NCBI GenBank assembly: GCA_964435015.1
Contig: CAYSXP010000015.1
Location: 6,340 to 70,339, forward strand
DNA length: 64,000 bases
Direction of reading: 5' to 3'
Source of the DNA: an uncultured Rikenellaceae bacterium
GTDB lineage: Bacteria; Bacteroidota; Bacteroidia; Bacteroidales; VadinHA17
Below the pieces are notes generated by a model. That model did not search any database, was not told where the DNA came from, and saw only the letters and a program-made list of their open reading frames with translations. Each line of letters begins with the position of its first letter. The stretch's first letter is position 1. The translations under genes and the position numbers were made by a program. Of the stretch, positions 1 through 64,000 are shown piece after piece.

Positions 1-221
1 GTTCCCTGCTGGTCGATATACCTGAATAACTTGAAGCGATGAAGTTTATCACTCACCTGCTCTTTTGATGAGAGCGTCTGTTTTTCCGGTATTGCGCCCA
101 GTGCCTTAACTTCTTCTGCCTTCCGTTTGGATTCAGGCGATTGCTGTGCGCAATAACCATTGAAACATAATACTGATATAAAAGCAATAATTACCCTGAG
201 CTTAGACAGATGTGTTCTCAT
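1..221 (-). CDS. Partial secreted hypothetical protein (N-terminus only; runs off the window)
   Basis: Manual translation from ATG at 221: MRTHLSKLRVIIAFISVLCFNGYCAQQSPESKRKAEEVK..., open to the window edge, with a signal-peptide-like N-terminus. Confidence 0.6.
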   Translation of the reverse strand, partial: MRTHLSKLRVIIAFISVLCFNGYCAQQSPESKRKAEEVKALGAIPEKQTLSSKEQVSDKLHRFKLFRYIDQQG

Positions 222-540
222 ATTCTTCAGGTTTTAGGCTATTATTCAAAATTAGGAAATATTTATACTAAAGGGAATTTTTTTTTTAGATATCCGGATT
301 TTTTAAAATTGTAACTTTAACTGAAATTACGGCGATGAGACGTACAATCCTTTTTCCATTGATGATTGCATCAGGTTATTCACAGGGAACACAACAACAT
401 TCCAGTTCCATGCGCAGGGAACTATTGATTTGAAAGAAAAAACTCCCGTTCGGGCCCCGGGAATACCGGTTCCCCTGTACGGCCTCATTTTGCCGGGTTT
501 GAATAAATATGAATATGATACCTTTTCAGGAACTGTTTTA

Positions 541-1215
541 ATGATACATCAACGATTATACTTCCCATCAGCTGCAATAATATTTATAGCTGTATTAATT
601 TCAGCAGGCTCATGTGCATTTTCAAAGAAAAGAAGCCTTGACCTCCTGAATGATGCACGGGATAAGAAATATGATATTGTAATAGTGCCTGGAGTGCCGT
701 TCACGAACGGGAAGTGGAGCCCTGTGATGAAGGGAAGGGTCTGCTGGTCAAAATATCTGTACGACAACGGGATCACAAAGAATGTAATGTTTTCCGGGGC
801 TGCGGTTTATTCTCCTTATGCTGAAGCTGAGATAATGGCCATGTACGCAGCGGGGATCGGGATACCCGAAGAGAACATTTATACTGAAACCCTGGCGGAA
901 CACAGTACTGAGAATGTCTATTATTCGTACAGGAAAGCCATGAAGCTTGGATTTCGGAGGATTGCCCTGGCAACCGATCCCTTTCAGGCCAGGATGCTTA
1001 AAAGATTTACAAGGAAGTATGTGAGCCCTCAGGTGGGAATTATACCCTTTGTTGTGGATACTCTGCAGGCTGTGCAGATACATATAACTGATCCTGAGAT
1101 TGATTACCGGAAAGCTTTCCGGGAGAATTTCACAGCCCTGCCCGACAGAGAAAACATGAGGGAACGTTTCAGGGGCACAAAAGGGCTCAATATCGACAGG
1201 CATATTTACGAATAA
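541..1215 (+). CDS. YdcF/ElyC/SanA (DUF218) family protein, probable lipoprotein
   Basis: Motifs IVIVPG, MFSGAAVYSPYAEAEIMAMYA and ETLAEHSTENVYYS. Start moved from 430 to ATG 541, which gives a signal with lipobox AGSC. Confidence 0.85.
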   Translation: MIHQRLYFPSAAIIFIAVLISAGSCAFSKKRSLDLLNDARDKKYDIVIVPGVPFTNGKWSPVMKGRVCWSKYLYDNGITKNVMFSGAAVYSPYAEAEIMAMYAAGIGIPEENIYTETLAEHSTENVYYSYRKAMKLGFRRIALATDPFQARMLKRFTRKYVSPQVGIIPFVVDTLQAVQIHITDPEIDYRKAFRENFTALPDRENMRERFRGTKGLNIDRHIYE

Positions 1216-1288
1216 CATTTTGACCTTCAGATCTGACTTGTATCTGTCTGAATAAATCAGCATCTTCAGGAAATCAAAAAATCAGGAT

Positions 1289-2308
1289 ATGAAAAACCAT
1301 CGGCTGATCAACAGGATTGTATCGGTTACAATAAGGAAATCACTTCATTTTTTGTTTACGGCAGCACTGATTCTCATATTGCCTGCCGGTGGCCGGTCCC
1401 AGTCCAGGGATGACATAATTGATTATTTGAAGGGTTTTGGGAATGGTTCGTGGATGTTTGGTCAGATGGCTACCTGGGTTCACAATGAGAATCCCGGTAT
1501 TGAGCATCCTTCAAACTGGATCAGGAAAGTGTATGATCATACAGGCAGGAAGCCGCGTTATGCGTGCATCACCTATGATTTTGATGACAATCCCTTTCCT
1601 GATTCTGCATGGAATGAGGGCGTAAGGAAGGTCTGGCAGGAAGGGATGATACCAGGCGTTTATAATTTTTTTGCGAATCCCTGCGGAGGCCGGTGGAACG
1701 ACCCGGTAAGCATAGATCCGGTGTTTGATCTGGATGATAATCCGGTAAGGGCGAATTTTTATGCCCAGATGGACCGGATGGTTTCAAACCTCAGGTGGCT
1801 CGGGGACCAGGGAATAACTGTGGTTTACACTCCGTTTGTCGAGCTGAATGACAGGAACAAGTGGCATGCAAGGGAAGGAAGTAAAAATGCAATCAGGCTT
1901 TACAGGCTTGTTCATGACTATTTTGAAGGAAAAGGATTGAAGAATATTATCTGGGCATACCATACCACCCAGGGAGAAGGAGCGCTGGAAGAATATTATC
2001 CCGGCGATGAATATACGGATGTTATCGGTAAATCAGCCTATGGGACCGGGCTTGTTTTCTCCGAATACGAGTGGGCGGTTGAGAAAAAGAAGAACCATGG
2101 AAAAATTATCTGGTGGGCCGAGCTTGGCATACGTGACCGCGAAGATCCCCCCAGGGATTGTTTTGATGTTCTGACAAAGCTCCGGACCGCTTTTCCCGAA
2201 CTTGCAGGCTTCAGTTTCTGGAGCGATGCGGGTTACTATAATGTGACCGGGAACCTTAATGGCCCTGAATTCATGTCAGATCCGAGGATTGTAACACTCC
2301 TGAAATGA
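1289..2308 (+). CDS. Glycoside hydrolase family 26 (beta-mannanase-like), secreted
   Basis: TPFVELN (acid/base strand), NIIWAY, YYPGDEYTDVIGKSAY and WAELG (nucleophile); signal peptide. Confidence 0.75.
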   Translation: MKNHRLINRIVSVTIRKSLHFLFTAALILILPAGGRSQSRDDIIDYLKGFGNGSWMFGQMATWVHNENPGIEHPSNWIRKVYDHTGRKPRYACITYDFDDNPFPDSAWNEGVRKVWQEGMIPGVYNFFANPCGGRWNDPVSIDPVFDLDDNPVRANFYAQMDRMVSNLRWLGDQGITVVYTPFVELNDRNKWHAREGSKNAIRLYRLVHDYFEGKGLKNIIWAYHTTQGEGALEEYYPGDEYTDVIGKSAYGTGLVFSEYEWAVEKKKNHGKIIWWAELGIRDREDPPRDCFDVLTKLRTAFPELAGFSFWSDAGYYNVTGNLNGPEFMSDPRIVTLLK

Positions 2309-2314
2309 CGGCAA

Positions 2315-3817
2315 TCATTTCATGTCCGCGGCTTCAAAATATCGTTCAATTACATACCCGGGCTGATATTGATCCCGTATCTGCCTGAGTTTTTTGTAGT
2401 CATATTTCAAAGGGAGAATGGATTTCGGATTCAGTGTTGCAGTGTCATCTGTTTCCGCATGCCATTTTTCAAGAAGCTTCATCATTTCATCACTTTTTTC
2501 CATGAATTCCGGCCGGGAGGCAAGATTATTGATTTCAAGCGGATCCTCCCTCAGATTGAAAAGCTGAGTGTAATTGCGCTGCGGATATCTTATCAGTTTC
2601 CACTCTTCATCCCTCACGGCTCTTGCGGTGTTGCGATATACGGTATACAGCGAACCTCTCACGTTTTTCTCCCTGCCCGTGATTACTTTAACAAGATCCT
2701 TTCCGTCAATTTCGCCGGGGCCGGGTAATCCGCAGAGCTTTGCCAGAGTCGGAAACAGGTCATAGAGGTATATCAGTGAGTTCCTCAGTTCGTTTTTCGG
2801 AATACCGGGACCGCTGATAATTAGCGGCACTTTCATGCTGTGTTCATAAAGATTCTGCTTCCCGAGCAGTCCGTGACTGCCAACGGCAAGACCGTTATCG
2901 GCGGCGTAAATGATAATTGTATTATCAGCCAGCCCGAGCTCGGTGAGTGTCCTTACAATGTAGCCAACCCTGTCATCGAGGTGTGTGATGAGCCCGTAAT
3001 AATCGGCCAGTGATGCTTGGATAATTTCTGTGGTTCTTGGCCATGGAGCGAGGGTCTCGTCACGTACGTTCATATCGTCGAATTCGAAGGGATGCAGGGG
3101 CATGAAATTCCCGGGCAGGGGGATCGCCTCACCCCTGTACCGGCCTGTGTAATCCGCTTGTGGCGATCTCGGGTCATGGGGGGCAGTGAAAGCGACATAG
3201 CAGAAAAACGGATTCTTCTTCCCCGATGAAGCATAGTCCTTCAGGTATCTGACGGCGGTTTCAGCAAATATGTCGGTGGAGAATCCTTTTTTTACAGGAT
3301 CAGTCAGTTTTCCGGAGCTGTCCAGGTCCTGGCACGGCACCTGGAAATGATCACTCATTCCGCCCAGGAATACATTTTCCGCTTTCTGAAAGGTGGCGAT
3401 AAGGCTGGCGGCGCCATTGTGCCATTTCCCGGTTGCGAACGTTTCATAACCAAACCCCGAGAAATATGCTGGCATAGTTACCTTTCCGTCAAGTACATCA
3501 TAAACATGGAACAGATTTTTCCCCGTCATCAGCATGGCCCTGCTTGGCGCCGAGATAGCACCGTGATGACCCCCCATGACATAGGCATTGGTGAACCGTA
3601 CTCCGTTTCCTGCAATGCGGTCGATATTTGGTGTTTTAATATATGTGTTTCCGGCGCATCCCAGGGCATCGGCGCGCTGATCGTCGGCAAACAGGAACAG
3701 GATATTGGGGCGTTTTCCGGAGTCGGTGGTTTTTCCGCATGCATTGGTGAGGGGAGCGCTTCCGGTAACGGCTCCCATAAGCAACAGGCTGGAAAGCGGT
3801 AATAAAGGGTTCTGCAT
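2315..3817 (-). CDS. Sulfatase (formylglycine-dependent, Ser-type), probable lipoprotein
   Basis: RPNILFLFADDQR, SAPSRAMLMTG, GKWH, FTAPHDP, ADNG...HGLLGKQNLYE. Confidence 0.92.
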   Translation of the reverse strand: MQNPLLPLSSLLLMGAVTGSAPLTNACGKTTDSGKRPNILFLFADDQRADALGCAGNTYIKTPNIDRIAGNGVRFTNAYVMGGHHGAISAPSRAMLMTGKNLFHVYDVLDGKVTMPAYFSGFGYETFATGKWHNGAASLIATFQKAENVFLGGMSDHFQVPCQDLDSSGKLTDPVKKGFSTDIFAETAVRYLKDYASSGKKNPFFCYVAFTAPHDPRSPQADYTGRYRGEAIPLPGNFMPLHPFEFDDMNVRDETLAPWPRTTEIIQASLADYYGLITHLDDRVGYIVRTLTELGLADNTIIIYAADNGLAVGSHGLLGKQNLYEHSMKVPLIISGPGIPKNELRNSLIYLYDLFPTLAKLCGLPGPGEIDGKDLVKVITGREKNVRGSLYTVYRNTARAVRDEEWKLIRYPQRNYTQLFNLREDPLEINNLASRPEFMEKSDEMMKLLEKWHAETDDTATLNPKSILPLKYDYKKLRQIRDQYQPGYVIERYFEAADMK

Positions 3818-3925
3818 TTTGTAATTGTATCAGGTTTGTTTGTAAAGCGGCCAGCCTGTAAAGTAAACAATAAAATCCGAAAGAACTTTAATGAAAACGG
3901 GCTCAGGAATCCGGCTTATTGGGGT

Positions 3926-5374
3926 TTAGTTCATTGGAATTATCACGCATTTCCCGGGGTTGAAACCAACCGTAATTGTTTTTGTGCCTGCCAGAACGCT
4001 TACAGGTTCGCGGTTTGATCCGAAATCTGTACGGCGGATAAGCACACTGTCGCCCAGGGCAAGACCGGAAACCACAGTCCCGGGGTCGGCCGGCACATCA
4101 AAAGTTATGGGTATCCCTTTTTCGAGGAATCTTCCGTACTGCTGCGCTGCAGCATAGACTTCATGCACGGGCCTGATCTCTTCGGCATATTCGCTTCTGT
4201 TGCACCACATGAAAAAGGTATCGGTTCCTCTTAAAAGCATGTGCCAGAGGAGTTCCTTGTAACATTCCAGGCTCATCTGAACCGGTTCGGGTTTCATACT
4301 TGCGACTTTAACGGTGTTCCAATGTACAAAACTTATTACGGGAATACCTTGAGGCGTGCTTTTACCAGCATTGCCTGCGACCTTCAGCATATTGTAGAAC
4401 CACCTGTAATCAGTATTCTCAAAATCGTACCAGCCAAAGATCTGATCCCATGTATAGACAACAGGCATGGCGAAAGTGTAACCTGTCAGTGGAAAATCAT
4501 TGAACCATTTCCGGTATTTTGCATTTTGGTCGGCAATGAAGGGCTGCCCGTCAACATAATATTCAAAATAGTCGTACCAGTACCTGTACCCGTCGTTTGG
4601 ATAAACTGCGTAATTCCCTACCAGGGCATCGGGAAATCTGGATAATATGACCGAGCTGCAGGCATAATTCTGAAGGTAGGACCTCATCTCACGCATGGCC
4701 TTCTGGAATTCAGTGAAAGAAAAATCTTCGCCCAGATGCTGCCTGCACCTTTTGCATTTTTTCGATGCAGCAAAAGCACGATTGACCTCCAGGGGGCCGT
4801 CGATTTCCCAGTCAGTAAAAATGAAATCGACCTTCAATCCCTCCTTCCTGAATTTTTCCGTGAAATATTCAAAACGGGCACGGATTTCCTTTTTTCTGAA
4901 ATCCAGTGCAAAGGGACAACCCATTTTATGATCTCCGAAGCTGTCATCAAAGAAGGGATTGCCGTTATCATCAATATGTGCGGTTTTTATGTCGCCGTTG
5001 AAGAATGATTCCATGAGAGATGTTGCTTCAATATTCACCCTCTGGCCCAGTTTAGTCTGGGCCCGGGCAATTACCAGGCTTGTTTCGAGTGATGCCTCCT
5101 TTTCCCCGGCCTTCCAGCGTGAGATGAGTCCGATCCCGCGGCTGTCGAGTTCCCTTACAAGCATTTCAGCTTCAGTATCGGTAAGCTTGCCCGGATCAAT
5201 GGCAGGCCAGAGATAAAGGGGAAGCCGGTCGCCCCGGTTGAAGGTCAGGACAGTAGTGTTCTCAAGTATGACCTGAATGGTCTCCGGCCATTTTTTATTT
5301 TTCATTTCAGGGCCGGATCCAGTGCAATTTATCGCAAGGAGGCTCAGGCAGATTATTATCGGTTTGGTCTTCAT
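3926..5374 (-). CDS. Hypothetical lipoprotein with a possible glycoside-hydrolase-like TIM barrel
   Basis: 482-aa ORF; lipobox LAINC; VDFIFTDWEIDGP strand; CKRC; many Trp/Tyr residues; family not recognised. Confidence 0.6.
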   Translation of the reverse strand: MKTKPIIICLSLLAINCTGSGPEMKNKKWPETIQVILENTTVLTFNRGDRLPLYLWPAIDPGKLTDTEAEMLVRELDSRGIGLISRWKAGEKEASLETSLVIARAQTKLGQRVNIEATSLMESFFNGDIKTAHIDDNGNPFFDDSFGDHKMGCPFALDFRKKEIRARFEYFTEKFRKEGLKVDFIFTDWEIDGPLEVNRAFAASKKCKRCRQHLGEDFSFTEFQKAMREMRSYLQNYACSSVILSRFPDALVGNYAVYPNDGYRYWYDYFEYYVDGQPFIADQNAKYRKWFNDFPLTGYTFAMPVVYTWDQIFGWYDFENTDYRWFYNMLKVAGNAGKSTPQGIPVISFVHWNTVKVASMKPEPVQMSLECYKELLWHMLLRGTDTFFMWCNRSEYAEEIRPVHEVYAAAQQYGRFLEKGIPITFDVPADPGTVVSGLALGDSVLIRRTDFGSNREPVSVLAGTKTITVGFNPGKCVIIPMN

Positions 5375-5581
5375 AAAATACTAATGATTTCGCAAACTAT
5401 GGGTTTATTTTGAAAATAAGAAAGGTTCGGACTTCATATCAAATATAGGATTTAATTCATTAATATTGGATAATAACAGCTTGCGGGACTGATTGGAAGA
5501 AATCAGTCTAAATTATTCATTCTGAACAGGATGATTTATAGTATTTTTTATATTTGTTAATATTAATTAAACGAGCTTGAT

Positions 5582-8380
5582 ATGAGAAACATGTTCCTTG
5601 TACTCCTGGCATTTATTATTTTATCAGGCTGCAGCGATGGGAAAAAGAACCTTGTTGTACTTTCTGCTCCTGCAGGGAAAATGTATACTTCCATCAATAT
5701 GGGAGGCGTCACTGTTATTCCCAACGGACGTCTGCTCACACCGGCAGGAATGACTTTCTTGGTTGCACCGCATCCTTTCGGGCTGGCTCTGAGCAGTGAC
5801 GGTGAAACTGCTGTAACAGCCAACTCAGGTACAAACCCGCTCTCAATTTCAATAATAAGAAATCTTTCATTGTCTCCCGAGATCATGCAGATACCCCCAG
5901 GGCATTCCACCGATGCCGGAATTCTTGAGTCGGTTTTCATGGGCCTGGCTATCACCCCCGACAATTCGAAAGTGTATGTTGCTGGCGGACAGGCTAATAA
6001 AATCTTTGTTTTCGACCTTGTCACCGGAAATAAGACAGACTCAATCGACTGCGCCATATCAGCAGATGGGACTGACTATCCGGATGGTTACATAGGCGAT
6101 ATGGCTATAAGCAAAGACGGCAGGCATCTTTTTGCGGTGGACCAGATGAATTTCAGGATGCTGATCGCCGATACCAGGATCATGCAGGTAACCGCGTCAG
6201 TTCCCGTGGGTCGTTATCCCTTTGGACTGGCATTGACAAATGATGGAAAAAAGATCTATGTTGCAAACGTGGGAATGTTCCGGTACGGTAAGATAGGCAG
6301 CATAGAAGCAGACTCAGACTATGGAAAAGCCTTAAGCTTCCCGCCATTTGCTTATAACACGGAGGAAATGATAAATGGCATAACAACTGATTCGCTTGTA
6401 GTTCCCGGCCTGGGAGATCCCAACAGCGATCTGGCATTCTCGGTGTGGGGTATTGATATTGAGGATATCTCAAAACCGGTTGTGACTTCCAGGATAAAAA
6501 CCGGAAATCTTGTGGGCCAGATGGTTGAAGGTATTCCGGCAGTTGGCGGATCGAGCCCGAATTCAATGGCAGTTACATCTTCCTATGTATTTGTCAGCAA
6601 CGGGAACAATGATAACATCACGGTTATCGATATAAGAAACGATTCAGTGGTTAAAGAGATCTATCTGAAGCCCGATGATGCGGTTAAGCATTTCAGGGGA
6701 GTCATACCTTTCGGGCTTGACGTATCCCCCGACGGCAGGAAACTATTCGTGGCCGAATCCGGAATAAACGCCGTCGGCGTGATAGATATACCTTCGATGA
6801 GGGTAGTGGGACATATACCTTCCGGATGGTTTCCCTCAAAGGTAAAAGTTACACCCGACGGAAAAAGACTGATAGTAACAAATGCAAAGGGATACGGTTC
6901 AGGACCCAACGGCGGAAAGACTTTCAGCGAGGGCCCTGAGGGAACCTACATCGGGAGCCTGATGAAGGGAAGCATTTCGATAATCGACATTCCTTCGGAC
7001 AAAGAACTTAAAAGAATGACCAGGCAGGTGATCGCGAATAATTTCAGGAAGGATAAGGCTGCAAGGCTTCTGAAGGAGCGGAAAGGTAATCCCGTTCCCT
7101 TGTACGGCGGACAAAAGGAATCGCCGATAAAACATATAGTGTTTATTTCTAAGGAGAACCGGACATATGATGAAGTGTTCGGCCAGGTTGAAAAGGGGGA
7201 GGGCGATGCTTCAATTGCAAGATACGGGAGGAACGTCTCCTTTTCCAACAGGGATAAATCCATGAAAGTTGAGAATGCCGACGTTATGGCGAACCATCTG
7301 AAACTTGCATCTGAATTTGCGATAGCTGACAATTTTTATGTTGATGCCGATGTCTCAGCCGACGGCCACCGCTGGCTTGTAAACACATATCCGAATGAAT
7401 GGGTGGAGACCAGCGTTGCGGCCAGCTACGGAGGCAACAGGACCTACAACCCTGCGTCGAAGGCACCGGGAAGCCTTGGTATGAACGGTTCCGCGGGCGC
7501 AATATATCCCGAGGATTACAATGAGTCGGGCTCAATGTGGGATCATCTTGAAAGGAACAATATCGGCTTCTTTAATTTCGGTTTCAGTATCATGTTCGAA
7601 CCAGCTTTTTACCATGAATCATATAAGTATACGGGCATCAGGCAGTTTGCAAATTTCCCGGTTCCGACACCGATCTTCACTAGAACATCAAAAATTTACC
7701 CCACCTATAATATGATGATCCCTGACCAGTTCAGGGTAAGCCAGTTTATAAAGGAGTTCAGCGAAAAGTGGATGAACGGCAGCGACACCATGCCGCAGCT
7801 GCTGACGGTCATAATCCCGAACGACCACGGTGCAGGCGAGAGGCCTGAAGCCGGATATCCTTTCCGGGAGAGTTACATGGTTGATAATGATCTGGCAGTC
7901 GGGAGAATAATAGAATTTCTTTCGCATACGCCCTACTGGAAGAATATGGCGGTCTTCATTACGGAAGATGACGCCCAGAACGGCGTGGATCATGTGGACG
8001 CCCACCGCAGCATCCTGATGGTTATTTCACCCTATGTTAAAAAGGATTATGTGAGCAGGGTGCATTACAGCTTCGGGAGCATTTTCAAGACCTTCTGGAA
8101 CATTCTCGGACTGCCCTATTTGAATCAATATGATGCGGCTGCCACAGATCTGTCCGACATGTTCACGGCTGCTCCTGATTTTACACCCTATAAGGCATTG
8201 CCTCCCGACCTGCGGATCTTTGATCCGCAGAAAGCCCTCTCGCCGCTTGATGAGGATTTTGACTGGAAATCACTGGAAAAATCACCAATCCTTGATGATC
8301 CCAGGGAGATGGTTGAGGATCAGAAGGAGAAACCCGAGTACCGGCTGGAGGATCAGAAGAGTGATCCGGTTATCCGATAA
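5582..8380 (+). CDS. Bifunctional YncE/YVTN beta-propeller plus alkaline-phosphatase-superfamily phosphoesterase, lipoprotein
   Basis: Lipobox LSGC; repeated propeller blades (PFGLAL..DG, IYVAN, VGVID); phosphoesterase motifs IKHIVFISKENRTYDEVFG, SADGH, PNDH and EDDAQNGVDHVDAHRS. Confidence 0.88.
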   Translation: MRNMFLVLLAFIILSGCSDGKKNLVVLSAPAGKMYTSINMGGVTVIPNGRLLTPAGMTFLVAPHPFGLALSSDGETAVTANSGTNPLSISIIRNLSLSPEIMQIPPGHSTDAGILESVFMGLAITPDNSKVYVAGGQANKIFVFDLVTGNKTDSIDCAISADGTDYPDGYIGDMAISKDGRHLFAVDQMNFRMLIADTRIMQVTASVPVGRYPFGLALTNDGKKIYVANVGMFRYGKIGSIEADSDYGKALSFPPFAYNTEEMINGITTDSLVVPGLGDPNSDLAFSVWGIDIEDISKPVVTSRIKTGNLVGQMVEGIPAVGGSSPNSMAVTSSYVFVSNGNNDNITVIDIRNDSVVKEIYLKPDDAVKHFRGVIPFGLDVSPDGRKLFVAESGINAVGVIDIPSMRVVGHIPSGWFPSKVKVTPDGKRLIVTNAKGYGSGPNGGKTFSEGPEGTYIGSLMKGSISIIDIPSDKELKRMTRQVIANNFRKDKAARLLKERKGNPVPLYGGQKESPIKHIVFISKENRTYDEVFGQVEKGEGDASIARYGRNVSFSNRDKSMKVENADVMANHLKLASEFAIADNFYVDADVSADGHRWLVNTYPNEWVETSVAASYGGNRTYNPASKAPGSLGMNGSAGAIYPEDYNESGSMWDHLERNNIGFFNFGFSIMFEPAFYHESYKYTGIRQFANFPVPTPIFTRTSKIYPTYNMMIPDQFRVSQFIKEFSEKWMNGSDTMPQLLTVIIPNDHGAGERPEAGYPFRESYMVDNDLAVGRIIEFLSHTPYWKNMAVFITEDDAQNGVDHVDAHRSILMVISPYVKKDYVSRVHYSFGSIFKTFWNILGLPYLNQYDAAATDLSDMFTAAPDFTPYKALPPDLRIFDPQKALSPLDEDFDWKSLEKSPILDDPREMVEDQKEKPEYRLEDQKSDPVIR

Positions 8381-9114
8381 AAGGATTTCTGACTGCTGCT
8401 CCGGCAGGTTATCAAGATGTGCCCGGAAAGCTGATTCATTCAGTTTTTCTCTTTTTCAGAATCCATTGGTCAATAGATTCAGGATGTTCGTCAAATCCGG
8501 AGATATCTGCCTACAGCTGATCTGGTGTTTTGTAATAAGCAGAAATACAGTGTTATACAGAAACAGGTAGATGACTGCGGACGTGTATGCCGGTTTGAAT
8601 CGGTCAATCGGGGTGAGTAATTCCTTCATTATCTTCGTTAAATTGGTTGAGAACTTAACCCGGATACAGTGAAAGGCTGAACGGAAAATGAGAACCCCAG
8701 TGAAACACTCAGGAATCATGGAAACAAACAACAGGAGATCGTCAGGGAAAACAGCAGAGGGATCTGCCGTGGATGGAAGCTTTGTTGGAAGGTTGCGGCT
8801 TTTAAGGGCACGGCACCTGCTCACATTCATTCTTCCGGTGTTTCTTTTAATGTGCGTAATGCCGGCTGAGGCATCAGAGCGTTCGGGGAACGGCAGGAAC
8901 TCTTCATGCCATGCCAGGAAAACCAGTTTCTCTTATCCGGTTGTAGTTTCGAAAAAGAATAATCCGGTTATTAATGTTTCCAAAAAGCATTCAAAAAAAT
9001 CCGGGAGGAGAAATTACAGTTTCCCGATATAGATTCAAAAAGGTTCGGCTTCAAAATATTTAAGCCTTATATCAGGTATTTTCTACATCGGAAGGGATCT
9101 TTGAAAAATATTTT

Positions 9115-9609
9115 TCAATCTATGTATGCAACACAGTCGATCTGGACCAGAACGCCGTCGCGTCCCATCTGGTCAATTCCTGCTCCGCTGAAGGAGCGAG
9201 CAGGTTTCGGGTCGGGGAAAAATCTGCCATAGACTTCATTGAGAGGTGCCAGATTCTTATTTGGATCAGCAAGTGTCATGTGTACTTTTAAAACATTGGC
9301 CATTGTAGTGCCTGCTTTTTCCAGCTGATTCTTCATGTCTGTCAGAGCGCTTTCAATCTGCACTTTTATGTCCCCCGGTTCGGCACGCCTGTTGGCATAC
9401 CAGCCACCTATGCCGCTTAAAAAAACAAGATGACCCGAACGGATGCATAATGACAGGGGACTGGTTGTAGGGTAAACGCCGGGAACAGCCTCTTTTACGG
9501 GAGTCCATTCTTCCTTTGATTTATTTTTTTCAGGTCCGGTTATATCGTTGCCGATCACACCGGCGAGCGGAACCACGGACAGGTTTTTAAGAATTTCTCT
9601 TCTTTTCAT
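9115..9609 (-). CDS. RidA/YjgF family protein with a twin-arginine-like leader
   Basis: LVFLSGIG, NVLKVHMTL, NEVYGRFFPDPKPARS and VQIDCVAY; N-terminus MKRREILKNLSVVPLAG. Confidence 0.85.
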   Translation of the reverse strand: MKRREILKNLSVVPLAGVIGNDITGPEKNKSKEEWTPVKEAVPGVYPTTSPLSLCIRSGHLVFLSGIGGWYANRRAEPGDIKVQIESALTDMKNQLEKAGTTMANVLKVHMTLADPNKNLAPLNEVYGRFFPDPKPARSFSGAGIDQMGRDGVLVQIDCVAYID

Positions 9610-9695
9610 TTAATATTGATATTTCAGTTAAAATTACGAAAAATAAGGTATCCTGATCTTAACTGTTTTGTAAATTTCATAACGCTCTTACCTGA

Positions 9696-9884
9696 TATAT
9701 TGCTGACAAAGCTGGTAATTCGGATTCCGCACAATTAAGCCTGGGACCGGATGGAGAGCCGGTGGAATATCCGGAGAAAGAAACTGAGCAGATCATTTAC
9801 TCACAAGTTAAAACAGATGACAAGAAAGGTTCAGCGATACGACAAGCCTTACCGGCACATCTTCATCGTAAAGAGCATATTTAA
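9696..9884 (+). pseudogene. IS66-family transposase (TnpC) N-terminal fragment
   Basis: Manual translation: DSAQLSLGPDGEPVEYPEKETEQIIYSQVKTDDKKGSAIRQALPAHLHRKEHI*. This resembles the QL.L...ETE.I.Y...RQ.LPAHL.R segment of IS66 TnpC. No start codon, early stop. Confidence 0.65.
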
Positions 9885-10038
9885 AGTGAAAAAATGATTT
9901 GGGGTTGTTGTCTATGTGTCGGCTACCCTATAATTCGCTCCAATTATAATTAGAGACCATACACTATTGATGTCAAAGAATGTTGAGAGTTTCCACTTTC
10001 CATCATAAAAATTTAAAGATATTGTCAGAAAATACTCC

Positions 10039-10071
10039 AGAACCTGGCAAGAACCTGGCAAGAACCTGGCA
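10039..10071. repeat. Three perfect tandem 11-bp repeats, AGAACCTGGCA
   Basis: Read directly at 10039-10049, 10050-10060 and 10061-10071. Confidence 0.95.
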
Positions 10072-10076
10072 ACATG

Positions 10077-10112
10077 AAAAAACCACCTATACTTGAAATC
10101 GTATAGGTGGTT
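10077..10112 (-). terminator. Intrinsic terminator downstream of the duplicated tRNA-Gln 3' end
   Basis: Perfect 12-bp stem AACCACCTATAC/GTATAGGTGGTT, 8-nt loop, T-tract on the minus strand. Confidence 0.75.
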
Positions 10113-10121
10113 CATTATTAA

Positions 10122-10139
10122 GTTGCTCCGTCAGGGCTC
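10122..10139 (-). repeat. 18-bp direct repeat of the tRNA-Gln 3' end (att-like)
   Basis: GTTGCTCCGTCAGGGCTC is identical at 10122-10139 and 10226-10243. Confidence 0.9.
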
Positions 10140-10195
10140 CCCGAAAAACCTCGGAGGTTCGGTTTTCCGGGGTAAACTTCTCACCCTTCCGTCAC

Positions 10196-10225
10196 AAAAA
10201 AAGCTGCAAATGCTTGCAGCTTTTT
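10196..10225 (-). terminator. Intrinsic terminator of tRNA-Gln
   Basis: AAAAAGCTGCAA-ATGC-TTGCAGCTTTTT hairpin directly 3' of the tRNA. Confidence 0.85.
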
Positions 10226-10226
10226 G

Positions 10227-10299
10227 TTGCTCCGTCAGGGCTCGAACCTGAACTTTTCTGATCCAGAGTCAGACGTGTTGCCAGTTACACCACGGAGCA
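10227..10299 (-). tRNA. tRNA-Gln (CTG)
   Basis: Minus strand: TGCTCCG TGGTGTAACTGGCAACACG TCTGA-CTCTGGA-TCAGA AAAGT TCAGG TTCGAGC CCTGA CGGAGCA A. Full cloverleaf; CCA not encoded. Confidence 0.96.
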
Positions 10300-10310
10300 G
10301 TTTTCGGGGG

Positions 10311-10341
10311 CAAAGATAAATATAAATGTAAAAACCACAAA
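10311..10341 (-). promoter_or_regulatory. Bacteroidota sigma-ABfr-type promoter for tRNA-Gln
   Basis: Minus-strand TTTG (10341-10338), a 19-nt spacer, then TATCTTTG (10318-10311), matching TTTG-N19-21-TAnnTTTG. Confidence 0.7.
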
Positions 10342-10406
10342 CAAGAATAACAGCTAACCGGTTGGGATCTGATGGCTGAATTGAAATACCAGCCCTCATC
10401 CTGCGG

Positions 10407-12107
10407 CTATTTGTTCATCTTCGCCCATGTGTCTTTCAATCCTACGGTTCGGTTGAAAACCAGATGGCCGGGTGTTGAATCATAGTCGATGCAGAAATAA
10501 CCCAGGCGCTGGAACTGAAACTTGTCAAGATACCTGGCTGATTTCAGCGACGGTTCCACCTTGCAGCCCCTCAGTATCTTCAGGGAATCCTTGTTGAGGA
10601 AATTCCGGTAATCGTCTTCCTTCTGTCCTGCCGGATCCTCATGATCAAAAAGGCGGTCGTACAATCTCACCTCTGCATCCAGGGCGTGGGCTGCAGAAAC
10701 CCAGTGGAGCGTGCCCCTGACCTTTTTGTCTGACAACTGGCCGCCGCTCCTGGTTTGGGGATCGTATGTGCAATGAACTTCCGTGATCTTCCCATCAGAT
10801 TCCTTAATGAATCCGGTGCATCTGATGATGTAGGCTCCCTTTAGGCGGACCTCGCTTCCGGGTGAAAGCCTGAAAAACTTATGCGGAGGGTTTTCCATGA
10901 AATCATCCTGTTCGATGTACAGCTCACGGGAAAAAGGCACTTTGCGGCTTCCCATGGTTTCATCTTCAGGATTATTTATCAGATCAACCTCTTCAACCAT
11001 GTTTTCGGGGTAATTGGTGATTACCACCTTCAGGGGATTCAACACACCAAAAACCCGCGGAGTCCTGAGGTTAAGATCGTCCCTGACTGCATGCTCAAGC
11101 AGGGAAATGTCATTTATTGCCTCATATTTTGTGTAACCGATAAGGTCGATGAATTTCCTTATTGATTCCGGGGTGTATCCCCTCCGCCGCAGGCCGCAGA
11201 GAGTCGGCATCCTGGGATCGTCCCATCCTGATACACTTCCATCCTGAACAAGTTCAAGAAGCTTTCGCTTGCTCATCACCGTGTATGTAAGATTAAGCCT
11301 GTTGAACTCGATCTGCCTGGGTCGGTATTCGTCTGTCTTAAGCTGATCGATGAGCCAGTCGTACAGGGGCCTGTGTACTTCAAACTCGAGAGTGCAGAGG
11401 GAATGGGTAATGCCTTCAAAATAATCGCTCTGGCCGTGGGCAAAATCATACATGGGATACACTTTCCATTCCTCTCCGGTTCGGTGGTGGGATGCCTTGA
11501 TGATCCTGTAAATGATCGGATCACGCATATGCATGTTAGGGGAAGTCATATCGATTTTTGCCCTCAGAACCCTGCTGCCTTCTTCAAATTCGCCTTTGTT
11601 CATCCTTTCAAAAAGGTCGAGATTTTCCGGTACCGGCCTTTCACGGTAAGGGCTTAATATACCCGGTTGAGATGGTGTTCCTTTCTGGGCCGAAATGACA
11701 TCGGCGGGCTGATCATCCACGTAAGCAAGGCCGCGCTTTATAAGGTCAATTGCAAAATCACTGAGTTTTCCGAAATAGTCGGAAGCATAATATTCCCTTT
11801 CCTCCCAGTCAAAGCCAAGCCATCTTATGTCTTCCTTTATTGATTCAATATATTCGACTTCCTCCTTTACAGGATTTGTATCATCGAAGCGAAGGTTGCA
11901 CTTGCCACTGTATTTTTGAGCCATTCCGAAATCGAGACAGATAGCCTTTGCATGTCCTATGTGGAGATATCCGTTGGGTTCGGGAGGGAATCGGGTATGT
12001 ATCCTTCCTCCGTTCTTACCTTCCCCGAGATCATCAATAATTATCTGCTCAATAAAACTGACCGGCGATTTTGATTCTTCCCCGGCGATAATGTCTTCTT
12101 CACTCAT
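10407..12107 (-). CDS. glnS: Glutamine--tRNA ligase
   Basis: [17 protein letters not shown] (HIGH), [23 protein letters not shown] and [10 protein letters not shown]. Confidence 0.98.
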
Positions 12108-12192
12108 CTCTCAGAAATTTAAGATTACAAAAATAGGATGAATTTGAGACCCAACTATAAAAAAATAATTTTTTCCTTGGTGATACATTCGC

Positions 12193-12286
12193 CTCACCCC
12201 CTCTTATCCCCCGCTCCCAGGAGAGAAGGGGAGCGGGAACCACGCAGTCAACAGCCCCTCTCTTTTAGGAGAGGGGTTGGGGTGAG
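12193..12286. repeat. Nested palindromic REP-like intergenic element
   Basis: Outer inverted repeat CTCACCCC/GGGGTGAG enclosing hairpins CCCGCTCCC/GGGAGCGGG and CCCCTCTC/GAGAGGGG. Confidence 0.7.
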
Positions 12287-12380
12287 ATAAACCAGTGCAG
12301 GGGGAGGGATTTTGGGAGAGCTAAACCAATCCGGGGGAGCAAGAATCAGTACTCATTGGTAATAATTTTTTTAGTAGTTT

Positions 12381-12671
12381 TCAGGGATTCAGATAATCCT
12401 TCAGCGCGTCCACGTATTCAACGAACTTCTGCCTTCCCAGGGGAGTGATCCGGCAGAGAGTCTGGGGATAATTATTGCTGAATTTTTTTTCCACGTCTAT
12501 GTAACCGGCTTCTTTAAGCTTCGATATCTGCACGCTCAGGTTCCCGGCCGTTGCACCTGTTTGTTCCCTGAGAAAGGTGAATTCGGCTGCCTCCACGCCT
12601 GCCAGCAGTGAGATCACTGCCAGCCTGAGCTGGGAATGAATGACCGGATCAAGCTCTTTAAACGGTCTCAT
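12381..12671 (-). CDS. Winged-helix transcriptional regulator (HTH_34/MarR-ArsR-like)
   Basis: LDPVIHSQLRLAVISLL, EFTFLREQTGATAGNLSVQISKLKEAGYI and ITPLG; overlaps the upstream gene's stop. Confidence 0.9.
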   Translation of the reverse strand: MRPFKELDPVIHSQLRLAVISLLAGVEAAEFTFLREQTGATAGNLSVQISKLKEAGYIDVEKKFSNNYPQTLCRITPLGRQKFVEYVDALKDYLNP

Positions 12672-13245
12672 GGTCAACCTTCCTTTTTAACATATACCCG
12701 GGTAACAGATATCCTGTAAACATCGCCACCGGAACAGCAAGAGCCGAAATTTCATTCTCCGCGAAACGTGCAATCAGTGCAAATATCCAGAAAGTTATCC
12801 CCCCTAATATCAACGGCCTGAATTTAATGATGAATCCCGAAAGGAAAGTCGGTATGGCTGCAAGTGTAAGTATAAACGGAGCAACAAACTGCATTTTATC
12901 TGACAGAATGATGAAAAGAACCACCCCTGCAATTAAAAAGGCCATCCATGTCCAGACATAGATATTGTCGGCATAAGTATAAAACCTTGCTTTCCTGCCT
13001 GTTTTGAATCCATATATCAGGGAGACAAACACTCCCGGTATTACAAAAAACCAGACATACCAGTAAGATGATATTTCTGTGAATTTCCAGAGTATGTACT
13101 CTGAAAGGCTGCACGCAAGTATGAGCCAGCCCCAGAAGAGAAAATGAAAGCTGCTGTTGCGGATATTCACTTTTGTCCTGCTGATCATATCTGTAATGAT
13201 CTTAAGACTCTCTTCTCCCGTCATTAATTTTTCATCAGTTTCCAT
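12658..13245 (-). CDS. Conserved multi-pass membrane protein paired with the HTH_34 regulator
   Basis: EESLKIITDMI N-terminus, FLFWGWL, about six hydrophobic segments, GYLLPGYML; start moved to ATG 13245. Confidence 0.75.
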   Translation of the reverse strand: METDEKLMTGEESLKIITDMISRTKVNIRNSSFHFLFWGWLILACSLSEYILWKFTEISSYWYVWFFVIPGVFVSLIYGFKTGRKARFYTYADNIYVWTWMAFLIAGVVLFIILSDKMQFVAPFILTLAAIPTFLSGFIIKFRPLILGGITFWIFALIARFAENEISALAVPVAMFTGYLLPGYMLKRKVDHETV

Positions 13246-13293
13246 AATAATTCTTAATTTTAATTGTGACAATTAATAATTATAAATATATTA

Positions 13294-13322
13294 CAAATAT
13301 AAAGTAGTTTATAATATAAACT
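13294..13322 (-). promoter_or_regulatory. -7 promoter box plus a 17-bp palindromic candidate operator
   Basis: Minus-strand TATATTTG at 13301-13294; perfect inverted repeat AGTTTATA-A-TATAAACT at 13306-13322. Confidence 0.55.
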
Positions 13323-13524
13323 TAAATTCAGACATAAAATTTTTAATATTTGCGGAACAAACCTCAAGCTATTGATTATTAATATTATAGTTGCAAAAAT
13401 GAAACCTTTGTGACTCTCTGCGGATTTTCAGTACTCTCTGTTTATGTTCTTAAATCAGTTAAACAACCGCACATGAAGGGAGTATTTTACTAAGATTAGT
13501 TATGAAATAAAAAGACAGGTTTTT

Positions 13525-13875
13525 ATGGGACTGATACAGATTGAGGGAATGGAGTTTTATGCCTATCACGGGCATTATAAGGAAGAACAGAAAGTCGGGA
13601 ACAGGTTCATGGTTGACCTTGTGATGGAAACAGACATGACAAAGCCATCTGAATCTGATAATTTAAAGGATGCGGTGAATTACCAGGCGGCTTACGAGAT
13701 TGTAAAAAAACAGATGGAGATGAAATCATATCTTCTTGAGAATATTGCAGGAAGGATTTTAAGCGCAATCCATGCCGAACTGGAAGGTGTGAAAAAAGTA
13801 ATTGTCAAGGTTTCAAAGATAAATCCGCCAATGGGCGGCAAGATCAGCTCGGTCAGTGTGGTTCTTGAAGGGTAG
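13525..13875 (+). CDS. folB: Dihydroneopterin aldolase
   Basis: IEGMEFYAYHG..EEQKVGNRFMVDL, SDNLKDAVNY, LLENIA and SKINPP. Confidence 0.97.
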   Translation: MGLIQIEGMEFYAYHGHYKEEQKVGNRFMVDLVMETDMTKPSESDNLKDAVNYQAAYEIVKKQMEMKSYLLENIAGRILSAIHAELEGVKKVIVKVSKINPPMGGKISSVSVVLEG

Positions 13876-13940
13876 CAGGGCTTTTTCCTGTCGGCAGGAA
13901 AAAAATATGTTTTAAAATATCATCCCGCATAAAAATAATT

Positions 13941-16900
13941 GTGATGAGACTATTGCTTATTTTGCTCAGTGTTATTTTGTTAACAGTAAATTGCACGGAA
14001 AGGTTTCCTGAAAATCATGATCCGGTGACTGTTCAGATGCTGAAGGATGGATTTGTAAGTCCTCCCGATTCTGTAAAGCCAGGGGTTTACTGGTACTGGA
14101 TAAGTGACAATAACACAAAGGAAGGGATCACGAAGGATCTGGAAGCCATGGCTGATGCCGGTATCGGGGAAGCCATGATCGGCAATATCGGGTATGAGTG
14201 GATGCCTTATGGAAATAACCGTATTCTGGGCGAAGAATGGTGGCAGCTGATTGAGCATGCCATACGGGAAGGCAAAAGGACAGGAGTAGATATCGGGATA
14301 TTCAACAGCCCGGGCTGGAGCCAGTCGGGCGGTCCCTGGGTCGGCACCGGGGAATCGATGCGATATCTTTACTGCACTGAAATGACAGTTGAAGGCGGCA
14401 CGAAGGTGCGGAGAAAGCTGTCTCATCCCGTTGAGAACTATCAGCTGCTGAAAGTCCTGGGATTTCCTTCGCCCGAAACTGAGTCTTCCCTTCTCAACAG
14501 TGCAAATGCCGTGATTACCACTATTCCCCGGCTGGATAACGCTATTAATCTTATTGATGGGGATACGGGTACGGTGTGCCTCTTCAGGAGGGCAGGAAAG
14601 GCGTCGGAAATACTGATTGAACTTGAAAGCCGCGAACCGTTTGTTGCGAGAAGCCTGAAATTGTATCCGGCAGGCATCTCATTTGCCGCTGATGCAGAGA
14701 TAATGGCCTTAACCGAAGACGGGTCCTTCAGGCCGGTCAGGAAATTCAGGTACGACCGGAGCAATCCGCGGGTAAATGTCGGGCCGGTCCCTGAAGCGCC
14801 TGTGGCGGTTGCGCTTCCGGAAACTTCGTCAACCAGATTCAGGCTGATACTGAATAACTTCAGCCTTAGCAACTACCTTACTTCCCGGCCCGGCAATGCC
14901 TCTGATGCCGGATTGTCAGAGATTGTCCTTTCAGGTGTACCGGTTGTTGAAAGCTATATGGAAAAGCAGCTTGGCAAGATGTGCCAGACTCCATTTCCCT
15001 TGTGGAACGAGTATCAGTGGGAGCCACAGGAGGAAAGCGGCACCGGGGAAATGAAGGTCAATCCTCTGGAAGTGCTGGATCTTACATCCGGAATATCGGC
15101 CGACGGGACACTTGACTGGGATGTTCCCGGAGGCAGGTGGATCATCCTGCAGATCGGGGCCGTTCCCACAGGTGCCATGAATGCACAGGCGGCACCCAAC
15201 GCTGTGGGATGGGAAGTCGACAAAATGAACAGGGATCATCTGAAAAGGCATTTTGACGCCTACATCGGCAATCTTATACGAAGAATGCCTCCGGAGGAGA
15301 GGACAGCATTAAAGCATGTTGTTCTTGACAGTTATGAGCAGGGGTCGCAGAACTGGACTGAGGGAATGATCGGGGATTTCATGGAGAGGTATGAATATGA
15401 TCCTGTCCCGTGGTTCCCTGTGCTGACAGGCAGGGTGGTGGGGTCAGCAGACCAGTCGGACCGTTTCCTTTGGGATTGGAGGAGGCTGGTCGCGGACCGG
15501 ATTGCATATGATTATGTTGGAGGTTTCCGTGAACTGTGTGCAGCAAACGGACTGAGGATATGGCTTGAGAATTACGGGCACTGGGGTTTTCCTTCAGAGT
15601 TCCTGATGTACGGAGGGCAGAGCCATGATGTAGCCGGGGAATTCTGGAACGAGGGTGAACTCGGAAACATTGAATGCCGTGCCGCATCATCGGCAGCTCA
15701 TATTTACGGTAAAAGGCTGGTCTCGGCTGAATCATTCACTTCCGCCGGGCAGGCATACCGGAGGTACCCGGCGATGCTTAAAAAGCGGGGAGACTGGAGC
15801 TATACCGAAGGAATAAACCAGGTTGTACTCCACCTTTATATCCATCAGCCCTATGAAGACAGAAACCCCGGAATCAATGCATGGTTCGGGACAGAATTCA
15901 ACAGGAAGAACACCTGGTTCAGGCAGTCGAAACACTGGATCGATTACCAGCGCCGGTGCATGTTCATGCTCCGGAGGGGGCTTCCGGTAAATGATGTCTG
16001 TTATTTTATCGGGGAGGATGTTCCGAAGATGACGGGGGTCAGAATTCCGGAACTTCCACCGGGATATTCCTACGATTATATAAATGCGGAAGTGATCCTT
16101 GACAGGCTGACCGTTAAAGATGGCCTTCTTGTCCTTCCCGATGGCATGAGCTACAGGCTCATGGTGCTTCCACCGCTTGAAACCATGCGGCCCGAGGTAC
16201 TCAAAAAGATCGGCATGCTTGTGGAAAAGGGGGCAAAGGTATACGGACCCCCGCCCTCCAGGTCGCCCGGCCTGCATAACTATCCTGAAGCAGACAGAAC
16301 TGTGCAAAGACTTGCCGGAGAATTATGGCAGACCGCGAATGCTGACCGATCCCTCAGAGGCTGCGTTATGGATAACATGAGCCTGAGGGAAGCACTTGAT
16401 ATTGCGGGAGTGCAGCCCGATGTCAGCCTGCCTGAAAATACTCCGGTATTGTGGATCCACAGGAAGATGAAGGATTGTGAGATCTATTTCATTACCAGTC
16501 AGAGCGATGAAAGGATAAGTTTCGATGCGGGTTTCAGGGCAGGCAGGATGCAGCCGGAACTGTGGGATCCTTTGAACGGGATGATACGTGATCTTAGCGA
16601 GTTCACCCACAGGGAAGGAATGACGATAACCCCGTTGCAGCTTGAACCTTACGGAAGTGCGTTCATTGTTTTCAGAAAAAGTTCAGGAAACAGATCTGGA
16701 AAACCGGGAGCCCCAGCAAATTTCCCCAATCCTGTAACTCTTGTTCAGATAAACACCCCGTGGGAAGTGACGTTTGACAGAAAACCCAATGGCCCTGAAA
16801 ACAGCATCATGATGGATATTCCTGAAGACTGGTCAAAGAGCCTGGATGAAAGAATCAGGTATTACTCAGGGAGTGCAATTTACAGGAACAGGTTTACCCT

Positions 16901-17225
16901 GAACGAAATTCCGGAAGGAGAAAACATTATTATTGATCTGGGGAAAGTTGGTGTTATGGCGGAAGTGAAAGTAAATGGCATATTTGCGGGAGGAGCCTGG
17001 ACTCCACCATGGACGGCCGATATAACAAAAATGGTTAAGCAGGGTGAAAACACATTGGAGATTGAGGTGGTGAACAACTGGATAAACCGGCTTATCGGCG
17101 ACAGCAGGCTCCCTGAGAACGAGAGGACCACCTGGCTCAATGAGAATCCTGTCAGGCCGGATGATCCTCTTCAGCCCTCAGGGCTGATAGGGCCGGTAGT
17201 TGTCAGTTCAGTTAAGTTCCGGTAA
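13941..17225 (+). CDS. GH106 alpha-L-rhamnosidase-like glycoside hydrolase
   Basis: PGVYWYWISDN.TKEGITKDLEAMADAGIG, FNSPGWSQSGGPW, VLDSYEQG, VSAESFT and GINQVVLH; C-terminal GH2-type sugar-binding domain. Confidence 0.9.
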   Translation: MMRLLLILLSVILLTVNCTERFPENHDPVTVQMLKDGFVSPPDSVKPGVYWYWISDNNTKEGITKDLEAMADAGIGEAMIGNIGYEWMPYGNNRILGEEWWQLIEHAIREGKRTGVDIGIFNSPGWSQSGGPWVGTGESMRYLYCTEMTVEGGTKVRRKLSHPVENYQLLKVLGFPSPETESSLLNSANAVITTIPRLDNAINLIDGDTGTVCLFRRAGKASEILIELESREPFVARSLKLYPAGISFAADAEIMALTEDGSFRPVRKFRYDRSNPRVNVGPVPEAPVAVALPETSSTRFRLILNNFSLSNYLTSRPGNASDAGLSEIVLSGVPVVESYMEKQLGKMCQTPFPLWNEYQWEPQEESGTGEMKVNPLEVLDLTSGISADGTLDWDVPGGRWIILQIGAVPTGAMNAQAAPNAVGWEVDKMNRDHLKRHFDAYIGNLIRRMPPEERTALKHVVLDSYEQGSQNWTEGMIGDFMERYEYDPVPWFPVLTGRVVGSADQSDRFLWDWRRLVADRIAYDYVGGFRELCAANGLRIWLENYGHWGFPSEFLMYGGQSHDVAGEFWNEGELGNIECRAASSAAHIYGKRLVSAESFTSAGQAYRRYPAMLKKRGDWSYTEGINQVVLHLYIHQPYEDRNPGINAWFGTEFNRKNTWFRQSKHWIDYQRRCMFMLRRGLPVNDVCYFIGEDVPKMTGVRIPELPPGYSYDYINAEVILDRLTVKDGLLVLPDGMSYRLMVLPPLETMRPEVLKKIGMLVEKGAKVYGPPPSRSPGLHNYPEADRTVQRLAGELWQTANADRSLRGCVMDNMSLREALDIAGVQPDVSLPENTPVLWIHRKMKDCEIYFITSQSDERISFDAGFRAGRMQPELWDPLNGMIRDLSEFTHREGMTITPLQLEPYGSAFIVFRKSSGNRSGKPGAPANFPNPVTLVQINTPWEVTFDRKPNGPENSIMMDIPEDWSKSLDERIRYYSGSAIYRNRFTLNEIPEGENIIIDLGKVGVMAEVKVNGIFAGGAWTPPWTADITKMVKQGENTLEIEVVNNWINRLIGDSRLPENERTTWLNENPVRPDDPLQPSGLIGPVVVSSVKFR

Positions 17226-17243
17226 TTGCCTGACTCATTTTTA

Positions 17244-17316
17244 CCCCTTCCCTTATTGTTTAAGGGAAGGGGTCGGGGGAAGGGTTAAGAAACGACATGG
17301 AGAGGCTCGGGGTGAG
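17244..17316. repeat. Palindromic REP-like element, same family as 12193-12286
   Basis: Perfect 12-bp stem CCCCTTCCCTTA/TAAGGGAAGGGG, followed by GGAGAGGCTCGGGGTGAG. Confidence 0.65.
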
Positions 17317-17381
17317 AGTTAAGACAGAAGGATGAAGCATGAAGTATGCAAGAGAGTTAGTTTTGATAAAGAAATTTTTAT

Positions 17382-17389
17382 TACTTTTG
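17382..17389 (+). promoter_or_regulatory. -7 promoter box upstream of the tRNA-Cys pair
   Basis: TACTTTTG matches TAnnTTTG; a TTTG at 17362-17365 has shorter than canonical spacing. Confidence 0.5.
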
Positions 17390-17404
17390 CAAACCAGATT
17401 TATT

Positions 17405-17529
17405 GGTCAGTTGTCCGAGTGGCCAGGAATTCCCGAGTCCTCGGGACAAAACCGGCTACGGCGGTTCGAACCGGGCGAGCGAAGCGATTAAGTTCGTGAG
17501 TCGCCAGGCGAGCAGCCCGCCACCGATCT
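17405..17529 (+). pseudogene. Pseudo-tRNA-Cys with two hairpin insertions
   Basis: Collinear with tRNA-Cys at 17566-17636. TCCCGAGTCCTCGGGA replaces the anticodon arm 5' side, about 45 nt are inserted after GGTTCGAA, and it ends CCGCCACCGATCT versus CCGCCACTGACCT. Confidence 0.75.
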
Positions 17530-17565
17530 TTGAAGGTTTTAAAATAGGATTATTACAGATTTATT

Positions 17566-17636
17566 GGTCAGTTGTCCGAGTGGCTAGGAATCGGTCTGCA
17601 AAACCGGCTACGGCGGTTCGAATCCGCCACTGACCT
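17566..17636 (+). tRNA. tRNA-Cys (GCA)
   Basis: GGTCAGT TGTCCGAGTGGCTAGGAA TCGGT-CTGCAAA-ACCGG CTAC GGCGG TTCGAAT CCGCC ACTGACC T; full cloverleaf. Confidence 0.95.
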
Positions 17637-17640
17637 CAAC

Positions 17641-17676
17641 AAAAATCCCCCTGCGCTGCACGCAGAGGGATTTTTT
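17641..17676. terminator. Bidirectional terminator between tRNA-Cys and pntB
   Basis: AAAAATCCC-C-CTGCG / CGCAG-A-GGGATTTTT hairpin with A and T tracts on either side. Confidence 0.8.
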
Positions 17677-17698
17677 GTATCCTGGCAGTTTCACACTG

Positions 17699-19138
17699 TC
17701 AGTTTTCGCTTATATACCGGTCGATGAGTTTTGTCAGGGTCTCCTTTGCGTCACCGAGCAGCATGATTACTTTTTTATTCTTATACAGGGGGTTGTCGAC
17801 CCCGGAATAGCCTGGCTTGTCGTCAAGATTGCAGACAAGCACCCGTTTGGCATTGTGTGCCAGCAGGATGGGCATGCCCGAGATAGGGGTGTTTTTAGTG
17901 GTCATGGCTGCAGGGTTAACCACGTCACATGCGCCTACAATAATTGCAAGGTCGGTTTTCTCAAATTCCGGATTTATGTCATCCATTTCAATCATCCTGT
18001 CATAGGACAGATCAGCCTCTGCAAGGAGCACATCCATGTGACCCGGCATTCTGCCGGCCACGGGATGGATGGCAAACTTAACTTCTTTTCCCGACTGTTC
18101 CAGCAGGGTGGTGAACCTTACGACATCGAACTGAGCCTGGGCAAATGCCATTCCGTACCCTGGAACCACAATTACATTTTTTGCATCCCTGCATACCCTG
18201 ATGGCTTCAGACAGAGGATCAGTCACAGCCTGAGGTTCCGCCGGCAATTCATCTTTAATGCCGGCCAGATCATCCGGGGCGTTTCCCTCACCAAAAAATT
18301 CAGGGATCGGATCGGCGGAATCCTTCACCCTGAATCCAATGAAAACCTTGAGCAGGTTTCTGTTCATTGCCTTGCACATCACATGGGTAAGGATCGAACC
18401 TGAGGCTGCCACGGTGGCCCCGCAGGCAATGAGCAGCCTGTTATGGATTATCACCCCGCAGAAGGCAGCAGCCAGGCCGGCTGTTGCATTCAGGAACGAG
18501 ATCAGGACAGGCATGTCTGCACCGCCGATACGTATTGAAAAAACCAGCCCCAGCAGAATTGATTCGACAACCATTACTGCAAGTAAGATGGTAAGGGGAG
18601 GTCCCTGCAGGTGTCCGGTGAAATAGCCGGTTAGGAATACAAGAATCAGTATTCCGATGGTAATGTGATTATGCATTGGCAATATGAGCGGCGGCTTTTT
18701 AATAATATTGGCAAGCTTTCCGCTTGCGATCATGCTTCCGCTGAAGGTAAGGGCGCCTATCGCGAGCCCGAGAAGTCCGGAGATCTTTTCGATATCAAAT
18801 CCGGGAAGAGTGTTCCTTGTAAGCTCGATAAAGGAAACCAGGAAAGCAGCTATTCCACCTGCCCCGTGCTGAAATGCCACCATTGCCGGGATCTGGATCA
18901 TATTCACCCTCATTGCGACTATCCAGCCTAAGGCCGAACCGATCAGCAGGGCAAGTATAACTATATGTGGCTGCATGATCCTGTGGCGGGCAATTATCAC
19001 AACAACTGCCAGTGCGAGGGCAAAGGCAGCACTGAAATTTCCCTGACGCGCCCCTTTTGGAGTTCTGAACCTTGTAAATCCGCCAAGGAATATGAGTATG
19101 ATTACCAGGTCAATAACTAAATCAAACCAGTTGTTCAT
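17699..19138 (-). CDS. pntB: NAD(P)+ transhydrogenase beta subunit
   Basis: PAMVAFQHGAGG, GGADMPVLISFLN, VIVVPGYGMA, IHPVAGRMPGHM, GACDVVNPAA and PGYSGVDNPL. Confidence 0.96.
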   Translation of the reverse strand: MNNWFDLVIDLVIILIFLGGFTRFRTPKGARQGNFSAAFALALAVVVIIARHRIMQPHIVILALLIGSALGWIVAMRVNMIQIPAMVAFQHGAGGIAAFLVSFIELTRNTLPGFDIEKISGLLGLAIGALTFSGSMIASGKLANIIKKPPLILPMHNHITIGILILVFLTGYFTGHLQGPPLTILLAVMVVESILLGLVFSIRIGGADMPVLISFLNATAGLAAAFCGVIIHNRLLIACGATVAASGSILTHVMCKAMNRNLLKVFIGFRVKDSADPIPEFFGEGNAPDDLAGIKDELPAEPQAVTDPLSEAIRVCRDAKNVIVVPGYGMAFAQAQFDVVRFTTLLEQSGKEVKFAIHPVAGRMPGHMDVLLAEADLSYDRMIEMDDINPEFEKTDLAIIVGACDVVNPAAMTTKNTPISGMPILLAHNAKRVLVCNLDDKPGYSGVDNPLYKNKKVIMLLGDAKETLTKLIDRYISEN

Positions 19139-19160
19139 CGGGTTAGGTATATACGGATTT

Positions 19161-19445
19161 TTACTCTTTTTTGTTTTTGAACAATTTCAGCATTCTCTCG
19201 GTAATGGTAAAACCTCCCACGACATTGAATGCTGCGAGGGCTATCGCAACGGCCCCGAAGACCGTATCCGTGATATCCGGAACAATGGCAAAAACCAGAA
19301 GGGCTCCCAGTATTGTTACTGCTGAAATGGCGTTTGTCATCGACATCAGGGGCGTATGCAGCAGAGGGGGGACTTTTGAGATAAGCAGGTATCCTATTAT
19401 TATGGACAGGATAAATACGGAAAGCATTATCAATAACTCACTCAT
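19161..19445 (-). CDS. pntA: NAD(P)+ transhydrogenase alpha subunit, part 2 (membrane)
   Basis: VPPLLHTPLMSMTNAISA and NVVGGFTITERML; start moved to ATG 19445 (MSELLIML). Confidence 0.93.
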   Translation of the reverse strand: MSELLIMLSVFILSIIIGYLLISKVPPLLHTPLMSMTNAISAVTILGALLVFAIVPDITDTVFGAVAIALAAFNVVGGFTITERMLKLFKNKKE

Positions 19446-19455
19446 GGCTGTTGCA

Positions 19456-20625
19456 TTAAATATTGTTTGTATCCCCCATTGCCTTAAGTGTACCCTGGTG
19501 CACGATCCTGCCATTGCGGGTAACCAGCGAGTTGCTGACGATTTCATCATCAAAGTCAGGAACAAAGCCGCCGTTTTTGAAAAGATTCTCTACGTAGTTG
19601 AACATATTGGTTGCATAAAGCCAGGTTGAATGAACGGCAACCCTTCCCGGAATATTCTGCAATCCGTCGATGATGACATTGTGCCTGACAACCTGTTTGC
19701 CGGGCTGGGTAACGGAACAGTTGCCTCCCTGGTCGATTGATACGTCAACTATCACGGAACCGGGTCTCATAGATGCAATCATATCCTCTGTGATCAGCAC
19801 CGGAGCCACTTCTCCGGGAACCAGAGCGCTCAGTATAACGGCATCGGCATCTTCAACAAGGGGTTTGAGAATTTCCCTCTCTTTTTCAATCCAGTCTGCA
19901 GGAAGGCTTTTGGCATATCCTCCTTCGCCTGTCGCCAGGTCGGCAGGAATATCAAATCCGCCTATCTTTGCGCCCAGGCTTATTGCTTCCTCCCTGGCTT
20001 TCAATCTTATGTCGACGGCTGTGATAATGCCTCCCAGCCTTTTTGCTGTGGCAATTGCCTGAAGGCCCACCACACCGGCACCTACAACAAGAAATCTGGA
20101 GGGTTTGATCGAACCTACTGCAGTACTGATCATCGGAACAAACTTCTGGAGCTGATTGGCAGCAAGGAGAACGGATTTATATCCGGTTACGGTGCTCATT
20201 GATGTCAAAGCATCCATCTTCTGGGCATTTGGTGTACGGGGAATGCCATCCATGGTAAATGAGGTTATTTTCTTGTCTTTCAATGCCCTTATCATCACGT
20301 GATTGGATGGGGTTGCCGGATGCAGGAAGGTGACAAGGATGCTTTCATTTTTCATCATGTCAACTTCATGCCTGCCGGCTTTTACATTGTAATTGGGTTC
20401 CTTGACTTTAAGGATAATATCCGCTTTCCCGTATAAAGCGGCCACATCAGCAATAATCTCTGCGCCGGCAGATCTGTAATCATCATCACTGTAAAAAATT
20501 CCGCCGCCGGCATCTGATTCGACAATTACTTTAAAACCCAGTTTAATGAGTTTCTCAGTTGTTTCCGGAGTTGCAGCAACTCTTTTTTCTTCTGCCATGA
20601 TCTCTTTGGGGATACCGATTATCAT
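19456..20625 (-). CDS. pntA: NAD(P)+ transhydrogenase alpha subunit, part 1 (soluble dI, NAD(H)-binding)
   Basis: IIGIPKEI..EKRVAATPE, DALTSMSTVTGY, VGAGVVGLQAIATAKRLG and VDVSIDQGGNC. Confidence 0.95.
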   Translation of the reverse strand: MIIGIPKEIMAEEKRVAATPETTEKLIKLGFKVIVESDAGGGIFYSDDDYRSAGAEIIADVAALYGKADIILKVKEPNYNVKAGRHEVDMMKNESILVTFLHPATPSNHVMIRALKDKKITSFTMDGIPRTPNAQKMDALTSMSTVTGYKSVLLAANQLQKFVPMISTAVGSIKPSRFLVVGAGVVGLQAIATAKRLGGIITAVDIRLKAREEAISLGAKIGGFDIPADLATGEGGYAKSLPADWIEKEREILKPLVEDADAVILSALVPGEVAPVLITEDMIASMRPGSVIVDVSIDQGGNCSVTQPGKQVVRHNVIIDGLQNIPGRVAVHSTWLYATNMFNYVENLFKNGGFVPDFDDEIVSNSLVTRNGRIVHQGTLKAMGDTNNI

Positions 20626-20829
20626 AATAAACCTCCCTTTTAATTAATTGAGTTATTTGAAGTTAGTTATCTAATAACAGATAAATAATTTCGACAATGT
20701 AACATAATTATTGATTATTTTACATGAGAAATGTTTCTTTTTGGAATTCAGACTTACATGAAGAGGACAGCCTGTTGCATTACATGGAAGTATTCGGCAG
20801 GTCCTGTTTTCCCGGGCTGTTACAGTTGG

Positions 20830-21609
20830 TTATTCTGCAAGGATGAATCTTGCAAGTGGCGCCATCCGGGCTTTATTCAGCGACAGGTATTTTCCGTCGG
20901 TTGACAGGTTGTCTGCCAGTTCCAGGACCTCTTTGAATTCGTCTTCAAGATTATCGGGGCAGGCCATCAGTGTTGAGAGACCCTGTCCGAACCTTACCTG
21001 AAGTTCATTTTTGATTTTATAGCTGTAGTTCAGAATGTTGCAATTAACTTTGGCAGAAACCCGCCCCTCCCTGGAATTGAAGATCATATAATAGTTTTCA
21101 GCTGTCCCCTCAACGGGCTTGCCGTAAATCTCCACTATCTGCCATTTCCTGTCTTCCACAAGCGGATTTCCGTTTTTCTTCATTATATAATGATTTTCGA
21201 GTTCACCCTTTACTATCCTGCCTTTCATATCAAGGTACCGGACCTGTCCTTCCTCCACCTTAAACCATGCGGATCTTTCATTTTTGGGGATCCCCAGCAG
21301 TTTGATCCTGCTTCCCTTCCATGTGAACTTACCCTGTACAGTGTCGGTGAAACTCTCTTCTCCCTTCATATAATTGTTCACCAGGACATAGGTGAAGTCG
21401 TCGTTCAGGGTCAGCTCTGTTTCAATCCTGTCGCAGTCAGCGCAGGGAAGAAACCCGGAATATGTTCCATGCCAGTCGGGGGATATTTGTGCAGTATGCC
21501 CGCCGGGAGCATTTGACTGCCTGTTCTTGTCAGTAAAGCTGCTGCATGAATAAGTCGTTAATGCCGTCATTATCAAAATGAGAATTGCCCTGGAATTTTT
21601 ATTCGCCAT
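20830..21609 (-). CDS. Lipoprotein with NlpE N-terminal domain and META (HslJ) domain
   Basis: Lipobox TYSC; GTYSGFLPCADCDRIETELTL (NlpE-N); VNCN...STLMACP (META). Promoter box TATATTTG at 21638-21631. Confidence 0.88.
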   Translation of the reverse strand: MANKNSRAILILIMTALTTYSCSSFTDKNRQSNAPGGHTAQISPDWHGTYSGFLPCADCDRIETELTLNDDFTYVLVNNYMKGEESFTDTVQGKFTWKGSRIKLLGIPKNERSAWFKVEEGQVRYLDMKGRIVKGELENHYIMKKNGNPLVEDRKWQIVEIYGKPVEGTAENYYMIFNSREGRVSAKVNCNILNYSYKIKNELQVRFGQGLSTLMACPDNLEDEFKEVLELADNLSTDGKYLSLNKARMAPLARFILAE

Positions 21610-21860
21610 TGATTTCTGTTTTTCTTACGGCAAATATAATGCATCAATCCTTTTGTGCCAATTCCCCACTGTATAATCAGGCTGAAATCGGTTGCGGTAA
21701 AAATTGTTGGCTCGCAAACATCATTCCCTGGCAGGGCAAATACATAAAATAGTAAGTTTACATCAGGAGATAACCCCGGTTCCATAAATAAAGGAAGGGA
21801 TCCATGTAACAATTGTCTTGTCGTGATCACAGTGAGGCAATAATTATTAATTTTACCAAA

Positions 21861-22655
21861 ATGCAGAACATATCTTCAGGTTCAGAGATCAGTTCCATAC
21901 TGAATTTCAGGGATGCAGGAGGACTGAAGATCCCGGGAGGCGGCATAATGAGAAAAGGGCTCATTTACAGGTCAGCCAATCCCGACAGGGTCAATGGAAA
22001 AGATATCGGAAGGCTTAGGGAACTCGGGATAAAAACAATTGTAGACCTGAGGGGGCCGGGAGAATCCTCAAAACGGAAAAATGGGACTCCGGGCATCAGG
22101 GTTGTCAACTTTCCCCTCGATTTTGCAGGTGTAACACGCCTTAAACTCAGGCCTCTGCTAACTCGCCGCTATGATCCCGAAGAAATAAACAGGGTAATAA
22201 GTGATCTTTATGTTGAGCTTGTTGATGCTGCAAGGCCGGTACTGGGCAAAATGGCAGAACTGATACTTGAACCGGGAAATGTTCCTTTGCTTATCCATTG
22301 CCAGGCGGGCAAGGACAGGACGGGTATCTTGAGCGCACTCCTCCAGATGATTGCCGGCGCCGACAGGAAAGAGATCATTCGGGATTATCTGGCATCAAAC
22401 GATTCATTGATACCGCACTTTGAAAGGCTCCTAAGGATCAGGAAATTCATTACGTTTGGATTATTTCCCTCCGAAGCAGTGCTCCATGCCGTAAAGCAGA
22501 AGCATGAGGATATCCTGACAGTTCTTGCCAGGGTCGAAAACCATTATGGCGGTATTGAGGAGTATCTTTCGGGCTCAGGTGTTGATGCCAGTCAACTCAA
22601 AAAACTCAGGGAGATTCTTACTGAGCAGCGGATTTCTGTTGACCGGGAATTTTGA
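21861..22655 (+). CDS. Cys-dependent tyrosine/lipid phosphatase (IphP/MptpB-like, Y_phosphatase3)
   Basis: NFRDAGG, IYRSA, IVDLR and P-loop HCQAGKDRTG; start moved to ATG 21861. Confidence 0.9.
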   Translation: MQNISSGSEISSILNFRDAGGLKIPGGGIMRKGLIYRSANPDRVNGKDIGRLRELGIKTIVDLRGPGESSKRKNGTPGIRVVNFPLDFAGVTRLKLRPLLTRRYDPEEINRVISDLYVELVDAARPVLGKMAELILEPGNVPLLIHCQAGKDRTGILSALLQMIAGADRKEIIRDYLASNDSLIPHFERLLRIRKFITFGLFPSEAVLHAVKQKHEDILTVLARVENHYGGIEEYLSGSGVDASQLKKLREILTEQRISVDREF

Positions 22656-22668
22656 AAACTCAAAAAAT

Positions 22669-23040
22669 ATGATTTCTTTTTTTGTGACAAGGAAAAACAG
22701 CTTTCGGAATGCATTTAACGGACTGGGTGCCATTATCCTGGGTCAGGTCAATTTCAGAATTCACCTGGCAATACTGGCTGTTGTTTTTATTGCAGGGCTG
22801 ATACTTAATATTTCCATAACGGATTGGACCGCCATAATTATCGTTGCAGGGCTGGTACTGGCAGCAGAATGCTTCAACACTGCACTGGAATACCTGGGAG
22901 ATGCATTTACGAAGGAAGATAACCCGTTTATCGGAAAGGCTAAAGATGTGGCGGCAGCAGGGGTGTTGCTGTCTTCTGTCACTGCAGCAGCCGTGGGTCT
23001 GATTGTTTTTGTTCCGGCATTGTTGAAATTTTTGAAATAG
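22669..23040 (+). CDS. dgkA: Prokaryotic diacylglycerol/undecaprenol kinase (small membrane DgkA family)
   Basis: SFRNAFNGL, NFRIH, ECFNTALEYLGD, IGKAKDVAAAGV and three TM helices; start moved to ATG 22669. Confidence 0.92.
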   Translation: MISFFVTRKNSFRNAFNGLGAIILGQVNFRIHLAILAVVFIAGLILNISITDWTAIIIVAGLVLAAECFNTALEYLGDAFTKEDNPFIGKAKDVAAAGVLLSSVTAAAVGLIVFVPALLKFLK

Positions 23041-23046
23041 CACAGG

Positions 23047-24168
23047 ATGGAAGATATATTAATAAAGGAAGTTGTTACGCGGAAAGATCTCCGTGATTTC
23101 ATATACCTGCCCGAAAAAATCCACCGGAACGAGCCGGACTGGCTTCCACCCTTATACATGGCTGAGTGGGATTTTTTCAGCAAAAAGAAAAACAAATCGT
23201 TCCGGTACTCCGATACCCTGCTGCTTCTTGCTTACAGGAGAGGCAGGCTTGCCGGCAGGATTATGGGCATTGTCAACAGGCGATACAATTCCATTTCCAA
23301 TGAACAGCATGGCCGATTCTGTTTCATGGAGTGCCATAACGACAGGGAAGTCTTTCATGCTCTTCTAAAAAGTATCGAAGACTGGGCAAGGCAAAAAGGG
23401 ATGAAAAAGATTGTGGGCCCCCTTGGATTTTCCGATAAGGATCCCCAGGGATTCCAGATTGAGGGATTTGAGTTCGCACAATTCATCACCAGTCCGAACA
23501 ACTCTCCCTATATGGTCAGCCTTATTGAGGGTGAGGGTTATGAAAAGAAGGTTGATCTTGTTGACTATCTTGGGAATATTCCAAATCAGTTCCCGCCGGT
23601 GTATGAAAGGCTCCTTGGCAGGAACGACAATACAGGTGAATACAGGATAATTGAGTTCCGCACCAGACGGGAATTAAAGCCGTTTATCAGGCCTGTCCTT
23701 GAAGTCATGAATGAAACGTTTGGCGAGATTTATGCATTTGTCCCGCTCGACGACGGTGAGAAATCGGAACTCGCTTCAAGGTATCTGCCCATTCTTGATC
23801 CGCGGTTTGTCAAAGTGGCTGAAAAGAACGGACACCTGGTTGGATTTGCCCTGGCGATTCCGGATGTGAGTCCGGCAATAAAAGCCAGCAGGGGCAGGCT
23901 GTTTCCATTTGGTTTTATTAAAATACTGAAGGAATCAAGGCGTACGGAAAAACTGCTGATGCTGCTTGGAGGGATAAAGAAAGAAAACAGGGGTAAAGGC
24001 ATTGATGTCCTTATGGGGGTAAAGATCCTGCAGGAAGCAATAGCAGGAAAAATGAAAACCATAGAGAGTCACCTTGTCCTTGAGGAAAACTCCAGGATGA
24101 GAAAAGAGTACGAAAGAATCGGCTGCATCGTGATCAAGAAGTTCAGGATCTTTCAGAAAGATCTGTAA
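23047..24168 (+). CDS. YghO-like GNAT acyltransferase, bacterial ceramide synthase (bCerS)-like
   Basis: DLRDFIYLP.KIH.NEPDWLPPL, GRLAGRI, GRFCFMEC, IEDWARQKG..KIVGPLGFSDKD, GYEKKVD and ESHLVLEEN. Confidence 0.72.
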   Translation: MEDILIKEVVTRKDLRDFIYLPEKIHRNEPDWLPPLYMAEWDFFSKKKNKSFRYSDTLLLLAYRRGRLAGRIMGIVNRRYNSISNEQHGRFCFMECHNDREVFHALLKSIEDWARQKGMKKIVGPLGFSDKDPQGFQIEGFEFAQFITSPNNSPYMVSLIEGEGYEKKVDLVDYLGNIPNQFPPVYERLLGRNDNTGEYRIIEFRTRRELKPFIRPVLEVMNETFGEIYAFVPLDDGEKSELASRYLPILDPRFVKVAEKNGHLVGFALAIPDVSPAIKASRGRLFPFGFIKILKESRRTEKLLMLLGGIKKENRGKGIDVLMGVKILQEAIAGKMKTIESHLVLEENSRMRKEYERIGCIVIKKFRIFQKDL

Positions 24169-24355
24169 GGTTCCCGTATCTTACCTGAAACTGCCGGAAT
24201 GCGTTTGGAATTTTAACTCAAAATCCTTTATTGATGAAACCCGCATGATTGACCAAAAACTCAGGCACGGCCGAATATAATAGCGTTCAATCATGTGTGG
24301 TTCCCTGCCCGGGGTGTCAGACAGGCGTCCGACCTTTATAAAAAACTATATACTT

Positions 24356-25777
24356 ATGAAACGACTCACAAGGAGAAAATTTGTGGAAAAGGCGATGATC
24401 ACCGGTGCCGGGGTGTCTGTACTGCCGGTGGTTGCATCTTCGGGAGAGAATAACCCTGACCACGCCGGTGATTCCCCGCCAATGAATGCCGGGCCCCGGG
24501 AAACTACAGGAAATATCGTCATTCAGCCGCCATCGGCAGCCAGGGATGCTGCTGAACACGATTTCGGCACCATGCGTCCATTGCGGATCAAAGCTCCTGT
24601 TGCCTTAACAGTTGGTCAGGATGAGGGGGATCTTCGGGGGAAGGATAATATTGTCCTTCAGGCTGCGGTCGATTATGTGGCAGGTCTGGGCGGAGGCACG
24701 GTACATATTCTGCCGGGTATCTATGAAATGCGGAATTCCCTGTTCCCCAGGGCAGGAGTGACAATAAGGGGATCGGGCGAAAAAACCATTCTGCGCAAAA
24801 CCCCCAGTGTCAGCAGCAAACTGGTTCGCGAGGCTGACTGGTATGAATATTGTGTTCAGGTGGAAGATCCGGAGGGATTCACGCGGGGGGGCGGGCTGGC
24901 TCTGAGTGCCGATAAAAAAAATGATCAGGAAGTAAGCCTTTTTACAATCACCGCAATAAAAGACAATATACTGTTTCTCGACCGGCGGACGGAAAAAAAC
25001 TTCTGGCCGGCGGATGATGCACGGGCTACCACGCGTTTCTCGATAATTCATGCTTTGAATGTTAATGATGTGAAAATTGAAGACATAATACTCGACGGCA
25101 ACCGTTCCGCGAATGAAAGGGTGAATGACAATTACGCCGCAGCAGTTTTCATTCAGTACTGCGACAACTGGAGCTTCAGGAACGTGACGGCCCGCAATTA
25201 CAACGGCGATGGCTTCAGCTTCCAGGTTTGCGATGATGCCTTTTTTGAAAACTGCCACTCACTGAACAATTTTGACCTTGGCTACCATCCGGGAAGCGGT
25301 TCCCAGCGTCCTGTCTTTAAAAACTGTACGGCACAGGGCAACAGCCAGGGTTTCTTCTGGTGCTGGGGCGTCTGCTACGGGATAGCCGAAAATTGCATAG
25401 CTTCGGGAAACATGAAATACGGGGTGAACTTCGGACACCGCGACACTGACAATATTCTCAGGAACTGCCTGGTTGAAAACAATGAAGAGATTGGAATCCT
25501 CTTCCGGAAGGAGGAAAATGAATTCCGGACAGGCGACCGCAATATAATTGAAAACTGCACGATCAGGGATAACGGGAAAGCCGGCCCCGGGACCGGAATC
25601 GATATCCAGTGGAAAACAAACGATATTACTGTCCGTGACTGTTTATTCGTGAACACACGGAACGGTCCTCAAAAGACCGCCATAAAAATAAGCGCTGATG
25701 CTCTTCGCATATCTGTCGAAAATAATAAGTTCTCAGGAGATGCCGTAAAAATTGAAGATCTGAGAAAGAAGAACTGA
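24356..25777 (+). CDS. Tat-exported right-handed parallel beta-helix protein (pectin-lyase-like fold)
   Basis: MKRLTRRKFVEK leader; LQAAVD...GGGTVHILPGIY; repeated N.GDG/N.GI rungs. Confidence 0.82.
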   Translation: MKRLTRRKFVEKAMITGAGVSVLPVVASSGENNPDHAGDSPPMNAGPRETTGNIVIQPPSAARDAAEHDFGTMRPLRIKAPVALTVGQDEGDLRGKDNIVLQAAVDYVAGLGGGTVHILPGIYEMRNSLFPRAGVTIRGSGEKTILRKTPSVSSKLVREADWYEYCVQVEDPEGFTRGGGLALSADKKNDQEVSLFTITAIKDNILFLDRRTEKNFWPADDARATTRFSIIHALNVNDVKIEDIILDGNRSANERVNDNYAAAVFIQYCDNWSFRNVTARNYNGDGFSFQVCDDAFFENCHSLNNFDLGYHPGSGSQRPVFKNCTAQGNSQGFFWCWGVCYGIAENCIASGNMKYGVNFGHRDTDNILRNCLVENNEEIGILFRKEENEFRTGDRNIIENCTIRDNGKAGPGTGIDIQWKTNDITVRDCLFVNTRNGPQKTAIKISADALRISVENNKFSGDAVKIEDLRKKN

Positions 25778-25786
25778 CCATTGTTC

Positions 25787-26683
25787 TTATTCATGATACT
25801 TAAACAACAATAAAGTCGGATTCCCGCTTCCGCCTTCGTTGGTTATTACCATATCACCGTTACCGTAAAAGGCAATGCCTTCAGCATTGTTGAAGATCTC
25901 CGGATTCAGCATCTCGATGTGTTCGATATTTCCGTTCATGTCGGAAATAAAAAGCAAATAATCTGAAGATGAAAGGATGAAAAGCTTTTTTGTCACGGGG
26001 TTAATGCCTATCGCCGAAGTCATGAAATCAATCCGCGGCTCCGGCTGCTTCCCTTTCTTTTTCCCCTTCACGGGCAGATTTAATTGATTTCTTATGGCAA
26101 AATTCCTGATTGCCTGAAGATCAAATATTAGAACCGGATCTGCCGATAATTTCTTTGTTTTAAGATCAAAAGCATAGATTTCTCTTTTGTCCTTATCCGC
26201 CGAACCCTTTGCTGTTCTGCCTTTTGGTGCTATCAGAAGCCGGTTGCCGTCAGGATCAAAGCAGAGCCCTTCATTGTCCTTTGACGGGATATTTGTGTAG
26301 AAAACATCATGATTGAAATTCACTGACTCATGGCCGGAGATTCCGAAAAGCGCCCCGTCGCTCCTGAGCACGTATATTTCACTGCCCGCACTGGCTATAC
26401 CTTCATAATCGCCGTTGATATGAAAGCGCAATTGTCTTTCTATCTTGTTTTTCTTTAGGTCATAAAAAAATACTGTTCCGTTCTCATCCTGGATGCAGGC
26501 AAATAAATCTGATTTCAGGTATGTTATACCCGATATTTCATGCAGTAATGCAGGAAGAATCAAAATGGCATCAGCTTTATTGAAATCATATCCCCTGGTG
26601 TATCCCACCGGTCGTTTCCCAGGGTCGGAGCCAGTGAGCATTAGAAATGCAAGTATCGATGCTGTTTGAAGAAAATTGATCAT
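25787..26683 (-). CDS. SdiA-regulated/YjiK-like beta-propeller protein, secreted
   Basis: LHEISGI, CIQDE.G, DYEGIA, DNEGLC and AEGIAF...ITNEG repeats. Confidence 0.82.
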   Translation of the reverse strand: MINFLQTASILAFLMLTGSDPGKRPVGYTRGYDFNKADAILILPALLHEISGITYLKSDLFACIQDENGTVFFYDLKKNKIERQLRFHINGDYEGIASAGSEIYVLRSDGALFGISGHESVNFNHDVFYTNIPSKDNEGLCFDPDGNRLLIAPKGRTAKGSADKDKREIYAFDLKTKKLSADPVLIFDLQAIRNFAIRNQLNLPVKGKKKGKQPEPRIDFMTSAIGINPVTKKLFILSSSDYLLFISDMNGNIEHIEMLNPEIFNNAEGIAFYGNGDMVITNEGGSGNPTLLLFKYHE

Positions 26684-26956
26684 TAACCTGCTGTATTTTG
26701 TATCTTTATGTAAAATATATTCCGCTCTGAAAGCGTTTAATAAGCAATTGTACGAAATATTTGTAATTATCTGGTTACAGTCAGAAAAAATACAGGGTCA
26801 GAGCAGTTAAAGGATACCTGATCCTGGTCATAATGTTATTGAACGGAGATTTGAATTGAAATCTGCAAAACTTTATTTCCCGGCTTCTTGCAGCAGAGAA
26901 ATGAATTGTGAAGGTATAAACCGGTTTAGGTAAATCACTCTTAATAATATCTGGCA

Positions 26957-27553
26957 ATGTCCGACAATTTCTTCAATCTGAACCATTCCGATTTTTTCGG
27001 TATTCTGATGAGGTTTGCAATCAACACCATTTTCCTCATCATCCTGATACGTGTTATCTACTTTCGTTATTCCAGGAAGGAGAAGTTCCTTTTTACCTTC
27101 TTCCTTATGGGAATAACGGTCTTTTTCATCACTTCAATGCTTAAATCGGTTTTCATCGAATTCGGAATGGCAATAGGTTTGTTTGCAATCTTTGCCATAC
27201 TGAGGTTCAGAACCAGGAATTTCAGCCTGAAAGACATGTCCTACATTTTCACCACAATAGGGATTTCGGTTATTAACTCATTGAAGTTGACGGGTTTTCC
27301 GGTGCTTGGAGTGATTATTTTCAATATAATCATTATGGTCTCGGCGGTTGTCCTCGAAGAATTCACTGTGAAGCACAATATTGTGAGCCATACCATCATT
27401 TATGAGGATCTGGAATTACTTAAATCGGCCAAAAAGCAAAAGATCATCAGGGAGCTGTCGGCTCTGACCGGGAAGGATCTTACATGCGTCAGGATCAGGA
27501 AAATCGACTATAAGGACAAAGTAGCCTATCTCGATATTTCATACAGGGATTAG
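26957..27553 (+). CDS. DUF4956 membrane protein
   Basis: GMAIGLFAIFAILRFRT, KDMSYIF..IGISVINSL and C-terminal EL..LTG motif. Confidence 0.88.
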   Translation: MSDNFFNLNHSDFFGILMRFAINTIFLIILIRVIYFRYSRKEKFLFTFFLMGITVFFITSMLKSVFIEFGMAIGLFAIFAILRFRTRNFSLKDMSYIFTTIGISVINSLKLTGFPVLGVIIFNIIIMVSAVVLEEFTVKHNIVSHTIIYEDLELLKSAKKQKIIRELSALTGKDLTCVRIRKIDYKDKVAYLDISYRD

Positions 27554-27675
27554 GATATCCTTTTACCGGATGGTACCGGTTGCAGATCATTTCAGGATTT
27601 AATGCAGCATGAACAAATTTGCTCAATGAAAAATCACTATATTTAATGGTGTTTTAATCTGAAAAATCCGAAATT

Positions 27676-29277
27676 ATGCAGATCGGCCGCAGGCGATTCA
27701 TCAGGTCATCGGTGCTGGCGGGTGCCGGATTGATGCTCTCCCCCGACAGGGGCTTCAGTGATGAAAAGGCTTCAGATTACTTTGGGATCAATCCTTTTAT
27801 CCTGATGGATCAGGATGCCGTTTTCATAATGAAAACAAATGTCGACGTTAAAACAAATTCCACCGCCATTAAAAAGGCAGGCCTGGATTTTGGCCGTTCA
27901 GTTTTTTGCATCACCGACGACGGGGAGAACGGGTTCCCCCTGACCAGCAGGATAGTGATTAAGCCAAACCTGACATGCCGGGCAAGAAACAGCTCTGCAT
28001 ACACCATCGAGAGTTCGATGGGAATTGTAACAGATGCTTATTTTGTTGAGGGTGTAATTGAAAGCCTGAAGGAACTAGGCCTGGCTTCCGGCCGGTTTTA
28101 TATCAGGGAAGTCAATTGCCCCGATGATCTGGCTGACGGAGGCTATATTTCAATGGCTTCACGAACTGGCATTGATCTGCAGGGGATCAATACCCCTGTT
28201 CAATATCTTAATCCCGAACAGATTAACTGGGTAAATGTCCCCGATGGAGTATTTTTCAGGAGAATTCCGTATTTGTGGCCCGTTAATGCTCCCGGAACTT
28301 TTCTGATCAATATTGCGAAATTTAAAACCCATGGAATGGGAATGACCCTGTGTGCAAAAAATCTTCAGGGCACCATAGCGGCAAATTACCAGGCTCATTG
28401 CAGTGCTTACGGCAAGAGCATTTCCGGGGTGAATGCCTCTGATCTTAATCCTGCAGCCGACTCCGCTATTCTTGCCAATTACGGCAGGCACAAGGCTGCC
28501 GGAATACCGCGATGGGACAAACCCGGAAATGATGGAGGTTTATGGCAGGAGACATGGGCCACCCGGTGCCTTGATAACAATTCAGCGACATTCGCGGGTT
28601 TGCACATAATAGAAGGAATATATGGCAGGGACGGTGATTTTATGACAGGGCCGGCACAGAACGGCCTGGCAACCGATTATATGACCAACCTCATAATTTT
28701 TGGGAGAAATCAGTTCCATGTCGATAACATTGGTCATTACCTCGGCGGGCATGAACCGGGCAACTTCGGGCTGTTCCACCTTGCACTCGAGAGAGGCATG
28801 GCAAAGACCATAAATCCCCGGGAAATACCCTTGTACGAATGGGACCCCCAGACCGGAGCCAGTCCTGTCAGTCTGGACAGCCTGCAGCGCTTCAGTCTGA
28901 AAACCTGCTATCTGCAAAGGAATTTCAACGGGCACGATGAACCCTACTGGCATCTTGTGAATGAACCCTATGAATACGGCACTGAAGGAGTGAATGACAC
29001 CGGTTTCAGCGGAAGCGGCTTTTTCCTTCAGCAGAATTTTCCTAATCCCGTCCATGCCACTACAACTGTCCTTTTCAGGCTTCCTTCACGCGGAAACGCA
29101 CGGGTTGAAATTCTCAGTGCCTCAGGTTCGCTGATTGATTTGCTTGCAAACAAGAGCCTTGACGGCGGAACTCATACTCTGACCTGGGATAGCAGGAGTA
29201 TCCCTTCAGGATCATATATCTGCCGTGTCAGTTTCAACAACATGAAAAGATCAATATGGATGATGGTCATACATTAG
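27676..29277 (+). CDS. DUF362 domain protein with Tat leader and T9SS type A C-terminal sorting domain
   Basis: GRRRFIRSSVLAGAG; IVIKPNLTC, INIAKFKTHG.GMTLCAKNLQG and IIEGIYG; C-terminal LQQNFPNP...WD....PSGSYICRV. Confidence 0.82.
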   Translation: MQIGRRRFIRSSVLAGAGLMLSPDRGFSDEKASDYFGINPFILMDQDAVFIMKTNVDVKTNSTAIKKAGLDFGRSVFCITDDGENGFPLTSRIVIKPNLTCRARNSSAYTIESSMGIVTDAYFVEGVIESLKELGLASGRFYIREVNCPDDLADGGYISMASRTGIDLQGINTPVQYLNPEQINWVNVPDGVFFRRIPYLWPVNAPGTFLINIAKFKTHGMGMTLCAKNLQGTIAANYQAHCSAYGKSISGVNASDLNPAADSAILANYGRHKAAGIPRWDKPGNDGGLWQETWATRCLDNNSATFAGLHIIEGIYGRDGDFMTGPAQNGLATDYMTNLIIFGRNQFHVDNIGHYLGGHEPGNFGLFHLALERGMAKTINPREIPLYEWDPQTGASPVSLDSLQRFSLKTCYLQRNFNGHDEPYWHLVNEPYEYGTEGVNDTGFSGSGFFLQQNFPNPVHATTTVLFRLPSRGNARVEILSASGSLIDLLANKSLDGGTHTLTWDSRSIPSGSYICRVSFNNMKRSIWMMVIH

Positions 29278-29413
29278 TGAAGTATCTGCCTGGCTTCACC
29301 TGAAGTATGGAAATAAACCCCGGATGAATGCTTTCTGTCCCGGGATGGATTTGAAAAACATTTGCCTATCTTTGGTTTATTAACCTGATCTCTAACCCAA
29401 AAAAATATCTGTT

Positions 29414-30550
29414 ATGAAATTTATTCCGGTTCCTTTCCTGTTGCTGCTGCTTGCCGGCACAATGTTCTGTTATTCGTGTAACAGAACCCCCTCCTACGGA
29501 CCTGATATTTACGTTCCTGATACCACTTTCAAGGTTGTGGGCTACCTCTGGACCGGCAATTTTGACAAAATTGATGCTCTTGAGCTTGGCAAGCTTACCT
29601 ACCTGAACATTGCATTTGCCAATCCCGATGCTGAAGGGAATCTTGTTGCCGAGCTCAATGCCGACATTAAGCCTGTGGTGCAAAGAGGTCATGACCTTAA
29701 TCTGAAGGTTTTTATATCCCTTGCCGGAGGAGGCAGGCCCGATACTGCAATCTGGAACAACCTGCTGCAGCCCGGAAACAGATCAGCATTCATCAAAAAG
29801 CTGGTTGCATATGTTGAAGAACATAACCTCGACGGCATAGATGTCGATATTGAAGGAAACCTGCTTCCATATCTTGACAATAATTATAACCCTTTCGTTC
29901 TTGAATTGCGCAAAGCACTTCATGCCAGGGGAAAAGGAATGACCGCCGCACTCGGCGCCGTCGGCTTCCATGAGGCTGTGGGGCAGGAGGCGCTTGAAGC
30001 CTACGATTTTATAAACGTAATGGTTTACGATAAAACCGGGATCTGGAGGCCCGATGATATCGGCCCTCATTCACCGTATTCCTATGCAACGGATGCCATT
30101 AAATTCTGGACAATCGACAGGAAAATTCCGCCTGAGCGCATCACACTGGGGGTGCCGTTCTATGGTTTTGATTTTACTCCTCCTGCAAGATATATCTCAT
30201 ACGCTGAAATAATAAAGGAAAGCGGAGGATATGCCTATCATGATTCTGTTGGCACAAGGCTTTACTATAATGGCATTCCCACAATGGTGAAGAAAACGGA
30301 ACTTGCAAAGAAAACCCTTGGCGGTGTAATGATCTGGGAAATTGCCTATGATACGGCAGGTGATCTTTCATTGATGAAAGCGCTGTCCCAGACGCTCGAA
30401 GCAGGGAACTGCCCGGTCAGAACATTTTTCAGGGATGAGGACGGTGATGGTTTCGGAGATATGTCCAGACCGGCCCAGGCTTGTGAAGCACCGGAAGGCT
30501 ATGTGGCAAACATGGACGACAGGGATGATAAAAACCCCGGGGTGCATTAG
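29414..30550 (+). CDS. GH18 chitinase-like lipoprotein with a C-terminal MopE-type motif
   Basis: LTYLNIAFA, KVFISLAGG, intact catalytic LDGIDVDIE, DFINVMVYD, LGVPFYG and GGVMIWE; tail FRDEDGDGFGD...ACEAPEGYV. Confidence 0.9.
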   Translation: MKFIPVPFLLLLLAGTMFCYSCNRTPSYGPDIYVPDTTFKVVGYLWTGNFDKIDALELGKLTYLNIAFANPDAEGNLVAELNADIKPVVQRGHDLNLKVFISLAGGGRPDTAIWNNLLQPGNRSAFIKKLVAYVEEHNLDGIDVDIEGNLLPYLDNNYNPFVLELRKALHARGKGMTAALGAVGFHEAVGQEALEAYDFINVMVYDKTGIWRPDDIGPHSPYSYATDAIKFWTIDRKIPPERITLGVPFYGFDFTPPARYISYAEIIKESGGYAYHDSVGTRLYYNGIPTMVKKTELAKKTLGGVMIWEIAYDTAGDLSLMKALSQTLEAGNCPVRTFFRDEDGDGFGDMSRPAQACEAPEGYVANMDDRDDKNPGVH

Positions 30551-30622
30551 CCGGATTAAAGGTTCTCCTGTTTTCGGCAGGTCAGGCAGGCATCCGAACT
30601 TTAAATAATAAATTATATTCTG

Positions 30623-32098
30623 ATGAGGATATTTAACTATGAATTGTGGTTTGTTACAGGCAGTCAGTCACTTTACGGTGAAGAAACCCTGAAACAGGTT
30701 GCGGAAGATTCCCGGACAATTGCGGCGGCTCTCGATACTAATCAGCTGCTCCCGGCAAGGATTGTTTTCAAGCCTGTGCTTACAACATCAGAGGCCATCA
30801 CAAAACTATGCCTCGAGGCGAACGGTGACCAGCTGTGCGCCGGAATAATAACATGGATGCATACGTTCTCGCCGGCAAAAATGTGGATTGCCGGACTGAG
30901 CCGGCTCCATAAGCCAATGCTTCATTTTCATACCCAGTTCAACCGCGACATCCCATGGAAGGAGATTGACATGAATTTTATGAATCTCAATCAGTCTGCC
31001 CATGGCGACCGCGAATTCGGGTACATTTGCTCACGCCTGAGGATGAACAGGAAGGTTGTAACGGGCCATTGGCAGGACAACAGTGTAATCGGTGAAATAG
31101 CGGCATGGGTAAGGTCGGCAGTTGCCTTTACAGAAGCCGGATCCCTGAAGGTTGCAAGGTTTGGTGATAATATGAGGGATGTGGCTGTAACAGAAGGCAA
31201 CAAGGTATCAGCACAGCTTGAGCTGGGGTACGAGGTCCACGGATTCGGCGTTGGCGATCTGGTCAGTGAGGTCAATGCTGTTTCAGCCACAGCCGTTAAA
31301 TCGCTTGTTGAACAATACGGGGATGAATACATGGTGCTGCCGGAAGTCCTCAATTCACCACCGGTAAGAGAGGCTGCACGCATTGAGCTTGGCATGAGGA
31401 GCTTCCTTGAAAAGGGGAGCTTCAGGGCATTTACAACAACGTTCGAGGATCTTCACGGCCTTACCCAGCTTCCCGGCCTTGCGGTGCAGCGGCTCATGGC
31501 CGGCGGCTATGGCTTTGGCGCCGAAGGCGACTGGAAAACAGCCGCACTCGTACGAAGCATGAAAGTTATGGCTTCGGGTCTTGAAGGGGGAACTTCCTTC
31601 ATGGAAGACTATACCTACCATCTCGATCCGGAAAATCCGGCCGTCCTTGGAGCTCACATGCTGGAGGTATGCCCTTCACTGGCCGGCGGAAAACCTTTAT
31701 TGCAGGTTCATCCGCTTGGCATCGGGGGGAAAGATGACCCGGCAAGGCTCGTTTTCAAAACAAAAACCGGAGAGGCTCTGAATGCTTCACTTATCGACCT
31801 GGGAGACAGGTTCAGGCTGATCGTGAACAAGGTTGAAGTAATTGACTGCCCCGACATGCCAAAACTTCCGGTTGCCAGCGTTTTGTGGAAACCCCGGCCT
31901 GACCTGAAAACTGCCGCAACCGCATGGATCTATGCGGGAGGCGCCCATCATACTGGATTTTCGCAGGCACTGAGCACCGGGCATCTTGTTAATTTCGCCG
32001 AAATAGCCGGTATTGAATGTGTTGTGATTGATGATGGATGCAGCCTGGATGAATTTAAAAGGGAACTTCGCTGGAACGACCTGTTTTATCATATCTGA
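30623..32098 (+). CDS. araA: L-arabinose isomerase
   Basis: [49 protein letters not shown] and [10 protein letters not shown]. Confidence 0.98.
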
Positions 32099-32102
32099 AA
32101 AA

Positions 32103-32792
32103 ATGTTACAGAAACTTAAGGAAGAAGTGTATCGGGCCAATCTGAGCCTGGTTGAGCATGGCCTGGTAATACTGACTTTTGGAAATGCCAGTGCGATCGA
32201 CCGTAAGACCGGTCTCATGGTCATTAAACCGTCAGGGATTTCCATGAGTGATTCAGGGCCCGATAATATGGTTGTTACCGATCTTTCCTGCAATGTGGTG
32301 GAGGGAGATATGCTCCCTTCAACCGATGCTCCGACCCATGCAGCACTGTATAAATCATTCGGCGCAATCGGCGGAATTGTTCATACCCATTCTGCCAGCG
32401 CAACAGCATGGGCTCAGGCCGGCAGGCCGATACCCTGCCTCGGAACCACGCATGCCGATTATTTCCATGGAAGCGTACCTGTAACCCGTTTGCTGACCAG
32501 TGAAGAGATCGCTGACAATTATGAGCATAATACCGGCCTGGTGATAGCTGAACGATTCAAGGGAACTGATCCTCTCCGGATACCTGCTGTATTGGTTGCA
32601 TCCCACGGACCATTCACCTGGGGCAGTGATGTGACACAAGCTGTCCTGAATGCCGTTATCCTTGAAGAAATTGCCAGTGCTGCTGCTCTGACTCTTTCAA
32701 TTGCCCCTGTGGGGCCGATTGATCAGAAACTCCTCGACAGGCACTTTTTCAGAAAACACGGGCGGGATGCATATTACGGACAGAAAAAATAG
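32103..32792 (+). CDS. araD: L-ribulose-5-phosphate 4-epimerase
   Basis: TFGNAS, IKPSG, PSTDAPTH, IVHTHS, GTTHADYFHG and HGRDAYYGQ; start moved to ATG 32103. Confidence 0.96.
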   Translation: MLQKLKEEVYRANLSLVEHGLVILTFGNASAIDRKTGLMVIKPSGISMSDSGPDNMVVTDLSCNVVEGDMLPSTDAPTHAALYKSFGAIGGIVHTHSASATAWAQAGRPIPCLGTTHADYFHGSVPVTRLLTSEEIADNYEHNTGLVIAERFKGTDPLRIPAVLVASHGPFTWGSDVTQAVLNAVILEEIASAAALTLSIAPVGPIDQKLLDRHFFRKHGRDAYYGQKK

Positions 32793-32969
32793 CCGCCATT
32801 CGTTATCTGCCATCGAATACTCGATTTGCTGACTTTATCCAGGCTTGCCGATTGCGCTTCCTGCCGTTAAATGAATGACAGGGAAAGGAGAAAGCGGAAA
32901 TCAGATTTTTTTAAAAATCCGGATATTAATTTCTAATTTCAGGCCGGTTAAGGACAACCCTTTATCAGA

Positions 32970-33713
32970 ATGGCATTGATTGAGACCCATAATCTTGTAA
33001 AGAAGTACAATAATACCGGAACAGTGGCTCTGAAAGGGATAGATATGTCGGTCGGCAGGAATGAATTCCTGGGTTTGCTTGGTCCGAATTCAGCTGGTAA
33101 AACAACCCTTATTTCAATTATCTGCGGGCTGCTCAGGCCCACTTCAGGCAAAGTAATGCTCTTTGGAAACGATGCGGAGCAGGCATGCCGGGATGTAAAC
33201 AGAAGGATAGGACTTGTTCCCCAGGATATTGCCTTATACGCCAACCTTACGGTATGGGAAAACATCCTGTTTTTCGGGCATCTTCAGGATTACCACGGAA
33301 AGGAGCTGAATGAAAAGGCTGAACAGCTTCTGGAAAAATTCAACCTTCAGGCACACAGATACAAACTGATCTCCCATTGCTCGGGAGGAATCAAAAGGAG
33401 AGTGAACCTGATAGGAGGAATAATTCACAAACCCGAACTGCTCATTCTTGATGAGCCCACGCTTGGTGTGGATACACAGCTCAGAGAGATGATATTCGGG
33501 TTCCTGAAGGATCTGAACCGGAATGGCACAACAATTATTTATACCACGCATTATATGAAAGAGGCGGAGCTCCTTTGCAGCCGGATTCAAATCATTGACA
33601 ACGGACTTGTAATTGCCGACGGGGAGCCTGCCGGCCTTATAGCTGCCAGTGAAGGCTGCACGGACCTCGGACAGGTTTTTATGCATATGACCGGGAGGGA
33701 CCTGCGGGATTAA
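32970..33713 (+). CDS. ABC-2 type exporter, ATP-binding subunit
   Basis: Walker A GPNSAGKT, signature CSGGIKRR, Walker B ILDEPT and H-loop TTHY. Confidence 0.95.
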   Translation: MALIETHNLVKKYNNTGTVALKGIDMSVGRNEFLGLLGPNSAGKTTLISIICGLLRPTSGKVMLFGNDAEQACRDVNRRIGLVPQDIALYANLTVWENILFFGHLQDYHGKELNEKAEQLLEKFNLQAHRYKLISHCSGGIKRRVNLIGGIIHKPELLILDEPTLGVDTQLREMIFGFLKDLNRNGTTIIYTTHYMKEAELLCSRIQIIDNGLVIADGEPAGLIAASEGCTDLGQVFMHMTGRDLRD

Positions 33714-33722
33714 CGACAACAG

Positions 33723-35099
33723 ATGACATTGAAAAAAATTCTTGCAATAATAAAAAAGGACCTGCTGATCCTGGTGCGTGACTGGCCCGGCCTTGCAATT
33801 TTATTCATTATGCCTGCTGTTTTGCTTGTCATCATTACATTCATCCAGGAAAACAGCATACCGATGAAAACTTCCGGGACAAAATTGGCAGTGGCGGATC
33901 TTGACTCATCCGGGTTCGGAGCGGCAATGACAAAGGATTTGAAAGAATCAGGATTTTTCACAATTACCGAAGTTGCGGATGCCAGGGCGGCTGAATCTGA
34001 CTTATTGGCCGGGAAATATCAGGTGGCTGTCATTATTCCTGACAGTACAACGGAAAAACTGTTCAGGCTTGCTGATTTACAGCAGGCATCTCCCGAAGGA
34101 TCCGGTACTGTTTATCCGGCTATTACCTTTATTTGCAATCCCGCACTTCAACCCGGATTCAGGGACGCTATTACGGCCCCGGCGGGCCTGCTGGCTGAGC
34201 TTTCGGCTCTGAGGATCATCATGGACAGGATGACCGGAACCATGGCTTCCAGCCTGGCTAAGCAGAACGATCAGTTTCTGAAGAAGATAACAGAAGGAGA
34301 TCTTTTCAGGAATGTTCCTGACTTTCCCTTCAGGAAGGAAGTTGAGCGCAGCTTCAGGAATGAATTGCAGAAAGGGGCCAGGGATGAAGCAAATAAGATA
34401 ATGATTTCGGGAAAAATCTCCGGCGTTAACAGGGTTTTAAATATCGATGAGCATGTGGCAGGGAGCGGAAACCTGAAATCAGGAGCCGAACCCCTGCAAA
34501 ACAATGTTCCGGCCTTTACCCTGTTTGCAATGTTTTTCATAGTGATTCCCCTCGCCGGAAGTCTGATAAATGAAAAGACCTCCGGTACGTTCAGGCGGTT
34601 AATGACATTCCCCGTTTCCTGTTTTGATATTATGCTGTCAAAGGTTGTAGTCTACTTATTTATATGCGTTTTGCAATTTGTCTTTCTCCTTCTTATTGGC
34701 ATTTACCTTATGCCATTGATCGGGGAATTGTCGCCGATTAACCTGGATATAAGCATCCCGGTACTGGCTGCAGCGGTACTGGCAAGCAGCCTTGCCGCAA
34801 TTGGCTTTGGCCTTATGGTTGGTACTTTTGCTTCCAACCACGGTCAGGCTGCCACTTTCGGCTCGGTTATGGTAGTTGTTCTGGCCATGATCGGAGGTAT
34901 TTTTGTTCCATCCTTCATGCTTCCGGATTTCCTTCAAAAACTTAGCATGGTGTCACCCCTTAGATGGGGGACGGATGCGATACGCTCAATCTTCACAGGG
35001 ACTGACGGCTTTACAGGGATATTGCCGCAGCTTTTTCTTCTGTCGGCTTTTTTTACGGTTTCTGTTTTTATCTCGGTAAAAACCTTTAACGGAAGGTGA
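33723..35099 (+). CDS. ABC-2 type exporter permease (flexirubin/aryl-polyene cluster type)
   Basis: KDLLILVRDWPGLAILFIMP and QNNVPAFTLFAMFFIVIPL...EKTSGTF.RL; six TM helices. Confidence 0.88.
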   Translation: MTLKKILAIIKKDLLILVRDWPGLAILFIMPAVLLVIITFIQENSIPMKTSGTKLAVADLDSSGFGAAMTKDLKESGFFTITEVADARAAESDLLAGKYQVAVIIPDSTTEKLFRLADLQQASPEGSGTVYPAITFICNPALQPGFRDAITAPAGLLAELSALRIIMDRMTGTMASSLAKQNDQFLKKITEGDLFRNVPDFPFRKEVERSFRNELQKGARDEANKIMISGKISGVNRVLNIDEHVAGSGNLKSGAEPLQNNVPAFTLFAMFFIVIPLAGSLINEKTSGTFRRLMTFPVSCFDIMLSKVVVYLFICVLQFVFLLLIGIYLMPLIGELSPINLDISIPVLAAAVLASSLAAIGFGLMVGTFASNHGQAATFGSVMVVVLAMIGGIFVPSFMLPDFLQKLSMVSPLRWGTDAIRSIFTGTDGFTGILPQLFLLSAFFTVSVFISVKTFNGR

Positions 35100-35291
35100 C
35101 AACCGGAACAATAAAAGCATTACATTTAATGTTCTAATTTTTTAAAACCGGTAAGTTACCCCGGGGAAGCCTTATAATATGAAACCCTCATGTATTCCAT
35201 ACACAAGTACGCGGAAAGATAATTTTCAACAGGCGGGCTCACTGCCCCGGGGGTCAGGCAGGTTTAATGCCATTAAAATCAAAATTATTTT

Positions 35292-35807
35292 ATGATGAAG
35301 GAAAAAGACCTGATAGTTGACTGTCCTTCCCAGCAGGTAATACTTTATGCCGAAAAGAATGACGGCACATACGGACCGGTACAAACCGGATCATATACAA
35401 CCGGAAACCATATCTCAGAACATTTCAAAATTACTGATCACCTTTCCGGGGCGCTTCTTGAAAAACTCAGGGCAGGAGAAATAAGCCCTGTTTATTTTTA
35501 TATGATGATGGAAAGCCTTACGATTCCCGAACTGGCTGCGCGTGTGAGATTGTCAAGGAGATCTGTGAGGAGGCATCTCGAACCGGAAGGATTCCGGCGG
35601 TTAACAATTGATACACTGAAGCGTTATGCAGATGTTCTGAATATACCTGTTGCCAACATGTTTCAGATTATCCAAACTGTTGAAGACAAAAACTGGAACG
35701 CCGGGTTCCGCGAGGGATCAGGCTATGCTGACCCGGTCCGTATCACCCAGAAACCAACAGCCAATCCCCTGGTGGTTGAAACAGAACTAATTTCGGATCC
35801 GGAATGA
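35292..35807 (+). CDS. Conserved protein with an XRE-like HTH, the usual partner of BtrH_N genes
   Basis: LYA...G.Y..V.TG.Y, SPVYFYM, ELAARVRLSRRSVRRHLEP..F.RL...LKRYADVL; overlaps the next gene by 4 nt. Confidence 0.7.
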   Translation: MMKEKDLIVDCPSQQVILYAEKNDGTYGPVQTGSYTTGNHISEHFKITDHLSGALLEKLRAGEISPVYFYMMMESLTIPELAARVRLSRRSVRRHLEPEGFRRLTIDTLKRYADVLNIPVANMFQIIQTVEDKNWNAGFREGSGYADPVRITQKPTANPLVVETELISDPE

Positions 35808-36817
35808 CACAGATACCATTTAACCATGTGATGGCTGCACACTGCGAATCAGGGACCGTTGCAGCGTTACTAAACCATCACGGGCTGAAAATCCCGGAAC
35901 CCCTGGTATTTGGTATTTCCGGCGCCATCTTTTTCGGATACTTCAGAACCCCGATGATCGATTTCCCCATTTTTGTTGTAAGAAGCAAACCGGGCGACAT
36001 CCGGAAAAAATTCGCTGAAAGGACGGGAATCAGGTTTTATACCAAAACATACAGCGATCCCGGGAAAGCCGGTAAGGAACTTGATATGCTGCTGGAGAGG
36101 GGACAGCCTGTTGCCGTGCAGGTCGATTTCTTTTATATGAACTACTTCCCTTCCTGGCACAGGGTTCACATAAATGTTCATTTTGTTACAATCATTGGCA
36201 GGGAGGGGAACAAATATCTTGTAAGCGACAGTTATCATCCGCAGATTACTGAGCTGGACAGGGATTCTCTTATGAAGGGGCGGTTTGCCGGGGGGGCCAT
36301 GGCGCCGAAGGGCTTTATTTTTTATCCTGTCAGGGTTCCTGAAAGAATTGATATGAGGCAGGCTGTCATTGGCGGTATAAAGAGCGCCACATTCAACATG
36401 CTGAAAATACCGCTTCCTTTCCTGGGAGTCAGAGGTATCAGAAGATTTGCGGACAAAATCACTGAATGGCCCGGCTATGCCCGGGATGAAAATCAGCTTG
36501 CAGACAAGATGTTCAGGATAACCGTACTGCTGGAAGACCAGGGAACGGGAGGAGGAGGCTTCCGGTTCCTGTATGCCTCCTTCCTGCAGGAAGCAGCAAA
36601 AATTCTGAATTATCCCGTATTGAATGATTTTTCTAAAGAGATCATGAAAATAGGCGACGGGTGGCGGGAAATATCCCTGGCTGCTTCAAAAATTGCAAAA
36701 AACAGGGATTTTGGCAGGGAAAAATTTCTGGAGCTGAGTAAGATGATTAGCCATAAAGCGGATCTCGAAGAGTCTTTTTTTAGAAATCTGCGGAAAGAAA
36801 TTACAGCCACCAGGTAA
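35804..36817 (+). CDS. BtrH N-terminal domain/DUF4872 protein (papain-like acyltransferase or peptidase)
   Basis: AAHCESG, EPLVFGISGAIFFGY, VHFVTI, VSDS and EDQGTGGGGFRFLYASFLQEA. Confidence 0.87.
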   Translation: MTQIPFNHVMAAHCESGTVAALLNHHGLKIPEPLVFGISGAIFFGYFRTPMIDFPIFVVRSKPGDIRKKFAERTGIRFYTKTYSDPGKAGKELDMLLERGQPVAVQVDFFYMNYFPSWHRVHINVHFVTIIGREGNKYLVSDSYHPQITELDRDSLMKGRFAGGAMAPKGFIFYPVRVPERIDMRQAVIGGIKSATFNMLKIPLPFLGVRGIRRFADKITEWPGYARDENQLADKMFRITVLLEDQGTGGGGFRFLYASFLQEAAKILNYPVLNDFSKEIMKIGDGWREISLAASKIAKNRDFGREKFLELSKMISHKADLEESFFRNLRKEITATR

Positions 36818-36828
36818 GAATTAGAACT

Positions 36829-37113
36829 ATGTCTTCAGAGTCACTCGAAAAAATTAAACTTGAAGTCAAGGAGCTGGTAATTTCCACTCTGGGGTTTGAG
36901 AATGTGAAGCCCGGGGAGATTCTTGATGATGTCAGTTTCTTCAGCGGGGAGAATACGATAAAAATCGATTCAATTGATGTGCTTGAACTTGTTGTTGCGG
37001 TTCAAAAGAGGTTCAGCGTGAAAATCGACGATCAGAATCTTGCCAGAAACATTATCAGTACCGTTAATACGATTGCTGAATTTGTGTCTTCACATAATAA
37101 TGTGAGTCAATGA
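36829..37113 (+). CDS. Acyl carrier protein (aryl-polyene type)
   Basis: IDSIDVLELVVAVQKRFSVKI phosphopantetheine motif; TVNTIAEFV. Confidence 0.9.
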   Translation: MSSESLEKIKLEVKELVISTLGFENVKPGEILDDVSFFSGENTIKIDSIDVLELVVAVQKRFSVKIDDQNLARNIISTVNTIAEFVSSHNNVSQ

Positions 37114-37171
37114 TGCTGGTTATAATTCTTAACCTGAAAGGATTTCATTACCGTTAATCAATTTCCCGGCA

Positions 37172-38416
37172 TCAGAATTTCTGCAGCAATTCCTTCACAG
37201 CATCCCTGTGGACCATAAAGTCCATCATTTTCAGTTTTACATAGTCTTCCGAAAAGAAATAATATCCGAATTCAGCGGCTTCGGGATCATTGTTCCGGGA
37301 ACCGGAGCCGGAGTCTTTTACCAGGTACCAGTCCCTGCCGTCTTTTTCGAGGTATCCTACCAGGTGCATCCCGTGATCGTCGGTGGTTGTACGGTTGGAG
37401 AACCTGAACTGACGGGCGTCATCATTGATATATGCCGAAGGGATGTCAAAATCCGGAATAACGGCGCATTGGGTCACCCTGTCAAAACCCGGTTCGGAAA
37501 CGTCGCCTCCAATGCTGACAGTGAATCCATTCCTTACGGCATTTTTCAGCGCCGACATGAAAACATCGAGAGGAACATTGTGATAATCACTGTTATGCCA
37601 CCAGTTGTCGGGCACCTGGTATTCGACCTTCTTATAGAATGGTTCCTGGGTGTACGATAGAATGTCGACATAATCGCCGGGATTGATCTTCAGGATATCC
37701 CTGAGATATTGAACAGGAGTCATTTTTTTCCCGTTAACTGTTATTTCTGCCGGCGGTTCGCCCATATAATGATTCATTATTGATTTGATTGCAGCCAGGG
37801 CAGCAGCCTCATCCCATGAAGATGATTCCTTCACTGACTGCAGGTAGCTCTGCATCTCTTCCCTCATCTTGTCGGTATTGTGGAATTTCCTGCCATTCAG
37901 CAGACCGGTGTAGTCTTCAAGCGGAACAATCCCGTATTTGCTCCACATCCTCGTTACGGCATTGGCTTCTGATCCCTCGTCAAACAACGAGTTGCCCCTT
38001 TCTCTTATGAAGCGCCTGGCTTTTTCAACATATTCCCAGTAAACGGTATACATTTCCGATAATTTAACCTTCATTTTATGGATCCGGTAAATTTCCGACT
38101 CAAGGAATGATGTGGTACAGAAACACCAGCATGTGCTTGTGCTCCCCTGTGAAACGGGAGGATTATGCCATTGCTGATTCCTGTACATTGCAAATTTGTT
38201 GGGCAATGATGAGTTTGTGAGGTCTGCTGAAAACATTTTCATTGGCTTTGCAGGCTCGGCCCTTTCCCTGGCTTCCCTGTCATCCCGCAGGATCGAATTC
38301 TGATAAAATCCCGGAGGCAGTGTCCTGAACACCGCCTTATCCTTGTTCTGTGCATTAATGACAATGGGTATTGCACAGATTATTGCTGCAATTGTGAAGA
38401 AGATTTTTCTTTTCAT
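37172..38416 (-). CDS. Papain-family (C1) cysteine aminopeptidase, secreted
   Basis: QGSTSTCWCF, TDDHGMHLVG and WYLVKDSG; signal peptide. Confidence 0.88.
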   Translation of the reverse strand: MKRKIFFTIAAIICAIPIVINAQNKDKAVFRTLPPGFYQNSILRDDREARERAEPAKPMKMFSADLTNSSLPNKFAMYRNQQWHNPPVSQGSTSTCWCFCTTSFLESEIYRIHKMKVKLSEMYTVYWEYVEKARRFIRERGNSLFDEGSEANAVTRMWSKYGIVPLEDYTGLLNGRKFHNTDKMREEMQSYLQSVKESSSWDEAAALAAIKSIMNHYMGEPPAEITVNGKKMTPVQYLRDILKINPGDYVDILSYTQEPFYKKVEYQVPDNWWHNSDYHNVPLDVFMSALKNAVRNGFTVSIGGDVSEPGFDRVTQCAVIPDFDIPSAYINDDARQFRFSNRTTTDDHGMHLVGYLEKDGRDWYLVKDSGSGSRNNDPEAAEFGYYFFSEDYVKLKMMDFMVHRDAVKELLQKF

Positions 38417-38651
38417 GTCTGTATGGTTTTTATGATCAGGAGTTTGAACTCACGAAAAAAATAATGGTTTCCTTCGCTGAAAGCGATGATAATTAACTGT
38501 CTGTGCATGAACGCTGCTCTTTGTCTCCCTTTCGCAGAGGTCCCTTTTCCCGGGGCATTTAGGCCCCTGATATATATCAGACAAGATACTGATAAACATC
38601 TTTAAACAATATGACATATGTCAATATGACAATTAAGATATATCAATTGAT

Positions 38652-39623
38652 TTATTGCGACCATTTTGTAGGCACCCTGTTCCATCGGTGATTTTCAAGT
38701 TCCTTCATGAGTTTCGCAGGCAGAGGGCCTTTTTCGCTCGCTGACAGATTGGATCTTACATGGCCGGGTTTTCTCATTCCGGGGATGATTGTAGTGACTG
38801 TCGGTTCCCCGAGTATGAATCGGAGCGCCATCTCCGGCATCGACGTACCTTCCGGGAGGAGAGGCCTGATTGCATCGGCCCTTTCGACACTCGCGGTCAG
38901 ATTTTCGGGAACAAAATATGTATTTCTCCAGTCTCCTTCAGGCCATCTGGTTGTTTTGGTCAGGGTTCCTGTAAGGGTGCCTTCATCGAAAGGTACCCTT
39001 GCAATCACGGCGACATTCATTTTCCGGCAGGCCGGGAACAGTTCATCTTTGGGATTCTGGTCAAAGATGTTGTAGATTACCTGGACCGAATCGATCAATC
39101 CGCTTTCAACTGCCCTGATTCCGTTCCAGGGTTCCCAGCGGTTCAGGCTTATTCCTATGGCATGAAAAAGCCCCTGTGATTTAAGGTCTGACATTTTTCT
39201 GATTCCGCGGTCATCGTCGAGCCAGCTGTCTTCCCAGGTGTGGAACTGCATCAGGTCAAAAGAGTCAAGTCCGGCGTTTTCCAGGCTTTTTGAAACATAT
39301 TCCTCGATATGATCGGGCGGGAAGCAGTCGTCGAGGCTGAATTCCCGCGTGCTGGGCCATTGGAAGTTTTTTGGCGGCATTTTGGTTGCAGTGTAGATTT
39401 TTTTATCCCTGTTTGCCCTGATGAGTTCTCCCAGGAGATGTTCACTTTTTCCTGCGCCGTATCCCCAGGCAGTGTCGAAGAAGTTGCAGCCCAGATCAGC
39501 AGCCAGCTGCAGCGATCTGAATGATTCCTCATCGTCCGAACCTGTCCATCCCGCCATTCCCCACATGCCGCAGCCAATTTCACTGATTCTCCAGCCCTTT
39601 TTTCCGAATAGTCTGTGTTTCAT
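38652..39623 (-). CDS. Aldo/keto reductase
   Basis: SEIGCGMWG, GCNFFDTAWGYG, IYTATK, DLMQFH, QVIYNIFDQ and IIPGMRK. Confidence 0.95.
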   Translation of the reverse strand: MKHRLFGKKGWRISEIGCGMWGMAGWTGSDDEESFRSLQLAADLGCNFFDTAWGYGAGKSEHLLGELIRANRDKKIYTATKMPPKNFQWPSTREFSLDDCFPPDHIEEYVSKSLENAGLDSFDLMQFHTWEDSWLDDDRGIRKMSDLKSQGLFHAIGISLNRWEPWNGIRAVESGLIDSVQVIYNIFDQNPKDELFPACRKMNVAVIARVPFDEGTLTGTLTKTTRWPEGDWRNTYFVPENLTASVERADAIRPLLPEGTSMPEMALRFILGEPTVTTIIPGMRKPGHVRSNLSASEKGPLPAKLMKELENHRWNRVPTKWSQ

Positions 39624-39743
39624 GGTTTATATATGTTTTATTCAGCGTCTGTTATCAGGCCCTTAAATTAAAAAAGATCAGGATTCGTTAATCAAAAGTC
39701 AGATAATGATTTCATAATTAATTTACCGGCGAATGGAGTCAGT

Positions 39744-39966
39744 CATTTCGCCGCCATGCGGTTAGAGCCATGCCACCGCTGCGCGGTTCGGGAATCGTCG
39801 GGGGGTATGCCATTGGTTCTACAGGTATGTCACCGCTGCGCCATTAAGAACCGTAAAGATATTCTGTTTGCAGTCAACTCGGGGCACAATGTCTGTGATC
39901 CTGATGAAGTACGATGTTTGTAGCCCCGTTGGGGCGCGATGTTTGTAGCCCCGTCGGGGCGGCATG
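39744..39966. repeat. REP-like array, left flank of the Y1 transposase
   Basis: Forward units at 39744, 39769 and 39819; reverse units at 39922-39948 and 39947-39966; each has a 4-bp stem and 3-nt loop next to a CATGCCG-like motif. Confidence 0.82.
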
Positions 39967-39976
39967 ATTTTTAGAT

Positions 39977-40429
39977 TCAGTCAAACAAATATCTATGATC
40001 ATAATCAACCTCATATTTTTCAAGCAGATTCAGGTATTCATCTTTAAATGATGACATTCTATGATGTTCCTCCTGGGTATTTATATATTGAACCACATCA
40101 GGTATTTGTGAATGACTATAGGAAAATGCACCATATCCTTCCTGCCAGGAAAATCTTCCGGATATCCATTTCCTTTCATGAATGAACCTTGACGTGTTTG
40201 CTTTGATATCCCTGACCAAATCAGGTAATGACTGAGAAGGCTGGTAGCCAATAAAAATGTGTACATGGTCGGGCATGTATTTAATGGCCAATAATTTATG
40301 TTTAAGGTTTTGTATAATACCCGTTGTATATTTTTGAAGTTCTTCCTGATGTTTAACGGGTATTACATTTGCGCGCCCCTTTGGTGTAAAAACCAGCTGG
40401 ATGTAAATTTTAGTGTAAACATTTGCCAT
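39977..40429 (-). mobile_element. tnpA: IS200/IS605-family Y1 transposase (TnpA, RAYT-like), intact, no tnpB
   Basis: IYIQLVF..K.R, HUH motif PDHVHI, VRDIKANTSR, FSWQEGYGAFS and catalytic VQYINTQEEHH; AT-richer than its neighbours. Confidence 0.93.
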
Positions 40430-40497
40430 AGCACTAAGGATTAAATGATTAATAAAATAGAAAATTGAATAAAGCGAGACGTAAGAATTGGCGGTAA

Positions 40498-40762
40498 CAT
40501 GCCGCTACTACGTAGCTCAAATATATTAATATTAACTCAATGATACAAACATATCGCCTCTACGAGGCTACAGACATGCCGCCTCTACGAGGTTAAAAAC
40601 GGGTAGTTAAATTGTGATTCAAGAACTATGTATCAAATACCATCTGAGTCCCGTAGGGACGTCATGTCTGTAGGCCCGCATCCGGACAAAGATTTTTAAG
40701 TCCCGTAGGGACGTCATGTCTGTAGGGCAATGATTTTTGAGTCCCGTAGGGACGTCATGTCT
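40498..40762. repeat. REP-like array, right flank of the Y1 transposase
   Basis: Forward units at 40498, 40550 and 40568; reverse units AGTCCCGTAGGGACGTCATGTCT at 40647, 40699 and 40740. Confidence 0.88.
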
Positions 40763-40770
40763 ATCCTCGA

Positions 40771-41883
40771 CTATTCCAGGGATTTCAGTCCGGAATATAC
40801 TTTTTTCATGGTTTCAGTTTTTGCGGGATTCTCTGCGGCTGCATTGGCCGTGAACATCATAATTCCTGTCGCCCCTGAACCTGAACCGTATCCCAGCACT
40901 TCCCCGAACTCCTCGGGCGAAATCACACGGGGATCGTCATAGGCCTGCACTATCGGCCAGACCTTCGGAAAAGTGCCCGGCCTGATGTCCATCCTTTTGC
41001 AGAACCATTCAATATTATCCTTAACCCATTCCGGCTTCCTGCCCATCCGGCCATGATATACCATAGGGGAAAAAACATCCGTCAGATCTTTCAGCAGATC
41101 ATAATCCAGTCCCAGGATCCGATACCTTGCTCCATTGAATTCCCCGTCATCCCACGGACAGTGAAAGATTCCGAGCAGTGCACCCGGCCTTTCTTCCTTC
41201 ACTATCTCCCTTGTCTCCCTGACCCAGTCTGCAATTACAGAACACCGCCATTCACGCCATTTCCCGTCATGCCGGTCAAGGATCCAGTCCGCCTGCAGTG
41301 ATGTTTCCATGTCAGGCACATTAATACCTGTTGAAGTTTCAAATGTTCTGATGCAATTATCACAGAAGCAGGTTTCGGGGAGGATAGGCTCCGGCTCCTC
41401 AAACTGTGCGTGCCAGTGAAGATAGTCCATCCAGATCCCGTCAAGTTCAAATCTTTTTAACAGCTGCCTCAGTTCAGTCATCCTGAACTGCCTGAACCCC
41501 GGCTCAGTCGGACAGACTCCCATGAACCATGAAGCCGGTTCAACTTTCTTCCCGTCACTGCCAACCGCCCAGGCCTCGGGGTGTTTCTCAACATATCCCT
41601 CGCCGTTGAGCACCGGAAATTCAGCATACACTTTCAGTCCTTCCTTTCCTGCACGCTCCATGATCCTGTCATTAATGGCCTTCCAGTTCATAAAAACCGA
41701 ATTCACGTTGAGCCGGTTCAGTTCTATTCCCTTGTTCCAGAAAGCATCAGGACTCCCGTAAATTGCCCTTGCCTGAAAGTGACCGGTTTTCCCAGGCGGA
41801 TCAGTCTTTGACAGGGTAGTGACGGGCGAAAAACAACATACTGATATGGTAATCAAGGCAGGAATGGGAAAAAAGCTTTTCAT
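40771..41883 (-). CDS. Secreted GHL10/DUF187-like putative glycoside hydrolase
   Basis: GVCPTEP, ELDGIWMDYLHW, CFCDNC, DVFSPMVY and WPIVQAY; start moved to ATG 41883. Confidence 0.65.
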   Translation of the reverse strand: MKSFFPIPALITISVCCFSPVTTLSKTDPPGKTGHFQARAIYGSPDAFWNKGIELNRLNVNSVFMNWKAINDRIMERAGKEGLKVYAEFPVLNGEGYVEKHPEAWAVGSDGKKVEPASWFMGVCPTEPGFRQFRMTELRQLLKRFELDGIWMDYLHWHAQFEEPEPILPETCFCDNCIRTFETSTGINVPDMETSLQADWILDRHDGKWREWRCSVIADWVRETREIVKEERPGALLGIFHCPWDDGEFNGARYRILGLDYDLLKDLTDVFSPMVYHGRMGRKPEWVKDNIEWFCKRMDIRPGTFPKVWPIVQAYDDPRVISPEEFGEVLGYGSGSGATGIMMFTANAAAENPAKTETMKKVYSGLKSLE

Positions 41884-42094
41884 TACAGGGAGATTTATGT
41901 ACAATTTTAAAATGCAATATAGGAATTTGCTTCTTCGCAGCACATTCTTGCGATGCATTTGCGCAGATACCGGTAAAAGACATTTGGGTCTAAGATGATT
42001 GGTCCTGCACTATGGAAGATAAGCGGGATCTCCTGTCAATCCTGAAAAGCTGCAAGCAATTTGGCCGCAATTAATATTTATTTGTAATTTTAAT

Positions 42095-42250
42095 ACGGCC
42101 TGGGATAATTCCCGGCCGTTAGCCGTTGAACCCGGCTTACGGCCGGTATGCATGAGGTCCGGGACGACGGGGAAATAATCCTTGTTCCCGGGCTTCTCTG
42201 AAGTCAGGAATTTGCCGCGGAAGGAAAACCTAGTTATGGTTCAGGCTGAA
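42095..42250 (+). ncRNA. Candidate structured RNA upstream of acyP (class unassigned)
   Basis: Hairpins ACGGCC..GGCCGT and CCGGGA..TCCCGG; long-range pairing AGCC-gt-TGAACC with GGTTCA-GGCT. Confidence 0.25.
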
Positions 42251-42264
42251 ACAAACGGCAGGGA

Positions 42265-42534
42265 ATGGAGAAGATCCGTTATAAGATACATGTCAGGGGG
42301 CGCGTTCAGGGAGTCGGCTTCAGATACAGTGCAGTGAGGGCGGCCAATCATCACGGCATTTCAGGTTTTGTGAGGAATATGCCGGATGGAAGTGTTTATA
42401 TGGAAGCAGAAGGAACGGAAAAGGAACTCCTGGATTTTATTGAATGGTGCAGAAACGGGCCGGGCCATGTGGATACGCTGACTGCCGACCCTTGTCCCCC
42501 GCGTAATTACGGGGATTTCAGAATTGTATATTAA
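42265..42534 (+). CDS. acyP: Acylphosphatase
   Basis: VRGRVQGVGFRY, ISGFVRNMPDGSVYMEAEG and WCRNGP. Confidence 0.96.
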   Translation: MEKIRYKIHVRGRVQGVGFRYSAVRAANHHGISGFVRNMPDGSVYMEAEGTEKELLDFIEWCRNGPGHVDTLTADPCPPRNYGDFRIVY

Positions 42535-42603
42535 ACTCAGCCGTATCTGATAAGTCAATATTATTCAATGTTGAAAAATAACTTTCCAATAAATCAAACT
42601 CCG

Positions 42604-44586
42604 ATGAAGAAGCTTCTGATATTGGTTATGTCAGTGTTTGTCAACCTGCCCGTTTCATCACAGAAATATGAAATCCGTTCTCCTGACGGAAGCCTGACAG
42701 CCGGAATTGAGATCGGTAACGGAATTGATTTGACCATTTTTAAAGGAAGCCTTCCCGTCCTTAAACTGGAAAATATCGGACTCGTGGCTGCCGGCGGCGA
42801 AAATCCGTTCAGTGAGCTTAAAGTGCAAAAAACTGTCAGAAGGACGGTTAACGAGGTTGTCAGGCCGGAGATCAGGGAAAAGGCATCAGAATTGATCAAT
42901 TCCTTCAATGAGCTTGAGATCAGATTCAGGAGTAAGTTTGCTGTTACTTTCAGAATGTTCGATGAGGGCCTGGCGTACAGGTTTTCAACCTCATTGAAGA
43001 ATGAACTGATCATTTACAAAGAGAACCTTGAGCTTTGTTTTGAAGAAGGCGATTCGGTCAGGTTTCAGTCGTCAGAAACTTTCAATTCTGCCTACGAAAC
43101 GCCTTATGAACATGAAAAGCCGGCAGGCATCAGGGAGGGAAAGCTGTGTAATCTGCCTTTTCTTGTGGAGAAAGATGACGGATCGTTCATTATGGTCACG
43201 GAAGCGGACCTTTACGACTATCCGGGATTATGGCTGAAAGGGACCGGGCAGGCACGCTTGTCGGCAGCGAATCCGCCTTACCCGAAAACATTGACAGCAA
43301 CCGGATCCCCCTATAACCTGGGCCAGGTAGAGGAAGCCTGCGGTTACATTGCCAGGGTGGCAGGTACGAGGACTTTTCCATGGCGGATCTTTGCCGTTGC
43401 CGGCGATGAGAAGGAGCTTGTTTCAAACAATATGGTTTACCTGCTTGCCACACCATGCGCCATCGGTGATGTTTCATGGATAAAACCCGGTGTTGTGATG
43501 TTCGACTGGTGGGCAAAACATAATATTTACGGTGTCGGTTTCAAATCAGGGATCAATACGGAAACAGCCAGGTACTTTATTGATTTCTGTGCAAATCACG
43601 GATTCAGGTATTTTCTTTTTGATGACGGATGGAGTCCTGGTGAAGATTTGCTGAAGACTGTCCCTGGACTGGATATCAGGGAAGTTACTGACTATGGCAG
43701 GGAAAAGGGGGTGGATATAATGCTCTGGGTAATCTGGCACACGCTTAGTGTGCAGTGGGATGAGGCTTTTAACCAGTTTGAGAAATGGGGGATAAAGGGC
43801 ATCAAGGTGGATTTCATGAACCGCGACGATCAGCCAATGATTGAATTCTATGAGGCTGTTGCCGCTGAAGCAGCAAAGCGAAAAATGGTGGTGGATTTTC
43901 ACGGGGCCTGCAAACCTGACGGTTTGCGGCGTAAATATCCCAATGTCCTGACCCGGGAAGCACTTATTGAATTTGAATTCAGCGGGTGGACAAACCACGA
44001 TGATCCCGTTCATCACAATCTTTTACCCTACATAAGGATGTTCACCGGTCCGATGGATTATATTCCTGCCACAATGCGCAACTCCACGGGAGGGAGTTTC
44101 CGTCCTGTGGGCGATTACCCGATGGGGCAGGGGACCCGTGCTCATGCCATGGCATTGTTTGTGATACTGAACAGCCCGATGACAATGCTGCCTGATTCGC
44201 CTTCCGATTATTACCGTGAGCAGGAATGCACCGGCTTCCTTTCCGGAATTCCGGTTGTCTGGGATGAGACACGGCTGCTTGAGGGCAAAATCGGAAAATA
44301 TACGGTACTTGCCCGCAGATCGGACAGGGAATGGCACCTGGGAGCCATTACAGACTGGGACAAACGCACAATCAGTCTGAAAACTGATTTCCTCGAACCG
44401 GGGCGGTACTGGCTTGAGGCTGTCGAGGACGGCATAAATGCAGATAAAAGGGCTGAAGATTACAAAATAGCCGGAAAGGAATTTCAGGCAGGCGATTCGT
44501 TGGTACTGAATCTTGCGCCCGGCGGAGGCTGGGTTGCAAGGATTATGCCGGTAAATCAGCACACCTCCTCCGGTAGCGGTAATTAA
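42604..44586 (+). CDS. GH97 alpha-glucosidase/alpha-galactosidase (retaining-type signature)
   Basis: SWIKPG, FDDGW, GIKVDFM, VDFHG, TREA..E, FTGPMDYIP, QGTRAH and DSPS; start moved to ATG 42604. Confidence 0.93.
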   Translation: MKKLLILVMSVFVNLPVSSQKYEIRSPDGSLTAGIEIGNGIDLTIFKGSLPVLKLENIGLVAAGGENPFSELKVQKTVRRTVNEVVRPEIREKASELINSFNELEIRFRSKFAVTFRMFDEGLAYRFSTSLKNELIIYKENLELCFEEGDSVRFQSSETFNSAYETPYEHEKPAGIREGKLCNLPFLVEKDDGSFIMVTEADLYDYPGLWLKGTGQARLSAANPPYPKTLTATGSPYNLGQVEEACGYIARVAGTRTFPWRIFAVAGDEKELVSNNMVYLLATPCAIGDVSWIKPGVVMFDWWAKHNIYGVGFKSGINTETARYFIDFCANHGFRYFLFDDGWSPGEDLLKTVPGLDIREVTDYGREKGVDIMLWVIWHTLSVQWDEAFNQFEKWGIKGIKVDFMNRDDQPMIEFYEAVAAEAAKRKMVVDFHGACKPDGLRRKYPNVLTREALIEFEFSGWTNHDDPVHHNLLPYIRMFTGPMDYIPATMRNSTGGSFRPVGDYPMGQGTRAHAMALFVILNSPMTMLPDSPSDYYREQECTGFLSGIPVVWDETRLLEGKIGKYTVLARRSDREWHLGAITDWDKRTISLKTDFLEPGRYWLEAVEDGINADKRAEDYKIAGKEFQAGDSLVLNLAPGGGWVARIMPVNQHTSSGSGN

Positions 44587-44641
44587 TCACGGAGTTCCGC
44601 CGTACTTTCGTGCAGCGGAACCCGGAGACCCGTTTCAGCAT

Positions 44642-47230
44642 CTATTTCAGCTCCTGTTCGGCTTTTCTTATGTTCCAGCCGTCAATTGCAAGCACCGGCA
44701 TTTCACCTCCCAGGTCTTTATCCGAAAATTCGACTTTGATGCTGCGTTTTTCCTTTGGCAGAAGTGCAAAATAGTTGTCTTCCCAGAAAACCGGCAAAAC
44801 AAGGTCTCCCGTTTCGCGTCTGATGATCTTCGGGTTCACTGAAAAAGCAAGGAAGGCCGAAGGATTCTCAATCTCAATCACTGCCCTGTATTTCCCGTTT
44901 TCCTTATTGACCGGGGAGACGGAGCAATTGAGTTCAACCTCCGGAAGCCTGTTCAATGCAGTGAAATCCGCATTCTCATCCCCCTTTGATGAAAGCCAGT
45001 AAAAATTTGAAGACAGTTCCCTGCCTGAATCATCGTTCAGGGTGAGTTTGAGGAATGTAACACCGCTTCCGGGTGCGGGCCTCTTCAGGAACATGACTTT
45101 GGCACTTTCATCTGCCTTTATCGCAACCGGCACTTCTTCGGAGTGAATTTCATTCATCTTCAGATCATAGAGCTTTGCGGATGCTTTCAATCCTGGGAAA
45201 TCACGGTACAATCCATTGACGACTCTTACTGAGTGATCGTCGTACGAATACTGGATATGGAGGTTCTCGCAAGCTTTCCGTGTCCCGTAGAAAGCTCCGT
45301 TCGGGGCAAGGAAGTAGTCATACAGCTGCCAGTACATAGTGGGCCATGCCGAATTATACATCCAGTAGATAATGCCGCTGGATTTGTACTTGTTGCCGGC
45401 ATAGGCTTCGAACATTGCCCTGCTTGCTTCATACTGGAGAACCTGCGATTTCATGCTGTATTCATTGAGGTTTTCCGGTTTGCCGTAGCGTGAAAAGAGG
45501 GCTTTACGGGCGGCAGGTGAAAAAGCTTTGTTGAGCCTGATGTTCCACGAATCGCTTATAGGCCAGAGATCCTGTTCCGGCATCATTTTCCGCATGCTTT
45601 CAACCGGAGGTATCTGTTCCCCTGACGGACCGGCTTCAGTGTTGAATTCAAGCTTGCCGTACCAGTATGACGGGGGCATGTAGGAATAAACATCGGGATA
45701 TGGTCCCATCCACACACCGGTATTACCCGTAACTGTACTCGGGTCCTGTGTGGCTGATGACTGGAACGGTCGTGTCTGGTCAAGCTCGTTGAGCACGTTC
45801 AGGTACATTTTCTCGATCTTTTCTGTCGGATGCATATCGCTGCCGTACAGCCAGTCGAATACCGAGGGATGGTTTCTCAGCCGGAGGATCAGGTCTTCCC
45901 AGCTCTTTTGTGCGACCACCTCCATTTCAGGGGTCCATCTGTCCCACATTTCCCATGAGCTGCAGCAACACCAGCCGACCATCAGGAGTATCCCTTCCTC
46001 ATCGCATTTTTCGAACAGGTAATCGGATCCCCTGGGCGCTTCAAGTCGCAATGTGTTCAATCCCATGTGTTTTGCATACCGGATATCTGCATCTATTCTC
46101 TCATCCGAGGGTCGCAGCAGCATGTCCTCCACATAGCCTCCCCCTCTGATCACGATATTTTTCCCGTTTATCTGGAACACCCTGGTGTGCCTGCCGTCAA
46201 AATCATTCATCCATGAAGATATTTCGCGTATGCCGAAACGGACCTTTTTAATGTCGGATACAGAGCCTTTGGTTTCAAAAGTCAGGTTGAGGTTGTAAAG
46301 GTTCTGTGGGCCGACGGTGTGGGGCCACCATAAACGGGGCTCCGATATCACCAGCTGGCTGAAGTCAGAAGGATCAAAAACTACTTTCTTTGATTCCTTC
46401 GGTCCGAGTGTTACTTCCTGTGAAAAAACAATATTGTCAATGGTGCCCTTAAGTTTGCCCTTGACCTTCCTGTCAGTAAGGTTTTCTACTTCGGATGCAA
46501 TGGTCAGGCGGGCCTGGTCAGTTGAGGGAAGGTTGAGTTTGGTGATCACCTGCGGGTTTTTCACTGTCACCGGCCCTGTTGACCGTACCGTAACATCATA
46601 CCAGATCCCCATTCCCCTGCCCGGAGGCGTGGGATTCCAGTCGACCCAGGCAATTGTAAGGTCGAATCTTTCGGGGGGAAATATTTCAAGTGCAAGGCAA
46701 TTGATTTCCCCCGGTTTTACATAATCAGTAATGTTCAGGTCATGGATGCGGTAGGCTCCCTGCACTGAGGCGGTGTCTGCTATAAGGCTGCCGTTGAGCC
46801 ATATATTTGCCTTGTAGTTAATGCTGTGGAACCTGATCCATGTGTTTTTCGCTCCGTTATCGGCCGGAAGGGGAAATTCGGTCCTGTACCACCATGAGAC
46901 TTTAAAGGGACTATCGTCAGGAACAATAGGGGGCCATTTTGTAATGTAGCCCGGGATTTTGAGGATGTTTGTGCCGAAATAAGGATCGGGATAAACTTTG
47001 TTCTCCACAAGGGTTCCAAGCACAGTTGATGGAACGGTTGCAGGGTACCAGTCCTCCGGTTTGAATGCAGTTGTCGAAATAACGCTGCCGGATTCCCCGG
47101 CAGCTGCTGATGACTGTATCGCCCAGTTCTCCCTCAGCAAAAGGGATTCCTGCGGATCAGGCGGCCGGGAACAGGCAAAGGATACAATTACTGAGGCAAG
47201 GAAAACTAATAGCAGGTTATGTGTTTTCAT
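44642..47230 (-). CDS. GH2 exo-beta-D-glucosaminidase (CsxA-like), lipoprotein
   Basis: Lipobox SFAC; ATVPSTVLGTLV, WVDWNPTPP..MGIW, GLNTLRLE, GWCCC..WE, YGSD (acid/base), FNTEAG (nucleophile) and DNYF.LLP. Confidence 0.88.
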   Translation of the reverse strand: MKTHNLLLVFLASVIVSFACSRPPDPQESLLLRENWAIQSSAAAGESGSVISTTAFKPEDWYPATVPSTVLGTLVENKVYPDPYFGTNILKIPGYITKWPPIVPDDSPFKVSWWYRTEFPLPADNGAKNTWIRFHSINYKANIWLNGSLIADTASVQGAYRIHDLNITDYVKPGEINCLALEIFPPERFDLTIAWVDWNPTPPGRGMGIWYDVTVRSTGPVTVKNPQVITKLNLPSTDQARLTIASEVENLTDRKVKGKLKGTIDNIVFSQEVTLGPKESKKVVFDPSDFSQLVISEPRLWWPHTVGPQNLYNLNLTFETKGSVSDIKKVRFGIREISSWMNDFDGRHTRVFQINGKNIVIRGGGYVEDMLLRPSDERIDADIRYAKHMGLNTLRLEAPRGSDYLFEKCDEEGILLMVGWCCCSSWEMWDRWTPEMEVVAQKSWEDLILRLRNHPSVFDWLYGSDMHPTEKIEKMYLNVLNELDQTRPFQSSATQDPSTVTGNTGVWMGPYPDVYSYMPPSYWYGKLEFNTEAGPSGEQIPPVESMRKMMPEQDLWPISDSWNIRLNKAFSPAARKALFSRYGKPENLNEYSMKSQVLQYEASRAMFEAYAGNKYKSSGIIYWMYNSAWPTMYWQLYDYFLAPNGAFYGTRKACENLHIQYSYDDHSVRVVNGLYRDFPGLKASAKLYDLKMNEIHSEEVPVAIKADESAKVMFLKRPAPGSGVTFLKLTLNDDSGRELSSNFYWLSSKGDENADFTALNRLPEVELNCSVSPVNKENGKYRAVIEIENPSAFLAFSVNPKIIRRETGDLVLPVFWEDNYFALLPKEKRSIKVEFSDKDLGGEMPVLAIDGWNIRKAEQELK

Positions 47231-47246
47231 GGTTGTTATGAGGTTT

Positions 47247-49436
47247 TTACTGGTCTTCCGCGGTAAAATAAATCCTGAAAAGGGGGCCTCCCTTTACGGG
47301 AACAAGTGAATCGGGTGTAATCTCAATGACACTGAACCTTTCAGCGGGTATGTTCCGTTCGGTGACAAGGTATTTTTTCAGGTATCCGGCATGTCCTGCT
47401 CTCAGGGAATCGAGAGATGAACTGAGTACATCTTCGCCAATATATTTCCTGGAAAGGGCTGTCAGCGGCAAGCTGTCCGTTCCGTCCGGGAGGGTTAATT
47501 TGTTCCTGAGATATCTGAACAGGGATGAATCGGCTATGTTACTGACATCCTTTTCCCGGAGGGTGCCTGAATTCATCAGTTCTTTCCTGGCCATTATGCC
47601 AGCCAGTGTGTCGGCTGCCCTGCCTCGATTGATGCAGTAGATAAAATCTGCTTTCAGCATTGGCTTCTTGTCGAGGATGCCTGCTATTGCGTCAAGTGAC
47701 CGGAACGCTTTTTCGTCCGGCTGAATCTCTGTCACACTTAGCCTGACAGACTGAAGTGAAGCCGGATCAGACTGAATCAGGCCGGAAAGCAGATTTATGG
47801 GCGAAACGGCTGCTTTAACAAAGAGATTTCCAATTATCCTGAAAATGATTTTCCCCAGATTGACAATCCTGACCTCTTCCCCTTTCATCCTGACGGGAGC
47901 TTTCAGATCGATGATCCCGTTCCTGTCGCTGAGCACTCCCAGCGCCAGGCGAAGGGGAATATTGAAGCGGGTTTCATCCGCGATTTTTTTGCCAAGGCTG
48001 AATTTCCTGAAATAGACTTCATTATTGCTTACAAGCGATCTTTCCTTCAATTTGTTGCCGGTTCGGAAATTCATTGTTCCGCCGGTAACCGGAAATCCCA
48101 GGTAATGTCTGAAGTATGCATCAAGATCCTTCATCCGGAGCCTGCTGATATCCAGTGTAAACTCCACATCGCTGCCTGGGTTTTCATGGCTGAACACCCC
48201 CTGTGTCATCAGTTTGCCGGTTCCGTTCAGTCCGGCCGAGATATCGAATGATATTCTTCCGGGTTGTCCTGTTATTTCCTTAACATTTAGTTTGAGGCTG
48301 TCGATTTTGTACTCAAACGGATAGCGGAGATTTTTATCCGTAAACAGGATCGATCCGCCGCTGACCGATACTTCAGGGATGTTATACCCGAAACCTCCTG
48401 CTGTAGCGGAGGTGTCGGCGCTGACCGCGGCCGGATCCGCAATTTCCCCGGTTTTCATCAGGGCGGTCCAGTTGTTTGCCGAGTCCTGCAGTTCCATAAG
48501 CACGAACGGATGTTTAAGGCTGATACTGCCGATATGCAGGCGGCCGTCAGAAAGATCAAGCGTGTCAATCTTCACGGAAAGATCGTTGAATGAGAGGATG
48601 GTTCTCCCAAGGGTGTCCTGCAGTCCGAAGTTCCTGACATGGCTGGTTCCCTGAACGGAAAGGTCAAGTATGCTGCTGATACTCCCTGTTATCATCAGGT
48701 CGCTGGTGAGGTGGCCGGTGAGGGTTGACACATTCAGATAATTCCTGACATAGGGTTCTGTGATCCCCAGGTTCAGGCTGTCGATCATGAGGCTGAGCCT
48801 GTAGGTGCTGTCAGCCTGGTTGATCTCAAGGTCGGAACTTATGCCGCCCCCGTCAACGAACCTGAAACCTGCGCCGAGCTTAGCCGAGTCGCTGTTCCAG
48901 GTGAACCCGGGGATCGTAAGGTCAATGCTGTCGAGTGAGATGGTATGCTGCAGGGGGACATCGGTGTATTTCACGAAACCGCCGGCAATCCTGATATTAT
49001 GAATTACATATTTTGGCGGCGTTTTCCGGATATTCTCCTTTTCACTTTCTGTTGAGTCCGTGGCCACCAGGTCAGAGAAGTTGAACATGCTGCCATTCTG
49101 CGTCACCTGAATAAACGGATCATTGAGCGATATTCTCCTGATCACGAATTCGTTCCTTAGAAGAGGCAGGTAACTGACAGAGACGCTGAACTGCCTGAAG
49201 CTTGCAAAAACTGTTTTTTCGTCGGCTTCAAACATTTTAAATCCCCTGATCCTCAGGGTGCCCGTCAGATAACGGATCCTGATTTTGTCAATTGTGATCC
49301 GGCGCCCGATCAGCTCCCTGCTGTTTTTCTCAATATACCATCGGGCGATCCCCGGAGCTGCAAGAAGCAATAAGGCAACAGAAAGAAATATGCAGGCTGT
49401 TATCAGATATCTTTTCTTTAAAATCCCGGACTTCAT
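47247..49436 (-). CDS. DUF748 domain (AsmA-like) protein
   Basis: N-terminal anchor, GR...IDKI...LTG, FNFSDL and PLRLALGVLSDRNGIIDL..PV. Promoter box TACCTTTG at 49530-49523. Confidence 0.85.
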   Translation of the reverse strand: MKSGILKKRYLITACIFLSVALLLLAAPGIARWYIEKNSRELIGRRITIDKIRIRYLTGTLRIRGFKMFEADEKTVFASFRQFSVSVSYLPLLRNEFVIRRISLNDPFIQVTQNGSMFNFSDLVATDSTESEKENIRKTPPKYVIHNIRIAGGFVKYTDVPLQHTISLDSIDLTIPGFTWNSDSAKLGAGFRFVDGGGISSDLEINQADSTYRLSLMIDSLNLGITEPYVRNYLNVSTLTGHLTSDLMITGSISSILDLSVQGTSHVRNFGLQDTLGRTILSFNDLSVKIDTLDLSDGRLHIGSISLKHPFVLMELQDSANNWTALMKTGEIADPAAVSADTSATAGGFGYNIPEVSVSGGSILFTDKNLRYPFEYKIDSLKLNVKEITGQPGRISFDISAGLNGTGKLMTQGVFSHENPGSDVEFTLDISRLRMKDLDAYFRHYLGFPVTGGTMNFRTGNKLKERSLVSNNEVYFRKFSLGKKIADETRFNIPLRLALGVLSDRNGIIDLKAPVRMKGEEVRIVNLGKIIFRIIGNLFVKAAVSPINLLSGLIQSDPASLQSVRLSVTEIQPDEKAFRSLDAIAGILDKKPMLKADFIYCINRGRAADTLAGIMARKELMNSGTLREKDVSNIADSSLFRYLRNKLTLPDGTDSLPLTALSRKYIGEDVLSSSLDSLRAGHAGYLKKYLVTERNIPAERFSVIEITPDSLVPVKGGPLFRIYFTAEDQ

Positions 49437-49774
49437 TCTTAAGGCTGTCTTGTTATGGGGTTGGACCCGGAGTGCTTATATCCGCTTAAGGGATGTGTCA
49501 TAAACGGGTTTCCTGTCATACACAAAGGTAATTAAAATCTGAAATAAGTATCCGGCCTGTTAAGCAGCTTTCTGACCTGGTTATCCGGGGAAAGATGCGA
49601 TCCGGATCTTTTTTTAGCTTTATAGCCATATTTCCTGACCGGACTGAGATCAGAGATTCGGTTTTTGATGTTTTCCTTTCATATCTTAAACTTTTATTGG
49701 ATTTTGCAACAATTCATTATAACTTACAGACTCTTCTTTTGTCTATTATGAATGAAACTTAAACCAGATAAGAA

Positions 49775-51127
49775 ATGAAAACAAGGAAATTCACCCGCCG
49801 CCAGGTCATTGCGGCAACATCGGCAGGCTTCTTAGGTTCAATGCTGAATTATTCGTTCAGACCTTTTACCGTGGCAGGTACAAGCCAGTCGGTACTGGCA
49901 ATCAACGGAGGAGAAAAGGTCCACAAGGGACCATGGTCCGACTGGCCGTTCTGGGACAGGAGTGCGGAACCGGGTATTCTGGAAATGTTCCGTTCCGGGC
50001 GATGGTGGAGAGGTGAAGGTGAACATGTTGCCGTGTTTGAGAAAAAATACGCCGAACTTATGGGAGCCAGGAGCTGTCTTGCAACCGCCAGCGGCACAAC
50101 TTCCCTGATTGTTGCCATGGAGGCGCTTGGCGTCGATGCGGGCGATGAGGTTCTGATATCGCCGTACACATTCATTGCCACATACAATTCTGTATTTGCT
50201 CACAAGGCGCTGCCGGTATTTGTTGATTCAGATCCCGCGACCTTCCTGATGGATCCGGCAAAGATTGAGGAAAAGATCACCGACAGGACCGTGGCCATAG
50301 TACCCGTTCATATTTACGGTCTGCCTGTTGATATGGACAGTGTCAATTCCGTTGCGCGGAAGCATGGCATTAAGGTTATTGAGGATGCCTGTCAGGCATG
50401 GCTTGCGGAATACAGGGGGAAAAAAACAGGTACCCTGGGTGATCTGGGATGCTTCAGTTTCCAGAACTCCAAGCACCTGCCTGCTGGAGAAGGCGGGGCC
50501 ATCCTCAGCATGGATGAAGCCCTTATCGACAAGTGCTATGCGATCCATAATTGCGGCAGGGCAAGAGGCGCCATGAAGCCCGGTCCGGGATATCCCTACC
50601 GCGGAAGAAATTACAGGATGCAGCAATCGCAGGCTCTGATCCTGTTGTCTCAGATGAAAAGGATAGAAAAAGATAATGATGTCCGCCTTTCAAACGCATT
50701 GTATCTTGACGGAAAACTGCGGGAAATCCCCGGGATAATACCTTACCGGCCGGCAAACGGAGCCACGAGGGCAGTCTATCATCTTTATCCGTTCAGGTAT
50801 GTTAAGGAAGAATTCAATAATATTCCGAAAGAAAAACTCATAGAGGCACTTAACGCCGAAGGAATTCCCGCTACCGGCGGTTACGGGAAGCAGAATAAGG
50901 ACGGACTTATGGAAGAGGCCCTGACCTCCAGGGGCTATAAAAGACTCTTTTCGGAAGCAAGGCTCAGGCAGTGGAGAGAGCAGAACAATCTTCCTGGAAA
51001 TGACCAGCTTTGCGATCAGGCAGTAACATTATACCAGAGTATCCTGCTCGGATCGAAGGCCGACATGGATGATATTGTTAATGCAATAATAAAGATCCAT
51101 AAGCTCAAAAACACACTCAGGCCGTGA
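49775..51127 (+). CDS. DegT/DnrJ/EryC1/StrS PLP aminotransferase with a twin-arginine leader
   Basis: TRRQVIAA leader; ASGTTSL, GAGDEVLISPYTFIAT, PVHIYG, VIEDACQA, FSFQNSK (PLP lysine) and GEGG. Confidence 0.92.
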   Translation: MKTRKFTRRQVIAATSAGFLGSMLNYSFRPFTVAGTSQSVLAINGGEKVHKGPWSDWPFWDRSAEPGILEMFRSGRWWRGEGEHVAVFEKKYAELMGARSCLATASGTTSLIVAMEALGVDAGDEVLISPYTFIATYNSVFAHKALPVFVDSDPATFLMDPAKIEEKITDRTVAIVPVHIYGLPVDMDSVNSVARKHGIKVIEDACQAWLAEYRGKKTGTLGDLGCFSFQNSKHLPAGEGGAILSMDEALIDKCYAIHNCGRARGAMKPGPGYPYRGRNYRMQQSQALILLSQMKRIEKDNDVRLSNALYLDGKLREIPGIIPYRPANGATRAVYHLYPFRYVKEEFNNIPKEKLIEALNAEGIPATGGYGKQNKDGLMEEALTSRGYKRLFSEARLRQWREQNNLPGNDQLCDQAVTLYQSILLGSKADMDDIVNAIIKIHKLKNTLRP

Positions 51128-51132
51128 TTTGT

Positions 51133-51140
51133 TATATTTG
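51133..51140 (+). promoter_or_regulatory. -7 promoter box for the transglutaminase-NlpC/P60-epimerase operon
   Basis: TATATTTG lies between the DegT stop (51127) and ATG 51159. Confidence 0.55.
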
Positions 51141-51158
51141 CAGAATCACACCGTGAGA

Positions 51159-52646
51159 ATGAAGATTTTAAGGTCCGTTGCTGTAGCAGCAATACTGGTA
51201 TCATTAGCCGCATGCAAACACTCCGCTGACCGGAGCACCCTGTATGAACGTATGGGAAGGTATCTGGAAAAAGGTGAATTTGCAGAACTGGAGAAACTGG
51301 CGGATTCCCTTGAGACCCTGAGCCCGTCAGACAAAGATCTGGTTGCCAAAGCTGATTCCTTTGTTCAGATTGCCGGCAGGATAGCAATTGATTTTTCAGT
51401 GCCGGAAGCTGATTTTATTGATGATCTGAAAAGAAGGGCAGGGGACTATTCCCGGGATGAATTCAGATTGTGGGAGAAAAATAACTGGCTCGAAAGGAGG
51501 AAAATAAATGGCGAAACAAGATATTTCAGGCGGGCGGCCTCAAACCTGGTCCGAATCAGGGATTTTAACCTGCACAGGGCTTATTTTGATTCGCTGAATT
51601 CCGTATCTCCTGAAATCAGGTTCAGATTGAAGCATATTGAATCGGTCATCAGGGCGGCCCGGGAAAATTCCGGACCTGTGGTTCCCGTGGAAATGGCAAT
51701 TACCTGTTCTCTTACTGTAAAGCCCGATGCTGTGCCGGAAGGAGAAATTGTCAGATGCTGGCTCCCCTACCCGCGGGAAGATCATCCCCGGCAGCAGAAG
51801 GTGAAACTCATTTCAGCATCACATGAAAATTATATTGTCGCTCCCGATTCAGTTACCCACAGGACGATCTTCATGGAAGGAAGGGCCGTAAAGGGAATAC
51901 CCCTCGTATTCAAAGTGGAATTCAGCTATCAGTCCGAAGCGCAATATTATGATCAGGATGAGATAAATAAGCTGCCTTCTGCCGGTTATTCCGGGATCTG
52001 TGATACATATACCGCGGAGCAGTTGCCGCATATCTGTTTCACGGAAAGGGTGAAAAAACTTGCCGACAGCATTGCCGGGAATGAAAGGGAGCCCTTCAGG
52101 ATACTTAAAAAACTATATTACTGGATCGACAGCAATATTCCCTGGGCAGGAGCGCTTGAATATTCGACGATTCCCTGCATACCTGAATATGTATTGACCA
52201 ACAGGCGGGGCGACTGCGGTATGAAGACTTTCCTTCTGATGTCAATGCTGAGATACAAGGGTATTCCTGTCAGATGGCAGAGCGGATGGATGATGCCCCC
52301 GGACGATGAAAACCTGCATGACTGGTGCGAAGTTTTTATTGAAGGTGCAGGATGGCTGCCTGTCGATATGTCGTACGGGCTTCAGTATTCGGATGATAAG
52401 AAAATAAAGGAATTCTACATGTCAGGGATAGATTCATACCGGCTGATTGTGAACAATGGCGTTTCGGGCAGGCTGTTCCCTCCGAAGAAATTCCTGAGAA
52501 GTGAGACTTTGGACTTTCAAAGGGGTGAGGTTGAATGGGAAGGAGGGAACTTATATTTTAATGAGTGGACCTATAACATGGAAATTGAATATACGGCAAA
52601 AAGCAGTCATTCCGAAAGAAGGGCCCGGATGCTGCTTACCCCGTAA
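51159..52646 (+). CDS. Transglutaminase-like domain lipoprotein
   Basis: Lipobox LAAC; triad GDCG, HDW.E and WLPVD; start moved to ATG 51159. Confidence 0.9.
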   Translation: MKILRSVAVAAILVSLAACKHSADRSTLYERMGRYLEKGEFAELEKLADSLETLSPSDKDLVAKADSFVQIAGRIAIDFSVPEADFIDDLKRRAGDYSRDEFRLWEKNNWLERRKINGETRYFRRAASNLVRIRDFNLHRAYFDSLNSVSPEIRFRLKHIESVIRAARENSGPVVPVEMAITCSLTVKPDAVPEGEIVRCWLPYPREDHPRQQKVKLISASHENYIVAPDSVTHRTIFMEGRAVKGIPLVFKVEFSYQSEAQYYDQDEINKLPSAGYSGICDTYTAEQLPHICFTERVKKLADSIAGNEREPFRILKKLYYWIDSNIPWAGALEYSTIPCIPEYVLTNRRGDCGMKTFLLMSMLRYKGIPVRWQSGWMMPPDDENLHDWCEVFIEGAGWLPVDMSYGLQYSDDKKIKEFYMSGIDSYRLIVNNGVSGRLFPPKKFLRSETLDFQRGEVEWEGGNLYFNEWTYNMEIEYTAKSSHSERRARMLLTP

Positions 52647-52661
52647 AAAACCTGAGACGAA

Positions 52662-53858
52662 ATGAAGCAAACAAGTTTACCCTTTCTTTTGTTGCTGCTT
52701 GCCGGCGGACTGCTGTCAGGCGTTTCATTGCCGGGATGCCGGCAGGACTCGTTGGTTTTGTTGTCGGAAGGACTGGATTCGATAGGTACTTCAGTGGTTA
52801 AGGATAAAAGGGAAGGGATCTTTTACATTAATCTTTACAGGGAAGGGAAAAAAATAATTCTCAGCGGTGAGACTGACAGTCGTGATGCCCGAAATTCAGT
52901 ATTGGGCTACCTTGAGGGAAAGGGAGTTCATTTTATTGACAGCCTGACGCTTCTGCCCGACACTGCGGCACTTGGAGCTCAGTGGGGTCTGGTGAATGTC
53001 AGCGTGTGCAATATGCGGCTGGTCCCGTCGTATGATGCAGAGCTGATTTCACAATCCCTGATGGGAACGCCTGTCCGGCTCCTTAAAAGGGATCACGGCT
53101 GGTTTCTGGTGCAAACCCCCGACCGGTATATCGGCTGGGTCGACAGCGACGCCATTGCGGTCTTAACCAGTGAAGAATATCGAGATTGGAAATCGTCGGA
53201 AAGGATTTTCTTCACCGGCAAAACAGGCGATATTTACGGAGATCCTGAAAAAAAGACGACTGTATCCGATATTGTTGCGGGATGCATTTTAAAGGTCAGC
53301 GGCATCAGCGGCAGGGATTACCGGGTAATACTGCCCGACGGCCGCAGCGGATTCATCCCGGCTTCCGGCGCAATGATACTTGATGATCTTGATCCAGTCA
53401 GGCTGCTTACACCCGAAACACTGATATCACGTGCGGAATCATTCAATGGTATCCCCTATCTCTGGGGAGGAACATCCGTAAAAGGATTCGACTGCAGCGG
53501 ATTCGTAAAAACAGTGTATTACCTGAGCGGGATTATCCTTGCGAGGGATGCATCGCTGCAGTTCAGGCACGGGATTGAAACGGACACCGTAAATTTTCCC
53601 GCTTCGCTGAAGCCCGGCGACCTGCTGTTTTTCGGATCAGTCAGGGAAGGCCGGCCCAGGGCCACACATGTTGCCATGTATACCGGCAATACAGAGTATA
53701 TTCATGCTTCGGGAATGGTCAGGACCAACAGTCTCGATCCCTCACGTAGCAATTTCAGCAGATACCGGAGAAATACATTCATTGGAGCAAGAAGGATTAT
53801 CGGAACAGGGTATGGCGAGGGAATCACTCCTGTTGCCTGGCATCCGTGGTACAAATAG
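52662..53858 (+). CDS. SH3 plus NlpC/P60 gamma-D-Glu-mDAP (dipeptidyl) peptidase, YkfC-like
   Basis: SQSLMGTPV, QTPDRYIGWV, PYLWGGTS.KGFDCSGFV, RDASLQ, GDLLFFG, THVAMY and IHAS. Confidence 0.92.
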   Translation: MKQTSLPFLLLLLAGGLLSGVSLPGCRQDSLVLLSEGLDSIGTSVVKDKREGIFYINLYREGKKIILSGETDSRDARNSVLGYLEGKGVHFIDSLTLLPDTAALGAQWGLVNVSVCNMRLVPSYDAELISQSLMGTPVRLLKRDHGWFLVQTPDRYIGWVDSDAIAVLTSEEYRDWKSSERIFFTGKTGDIYGDPEKKTTVSDIVAGCILKVSGISGRDYRVILPDGRSGFIPASGAMILDDLDPVRLLTPETLISRAESFNGIPYLWGGTSVKGFDCSGFVKTVYYLSGIILARDASLQFRHGIETDTVNFPASLKPGDLLFFGSVREGRPRATHVAMYTGNTEYIHASGMVRTNSLDPSRSNFSRYRRNTFIGARRIIGTGYGEGITPVAWHPWYK

Positions 53859-53861
53859 AAG

Positions 53862-55004
53862 ATGAACAAAAGGACTTTCATAAAATACTGCACTTCTCTG
53901 GCAGGAATATCATTGGTTGGCAGAAAATTTGCCGGCGCAGCAACTACTTTCCCGGTAAACAGGTACAATATGAAAAAATCAGGCACCCTTAAGTTGCGGT
54001 ATGCTCCGTATACACTTCAGATGAAACATGCATTTACGCTTGCAACAAGTTCAAGGACCACGACTCCGGTTGTACTTACAGAACTGGAATTCGAAGGTAT
54101 CACGGGCTATGGAGAAGCATCTATGCCCCCGTATCTCGGGGAGAGCCACGAATCGGTGCTGAAATTCCTTGCTGAAGTTGACCTTTCCCGGTTTTCTGAC
54201 CCGTTCCTGCTGGAGGATATTCTGATTTATGTTGATAATGTGATGCCTGGAAATTATGCTGCAAAGGCATCAATAGATATTGCACTCCACGATCTTATCG
54301 GAAAGATCACGGGACAGCCCTGTTACAGGCTGTTCGGGCTCAATCCGGCAAAGACCCCGCTGACAAGCTTCACCATAGGTCTGGATTCCCCGGAAATTAT
54401 AAAGCAGAAAGTTGAGGAAGCGGAACCTTACAGGATACTGAAGGTAAAGCTTGGCCGTGACAATGACAGGGAAATGATTGAAACCATCAGATCGCTGACC
54501 GGCAGACCATTGTGTGTTGATGTAAATCAGGGATGGACCGACAGGAATCATTCGCTTGACATGGCACACTGGCTTCATGAAAGAGGAGTGATATTTCTTG
54601 AGCAGCCTATGCCCCGGTCAAGAAAGGATGATTTAGCCTGGCTGACGCAAAACAGCCCTTTGCCCATAATAGGAGATGAGGCTATTCAGCATGCTGACGA
54701 CATTGTCAGTCAGAAAGATGTTTATTCGGGTGTCAACATAAAGCTTATGAAATGCGGCGGGATGCATGCGGCCCGCAATATGATCGGCCTTGCAAGGGCC
54801 CTGGGCTTGAAAGTCATGATCGGTTGCATGACCGAAACCTCATGTGCCGTATCGGCTGCGGCACAGCTCTCCCCGCTGGTTGACTGGTGCGACCTCGACG
54901 GGAACCTGCTTATCAGCAATGATGTGTTTGATGGGATGAAGATCACCGGCGGTAAAGTGACCCTACCTGACCGGCCGGGTATCGGGGTGATAAAACTGAC
55001 CTGA
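53862..55004 (+). CDS. L-Ala-D/L-Glu dipeptide epimerase (enolase superfamily, YkfB/YcjG-like)
   Basis: GYGEASMPPYLGE, TSFTIG, LKVKLG, VDVNQGW, EQP, GDE, NIKLMKCGG and DLDG; Tat-like KRTFIK leader. Confidence 0.93.
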   Translation: MNKRTFIKYCTSLAGISLVGRKFAGAATTFPVNRYNMKKSGTLKLRYAPYTLQMKHAFTLATSSRTTTPVVLTELEFEGITGYGEASMPPYLGESHESVLKFLAEVDLSRFSDPFLLEDILIYVDNVMPGNYAAKASIDIALHDLIGKITGQPCYRLFGLNPAKTPLTSFTIGLDSPEIIKQKVEEAEPYRILKVKLGRDNDREMIETIRSLTGRPLCVDVNQGWTDRNHSLDMAHWLHERGVIFLEQPMPRSRKDDLAWLTQNSPLPIIGDEAIQHADDIVSQKDVYSGVNIKLMKCGGMHAARNMIGLARALGLKVMIGCMTETSCAVSAAAQLSPLVDWCDLDGNLLISNDVFDGMKITGGKVTLPDRPGIGVIKLT

Positions 55005-55033
55005 AAGCCGGGAAAGTATTCCCGCATTACAGC

Positions 55034-56347
55034 CTATTTCAGCCACCTGTCGAACCAGTCAAATGCTTCTTTCTGCATCTCCGCATCGAATTTATGCGGC
55101 CCGGGATAAAATGAACATTTGTATTTTTCCGGAGCGCCTGCCTTAGCATAAATTTCCCTGAGAATCTCATCAGCCTTCTTCATCTCAGGCAGGGTGTAAA
55201 GATCATCATCATTGTCGTTCAGCACCATTGTTGGAAGCGGCACCCTGAGCCCAAGTATTTCAGGAAAATCGAGTTCGCTGGGCAGCAGGGGCACATAGGT
55301 CATCCAGGTGTGTGTGAACGATTTATTCAGTACAAAATCGCGCCAGGTTGTCATGAATCCCACGCAGACTGCGCATTTGATCCTTTCGTCGGCGCCCCCG
55401 GTGAACACTGTCCTCATTCCTCCTCCTGACAGGCCAGCGCATCCGATCCGGCTGCTGTCCACATCCTTCCTGGAACATAGGATATCGAGGGCCACTGAGT
55501 CTTCAGCCATGAACACCCCGGGCCATGTTGTGCCAGCGCTGAAAAGCGACTTGGCCATTATGTGCTCATGCTCACGGGCCCAGTTATTATAGGCATTTAC
55601 GTTTGCCGGATCCTCCGGATCATCATCAGTCAGTCCCTGCCTCAGATGAACCGGCACATCCTGCATCATGACCCTCCTGCCCGCGAAAGGGAAAGCATCG
55701 GAAATAAGCACGGCATAGCCTCTTTTTGCTATCTCATTTGCCCATGCCCTGCCTTCATAATAGTGCTCCTGGTGATCTTTCATCAAAGGGTGCTGATCCT
55801 CGGAGGTTTTTGTAATTTTCCTGGTACCGAAATACTTGTTGCCTCCGTGATCGTGAAAGGCAAGAATCCCCGGCAGCTTTCCCCCTGCCCCTGCCGGCTT
55901 CAGGAGAATGGCGTCGGTGGGCCGTCCGTACGGAAGCTGCCATCTGAGCTCCTCGATATGGAGACCGTCGAAAGTATAGCTTTTTAACTGCTGAACTTCA
56001 GGGCTTCTACCGGTTTCAGGCATGGCCACGCGCTCAAAAAGCCTTTCCTTTGCAACAGGTTTCCACGATTTAACATCTTTCCATTCCTTGCGCCTGAAAG
56101 ACTGCCGGGGAAGATTTTTCCCCGTAAGTCCGGCGGCCCAGCTGCCATACACACCGATAAGACTTACCTGATCCTGCACGGTTATCGGCTTTTCCATATT
56201 CGTACTTTCCGTTTCGGAATCCATATATATATCATTTGATTCGTTATGCCGGCAATCGCTATTGATTTTCTCCGGAAAATCAAAACCCGCCATCCCTATA
56301 CCAAGGGCCCCGGCAGCTTTCAAAAACCCCCTCCGGTTGCTTTTCAT
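55034..56347 (-). CDS. Tat-exported alpha/beta hydrolase (dienelactone-hydrolase/esterase-like)
   Basis: NRRGFLK leader; LPGILAFHDHGG, nucleophile elbow GLSGGG, DDDLY and YPGPHKF. Confidence 0.87.
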   Translation of the reverse strand: MKSNRRGFLKAAGALGIGMAGFDFPEKINSDCRHNESNDIYMDSETESTNMEKPITVQDQVSLIGVYGSWAAGLTGKNLPRQSFRRKEWKDVKSWKPVAKERLFERVAMPETGRSPEVQQLKSYTFDGLHIEELRWQLPYGRPTDAILLKPAGAGGKLPGILAFHDHGGNKYFGTRKITKTSEDQHPLMKDHQEHYYEGRAWANEIAKRGYAVLISDAFPFAGRRVMMQDVPVHLRQGLTDDDPEDPANVNAYNNWAREHEHIMAKSLFSAGTTWPGVFMAEDSVALDILCSRKDVDSSRIGCAGLSGGGMRTVFTGGADERIKCAVCVGFMTTWRDFVLNKSFTHTWMTYVPLLPSELDFPEILGLRVPLPTMVLNDNDDDLYTLPEMKKADEILREIYAKAGAPEKYKCSFYPGPHKFDAEMQKEAFDWFDRWLK

Positions 56348-56552
56348 GTCTTTGGGATTGTTAAATTGCTTAAATTTACATTAATTGTTTTTTAATCATG
56401 ATTTATTCGGATTGAAAAAAGAAAAATACTCCCTGGAAAGCGTATTAACCAAAAAAACAAGTCATATGAAACGAGCATGTCTTGCAGACACAACCATGCG
56501 TGGGGATCTGAAATGCGGATCCCGGTTTGATCCGGGAATCAATACTGGCAGC

Positions 56553-58835
56553 ATGAAAAGGATCTTCACCCTCCTGTTCTATACAATGCTTTCACTATCG
56601 GTGCTGGTTTCATGCAGGGAAAAACAGTCTCTTTCCGGACTTGTAAATGTTTTTATAGGGACCGGCGGGCATGGTCATACTTTCCCCGGGGCAACCGTTC
56701 CATTCGGGATGGTTCAGCTCAGCCCCGACACAAGGATTGATGGCTGGGATGCCTGCTCAGGATATCATGATGACGACAGGACAATAATAGGTTTTTCCCA
56801 TACTCATCTGAGCGGGACGGGGATCGGTGATTACGGTGACATCCTGATCATGCCCGTATCAGGAAGGAAAGCCCTGGTAAGGGGTGATGAAAAAGTTCCC
56901 GGATCGGGATACAGGTCAGGCTTTTCCAAATCCAATGAGAAGGGCTCTCCCGGCTATTACTCCGTCATTCTTGACGATTACGGCATCAGGGCTGAACTTA
57001 CTGCTACAACCAGGGCCGGGTTTCATCGTTACACTTTTCCTGAATCAGATGAATCGGGAATGATAATTGACCTGGATCATACCCTTCAGTCGCATGAAAA
57101 CCTGCTTCTCCGGATAAAGGTGATCAGTGATACGGAAATTGAGGGTGTAAAGATCACAAGGGGATGGGCGAAATACCATCCGGTATATTTTTATGCGAAA
57201 TTCTCAAAACCATTCAGTTATGTTCTTGCTGCCGACAATGTTCCGGATTCTTCGTTAAAGGAAGCGGAAGGCCGGAATCTCAAGGCCATGATTTCATTCG
57301 GTACAGCAAAGGATGAACAGGTACTGGTCAAGGTTGGTATTTCTTCCGTTGATATTGAGGGAGCCAGGAACAATGTCGTGACGGAGATCCCGGGATGGGA
57401 TTTTGAAAAGGTCAGGCTTCAGGCTCAGGAAGCCTGGGACAGGGAGCTGGGCAAGATTAAGGTTGAAGGCGGGACGGATGATCAGAAGGTGATTTTTTAC
57501 ACTGCCCTGTATCATTCAATGATAAGCCCCAATGTTTTTTCCGATGCTGACGGGCGTTATTTTGGCATGGATCACAAGATCCACAGTTCGGACGGTTCGC
57601 TCAATTACACTGTCTTTTCACTATGGGACACCTTCAGGGCCGAACATCCGCTCCTGGCGCTCATCAATCCCTCGCGCGATGCCGCGATGATAAGGTCGCT
57701 GCTGAAGAAATCTGATGAAGGCGGCCTGCTGCCCATGTGGGATCTGGCTTCCAACTATACAGGTACAATGATCGGCTATCATGCGGTCCCGGTCATCGTC
57801 GATGCATATGTAAAGGGAATCCGTGATTTCGATGCGGAAAAGGCATTCAGGGCCATGGTTCGGGCGTCTGATTTCGACACAACCAATATCAACGCCGCTG
57901 ACAGGGATATTCTGATGTTGCTGATGCCGCTGGCCAAATACTATAACAACACACTGGGGTACGTTCCTGCCGACAAGGACAACCAGTCGGTGGCGAAGGC
58001 CCTTGAGTTTGCCTACGACGACTGGTGTATTGCCCGGATGGTCAGGGAACTTGGAAAGGAAAAGGAATATGGGATTTATTCGGAAAGAGCGTTGCGCTAT
58101 AAAAAATATTATGACCCGGTTACCGGTTTTATGAGAGGCAGAATGTCGTCGGGGGAATGGAGAACCCCGTTTAATCCCAGGTACTCTGATCATTTTCAGG
58201 CTGACTATGTTGAGGGAAATGCCTGGCAATGGACATGGTTCGTGCCCCATGATCCGGCCGGGCTGATTGATCTTATGGGAGGAAGGGAGAGATTCACTGC
58301 CAAACTTGATTCCCTTTTCACCGTTGAGTCCACAATTGAAGGAGAGAACAAGTCAGCCGATATTTCCGGGCTTATAGGGCAGTATGCCCATGGGAACGAA
58401 CCAAGTCATCATATAATTTATTTCTACAACTATGCCGGCCAGCCCTGGAAGACCCAGAAGCTTGCAGATCAGATCCTTAATACATTGTATTTTAACAATC
58501 CTGACGGTTTGTCGGGCAATGAGGACTGTGGTCAGATGTCGGCATGGTATGTTCTCAATGCATTGGGATTTTATCCGGTTGCGCCCGGCGACCCTGCCTA
58601 TTCAATAGGCCGCCCCTTGTTTGACAAGGCTGTTGTCAGTCTGGAAAACGGCAGGAAATTCTCTGTAACTGCAATAAACAATTCCGCTGAGAATATTTAC
58701 ATACAAAAGATCACGCTGAACGGCAGGCCGCTGGATGTTCCTTTTTTCGCGCATAAGGATATTGCCGGTGGCGGGGAGATGGTTGTTGAGATGGGTCCGT
58801 CACCCTCCTTTACCTGGGGACTAATGGAGAAGTAA
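56553..58835 (+). CDS. GH92 alpha-mannosidase, lipoprotein
   Basis: VNVFIGTGGHGHTFPGA..PFGMVQLSPD, FSHTHLSG.G..DYG, SLWDTFRA, EGNAWQW, HGNEPSHH and GNEDCGQMSAWY; start moved to ATG 56553. Confidence 0.96.
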   Translation: MKRIFTLLFYTMLSLSVLVSCREKQSLSGLVNVFIGTGGHGHTFPGATVPFGMVQLSPDTRIDGWDACSGYHDDDRTIIGFSHTHLSGTGIGDYGDILIMPVSGRKALVRGDEKVPGSGYRSGFSKSNEKGSPGYYSVILDDYGIRAELTATTRAGFHRYTFPESDESGMIIDLDHTLQSHENLLLRIKVISDTEIEGVKITRGWAKYHPVYFYAKFSKPFSYVLAADNVPDSSLKEAEGRNLKAMISFGTAKDEQVLVKVGISSVDIEGARNNVVTEIPGWDFEKVRLQAQEAWDRELGKIKVEGGTDDQKVIFYTALYHSMISPNVFSDADGRYFGMDHKIHSSDGSLNYTVFSLWDTFRAEHPLLALINPSRDAAMIRSLLKKSDEGGLLPMWDLASNYTGTMIGYHAVPVIVDAYVKGIRDFDAEKAFRAMVRASDFDTTNINAADRDILMLLMPLAKYYNNTLGYVPADKDNQSVAKALEFAYDDWCIARMVRELGKEKEYGIYSERALRYKKYYDPVTGFMRGRMSSGEWRTPFNPRYSDHFQADYVEGNAWQWTWFVPHDPAGLIDLMGGRERFTAKLDSLFTVESTIEGENKSADISGLIGQYAHGNEPSHHIIYFYNYAGQPWKTQKLADQILNTLYFNNPDGLSGNEDCGQMSAWYVLNALGFYPVAPGDPAYSIGRPLFDKAVVSLENGRKFSVTAINNSAENIYIQKITLNGRPLDVPFFAHKDIAGGGEMVVEMGPSPSFTWGLMEK

Positions 58836-58869
58836 AAGACATTCAGATACATAACCTCCCTTCGGAATA

Positions 58870-61509
58870 TTATTTTAATCCGAAGCGGTAACTGAATTTC
58901 ACAAGAAACACATTATTGTAACTGTCGGTTCCTTTGCTGAAAAGATTTTCCAGGTCATTGTAAAAATGCATTCTGCCTGAATTATCGTATCCCTGCCTGT
59001 TCTGGCTCCAGACCAGATACACGGTTGATCCAGGCGAAAACTCCCACCTGAGAACGAGGTTGGAGAGGAACTCCCGTACATTGAAATCGACCCTGTCAAA
59101 CCTGTAATCGGCAATACCGTCAGAGTTCTCATCAATGTCAAAGTAATCAGCTCCCTGTGTTGCCTGCTCACCGGTGTAAGTTCTGAACCTCCCGGTGAAT
59201 GTATCAGCAAGAGGGTTTGTGATGTATTTATATGAATTGTACCTGCCGGTTGCTATGAACGGCTGGCCCCAGTACTGAAGGGTAAGATCGGGTTTCAGGT
59301 TGAAATTGATCCTGAAGGAAGCGCTGATCGTTTCCCTGTTGATGCGGGCAAAAACATACCTGTCATTGTTGTTGAACTGCAGCGTTGTGACATACTGAAG
59401 TTCAGTGAATGATCTGTTGTATGCCGGACCGAGGAAGAATGAAAGATAATTGGCTGGTTTATAAGATAATTCCAGGCTGGTATATGTGCTTCTGCTGTAA
59501 TCCCGGAAGCCCTTGTTGTAATTTGAGAAGAATTGAAGGCCGAGCTTTTTACGGCTGTCGGTTGAGAAGCCAAATTGCCAGCGAAATCTTCCGGGCAGTT
59601 TCATCATCGGGCCGCCCCTGAGCATGTCAGCACTTAATGAAGCGGCCTCTATGTTACCGCCTGTCCACAGGTTCCAGTAGTTCTTGAGGGTCATGCTGGC
59701 GTTTGTTTCAAAGCCTTTGCCGGCGTTGTTTCCGCCGAAATCCCAGAAGGAAAAGACATCCGCATTGATATTGTATCTCCTGTATATTCCCCTGGGTTCC
59801 CATTCGTGGTAACCGGCCCAGAGCACAGCCATTATCTGGTCGGAGTTCTGGCTGTAGCCGAGGTCATTTATTTCAAAGCCAGGAGTTTTCCAGGTCATCA
59901 CCCCCATAAGGTTGAGGTGCCCGTCGAGTTTCATAAGCTGCAGCCTGCCGCCTGTTCCTGCGAGTGATCTCCTGTCAGGATCAAACCTTGCATACTCCTT
60001 GTCGGGTCTCTGGAAGTAGCGGGCTGAAGATTTTTGTGTTTCCGCAATGGCCTCCCTCGTTCCGCTGACCTGGCTGAAAGCCGTGCTGACACTCAGCATC
60101 CAGCTTTTGTCCCTGAAATACCGGGTGAAATCGAGCCCTCCGGTATAGGCTGATTTATGCATGAATGCTTCAGGATTGCCGTCAAGATCCCTGTTGGTTC
60201 CGGTAAAGATGCCGCCAAAAATGGTTTTCCCCTCATTCAGGTCTTTCTGAACCCTGCCGACAAGGTAATTGGTCAGTGGTTCCACGGTCTCATACGAGCT
60301 TTCGCCTGACCTGGATATCTCAGCCTTTTCTTCGGCTGTGACTGCCTCGATGAATCCGACCGAGAGCCCTTTGCCGGTTTTGCCGGTAAGCTTGGCTGCT
60401 CCGAGGATAGTTGTAAATTTCGGGATATCGGCATACATGCCCTCGTCCAGATCAGGATTTCCCCGCGGTCTGCGGCCTATCCGCCTCGAATAGAACAGAT
60501 TGTCATTTCCAACATCACCGTCGCCAATTCCAAGGTTGAAATTGGTTATATTGTTACCCTCAATAAAGAAAGGTCGCTTTTCCCTGAAGAATGTTTCGTA
60601 GGCAGAAAGATTCACTTCTGACGGATCGGCTTCAACCTGACCGAAATCGGGATTTATTGCGAGATCCATTGTCATGTTGCTGGTGACGCCGATTTTTGCA
60701 TCTATGCCGCCATTGAAGCCGTACCTGCGTCCTTTTTGCAGAAATGGATTCGCCGGGTCGGCCTTATAGGTTTCCCCCCGGGCAACCCCGTATGGAGTTA
60801 TATCGAAGATCTTTCCGGGTTTGATCTCCCTGAGTCCGGTCAATTCTCCCAGGAGATGAATAAGTCCGGGGGCATCTTTGGGTATGTGCTGCCAGAAGCT
60901 GGTTTCGCGCTTCCTGTATAAAACCCTGGCAACCTGCAGACCCCATATATCTCCGGAGTTTTTTTCGAAGCGGAGCTGGCTGAAAGGGATCTTCATTTCA
61001 GCCACCCAGCCTTCAGGGTTAACCGAAGTTTTGACCCACCAGTTCGGATCCCATGAGGAATCTTCAGTCTGACCGTCATTTGTGAACACCTGGTCATATT
61101 TGACACCGGCGGAACTTATTCCAAAAAGGAAGCCCGTCCGGAGGTCATGAAAACTGTCGAATATTATGGCCACCATGTCACCGTCGGAATTGTCGCGCCT
61201 CGTAAGGCGCCGTACAATGCTGTCGGGGCTCGTGTCGAAAGCCCTTATGGCTGCATAGATGTTATTATTGTCAAAAAGTATTTTGAATTCGGTCTTTTGA
61301 GACGATCTGCCTCCGTTGTAGGGTTCATATTGGGTGAAATCATCTATCCAGGTCCCTTCATTCATCCAGGCTTCATCATCAAGTATTCCGTCGATCACGG
61401 GTGCTGCCGAGAGCTTTTCAGCCCTGTATTGCTTTTTCCCGGATGTCTGTCCGGTCACACCCGGGAAGATCAGCAACAAGCTGAGAAAATATATCAGGAT
61501 TCTTTTCAT
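58870..61509 (-). CDS. CBM9-like plus DUF5916 domain outer-membrane protein
   Basis: PVIDGILDD..W, GWVAEMKIPFSQLRF, INPDFGQVEAD...NLS.YETFF.EKRPFFIEG and C-terminal VKFSYRF. Promoter box TAGCTTTG at 61576-61569. Confidence 0.9.
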   Translation of the reverse strand: MKRILIYFLSLLLIFPGVTGQTSGKKQYRAEKLSAAPVIDGILDDEAWMNEGTWIDDFTQYEPYNGGRSSQKTEFKILFDNNNIYAAIRAFDTSPDSIVRRLTRRDNSDGDMVAIIFDSFHDLRTGFLFGISSAGVKYDQVFTNDGQTEDSSWDPNWWVKTSVNPEGWVAEMKIPFSQLRFEKNSGDIWGLQVARVLYRKRETSFWQHIPKDAPGLIHLLGELTGLREIKPGKIFDITPYGVARGETYKADPANPFLQKGRRYGFNGGIDAKIGVTSNMTMDLAINPDFGQVEADPSEVNLSAYETFFREKRPFFIEGNNITNFNLGIGDGDVGNDNLFYSRRIGRRPRGNPDLDEGMYADIPKFTTILGAAKLTGKTGKGLSVGFIEAVTAEEKAEISRSGESSYETVEPLTNYLVGRVQKDLNEGKTIFGGIFTGTNRDLDGNPEAFMHKSAYTGGLDFTRYFRDKSWMLSVSTAFSQVSGTREAIAETQKSSARYFQRPDKEYARFDPDRRSLAGTGGRLQLMKLDGHLNLMGVMTWKTPGFEINDLGYSQNSDQIMAVLWAGYHEWEPRGIYRRYNINADVFSFWDFGGNNAGKGFETNASMTLKNYWNLWTGGNIEAASLSADMLRGGPMMKLPGRFRWQFGFSTDSRKKLGLQFFSNYNKGFRDYSRSTYTSLELSYKPANYLSFFLGPAYNRSFTELQYVTTLQFNNNDRYVFARINRETISASFRINFNLKPDLTLQYWGQPFIATGRYNSYKYITNPLADTFTGRFRTYTGEQATQGADYFDIDENSDGIADYRFDRVDFNVREFLSNLVLRWEFSPGSTVYLVWSQNRQGYDNSGRMHFYNDLENLFSKGTDSYNNVFLVKFSYRFGLK

Positions 61510-61793
61510 GGAGAATTTTACAATCTGTTTACTTTTTACTTAATGACGTCCCGGATCAGAAAATGATGCAAAGCTAAGCTATTTGGAATCATTCTTGACA
61601 ATAAGGTTAAAAACCCGTGCACCCCCTTCGTTTACCGGCATTTTCCCGTGTTTTCGGATTTTTTTCATCAGAGGGTATATCATGAAAGCAGATATCCCTG
61701 AGCTGATTAATTTTATGCCTGATCAGACAATTGTGGTTTTACCGGGATGGCGGCAATTCAAATTTTGCTATCTTGGTTCAAAAACTCAGGACA

Positions 61794-62606
61794 ATGTTAT
61801 CCAGAAGATCATTTTTATTGAAAAGCGCAGCGGCTGCATCTGCAGCATTGATGGCACAGACTTCATTGGCACTGGCCGTGACTTTGGCCGGATCTTCACC
61901 GCTCACAGGCAAGAAAGTACTGTTCGTCTGGGGAGGATGGATGGGGCATGAGCCTGACAAGTGCCGTGATATATTTGTTCCATGGCTCCGGTCCGAGGGG
62001 GCGGTTGTAACGGTTTCCGACACCCTGGAATCGTATGTTAAGCTTGATATGAAGAATGAAGCCGACCTGATCATCCAGGCCTGGACCATGGGGCAGATAG
62101 AGGGAGAACAGGAGAAAGCTCTTCTTGAGGCTGTCTCGTCAGGGACCGGTATTGCCGGGTGGCACGGGGGGCTGGGTGACTCGTTCCGTAACAATACCGA
62201 ATACCAGTTCATGGCAGGCGGTCAATGGGTGGCGCATCCCGGCGGGGTGATTGATTACAGGGTCAATATAACGGATCATGACGATCCTGTCACGAAGGGC
62301 CTTGCTGATTTTGACATGCATTCCGAACAGTATTACATGCATGTTGATCCGAATGTCAAAGTGCTTGCAACAACAACCTTCAGCGACAAATATGCCGGCT
62401 GGATAGGCGGAAGCGTGGTACCTGTTGCTTGGAAGAAATACTATGGAAGGGGGCGCGTTTTTTATTCGTCGCTGGGCCATGTTGCATCCGATTTCTCTGT
62501 TCCCCAGGCGCTTGAGATCATGAAACGCGGAATCCGATGGGCCTGCATGAGCCGGTATGAACCGGTTGAACAATGGCAGCAGCCTGTCTACGGAAGGCTG
62601 CGCTGA
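61794..62606 (+). CDS. Tat-exported ThuA-like domain protein
   Basis: MLSRRSFLLK leader; VLFVWGGWMGHEP, GWHGGLGDSFR, GGQWVAHPG, SEQYYMHVDP and GRVFYSSLGH. Confidence 0.9.
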   Translation: MLSRRSFLLKSAAAASAALMAQTSLALAVTLAGSSPLTGKKVLFVWGGWMGHEPDKCRDIFVPWLRSEGAVVTVSDTLESYVKLDMKNEADLIIQAWTMGQIEGEQEKALLEAVSSGTGIAGWHGGLGDSFRNNTEYQFMAGGQWVAHPGGVIDYRVNITDHDDPVTKGLADFDMHSEQYYMHVDPNVKVLATTTFSDKYAGWIGGSVVPVAWKKYYGRGRVFYSSLGHVASDFSVPQALEIMKRGIRWACMSRYEPVEQWQQPVYGRLR

Positions 62607-62761
62607 GATCGCGGGTCAGCCTGCCCGGGAGGAAAATCAGTCAGGTCAGCCCTGATTCAGAAATGCAGTCATGAGGGATTTTGTTTTTTCATGCAGCGAT
62701 TTTCCCGGCGTTCAGGAGTGTGTGTATCCGTGATGTAAAAAAAGATCCGGAGATTGAATAA

Positions 62762-63259
62762 CTACAGGTCATAGAGTTTAATAAACTCATAGGTGTTGCC
62801 TGTATGATCGAGGAATTTCAGGAAATCAGTTTTTGAAACAACGATCGAAGCAGTATTGACATTGGGATGAAAGGCAAGCCTGTCATATTCCAGCAGCTTT
62901 TCATCCATGAAAAGGTGGACATGCTTATCAGGATCATTGATAAGCCCGAAGGGTGAAACCGATCCGGGCTCAACCCCCAGGTATTTCATGAGCCTCTGGT
63001 CCGAGGCAAATGTAAGCTTTCCCTGCCGGAGTCTTTTCTCCAGATCGTGGATATCAAGCAGCCGGAGATGTTCAAGAATAACCAGGTAATGCCTGTTTCC
63101 CTTATGATTGCGGAAAAAGATGTTTTTACACCTTCCGGAGTTGTAATCTTTCCAGTGGATCTTCGCATCCTCAATTGTTGCAAGCGGCGGATGTTCGTGA
63201 TAATCAAAGCTTATTGACAATCTGCCGAGCAGTTCATAAAGCTCTTTCTGTCCTCTCAT
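62762..63259 (-). CDS. YbaK/ProX family prolyl-tRNA editing protein (PrdX-like)
   Basis: HEHPPL.TIE, CKNIFFRN.KG, LGVEPGSVSPFGLIND and FHPNVNTAS. Confidence 0.93.
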   Translation of the reverse strand: MRGQKELYELLGRLSISFDYHEHPPLATIEDAKIHWKDYNSGRCKNIFFRNHKGNRHYLVILEHLRLLDIHDLEKRLRQGKLTFASDQRLMKYLGVEPGSVSPFGLINDPDKHVHLFMDEKLLEYDRLAFHPNVNTASIVVSKTDFLKFLDHTGNTYEFIKLYDL

Positions 63260-63750
63260 ATCGTTGGATCCTTAAACAGTTCATCATTATCGCTGGCAGG
63301 CGTGTACCCTGTGTCTTCCGGCAGACCGTCGCGCCTGGAGGCCTCCACGGCCAAACGGTCGCACAGCTCATTTTCAGAATGGTTATTGTGCCCCTTTATC
63401 CAAACAAACCGTACATTATGCTGCCGGTAAACCTTAAGAAACCTTATCCACAGATCAGGGTTCTTTTTCTTCCTGAATCCTTTGGCCTCCCATTGGAACA
63501 CCCATCCTTTTGTTACAGAATCAGCCACATACCTTGAGTCAGTGTATACAACAACCCGGCTGCCGGGTTTCTTGAGAGCTTCCAGTCCCGTTATTACGGC
63601 CAGGAGTTCCATCCTGTTGTTGGTTGTCAGCCTGAATCCCCCGGATTTTTCAAGTCGGTGTTTCCCGGAAACCAGGACTACTCCGTAACCTCCCGGTCCG
63701 GGGTTTCCGCTTGCGGCACCATCGGTGTAAATTGTTATTTCATTTGCCAT
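63256..63750 (-). CDS. rnhA: Ribonuclease HI
   Basis: IYTDGA.SGNPGPGGYG, TTNNRMELLAVI, YTDSRYV, KNPDLW, WIKGH and NELCDRLA. Confidence 0.97.
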   Translation of the reverse strand: MANEITIYTDGAASGNPGPGGYGVVLVSGKHRLEKSGGFRLTTNNRMELLAVITGLEALKKPGSRVVVYTDSRYVADSVTKGWVFQWEAKGFRKKKNPDLWIRFLKVYRQHNVRFVWIKGHNNHSENELCDRLAVEASRRDGLPEDTGYTPASDNDELFKDPTI

Positions 63751-64000
63751 TGGCAATAATTATTCCGGTGTTGGTCAGGAAAAGCTTGATGGCGATTGAC
63801 AGGAGGATCACGCCAAAAATCTTTTTCAGTATCTGAAGTCCCCCTTTCCCAAACAGCTTTTCAAACCTCGATGTCAGCCTTAAAACAAGGTAGATGACCA
63901 CCATATTCAGAACAAGTGCAATGAAAATATTGACAGTTGCATATTCTGCCTTTAATGACACGATTGTAGTAATCGACCCTGCTCCGGCTATCAGGGGAAA
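63740..64000 (-). CDS. MarC family integral membrane protein (partial; N-terminus outside the window)
   Basis: Reads FPLIAGAGSITTIVSL from the window edge, then G...L.KIFGVILLSIAIKL. Confidence 0.88.
   Translation of the reverse strand, partial: FPLIAGAGSITTIVSLKAEYATVNIFIALVLNMVVIYLVLRLTSRFEKLFGKGGLQILKKIFGVILLSIAIKLFLTNTGIIIANGK

Follow-up and report, generated by a model that had tools for sequence, protein, structure and literature searches.

Canonical type A cargo of the T9SS, such as the gingipains, RemA, mirolase and PorZ, combines a Sec leader with an ~80-aa C-terminal beta-sandwich that follows a flexible linker and matches TIGR04183. According to reviews, T9SS cargo depends on Sec; the cargo set compiled for T9GPred agrees with them, as does the initial annotation of the DNA studied here, which had stated that T9SS substrates are normally described as Sec-exported. 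The T9GPred prediction pipeline excludes CTD proteins with a Tat signal, and a search of largely open-access literature turned up no T9SS cargo that depends on Tat. In the T2SS, a folded protein can cross the inner membrane by Tat and then enter an outer-membrane system that accepts folded cargo. DUF362 and DUF2088/LarA are both placed in Pfam clan CL0471 (PMC11770544), and DUF362-CBM9-dockerin proteins have been described in lignocellulose enrichments (PMC5742341).

The DUF362 protein analysed here is encoded by the ORF 27676..29277 (+) within a 64-kb window, the whole stretch of DNA under analysis. Its 533 aa comprise three parts, a Tat leader, a DUF362 core and a type A T9SS C-terminal sorting domain (CTD), and its ATG is the sole leader-keeping start downstream of the in-frame stop at 27658. 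The same ORF and the same three parts had been proposed in the initial annotation, and all of them were recovered. Its relatives carry the NCBI name 'DUF362 domain-containing protein' and come from metagenome-assembled genomes (MAGs) throughout. With moderate confidence, we regard the product as a secreted or surface-attached DUF362 enzyme that would be exported in two steps, by Tat and then by the T9SS; its catalysis on a glycan-derived substrate is a guess.

The predicted Tat-type signal peptide (27676..27759, +; residues 1-28), delineated from the translation and the family consensus, reads MQIGRRRFIRSSVLAGAGLMLSPDRGFS. Its n-region contains the twin-arginine motif G4-R-R-R-F-I-R10 (nt 27685-27705), in agreement with the Tat consensus S/T-R-R-x-F-L-K, and its h-region, SSVLAGAGLMLS, consists of 12 uncharged residues with a mean Kyte-Doolittle value of 1.49, compared with a family mean of 1.27 +/- 0.29. 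Thus the GRRRFIR leader noted initially is present, with a hydrophobic core that is only moderately hydrophobic. Since the leader has no Cys, it has no lipobox. Signal peptidase I likely cuts after residue 28 (G-F-S↓D-E), a site position deduced from the sequence: G-F-S↓D satisfies the -3/-1 rule, and homologues have AFS, ALD, AMS or SFG there. The AF2 model of the leader region has a helix at residues 5-21 and disorder at 22-32.

Comparison of 185 N-complete relatives gave the leader consensus [NTSD]-R-R-x-F-[VIL]-[QKR]-[ST]. By position-specific counts, 180 of the 185 relatives have RR, and all but two of these (178) have F at +3, which places the leader features beyond chance. The RR-x-F motif is kept down to ~30% identity, including Bacteroidota, Ignavibacteriota, Verrucomicrobiota and Anaerolineales. 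The leader of this copy is sub-threshold in PF10518 TAT_signal (14.1 bits vs GA 22.7) and has no TIGR01409 match at E<=10 (cutoff 16.7). Leaders of orthologues (P0112, P0142 and those of the MTITRRQFVQ type) pass the Tat HMMs, scoring 18.4-27.4 bits with TIGR01409 and 23.3-30.5 bits with the Pfam model. Five more RR-type leaders are encoded in the 64-kb window, one of them exceeding the TIGR01409 cutoff, and because of these further leaders the source organism very probably has a working Tat pathway. Neither tatA nor tatC was present in the window or in the orthologue loci examined, and a regex search of the window and all loci examined gave no TatA-like motif.

The leader could instead be an ordinary Sec signal, with the paired Arg serving as its positive n-region and the protein being a conventional Sec-then-T9SS cargo. 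Some RR-containing leaders use Sec, and the sub-threshold Tat scores of this copy would fit such a leader. The same reading is favored by the reviews, which give Sec as the first step, and by the T9GPred compilation of T9SS cargo with experimental evidence, in which 102/102 proteins lack a Tat signal. However, Sec leaders tolerate K/R exchange and need no Phe, whereas this family retains the RR pair and the Phe at the frequencies given above, followed by [VIL] and [QKR], across at least four phyla and to ~30% identity. Moreover, the h-region is weakly hydrophobic, rich in Gly/Ala/Ser and Tat-like, and several orthologues score above both Tat models. We consider a Sec route unlikely for this family.

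The C-terminal part of the protein begins with a flexible Gly/Ser/Thr/Asn-rich linker between core and CTD (28984..29034, +; residues 437-453; GTEGVNDTGFSGSGFFL), in which the AF2 model has pLDDT <50 at residues 436-447. The linker is the region where a PorU-type sortase would be expected to remove the CTD. Its dN/dS of ~1.3 against the L006 orthologue is uninterpretable because it covers just 17 codons. The type A CTD itself (29035..29274, +; residues 454-533) is predicted to form an Ig-like beta-sandwich, and a QNFPNP motif begins at residue 452 (nt 29029). Residues 455-525 of the 533 match TIGR04183 with 26.4 bits (cutoff 23); the domain also scores 32.3 bits with NF052323 (T9SS tail region) and 25.9 bits with PF18962, in the latter case 1.1 below the GA of 27. 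A type A CTD in the C-terminal ~85 aa had been suggested on the basis of sequence motifs, with TIGR04183 named as the check, and the CTD-model matches confirm this assignment. In the AF2 model, the domain consists of stacked beta-strands at 462-531 with pLDDT 82-91, and its Foldseek matches include the CTDs of PorZ (5m11), mirolase (8qb1) and RemA (8gl6_D) at E ~1e-2 to 1e-3. Linker, size, TIGR04183 match and fold are thus shared with canonical type A cargo, from which the DUF362 protein differs in having a twin-arginine leader in place of a Sec leader.

Both terminal signals are under purifying selection, with dN/dS of 0.085 for the leader (vs the 83% orthologue) and 0.38 for the CTD; the core also has 0.085. 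All of the 109 close homologues that are complete have the CTD, and its pairing with the Tat leader is conserved in >100 relatives. Orthologues that keep the CTD are labelled Bacteroidota or Ignavibacteriota, apart from one Bacillota-labelled MAG and some unclassified ones. In Verrucomicrobiota and Anaerolineales, the orthologues have retained the Tat leader and are devoid of the CTD. One Anaerolineales orthologue (L032) has a lipobox in place of the CTD, which implies that another mechanism directs the family to the cell surface in that group. In two Ignavibacteria loci (L035 and L036), Sec-type CTD proteins adjoin the orthologues.

A periplasmic location would be expected if the organism had no T9SS, or if the Ig-like domain were a binding or structural module. 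Some Bacteroidales have no T9SS, and no T9SS genes were found in the 64-kb window or in the orthologue loci examined. Also in favor of this explanation are the PF18962 score just below threshold and a weak match to the FlgD Ig-like model. It is opposed by the TIGR04183 score above cutoff, by the strictly C-terminal placement of the domain behind a disordered linker, by its resemblance to solved CTDs, by its retention under purifying selection in every complete close homologue, and by its absence from orthologues of phyla without T9SS. Retention in the periplasm is decidedly unlikely in our estimation.

The comparative data agree best with passage by Tat across the inner membrane followed by the T9SS across the outer membrane, given an RR-x-F motif that recurs across phyla, a CTD that is nearly confined to the FCB group and purifying selection on both signals. 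The initial annotation had envisaged a metallo-protein taking this Tat-then-T9SS route; the route is retained here, and the Fe-S/metallo part is not. In the first step, the protein would fold before leaving the cytoplasm, probably with a firmly bound cofactor or metal inside, its twin-arginine signal would direct it through Tat, and signal peptidase I would cut the leader near residue 28. In the second step, the type A CTD would mark the folded periplasmic intermediate for the T9SS translocon and would be cut off within the flexible linker, the enzyme being released or attached to the surface. Such an arrangement resembles the T2SS, where Tat also delivers folded protein to an outer-membrane system accepting folded cargo, and differs in that the second step would be the T9SS and the signal a discrete cleavable C-terminal domain.

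A conserved family with both signals implies that cargo of the T9SS, like that of the T2SS, can arrive by Tat, folded beforehand and possibly loaded with a cofactor, and the Tat and CTD pairing suggests an export route that would be new to experiment. The rule set of T9GPred would reject the DUF362 protein because its leader is of the twin-arginine type, and by implication the secretomes now predicted for Bacteroidota and Ignavibacteriota omit proteins with Tat and CTD signals. The advance is a moderate one, as such a route may be expected from the recognition of folded cargo by the T9SS.

The putative catalytic core (27772..28983, +; residues 33-436) belongs to the DUF362/LarA clan and is an alpha/beta domain with two lobes. 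The stretch matched by the Pfam model PF04015 (27952..28731, +; residues 93-352) covers profile positions 1-197/200 with 56.5 bits and an E-value of 5e-15 (cutoff 24), so that the DUF362 assignment of the initial annotation passed the HMM check proposed with it. The core alone is modelled by AF2 with pLDDT 87.8 and pTM 0.91. It has a subfamily-specific C-terminal extension (GHEPGNFGLFH ... HLVNEPYEY), and the residues conserved family-wide within it are K96-P-N98, N212, K217, H219, K228-N-x-Q-G232, C242, E292, D300, E313, D350 and H359.

Within this clan the core is divergent, and it is a distant relative of lactate racemase. When genuine LarA proteins are scored with the DUF362 model, they exceed its GA of 24, at 25.8-26.1 bits. 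The Ig-like tail swamped a Foldseek search with the full-length model; the core-only model brought up LarA, weakly, the top PDB fold match being the Isosphaera pallida enzyme (9eia_B; E 0.023, prob 0.87, 322 columns, TM 0.34). The DUF362 protein differs from LarA in having no match to PF09861 (Lar_N) or LarA_C PF21113 at E<=1, and in bearing export signals, LarA proteins being cytoplasmic. PDB sequence searches with the protein and two family profiles returned weak CTD or FlgD-like matches and no LarA.

We searched the core for counterparts of the cofactor-tethering Lys184, the Ni-binding His200 and the catalytic His108/His174 of LarA. The L. plantarum LarA query sequence was identical to 5huq across 424 native residues. 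Comparison of LarA with the core by hhalign gave no significant alignment, including when hhalign was limited to the motif region; an hmmsearch of 120 LarA proteins, for which the family HMM was the query, gave nothing significant, and Smith-Waterman comparison of LarA and the protein with shuffles yielded a non-significant z of 0.68. As the subfamily profile fails to reach LarA by hmmsearch or hhalign, the cofactor-binding residues of LarA are not equatable with those of the core. The conserved family spacing H219-x8-K228-x13-C242 resembles H174-x9-K184-x15-H200 of LarA, a resemblance that comes with no significant alignment and serves as a lead only.

The initial annotation had also pointed to five Cys in motif-like positions and connected them with Fe-S binding. 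All five are present (C101, C148, C226, C242 and C298), together with C78, C411 and C516, but they form no conserved motif. In a set of 53 family members reaching down to ~30% identity, C242 is kept in 50/52 and C226 in 39/52, and C298, C148 and C101 are replaced in most of the distant members, so C242 alone is kept family-wide, with C226 retained in part. No CxxC-type spacing or other close pair exists among the eight Cys, and a Pfam search of the protein found no ferredoxin/Fer4 domain. An extracellular Fe-S redox enzyme with a cluster bound by the five Cys is highly improbable: Fe-S proteins usually travel by Tat, all five Cys are conserved in close homologues (at least 54% identity), and Pfam mentions DUF362 in some iron-sulfur proteins, a remark that reportedly concerns other members also bearing iron-sulfur-binding domains, but the pattern of Cys conservation led us to reject an Fe-S cluster, the expected spacings and domain are missing, and an oxygen-labile cluster would be implausible outside the cell, strict anaerobes excepted.

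Our best guess for the function of the DUF362 enzyme is a reaction of isomerase or epimerase type, or another one that depends on a cofactor, with an extracellular glycan-derived substrate. The isomerase-type idea put forward initially fits the LarA/DUF362 clan relationship. The choice of a glycan substrate follows from the location of the gene among secreted glycan-degrading enzymes and from the DUF362-CBM9-dockerin proteins described elsewhere. The latter resemble the present protein in an extracellularly addressed DUF362 core with carbohydrate-binding or -degrading associations, and differ in that they are anchored by dockerin in cellulosomes, whereas here there is a T9SS CTD and no CBM. 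On a bolder and rather doubtful extension, this family would be the first class of T9SS cargo recognised as dependent on Tat, in which a LarA-like core loaded in the cytoplasm with a nickel-pincer-type cofactor, or with a metal cofactor ligated by C242/K228/H219, would act as an extracellular epimerase or isomerase on glycan-derived substrates; the loading of such a complex cofactor in the cytoplasm would account for the use of Tat. For the DUF362 family, the analysis provides a defined set of conserved residues and a probable location, extracytoplasmic, on the cell surface and amid glycan-degrading enzymes.

Contigs of four RNA-seq runs on sludge contain the gene at a low and flat depth, so that DNA carry-over may contribute to this signal. 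No lar or chaperone genes occur near the gene at the loci examined, and a conserved operon was sought and not found beyond close relatives, synteny being limited to the 83% orthologue and a 12-gene cluster that is duplicated in another MAG. Because the neighborhood is unconserved beyond close relatives, our guess at the function is a weak one. In the window, a GH18 gene adjoins the DUF362 gene, and GH26, GH106, GH97, GH2, GH92 and a sulfatase are encoded elsewhere. Orthologues are clustered with ceramidase, CBM9 and GH5 genes or lie beside a SusC/D locus, and in two of the loci (L004 and L037) a CBM9 protein is encoded three genes away from the orthologue.

The DUF362 open reading frame at 27676-29277 (+ strand) translates into a product of 533 aa; its stop-to-stop frame begins at 27658, and the ATG at 27676 is the sole start that preserves the leader. 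The three-part architecture described in the initial annotation is confirmed. The GRRRFIR string occupies residues 4-10, all five cysteine strings (KPNLTC, REVNC, TLC, AHC and TRC) are present, QNFPNP starts at residue 452 (nt 29029), and PSGSYICRV lies close to the C-terminus. The Pfam DUF362 model matches residues 93-352 with 56.5 bits (cutoff 24), and TIGR04183, the T9SS type A sorting domain model, passes its cutoff of 23 with 26.4 bits; Pfam Por_Secre_tail reaches 25.9 bits on residues 455-523, 1.1 below cutoff. Relative to an 83% orthologue, dN/dS is 0.085 in the leader, 0.085 in the core and 0.38 in the C-terminal domain. Four sludge RNA-seq runs yield contigs containing the gene at ≥99% identity, which provide weak evidence of transcription, since depth over the gene is low and flat.

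Among 5.8 billion proteins searched, 1848 match the focal protein at E≤1e-5; the best 120 of these are nearly all 520-555 aa long, share 54-99% identity with it, and originate from Bacteroidales/Bacteroidota MAGs, with 'DUF362 domain-containing protein' as their fullest name. When 1.84 billion representatives clustered at 50% identity were scanned exhaustively, 93 clusters fell within E≤1e-30 and 266 within E≤1e-10; the subfamily is thus distinct, though not very large. As read from contigs with one genome per species, the full-length form (match reaching residue 520-533) is distributed among MAGs labelled Bacteroidales, Rikenellaceae, Bacteroidota and Ignavibacteria, and one labelled Bacillota; in Verrucomicrobiota and Anaerolineales orthologues the match ends at residue 434 of the focal protein. 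The Bacillota-labelled contig (L019) encodes a full-length orthologue with a C-terminal sorting domain (CTD) at 53% identity; to our knowledge this phylum lacks T9SS, and the contig is probably misbinned.

Twin arginines are present in 180 of 185 N-complete relatives (close homologues plus 50% representatives), mostly at residues 4-6, and are followed by Phe at +3 in 178 of these 180, whereas the five leaders without them belong to N-terminally truncated or aberrant entries. With N/T/S/D at -1, V/I/L at +4, Q/K/R at +5, and then S/T-S/A and an uncharged Gly/Ala/Ser/Leu run, the predicted leader consensus is the canonical Tat motif, S/T-R-R-x-F-L-K. The outcome of the Tat HMMs is mixed. Of four orthologue leaders scored, three exceed the cutoffs of both models (TIGR01409, 18.4-27.4 bits, cutoff 16.7; Pfam, 23.3-30.5 bits) and the fourth, P0121, falls slightly under both; protein P0112 carries PF10518 in its precomputed annotation, and P0129 scores 21.8 bits, slightly under cutoff. 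The focal leader itself obtains 14.1 bits on PF10518 against a cutoff of 22.7, with no TIGR01409 match reported, which favors the main alternative, namely that it works as a Sec signal. However, Lys and Arg are interchangeable in Sec leaders and Phe is not required, whereas RR-x-F is near-invariant here across at least four phyla; this is the strongest argument for Tat, and we regard a Sec function as rather unlikely. The focal leader has no Cys and is therefore not a lipoprotein signal. Cleavage would occur after residue 28, where G-F-S|D-E obeys the -3/-1 rule and homologues have AFS, ALD, AMS or SFG.

In the full-length AlphaFold model (pLDDT 81.5), a disordered Gly/Ser-rich linker at residues 436-447 precedes a beta-sandwich at 462-531 (pLDDT 82-91). 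Foldseek matches of this model in the PDB are confined to the tail and comprise Ig-like domains, including the CTDs of PorZ (5m11), mirolase (8qb1) and RemA on the T9SS translocon (8gl6_D). Scored with an HMM built from family tails, the CTD is present in each of the 109 close homologues that are complete at both termini and in 13 of 19 more distant representatives. The CTD-less proteins either stop right after the core motif HLVNEP-x-x-Y, or carry a lipobox (LKAC) in the Tat leader plus a Thr/Pro-rich linker (Anaerolineaceae, Anaerolineales; L032, 2292-3752), or combine a Tat leader with a different ~90-aa C-terminal extension that has no Pfam match (Verrucomicrobia; L029, 9773-11596). Given these other forms, the subfamily looks bound for the cell exterior in every lineage, the CTD being the device of the FCB group. 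In two Ignavibacteria loci (L035 and L036), the orthologue is adjoined by further CTD proteins whose leaders are of the ordinary Sec type. Locus L024 contains DUF362 paralogues in tandem (4374-6020 and 6105-7712), the second of which, like protein P0150, pairs its T9SS CTD with both a Tat motif and a lipobox Cys (GLIGQGC), making three sorting signals per protein.

No solved structure for the core is detectable by PDB sequence search. LarA, the lactate racemase from Isosphaera pallida, is the top PDB fold match of a core-only model (residues 33-440; pLDDT 87.8, pTM 0.91). With a TM of 0.34 over 322 aligned columns (E 0.023, probability 0.87), this match is weak; it agrees with the grouping of DUF362 and DUF2088 (LarA) in Pfam clan CL0471 (PMC11770544) and with LarA scores on the DUF362 model. 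Two genuine nickel-dependent LarA proteins of Loigolactobacillus (P0275 and P0277) obtain 25.8-26.1 bits on the latter (gathering score 24) over residues 82-245, spanning the active-site His and Lys residues, which links the two families directly at the sequence level. The subfamily profile gives no match to LarA in hmmsearch or hhalign, and pairwise alignment to LarA scores no better than noise. The residues conserved family-wide are K96-P-N98, N212, K217, H219, K228-N-x-Q-G232, C242, E292, D300, E313, D350 and H359; H219-x8-K228-x13-C242 looks like H174-x9-K184-x15-H200 of LarA, a tentative likeness that may serve as a lead. The isomerase-type activity proposed initially would be compatible with these data.

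The five cysteines of the motif-like strings are kept among homologues of at least 54% identity. Across 53 family members, down to ~30% identity, only C242 is near-invariant (50/52), and C226, C298, C148 and C101 are conserved in 39/52, 21/53, 17/52 and 14/48, respectively. The focal sequence has no CxxC spacing and, by Pfam, no ferredoxin domain, and the Pfam Fe-S remark on DUF362 reportedly concerns members additionally carrying iron-sulfur-binding domains. An Fe-S cluster on these residues is therefore unsupported; a single catalytic or ligand role would better fit the lone invariant Cys.

Reviews describe T9SS cargo as entering the periplasm via Sec (PMC9127263, PMC9251779), in agreement with the initial annotation. 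T9GPred, whose rules derive from 102 experimentally shown cargo proteins, demands a Sec signal and no Tat signal. Tat-dependent T9SS cargo is not described in the literature searched, which lay mostly outside subscription journals; the closest precedent for the proposed route is T2SS with Tat-dependent secretion. Since the T9SS handles periplasmic proteins that are already folded, recognising them by a folded CTD, Tat-delivered cargo would need no new mechanism. We consider it reasonably probable that a LarA/DUF362-clan enzyme would fold, probably binding a cofactor, in the cytoplasm, pass the inner membrane through Tat, and then be secreted or attached to the surface by T9SS. Of the earlier interpretation, this route is retained on the RR-x-F invariance and CTD conservation, and the Fe-S part finds no support.

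The focal gene is preceded by a DUF4956 membrane protein and followed by a GH18 enzyme, araA and araD; the window also contains GH26, sulfatase, GH106, GH97, GH2, GH92 and CBM9/DUF5916 proteins. Local gene order is shared with the 83% orthologue and lost in more distant ones. The MAG MFD05442.bin.2.79 has two paralogous ~12-gene clusters (L004/L013 and L037/L015) in the order EamA, GFO/IDH/MocA, PIG-L deacetylase, hypothetical protein with a Tat leader, hypothetical protein, DegT, DUF4432, DUF362-CTD, neutral ceramidase, DegT, CBM9 and amino-acid permease, which look like an amino-sugar or glycolipid pathway. Another orthologue adjoins a SusC/SusD locus, and DUF362-CBM9-dockerin proteins were reported in lignocellulose enrichments by a metagenomic study (PMC5742341). 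Together with the glycoside hydrolase-rich window, these contexts loosely suggest that the protein acts outside the cell in breaking down glycans or glycoconjugates.

Five further RR-type leaders in the window make a functional Tat pathway likely in the source organism; no tat gene occurs in the window or the orthologue loci examined. One of these leaders belongs to a right-handed beta-helix/NosD-like protein (24293-25777, +; likely true start ATG 24356; leader MKRLTRRKFVEKAMITGAGVSVLPVVASS), which lies two genes upstream of the focal gene and has no CTD. The other four are those of a RidA/L-PSP protein (9115-9609, -), a DegT/DnrJ/EryC1 PLP aminotransferase (49775-51127, +), an alpha/beta hydrolase (55034-56347, -), which passes the TIGR01409 cutoff with 21.6 bits, and a ThuA-like protein (61731-62606, +). 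With the focal protein, six of ~44 window genes carry such leaders, an unusually Tat-rich set, and an export leader on a DegT aminotransferase is unusual in itself. The beta-helix protein start is called differently by gene callers in orthologous loci (460-495 aa). For two sizeable window ORFs, at 3926-5374 (-; 482 aa, lipoprotein-like leader) and 12658-13272 (-; 204 aa), no Pfam family matches at the thresholds applied. A BtrH_N and DUF4872 protein (butirosin-biosynthesis-H-like; 35804-36817, +) follows an ABC-2 transporter pair and is unexpected amid catabolic genes.
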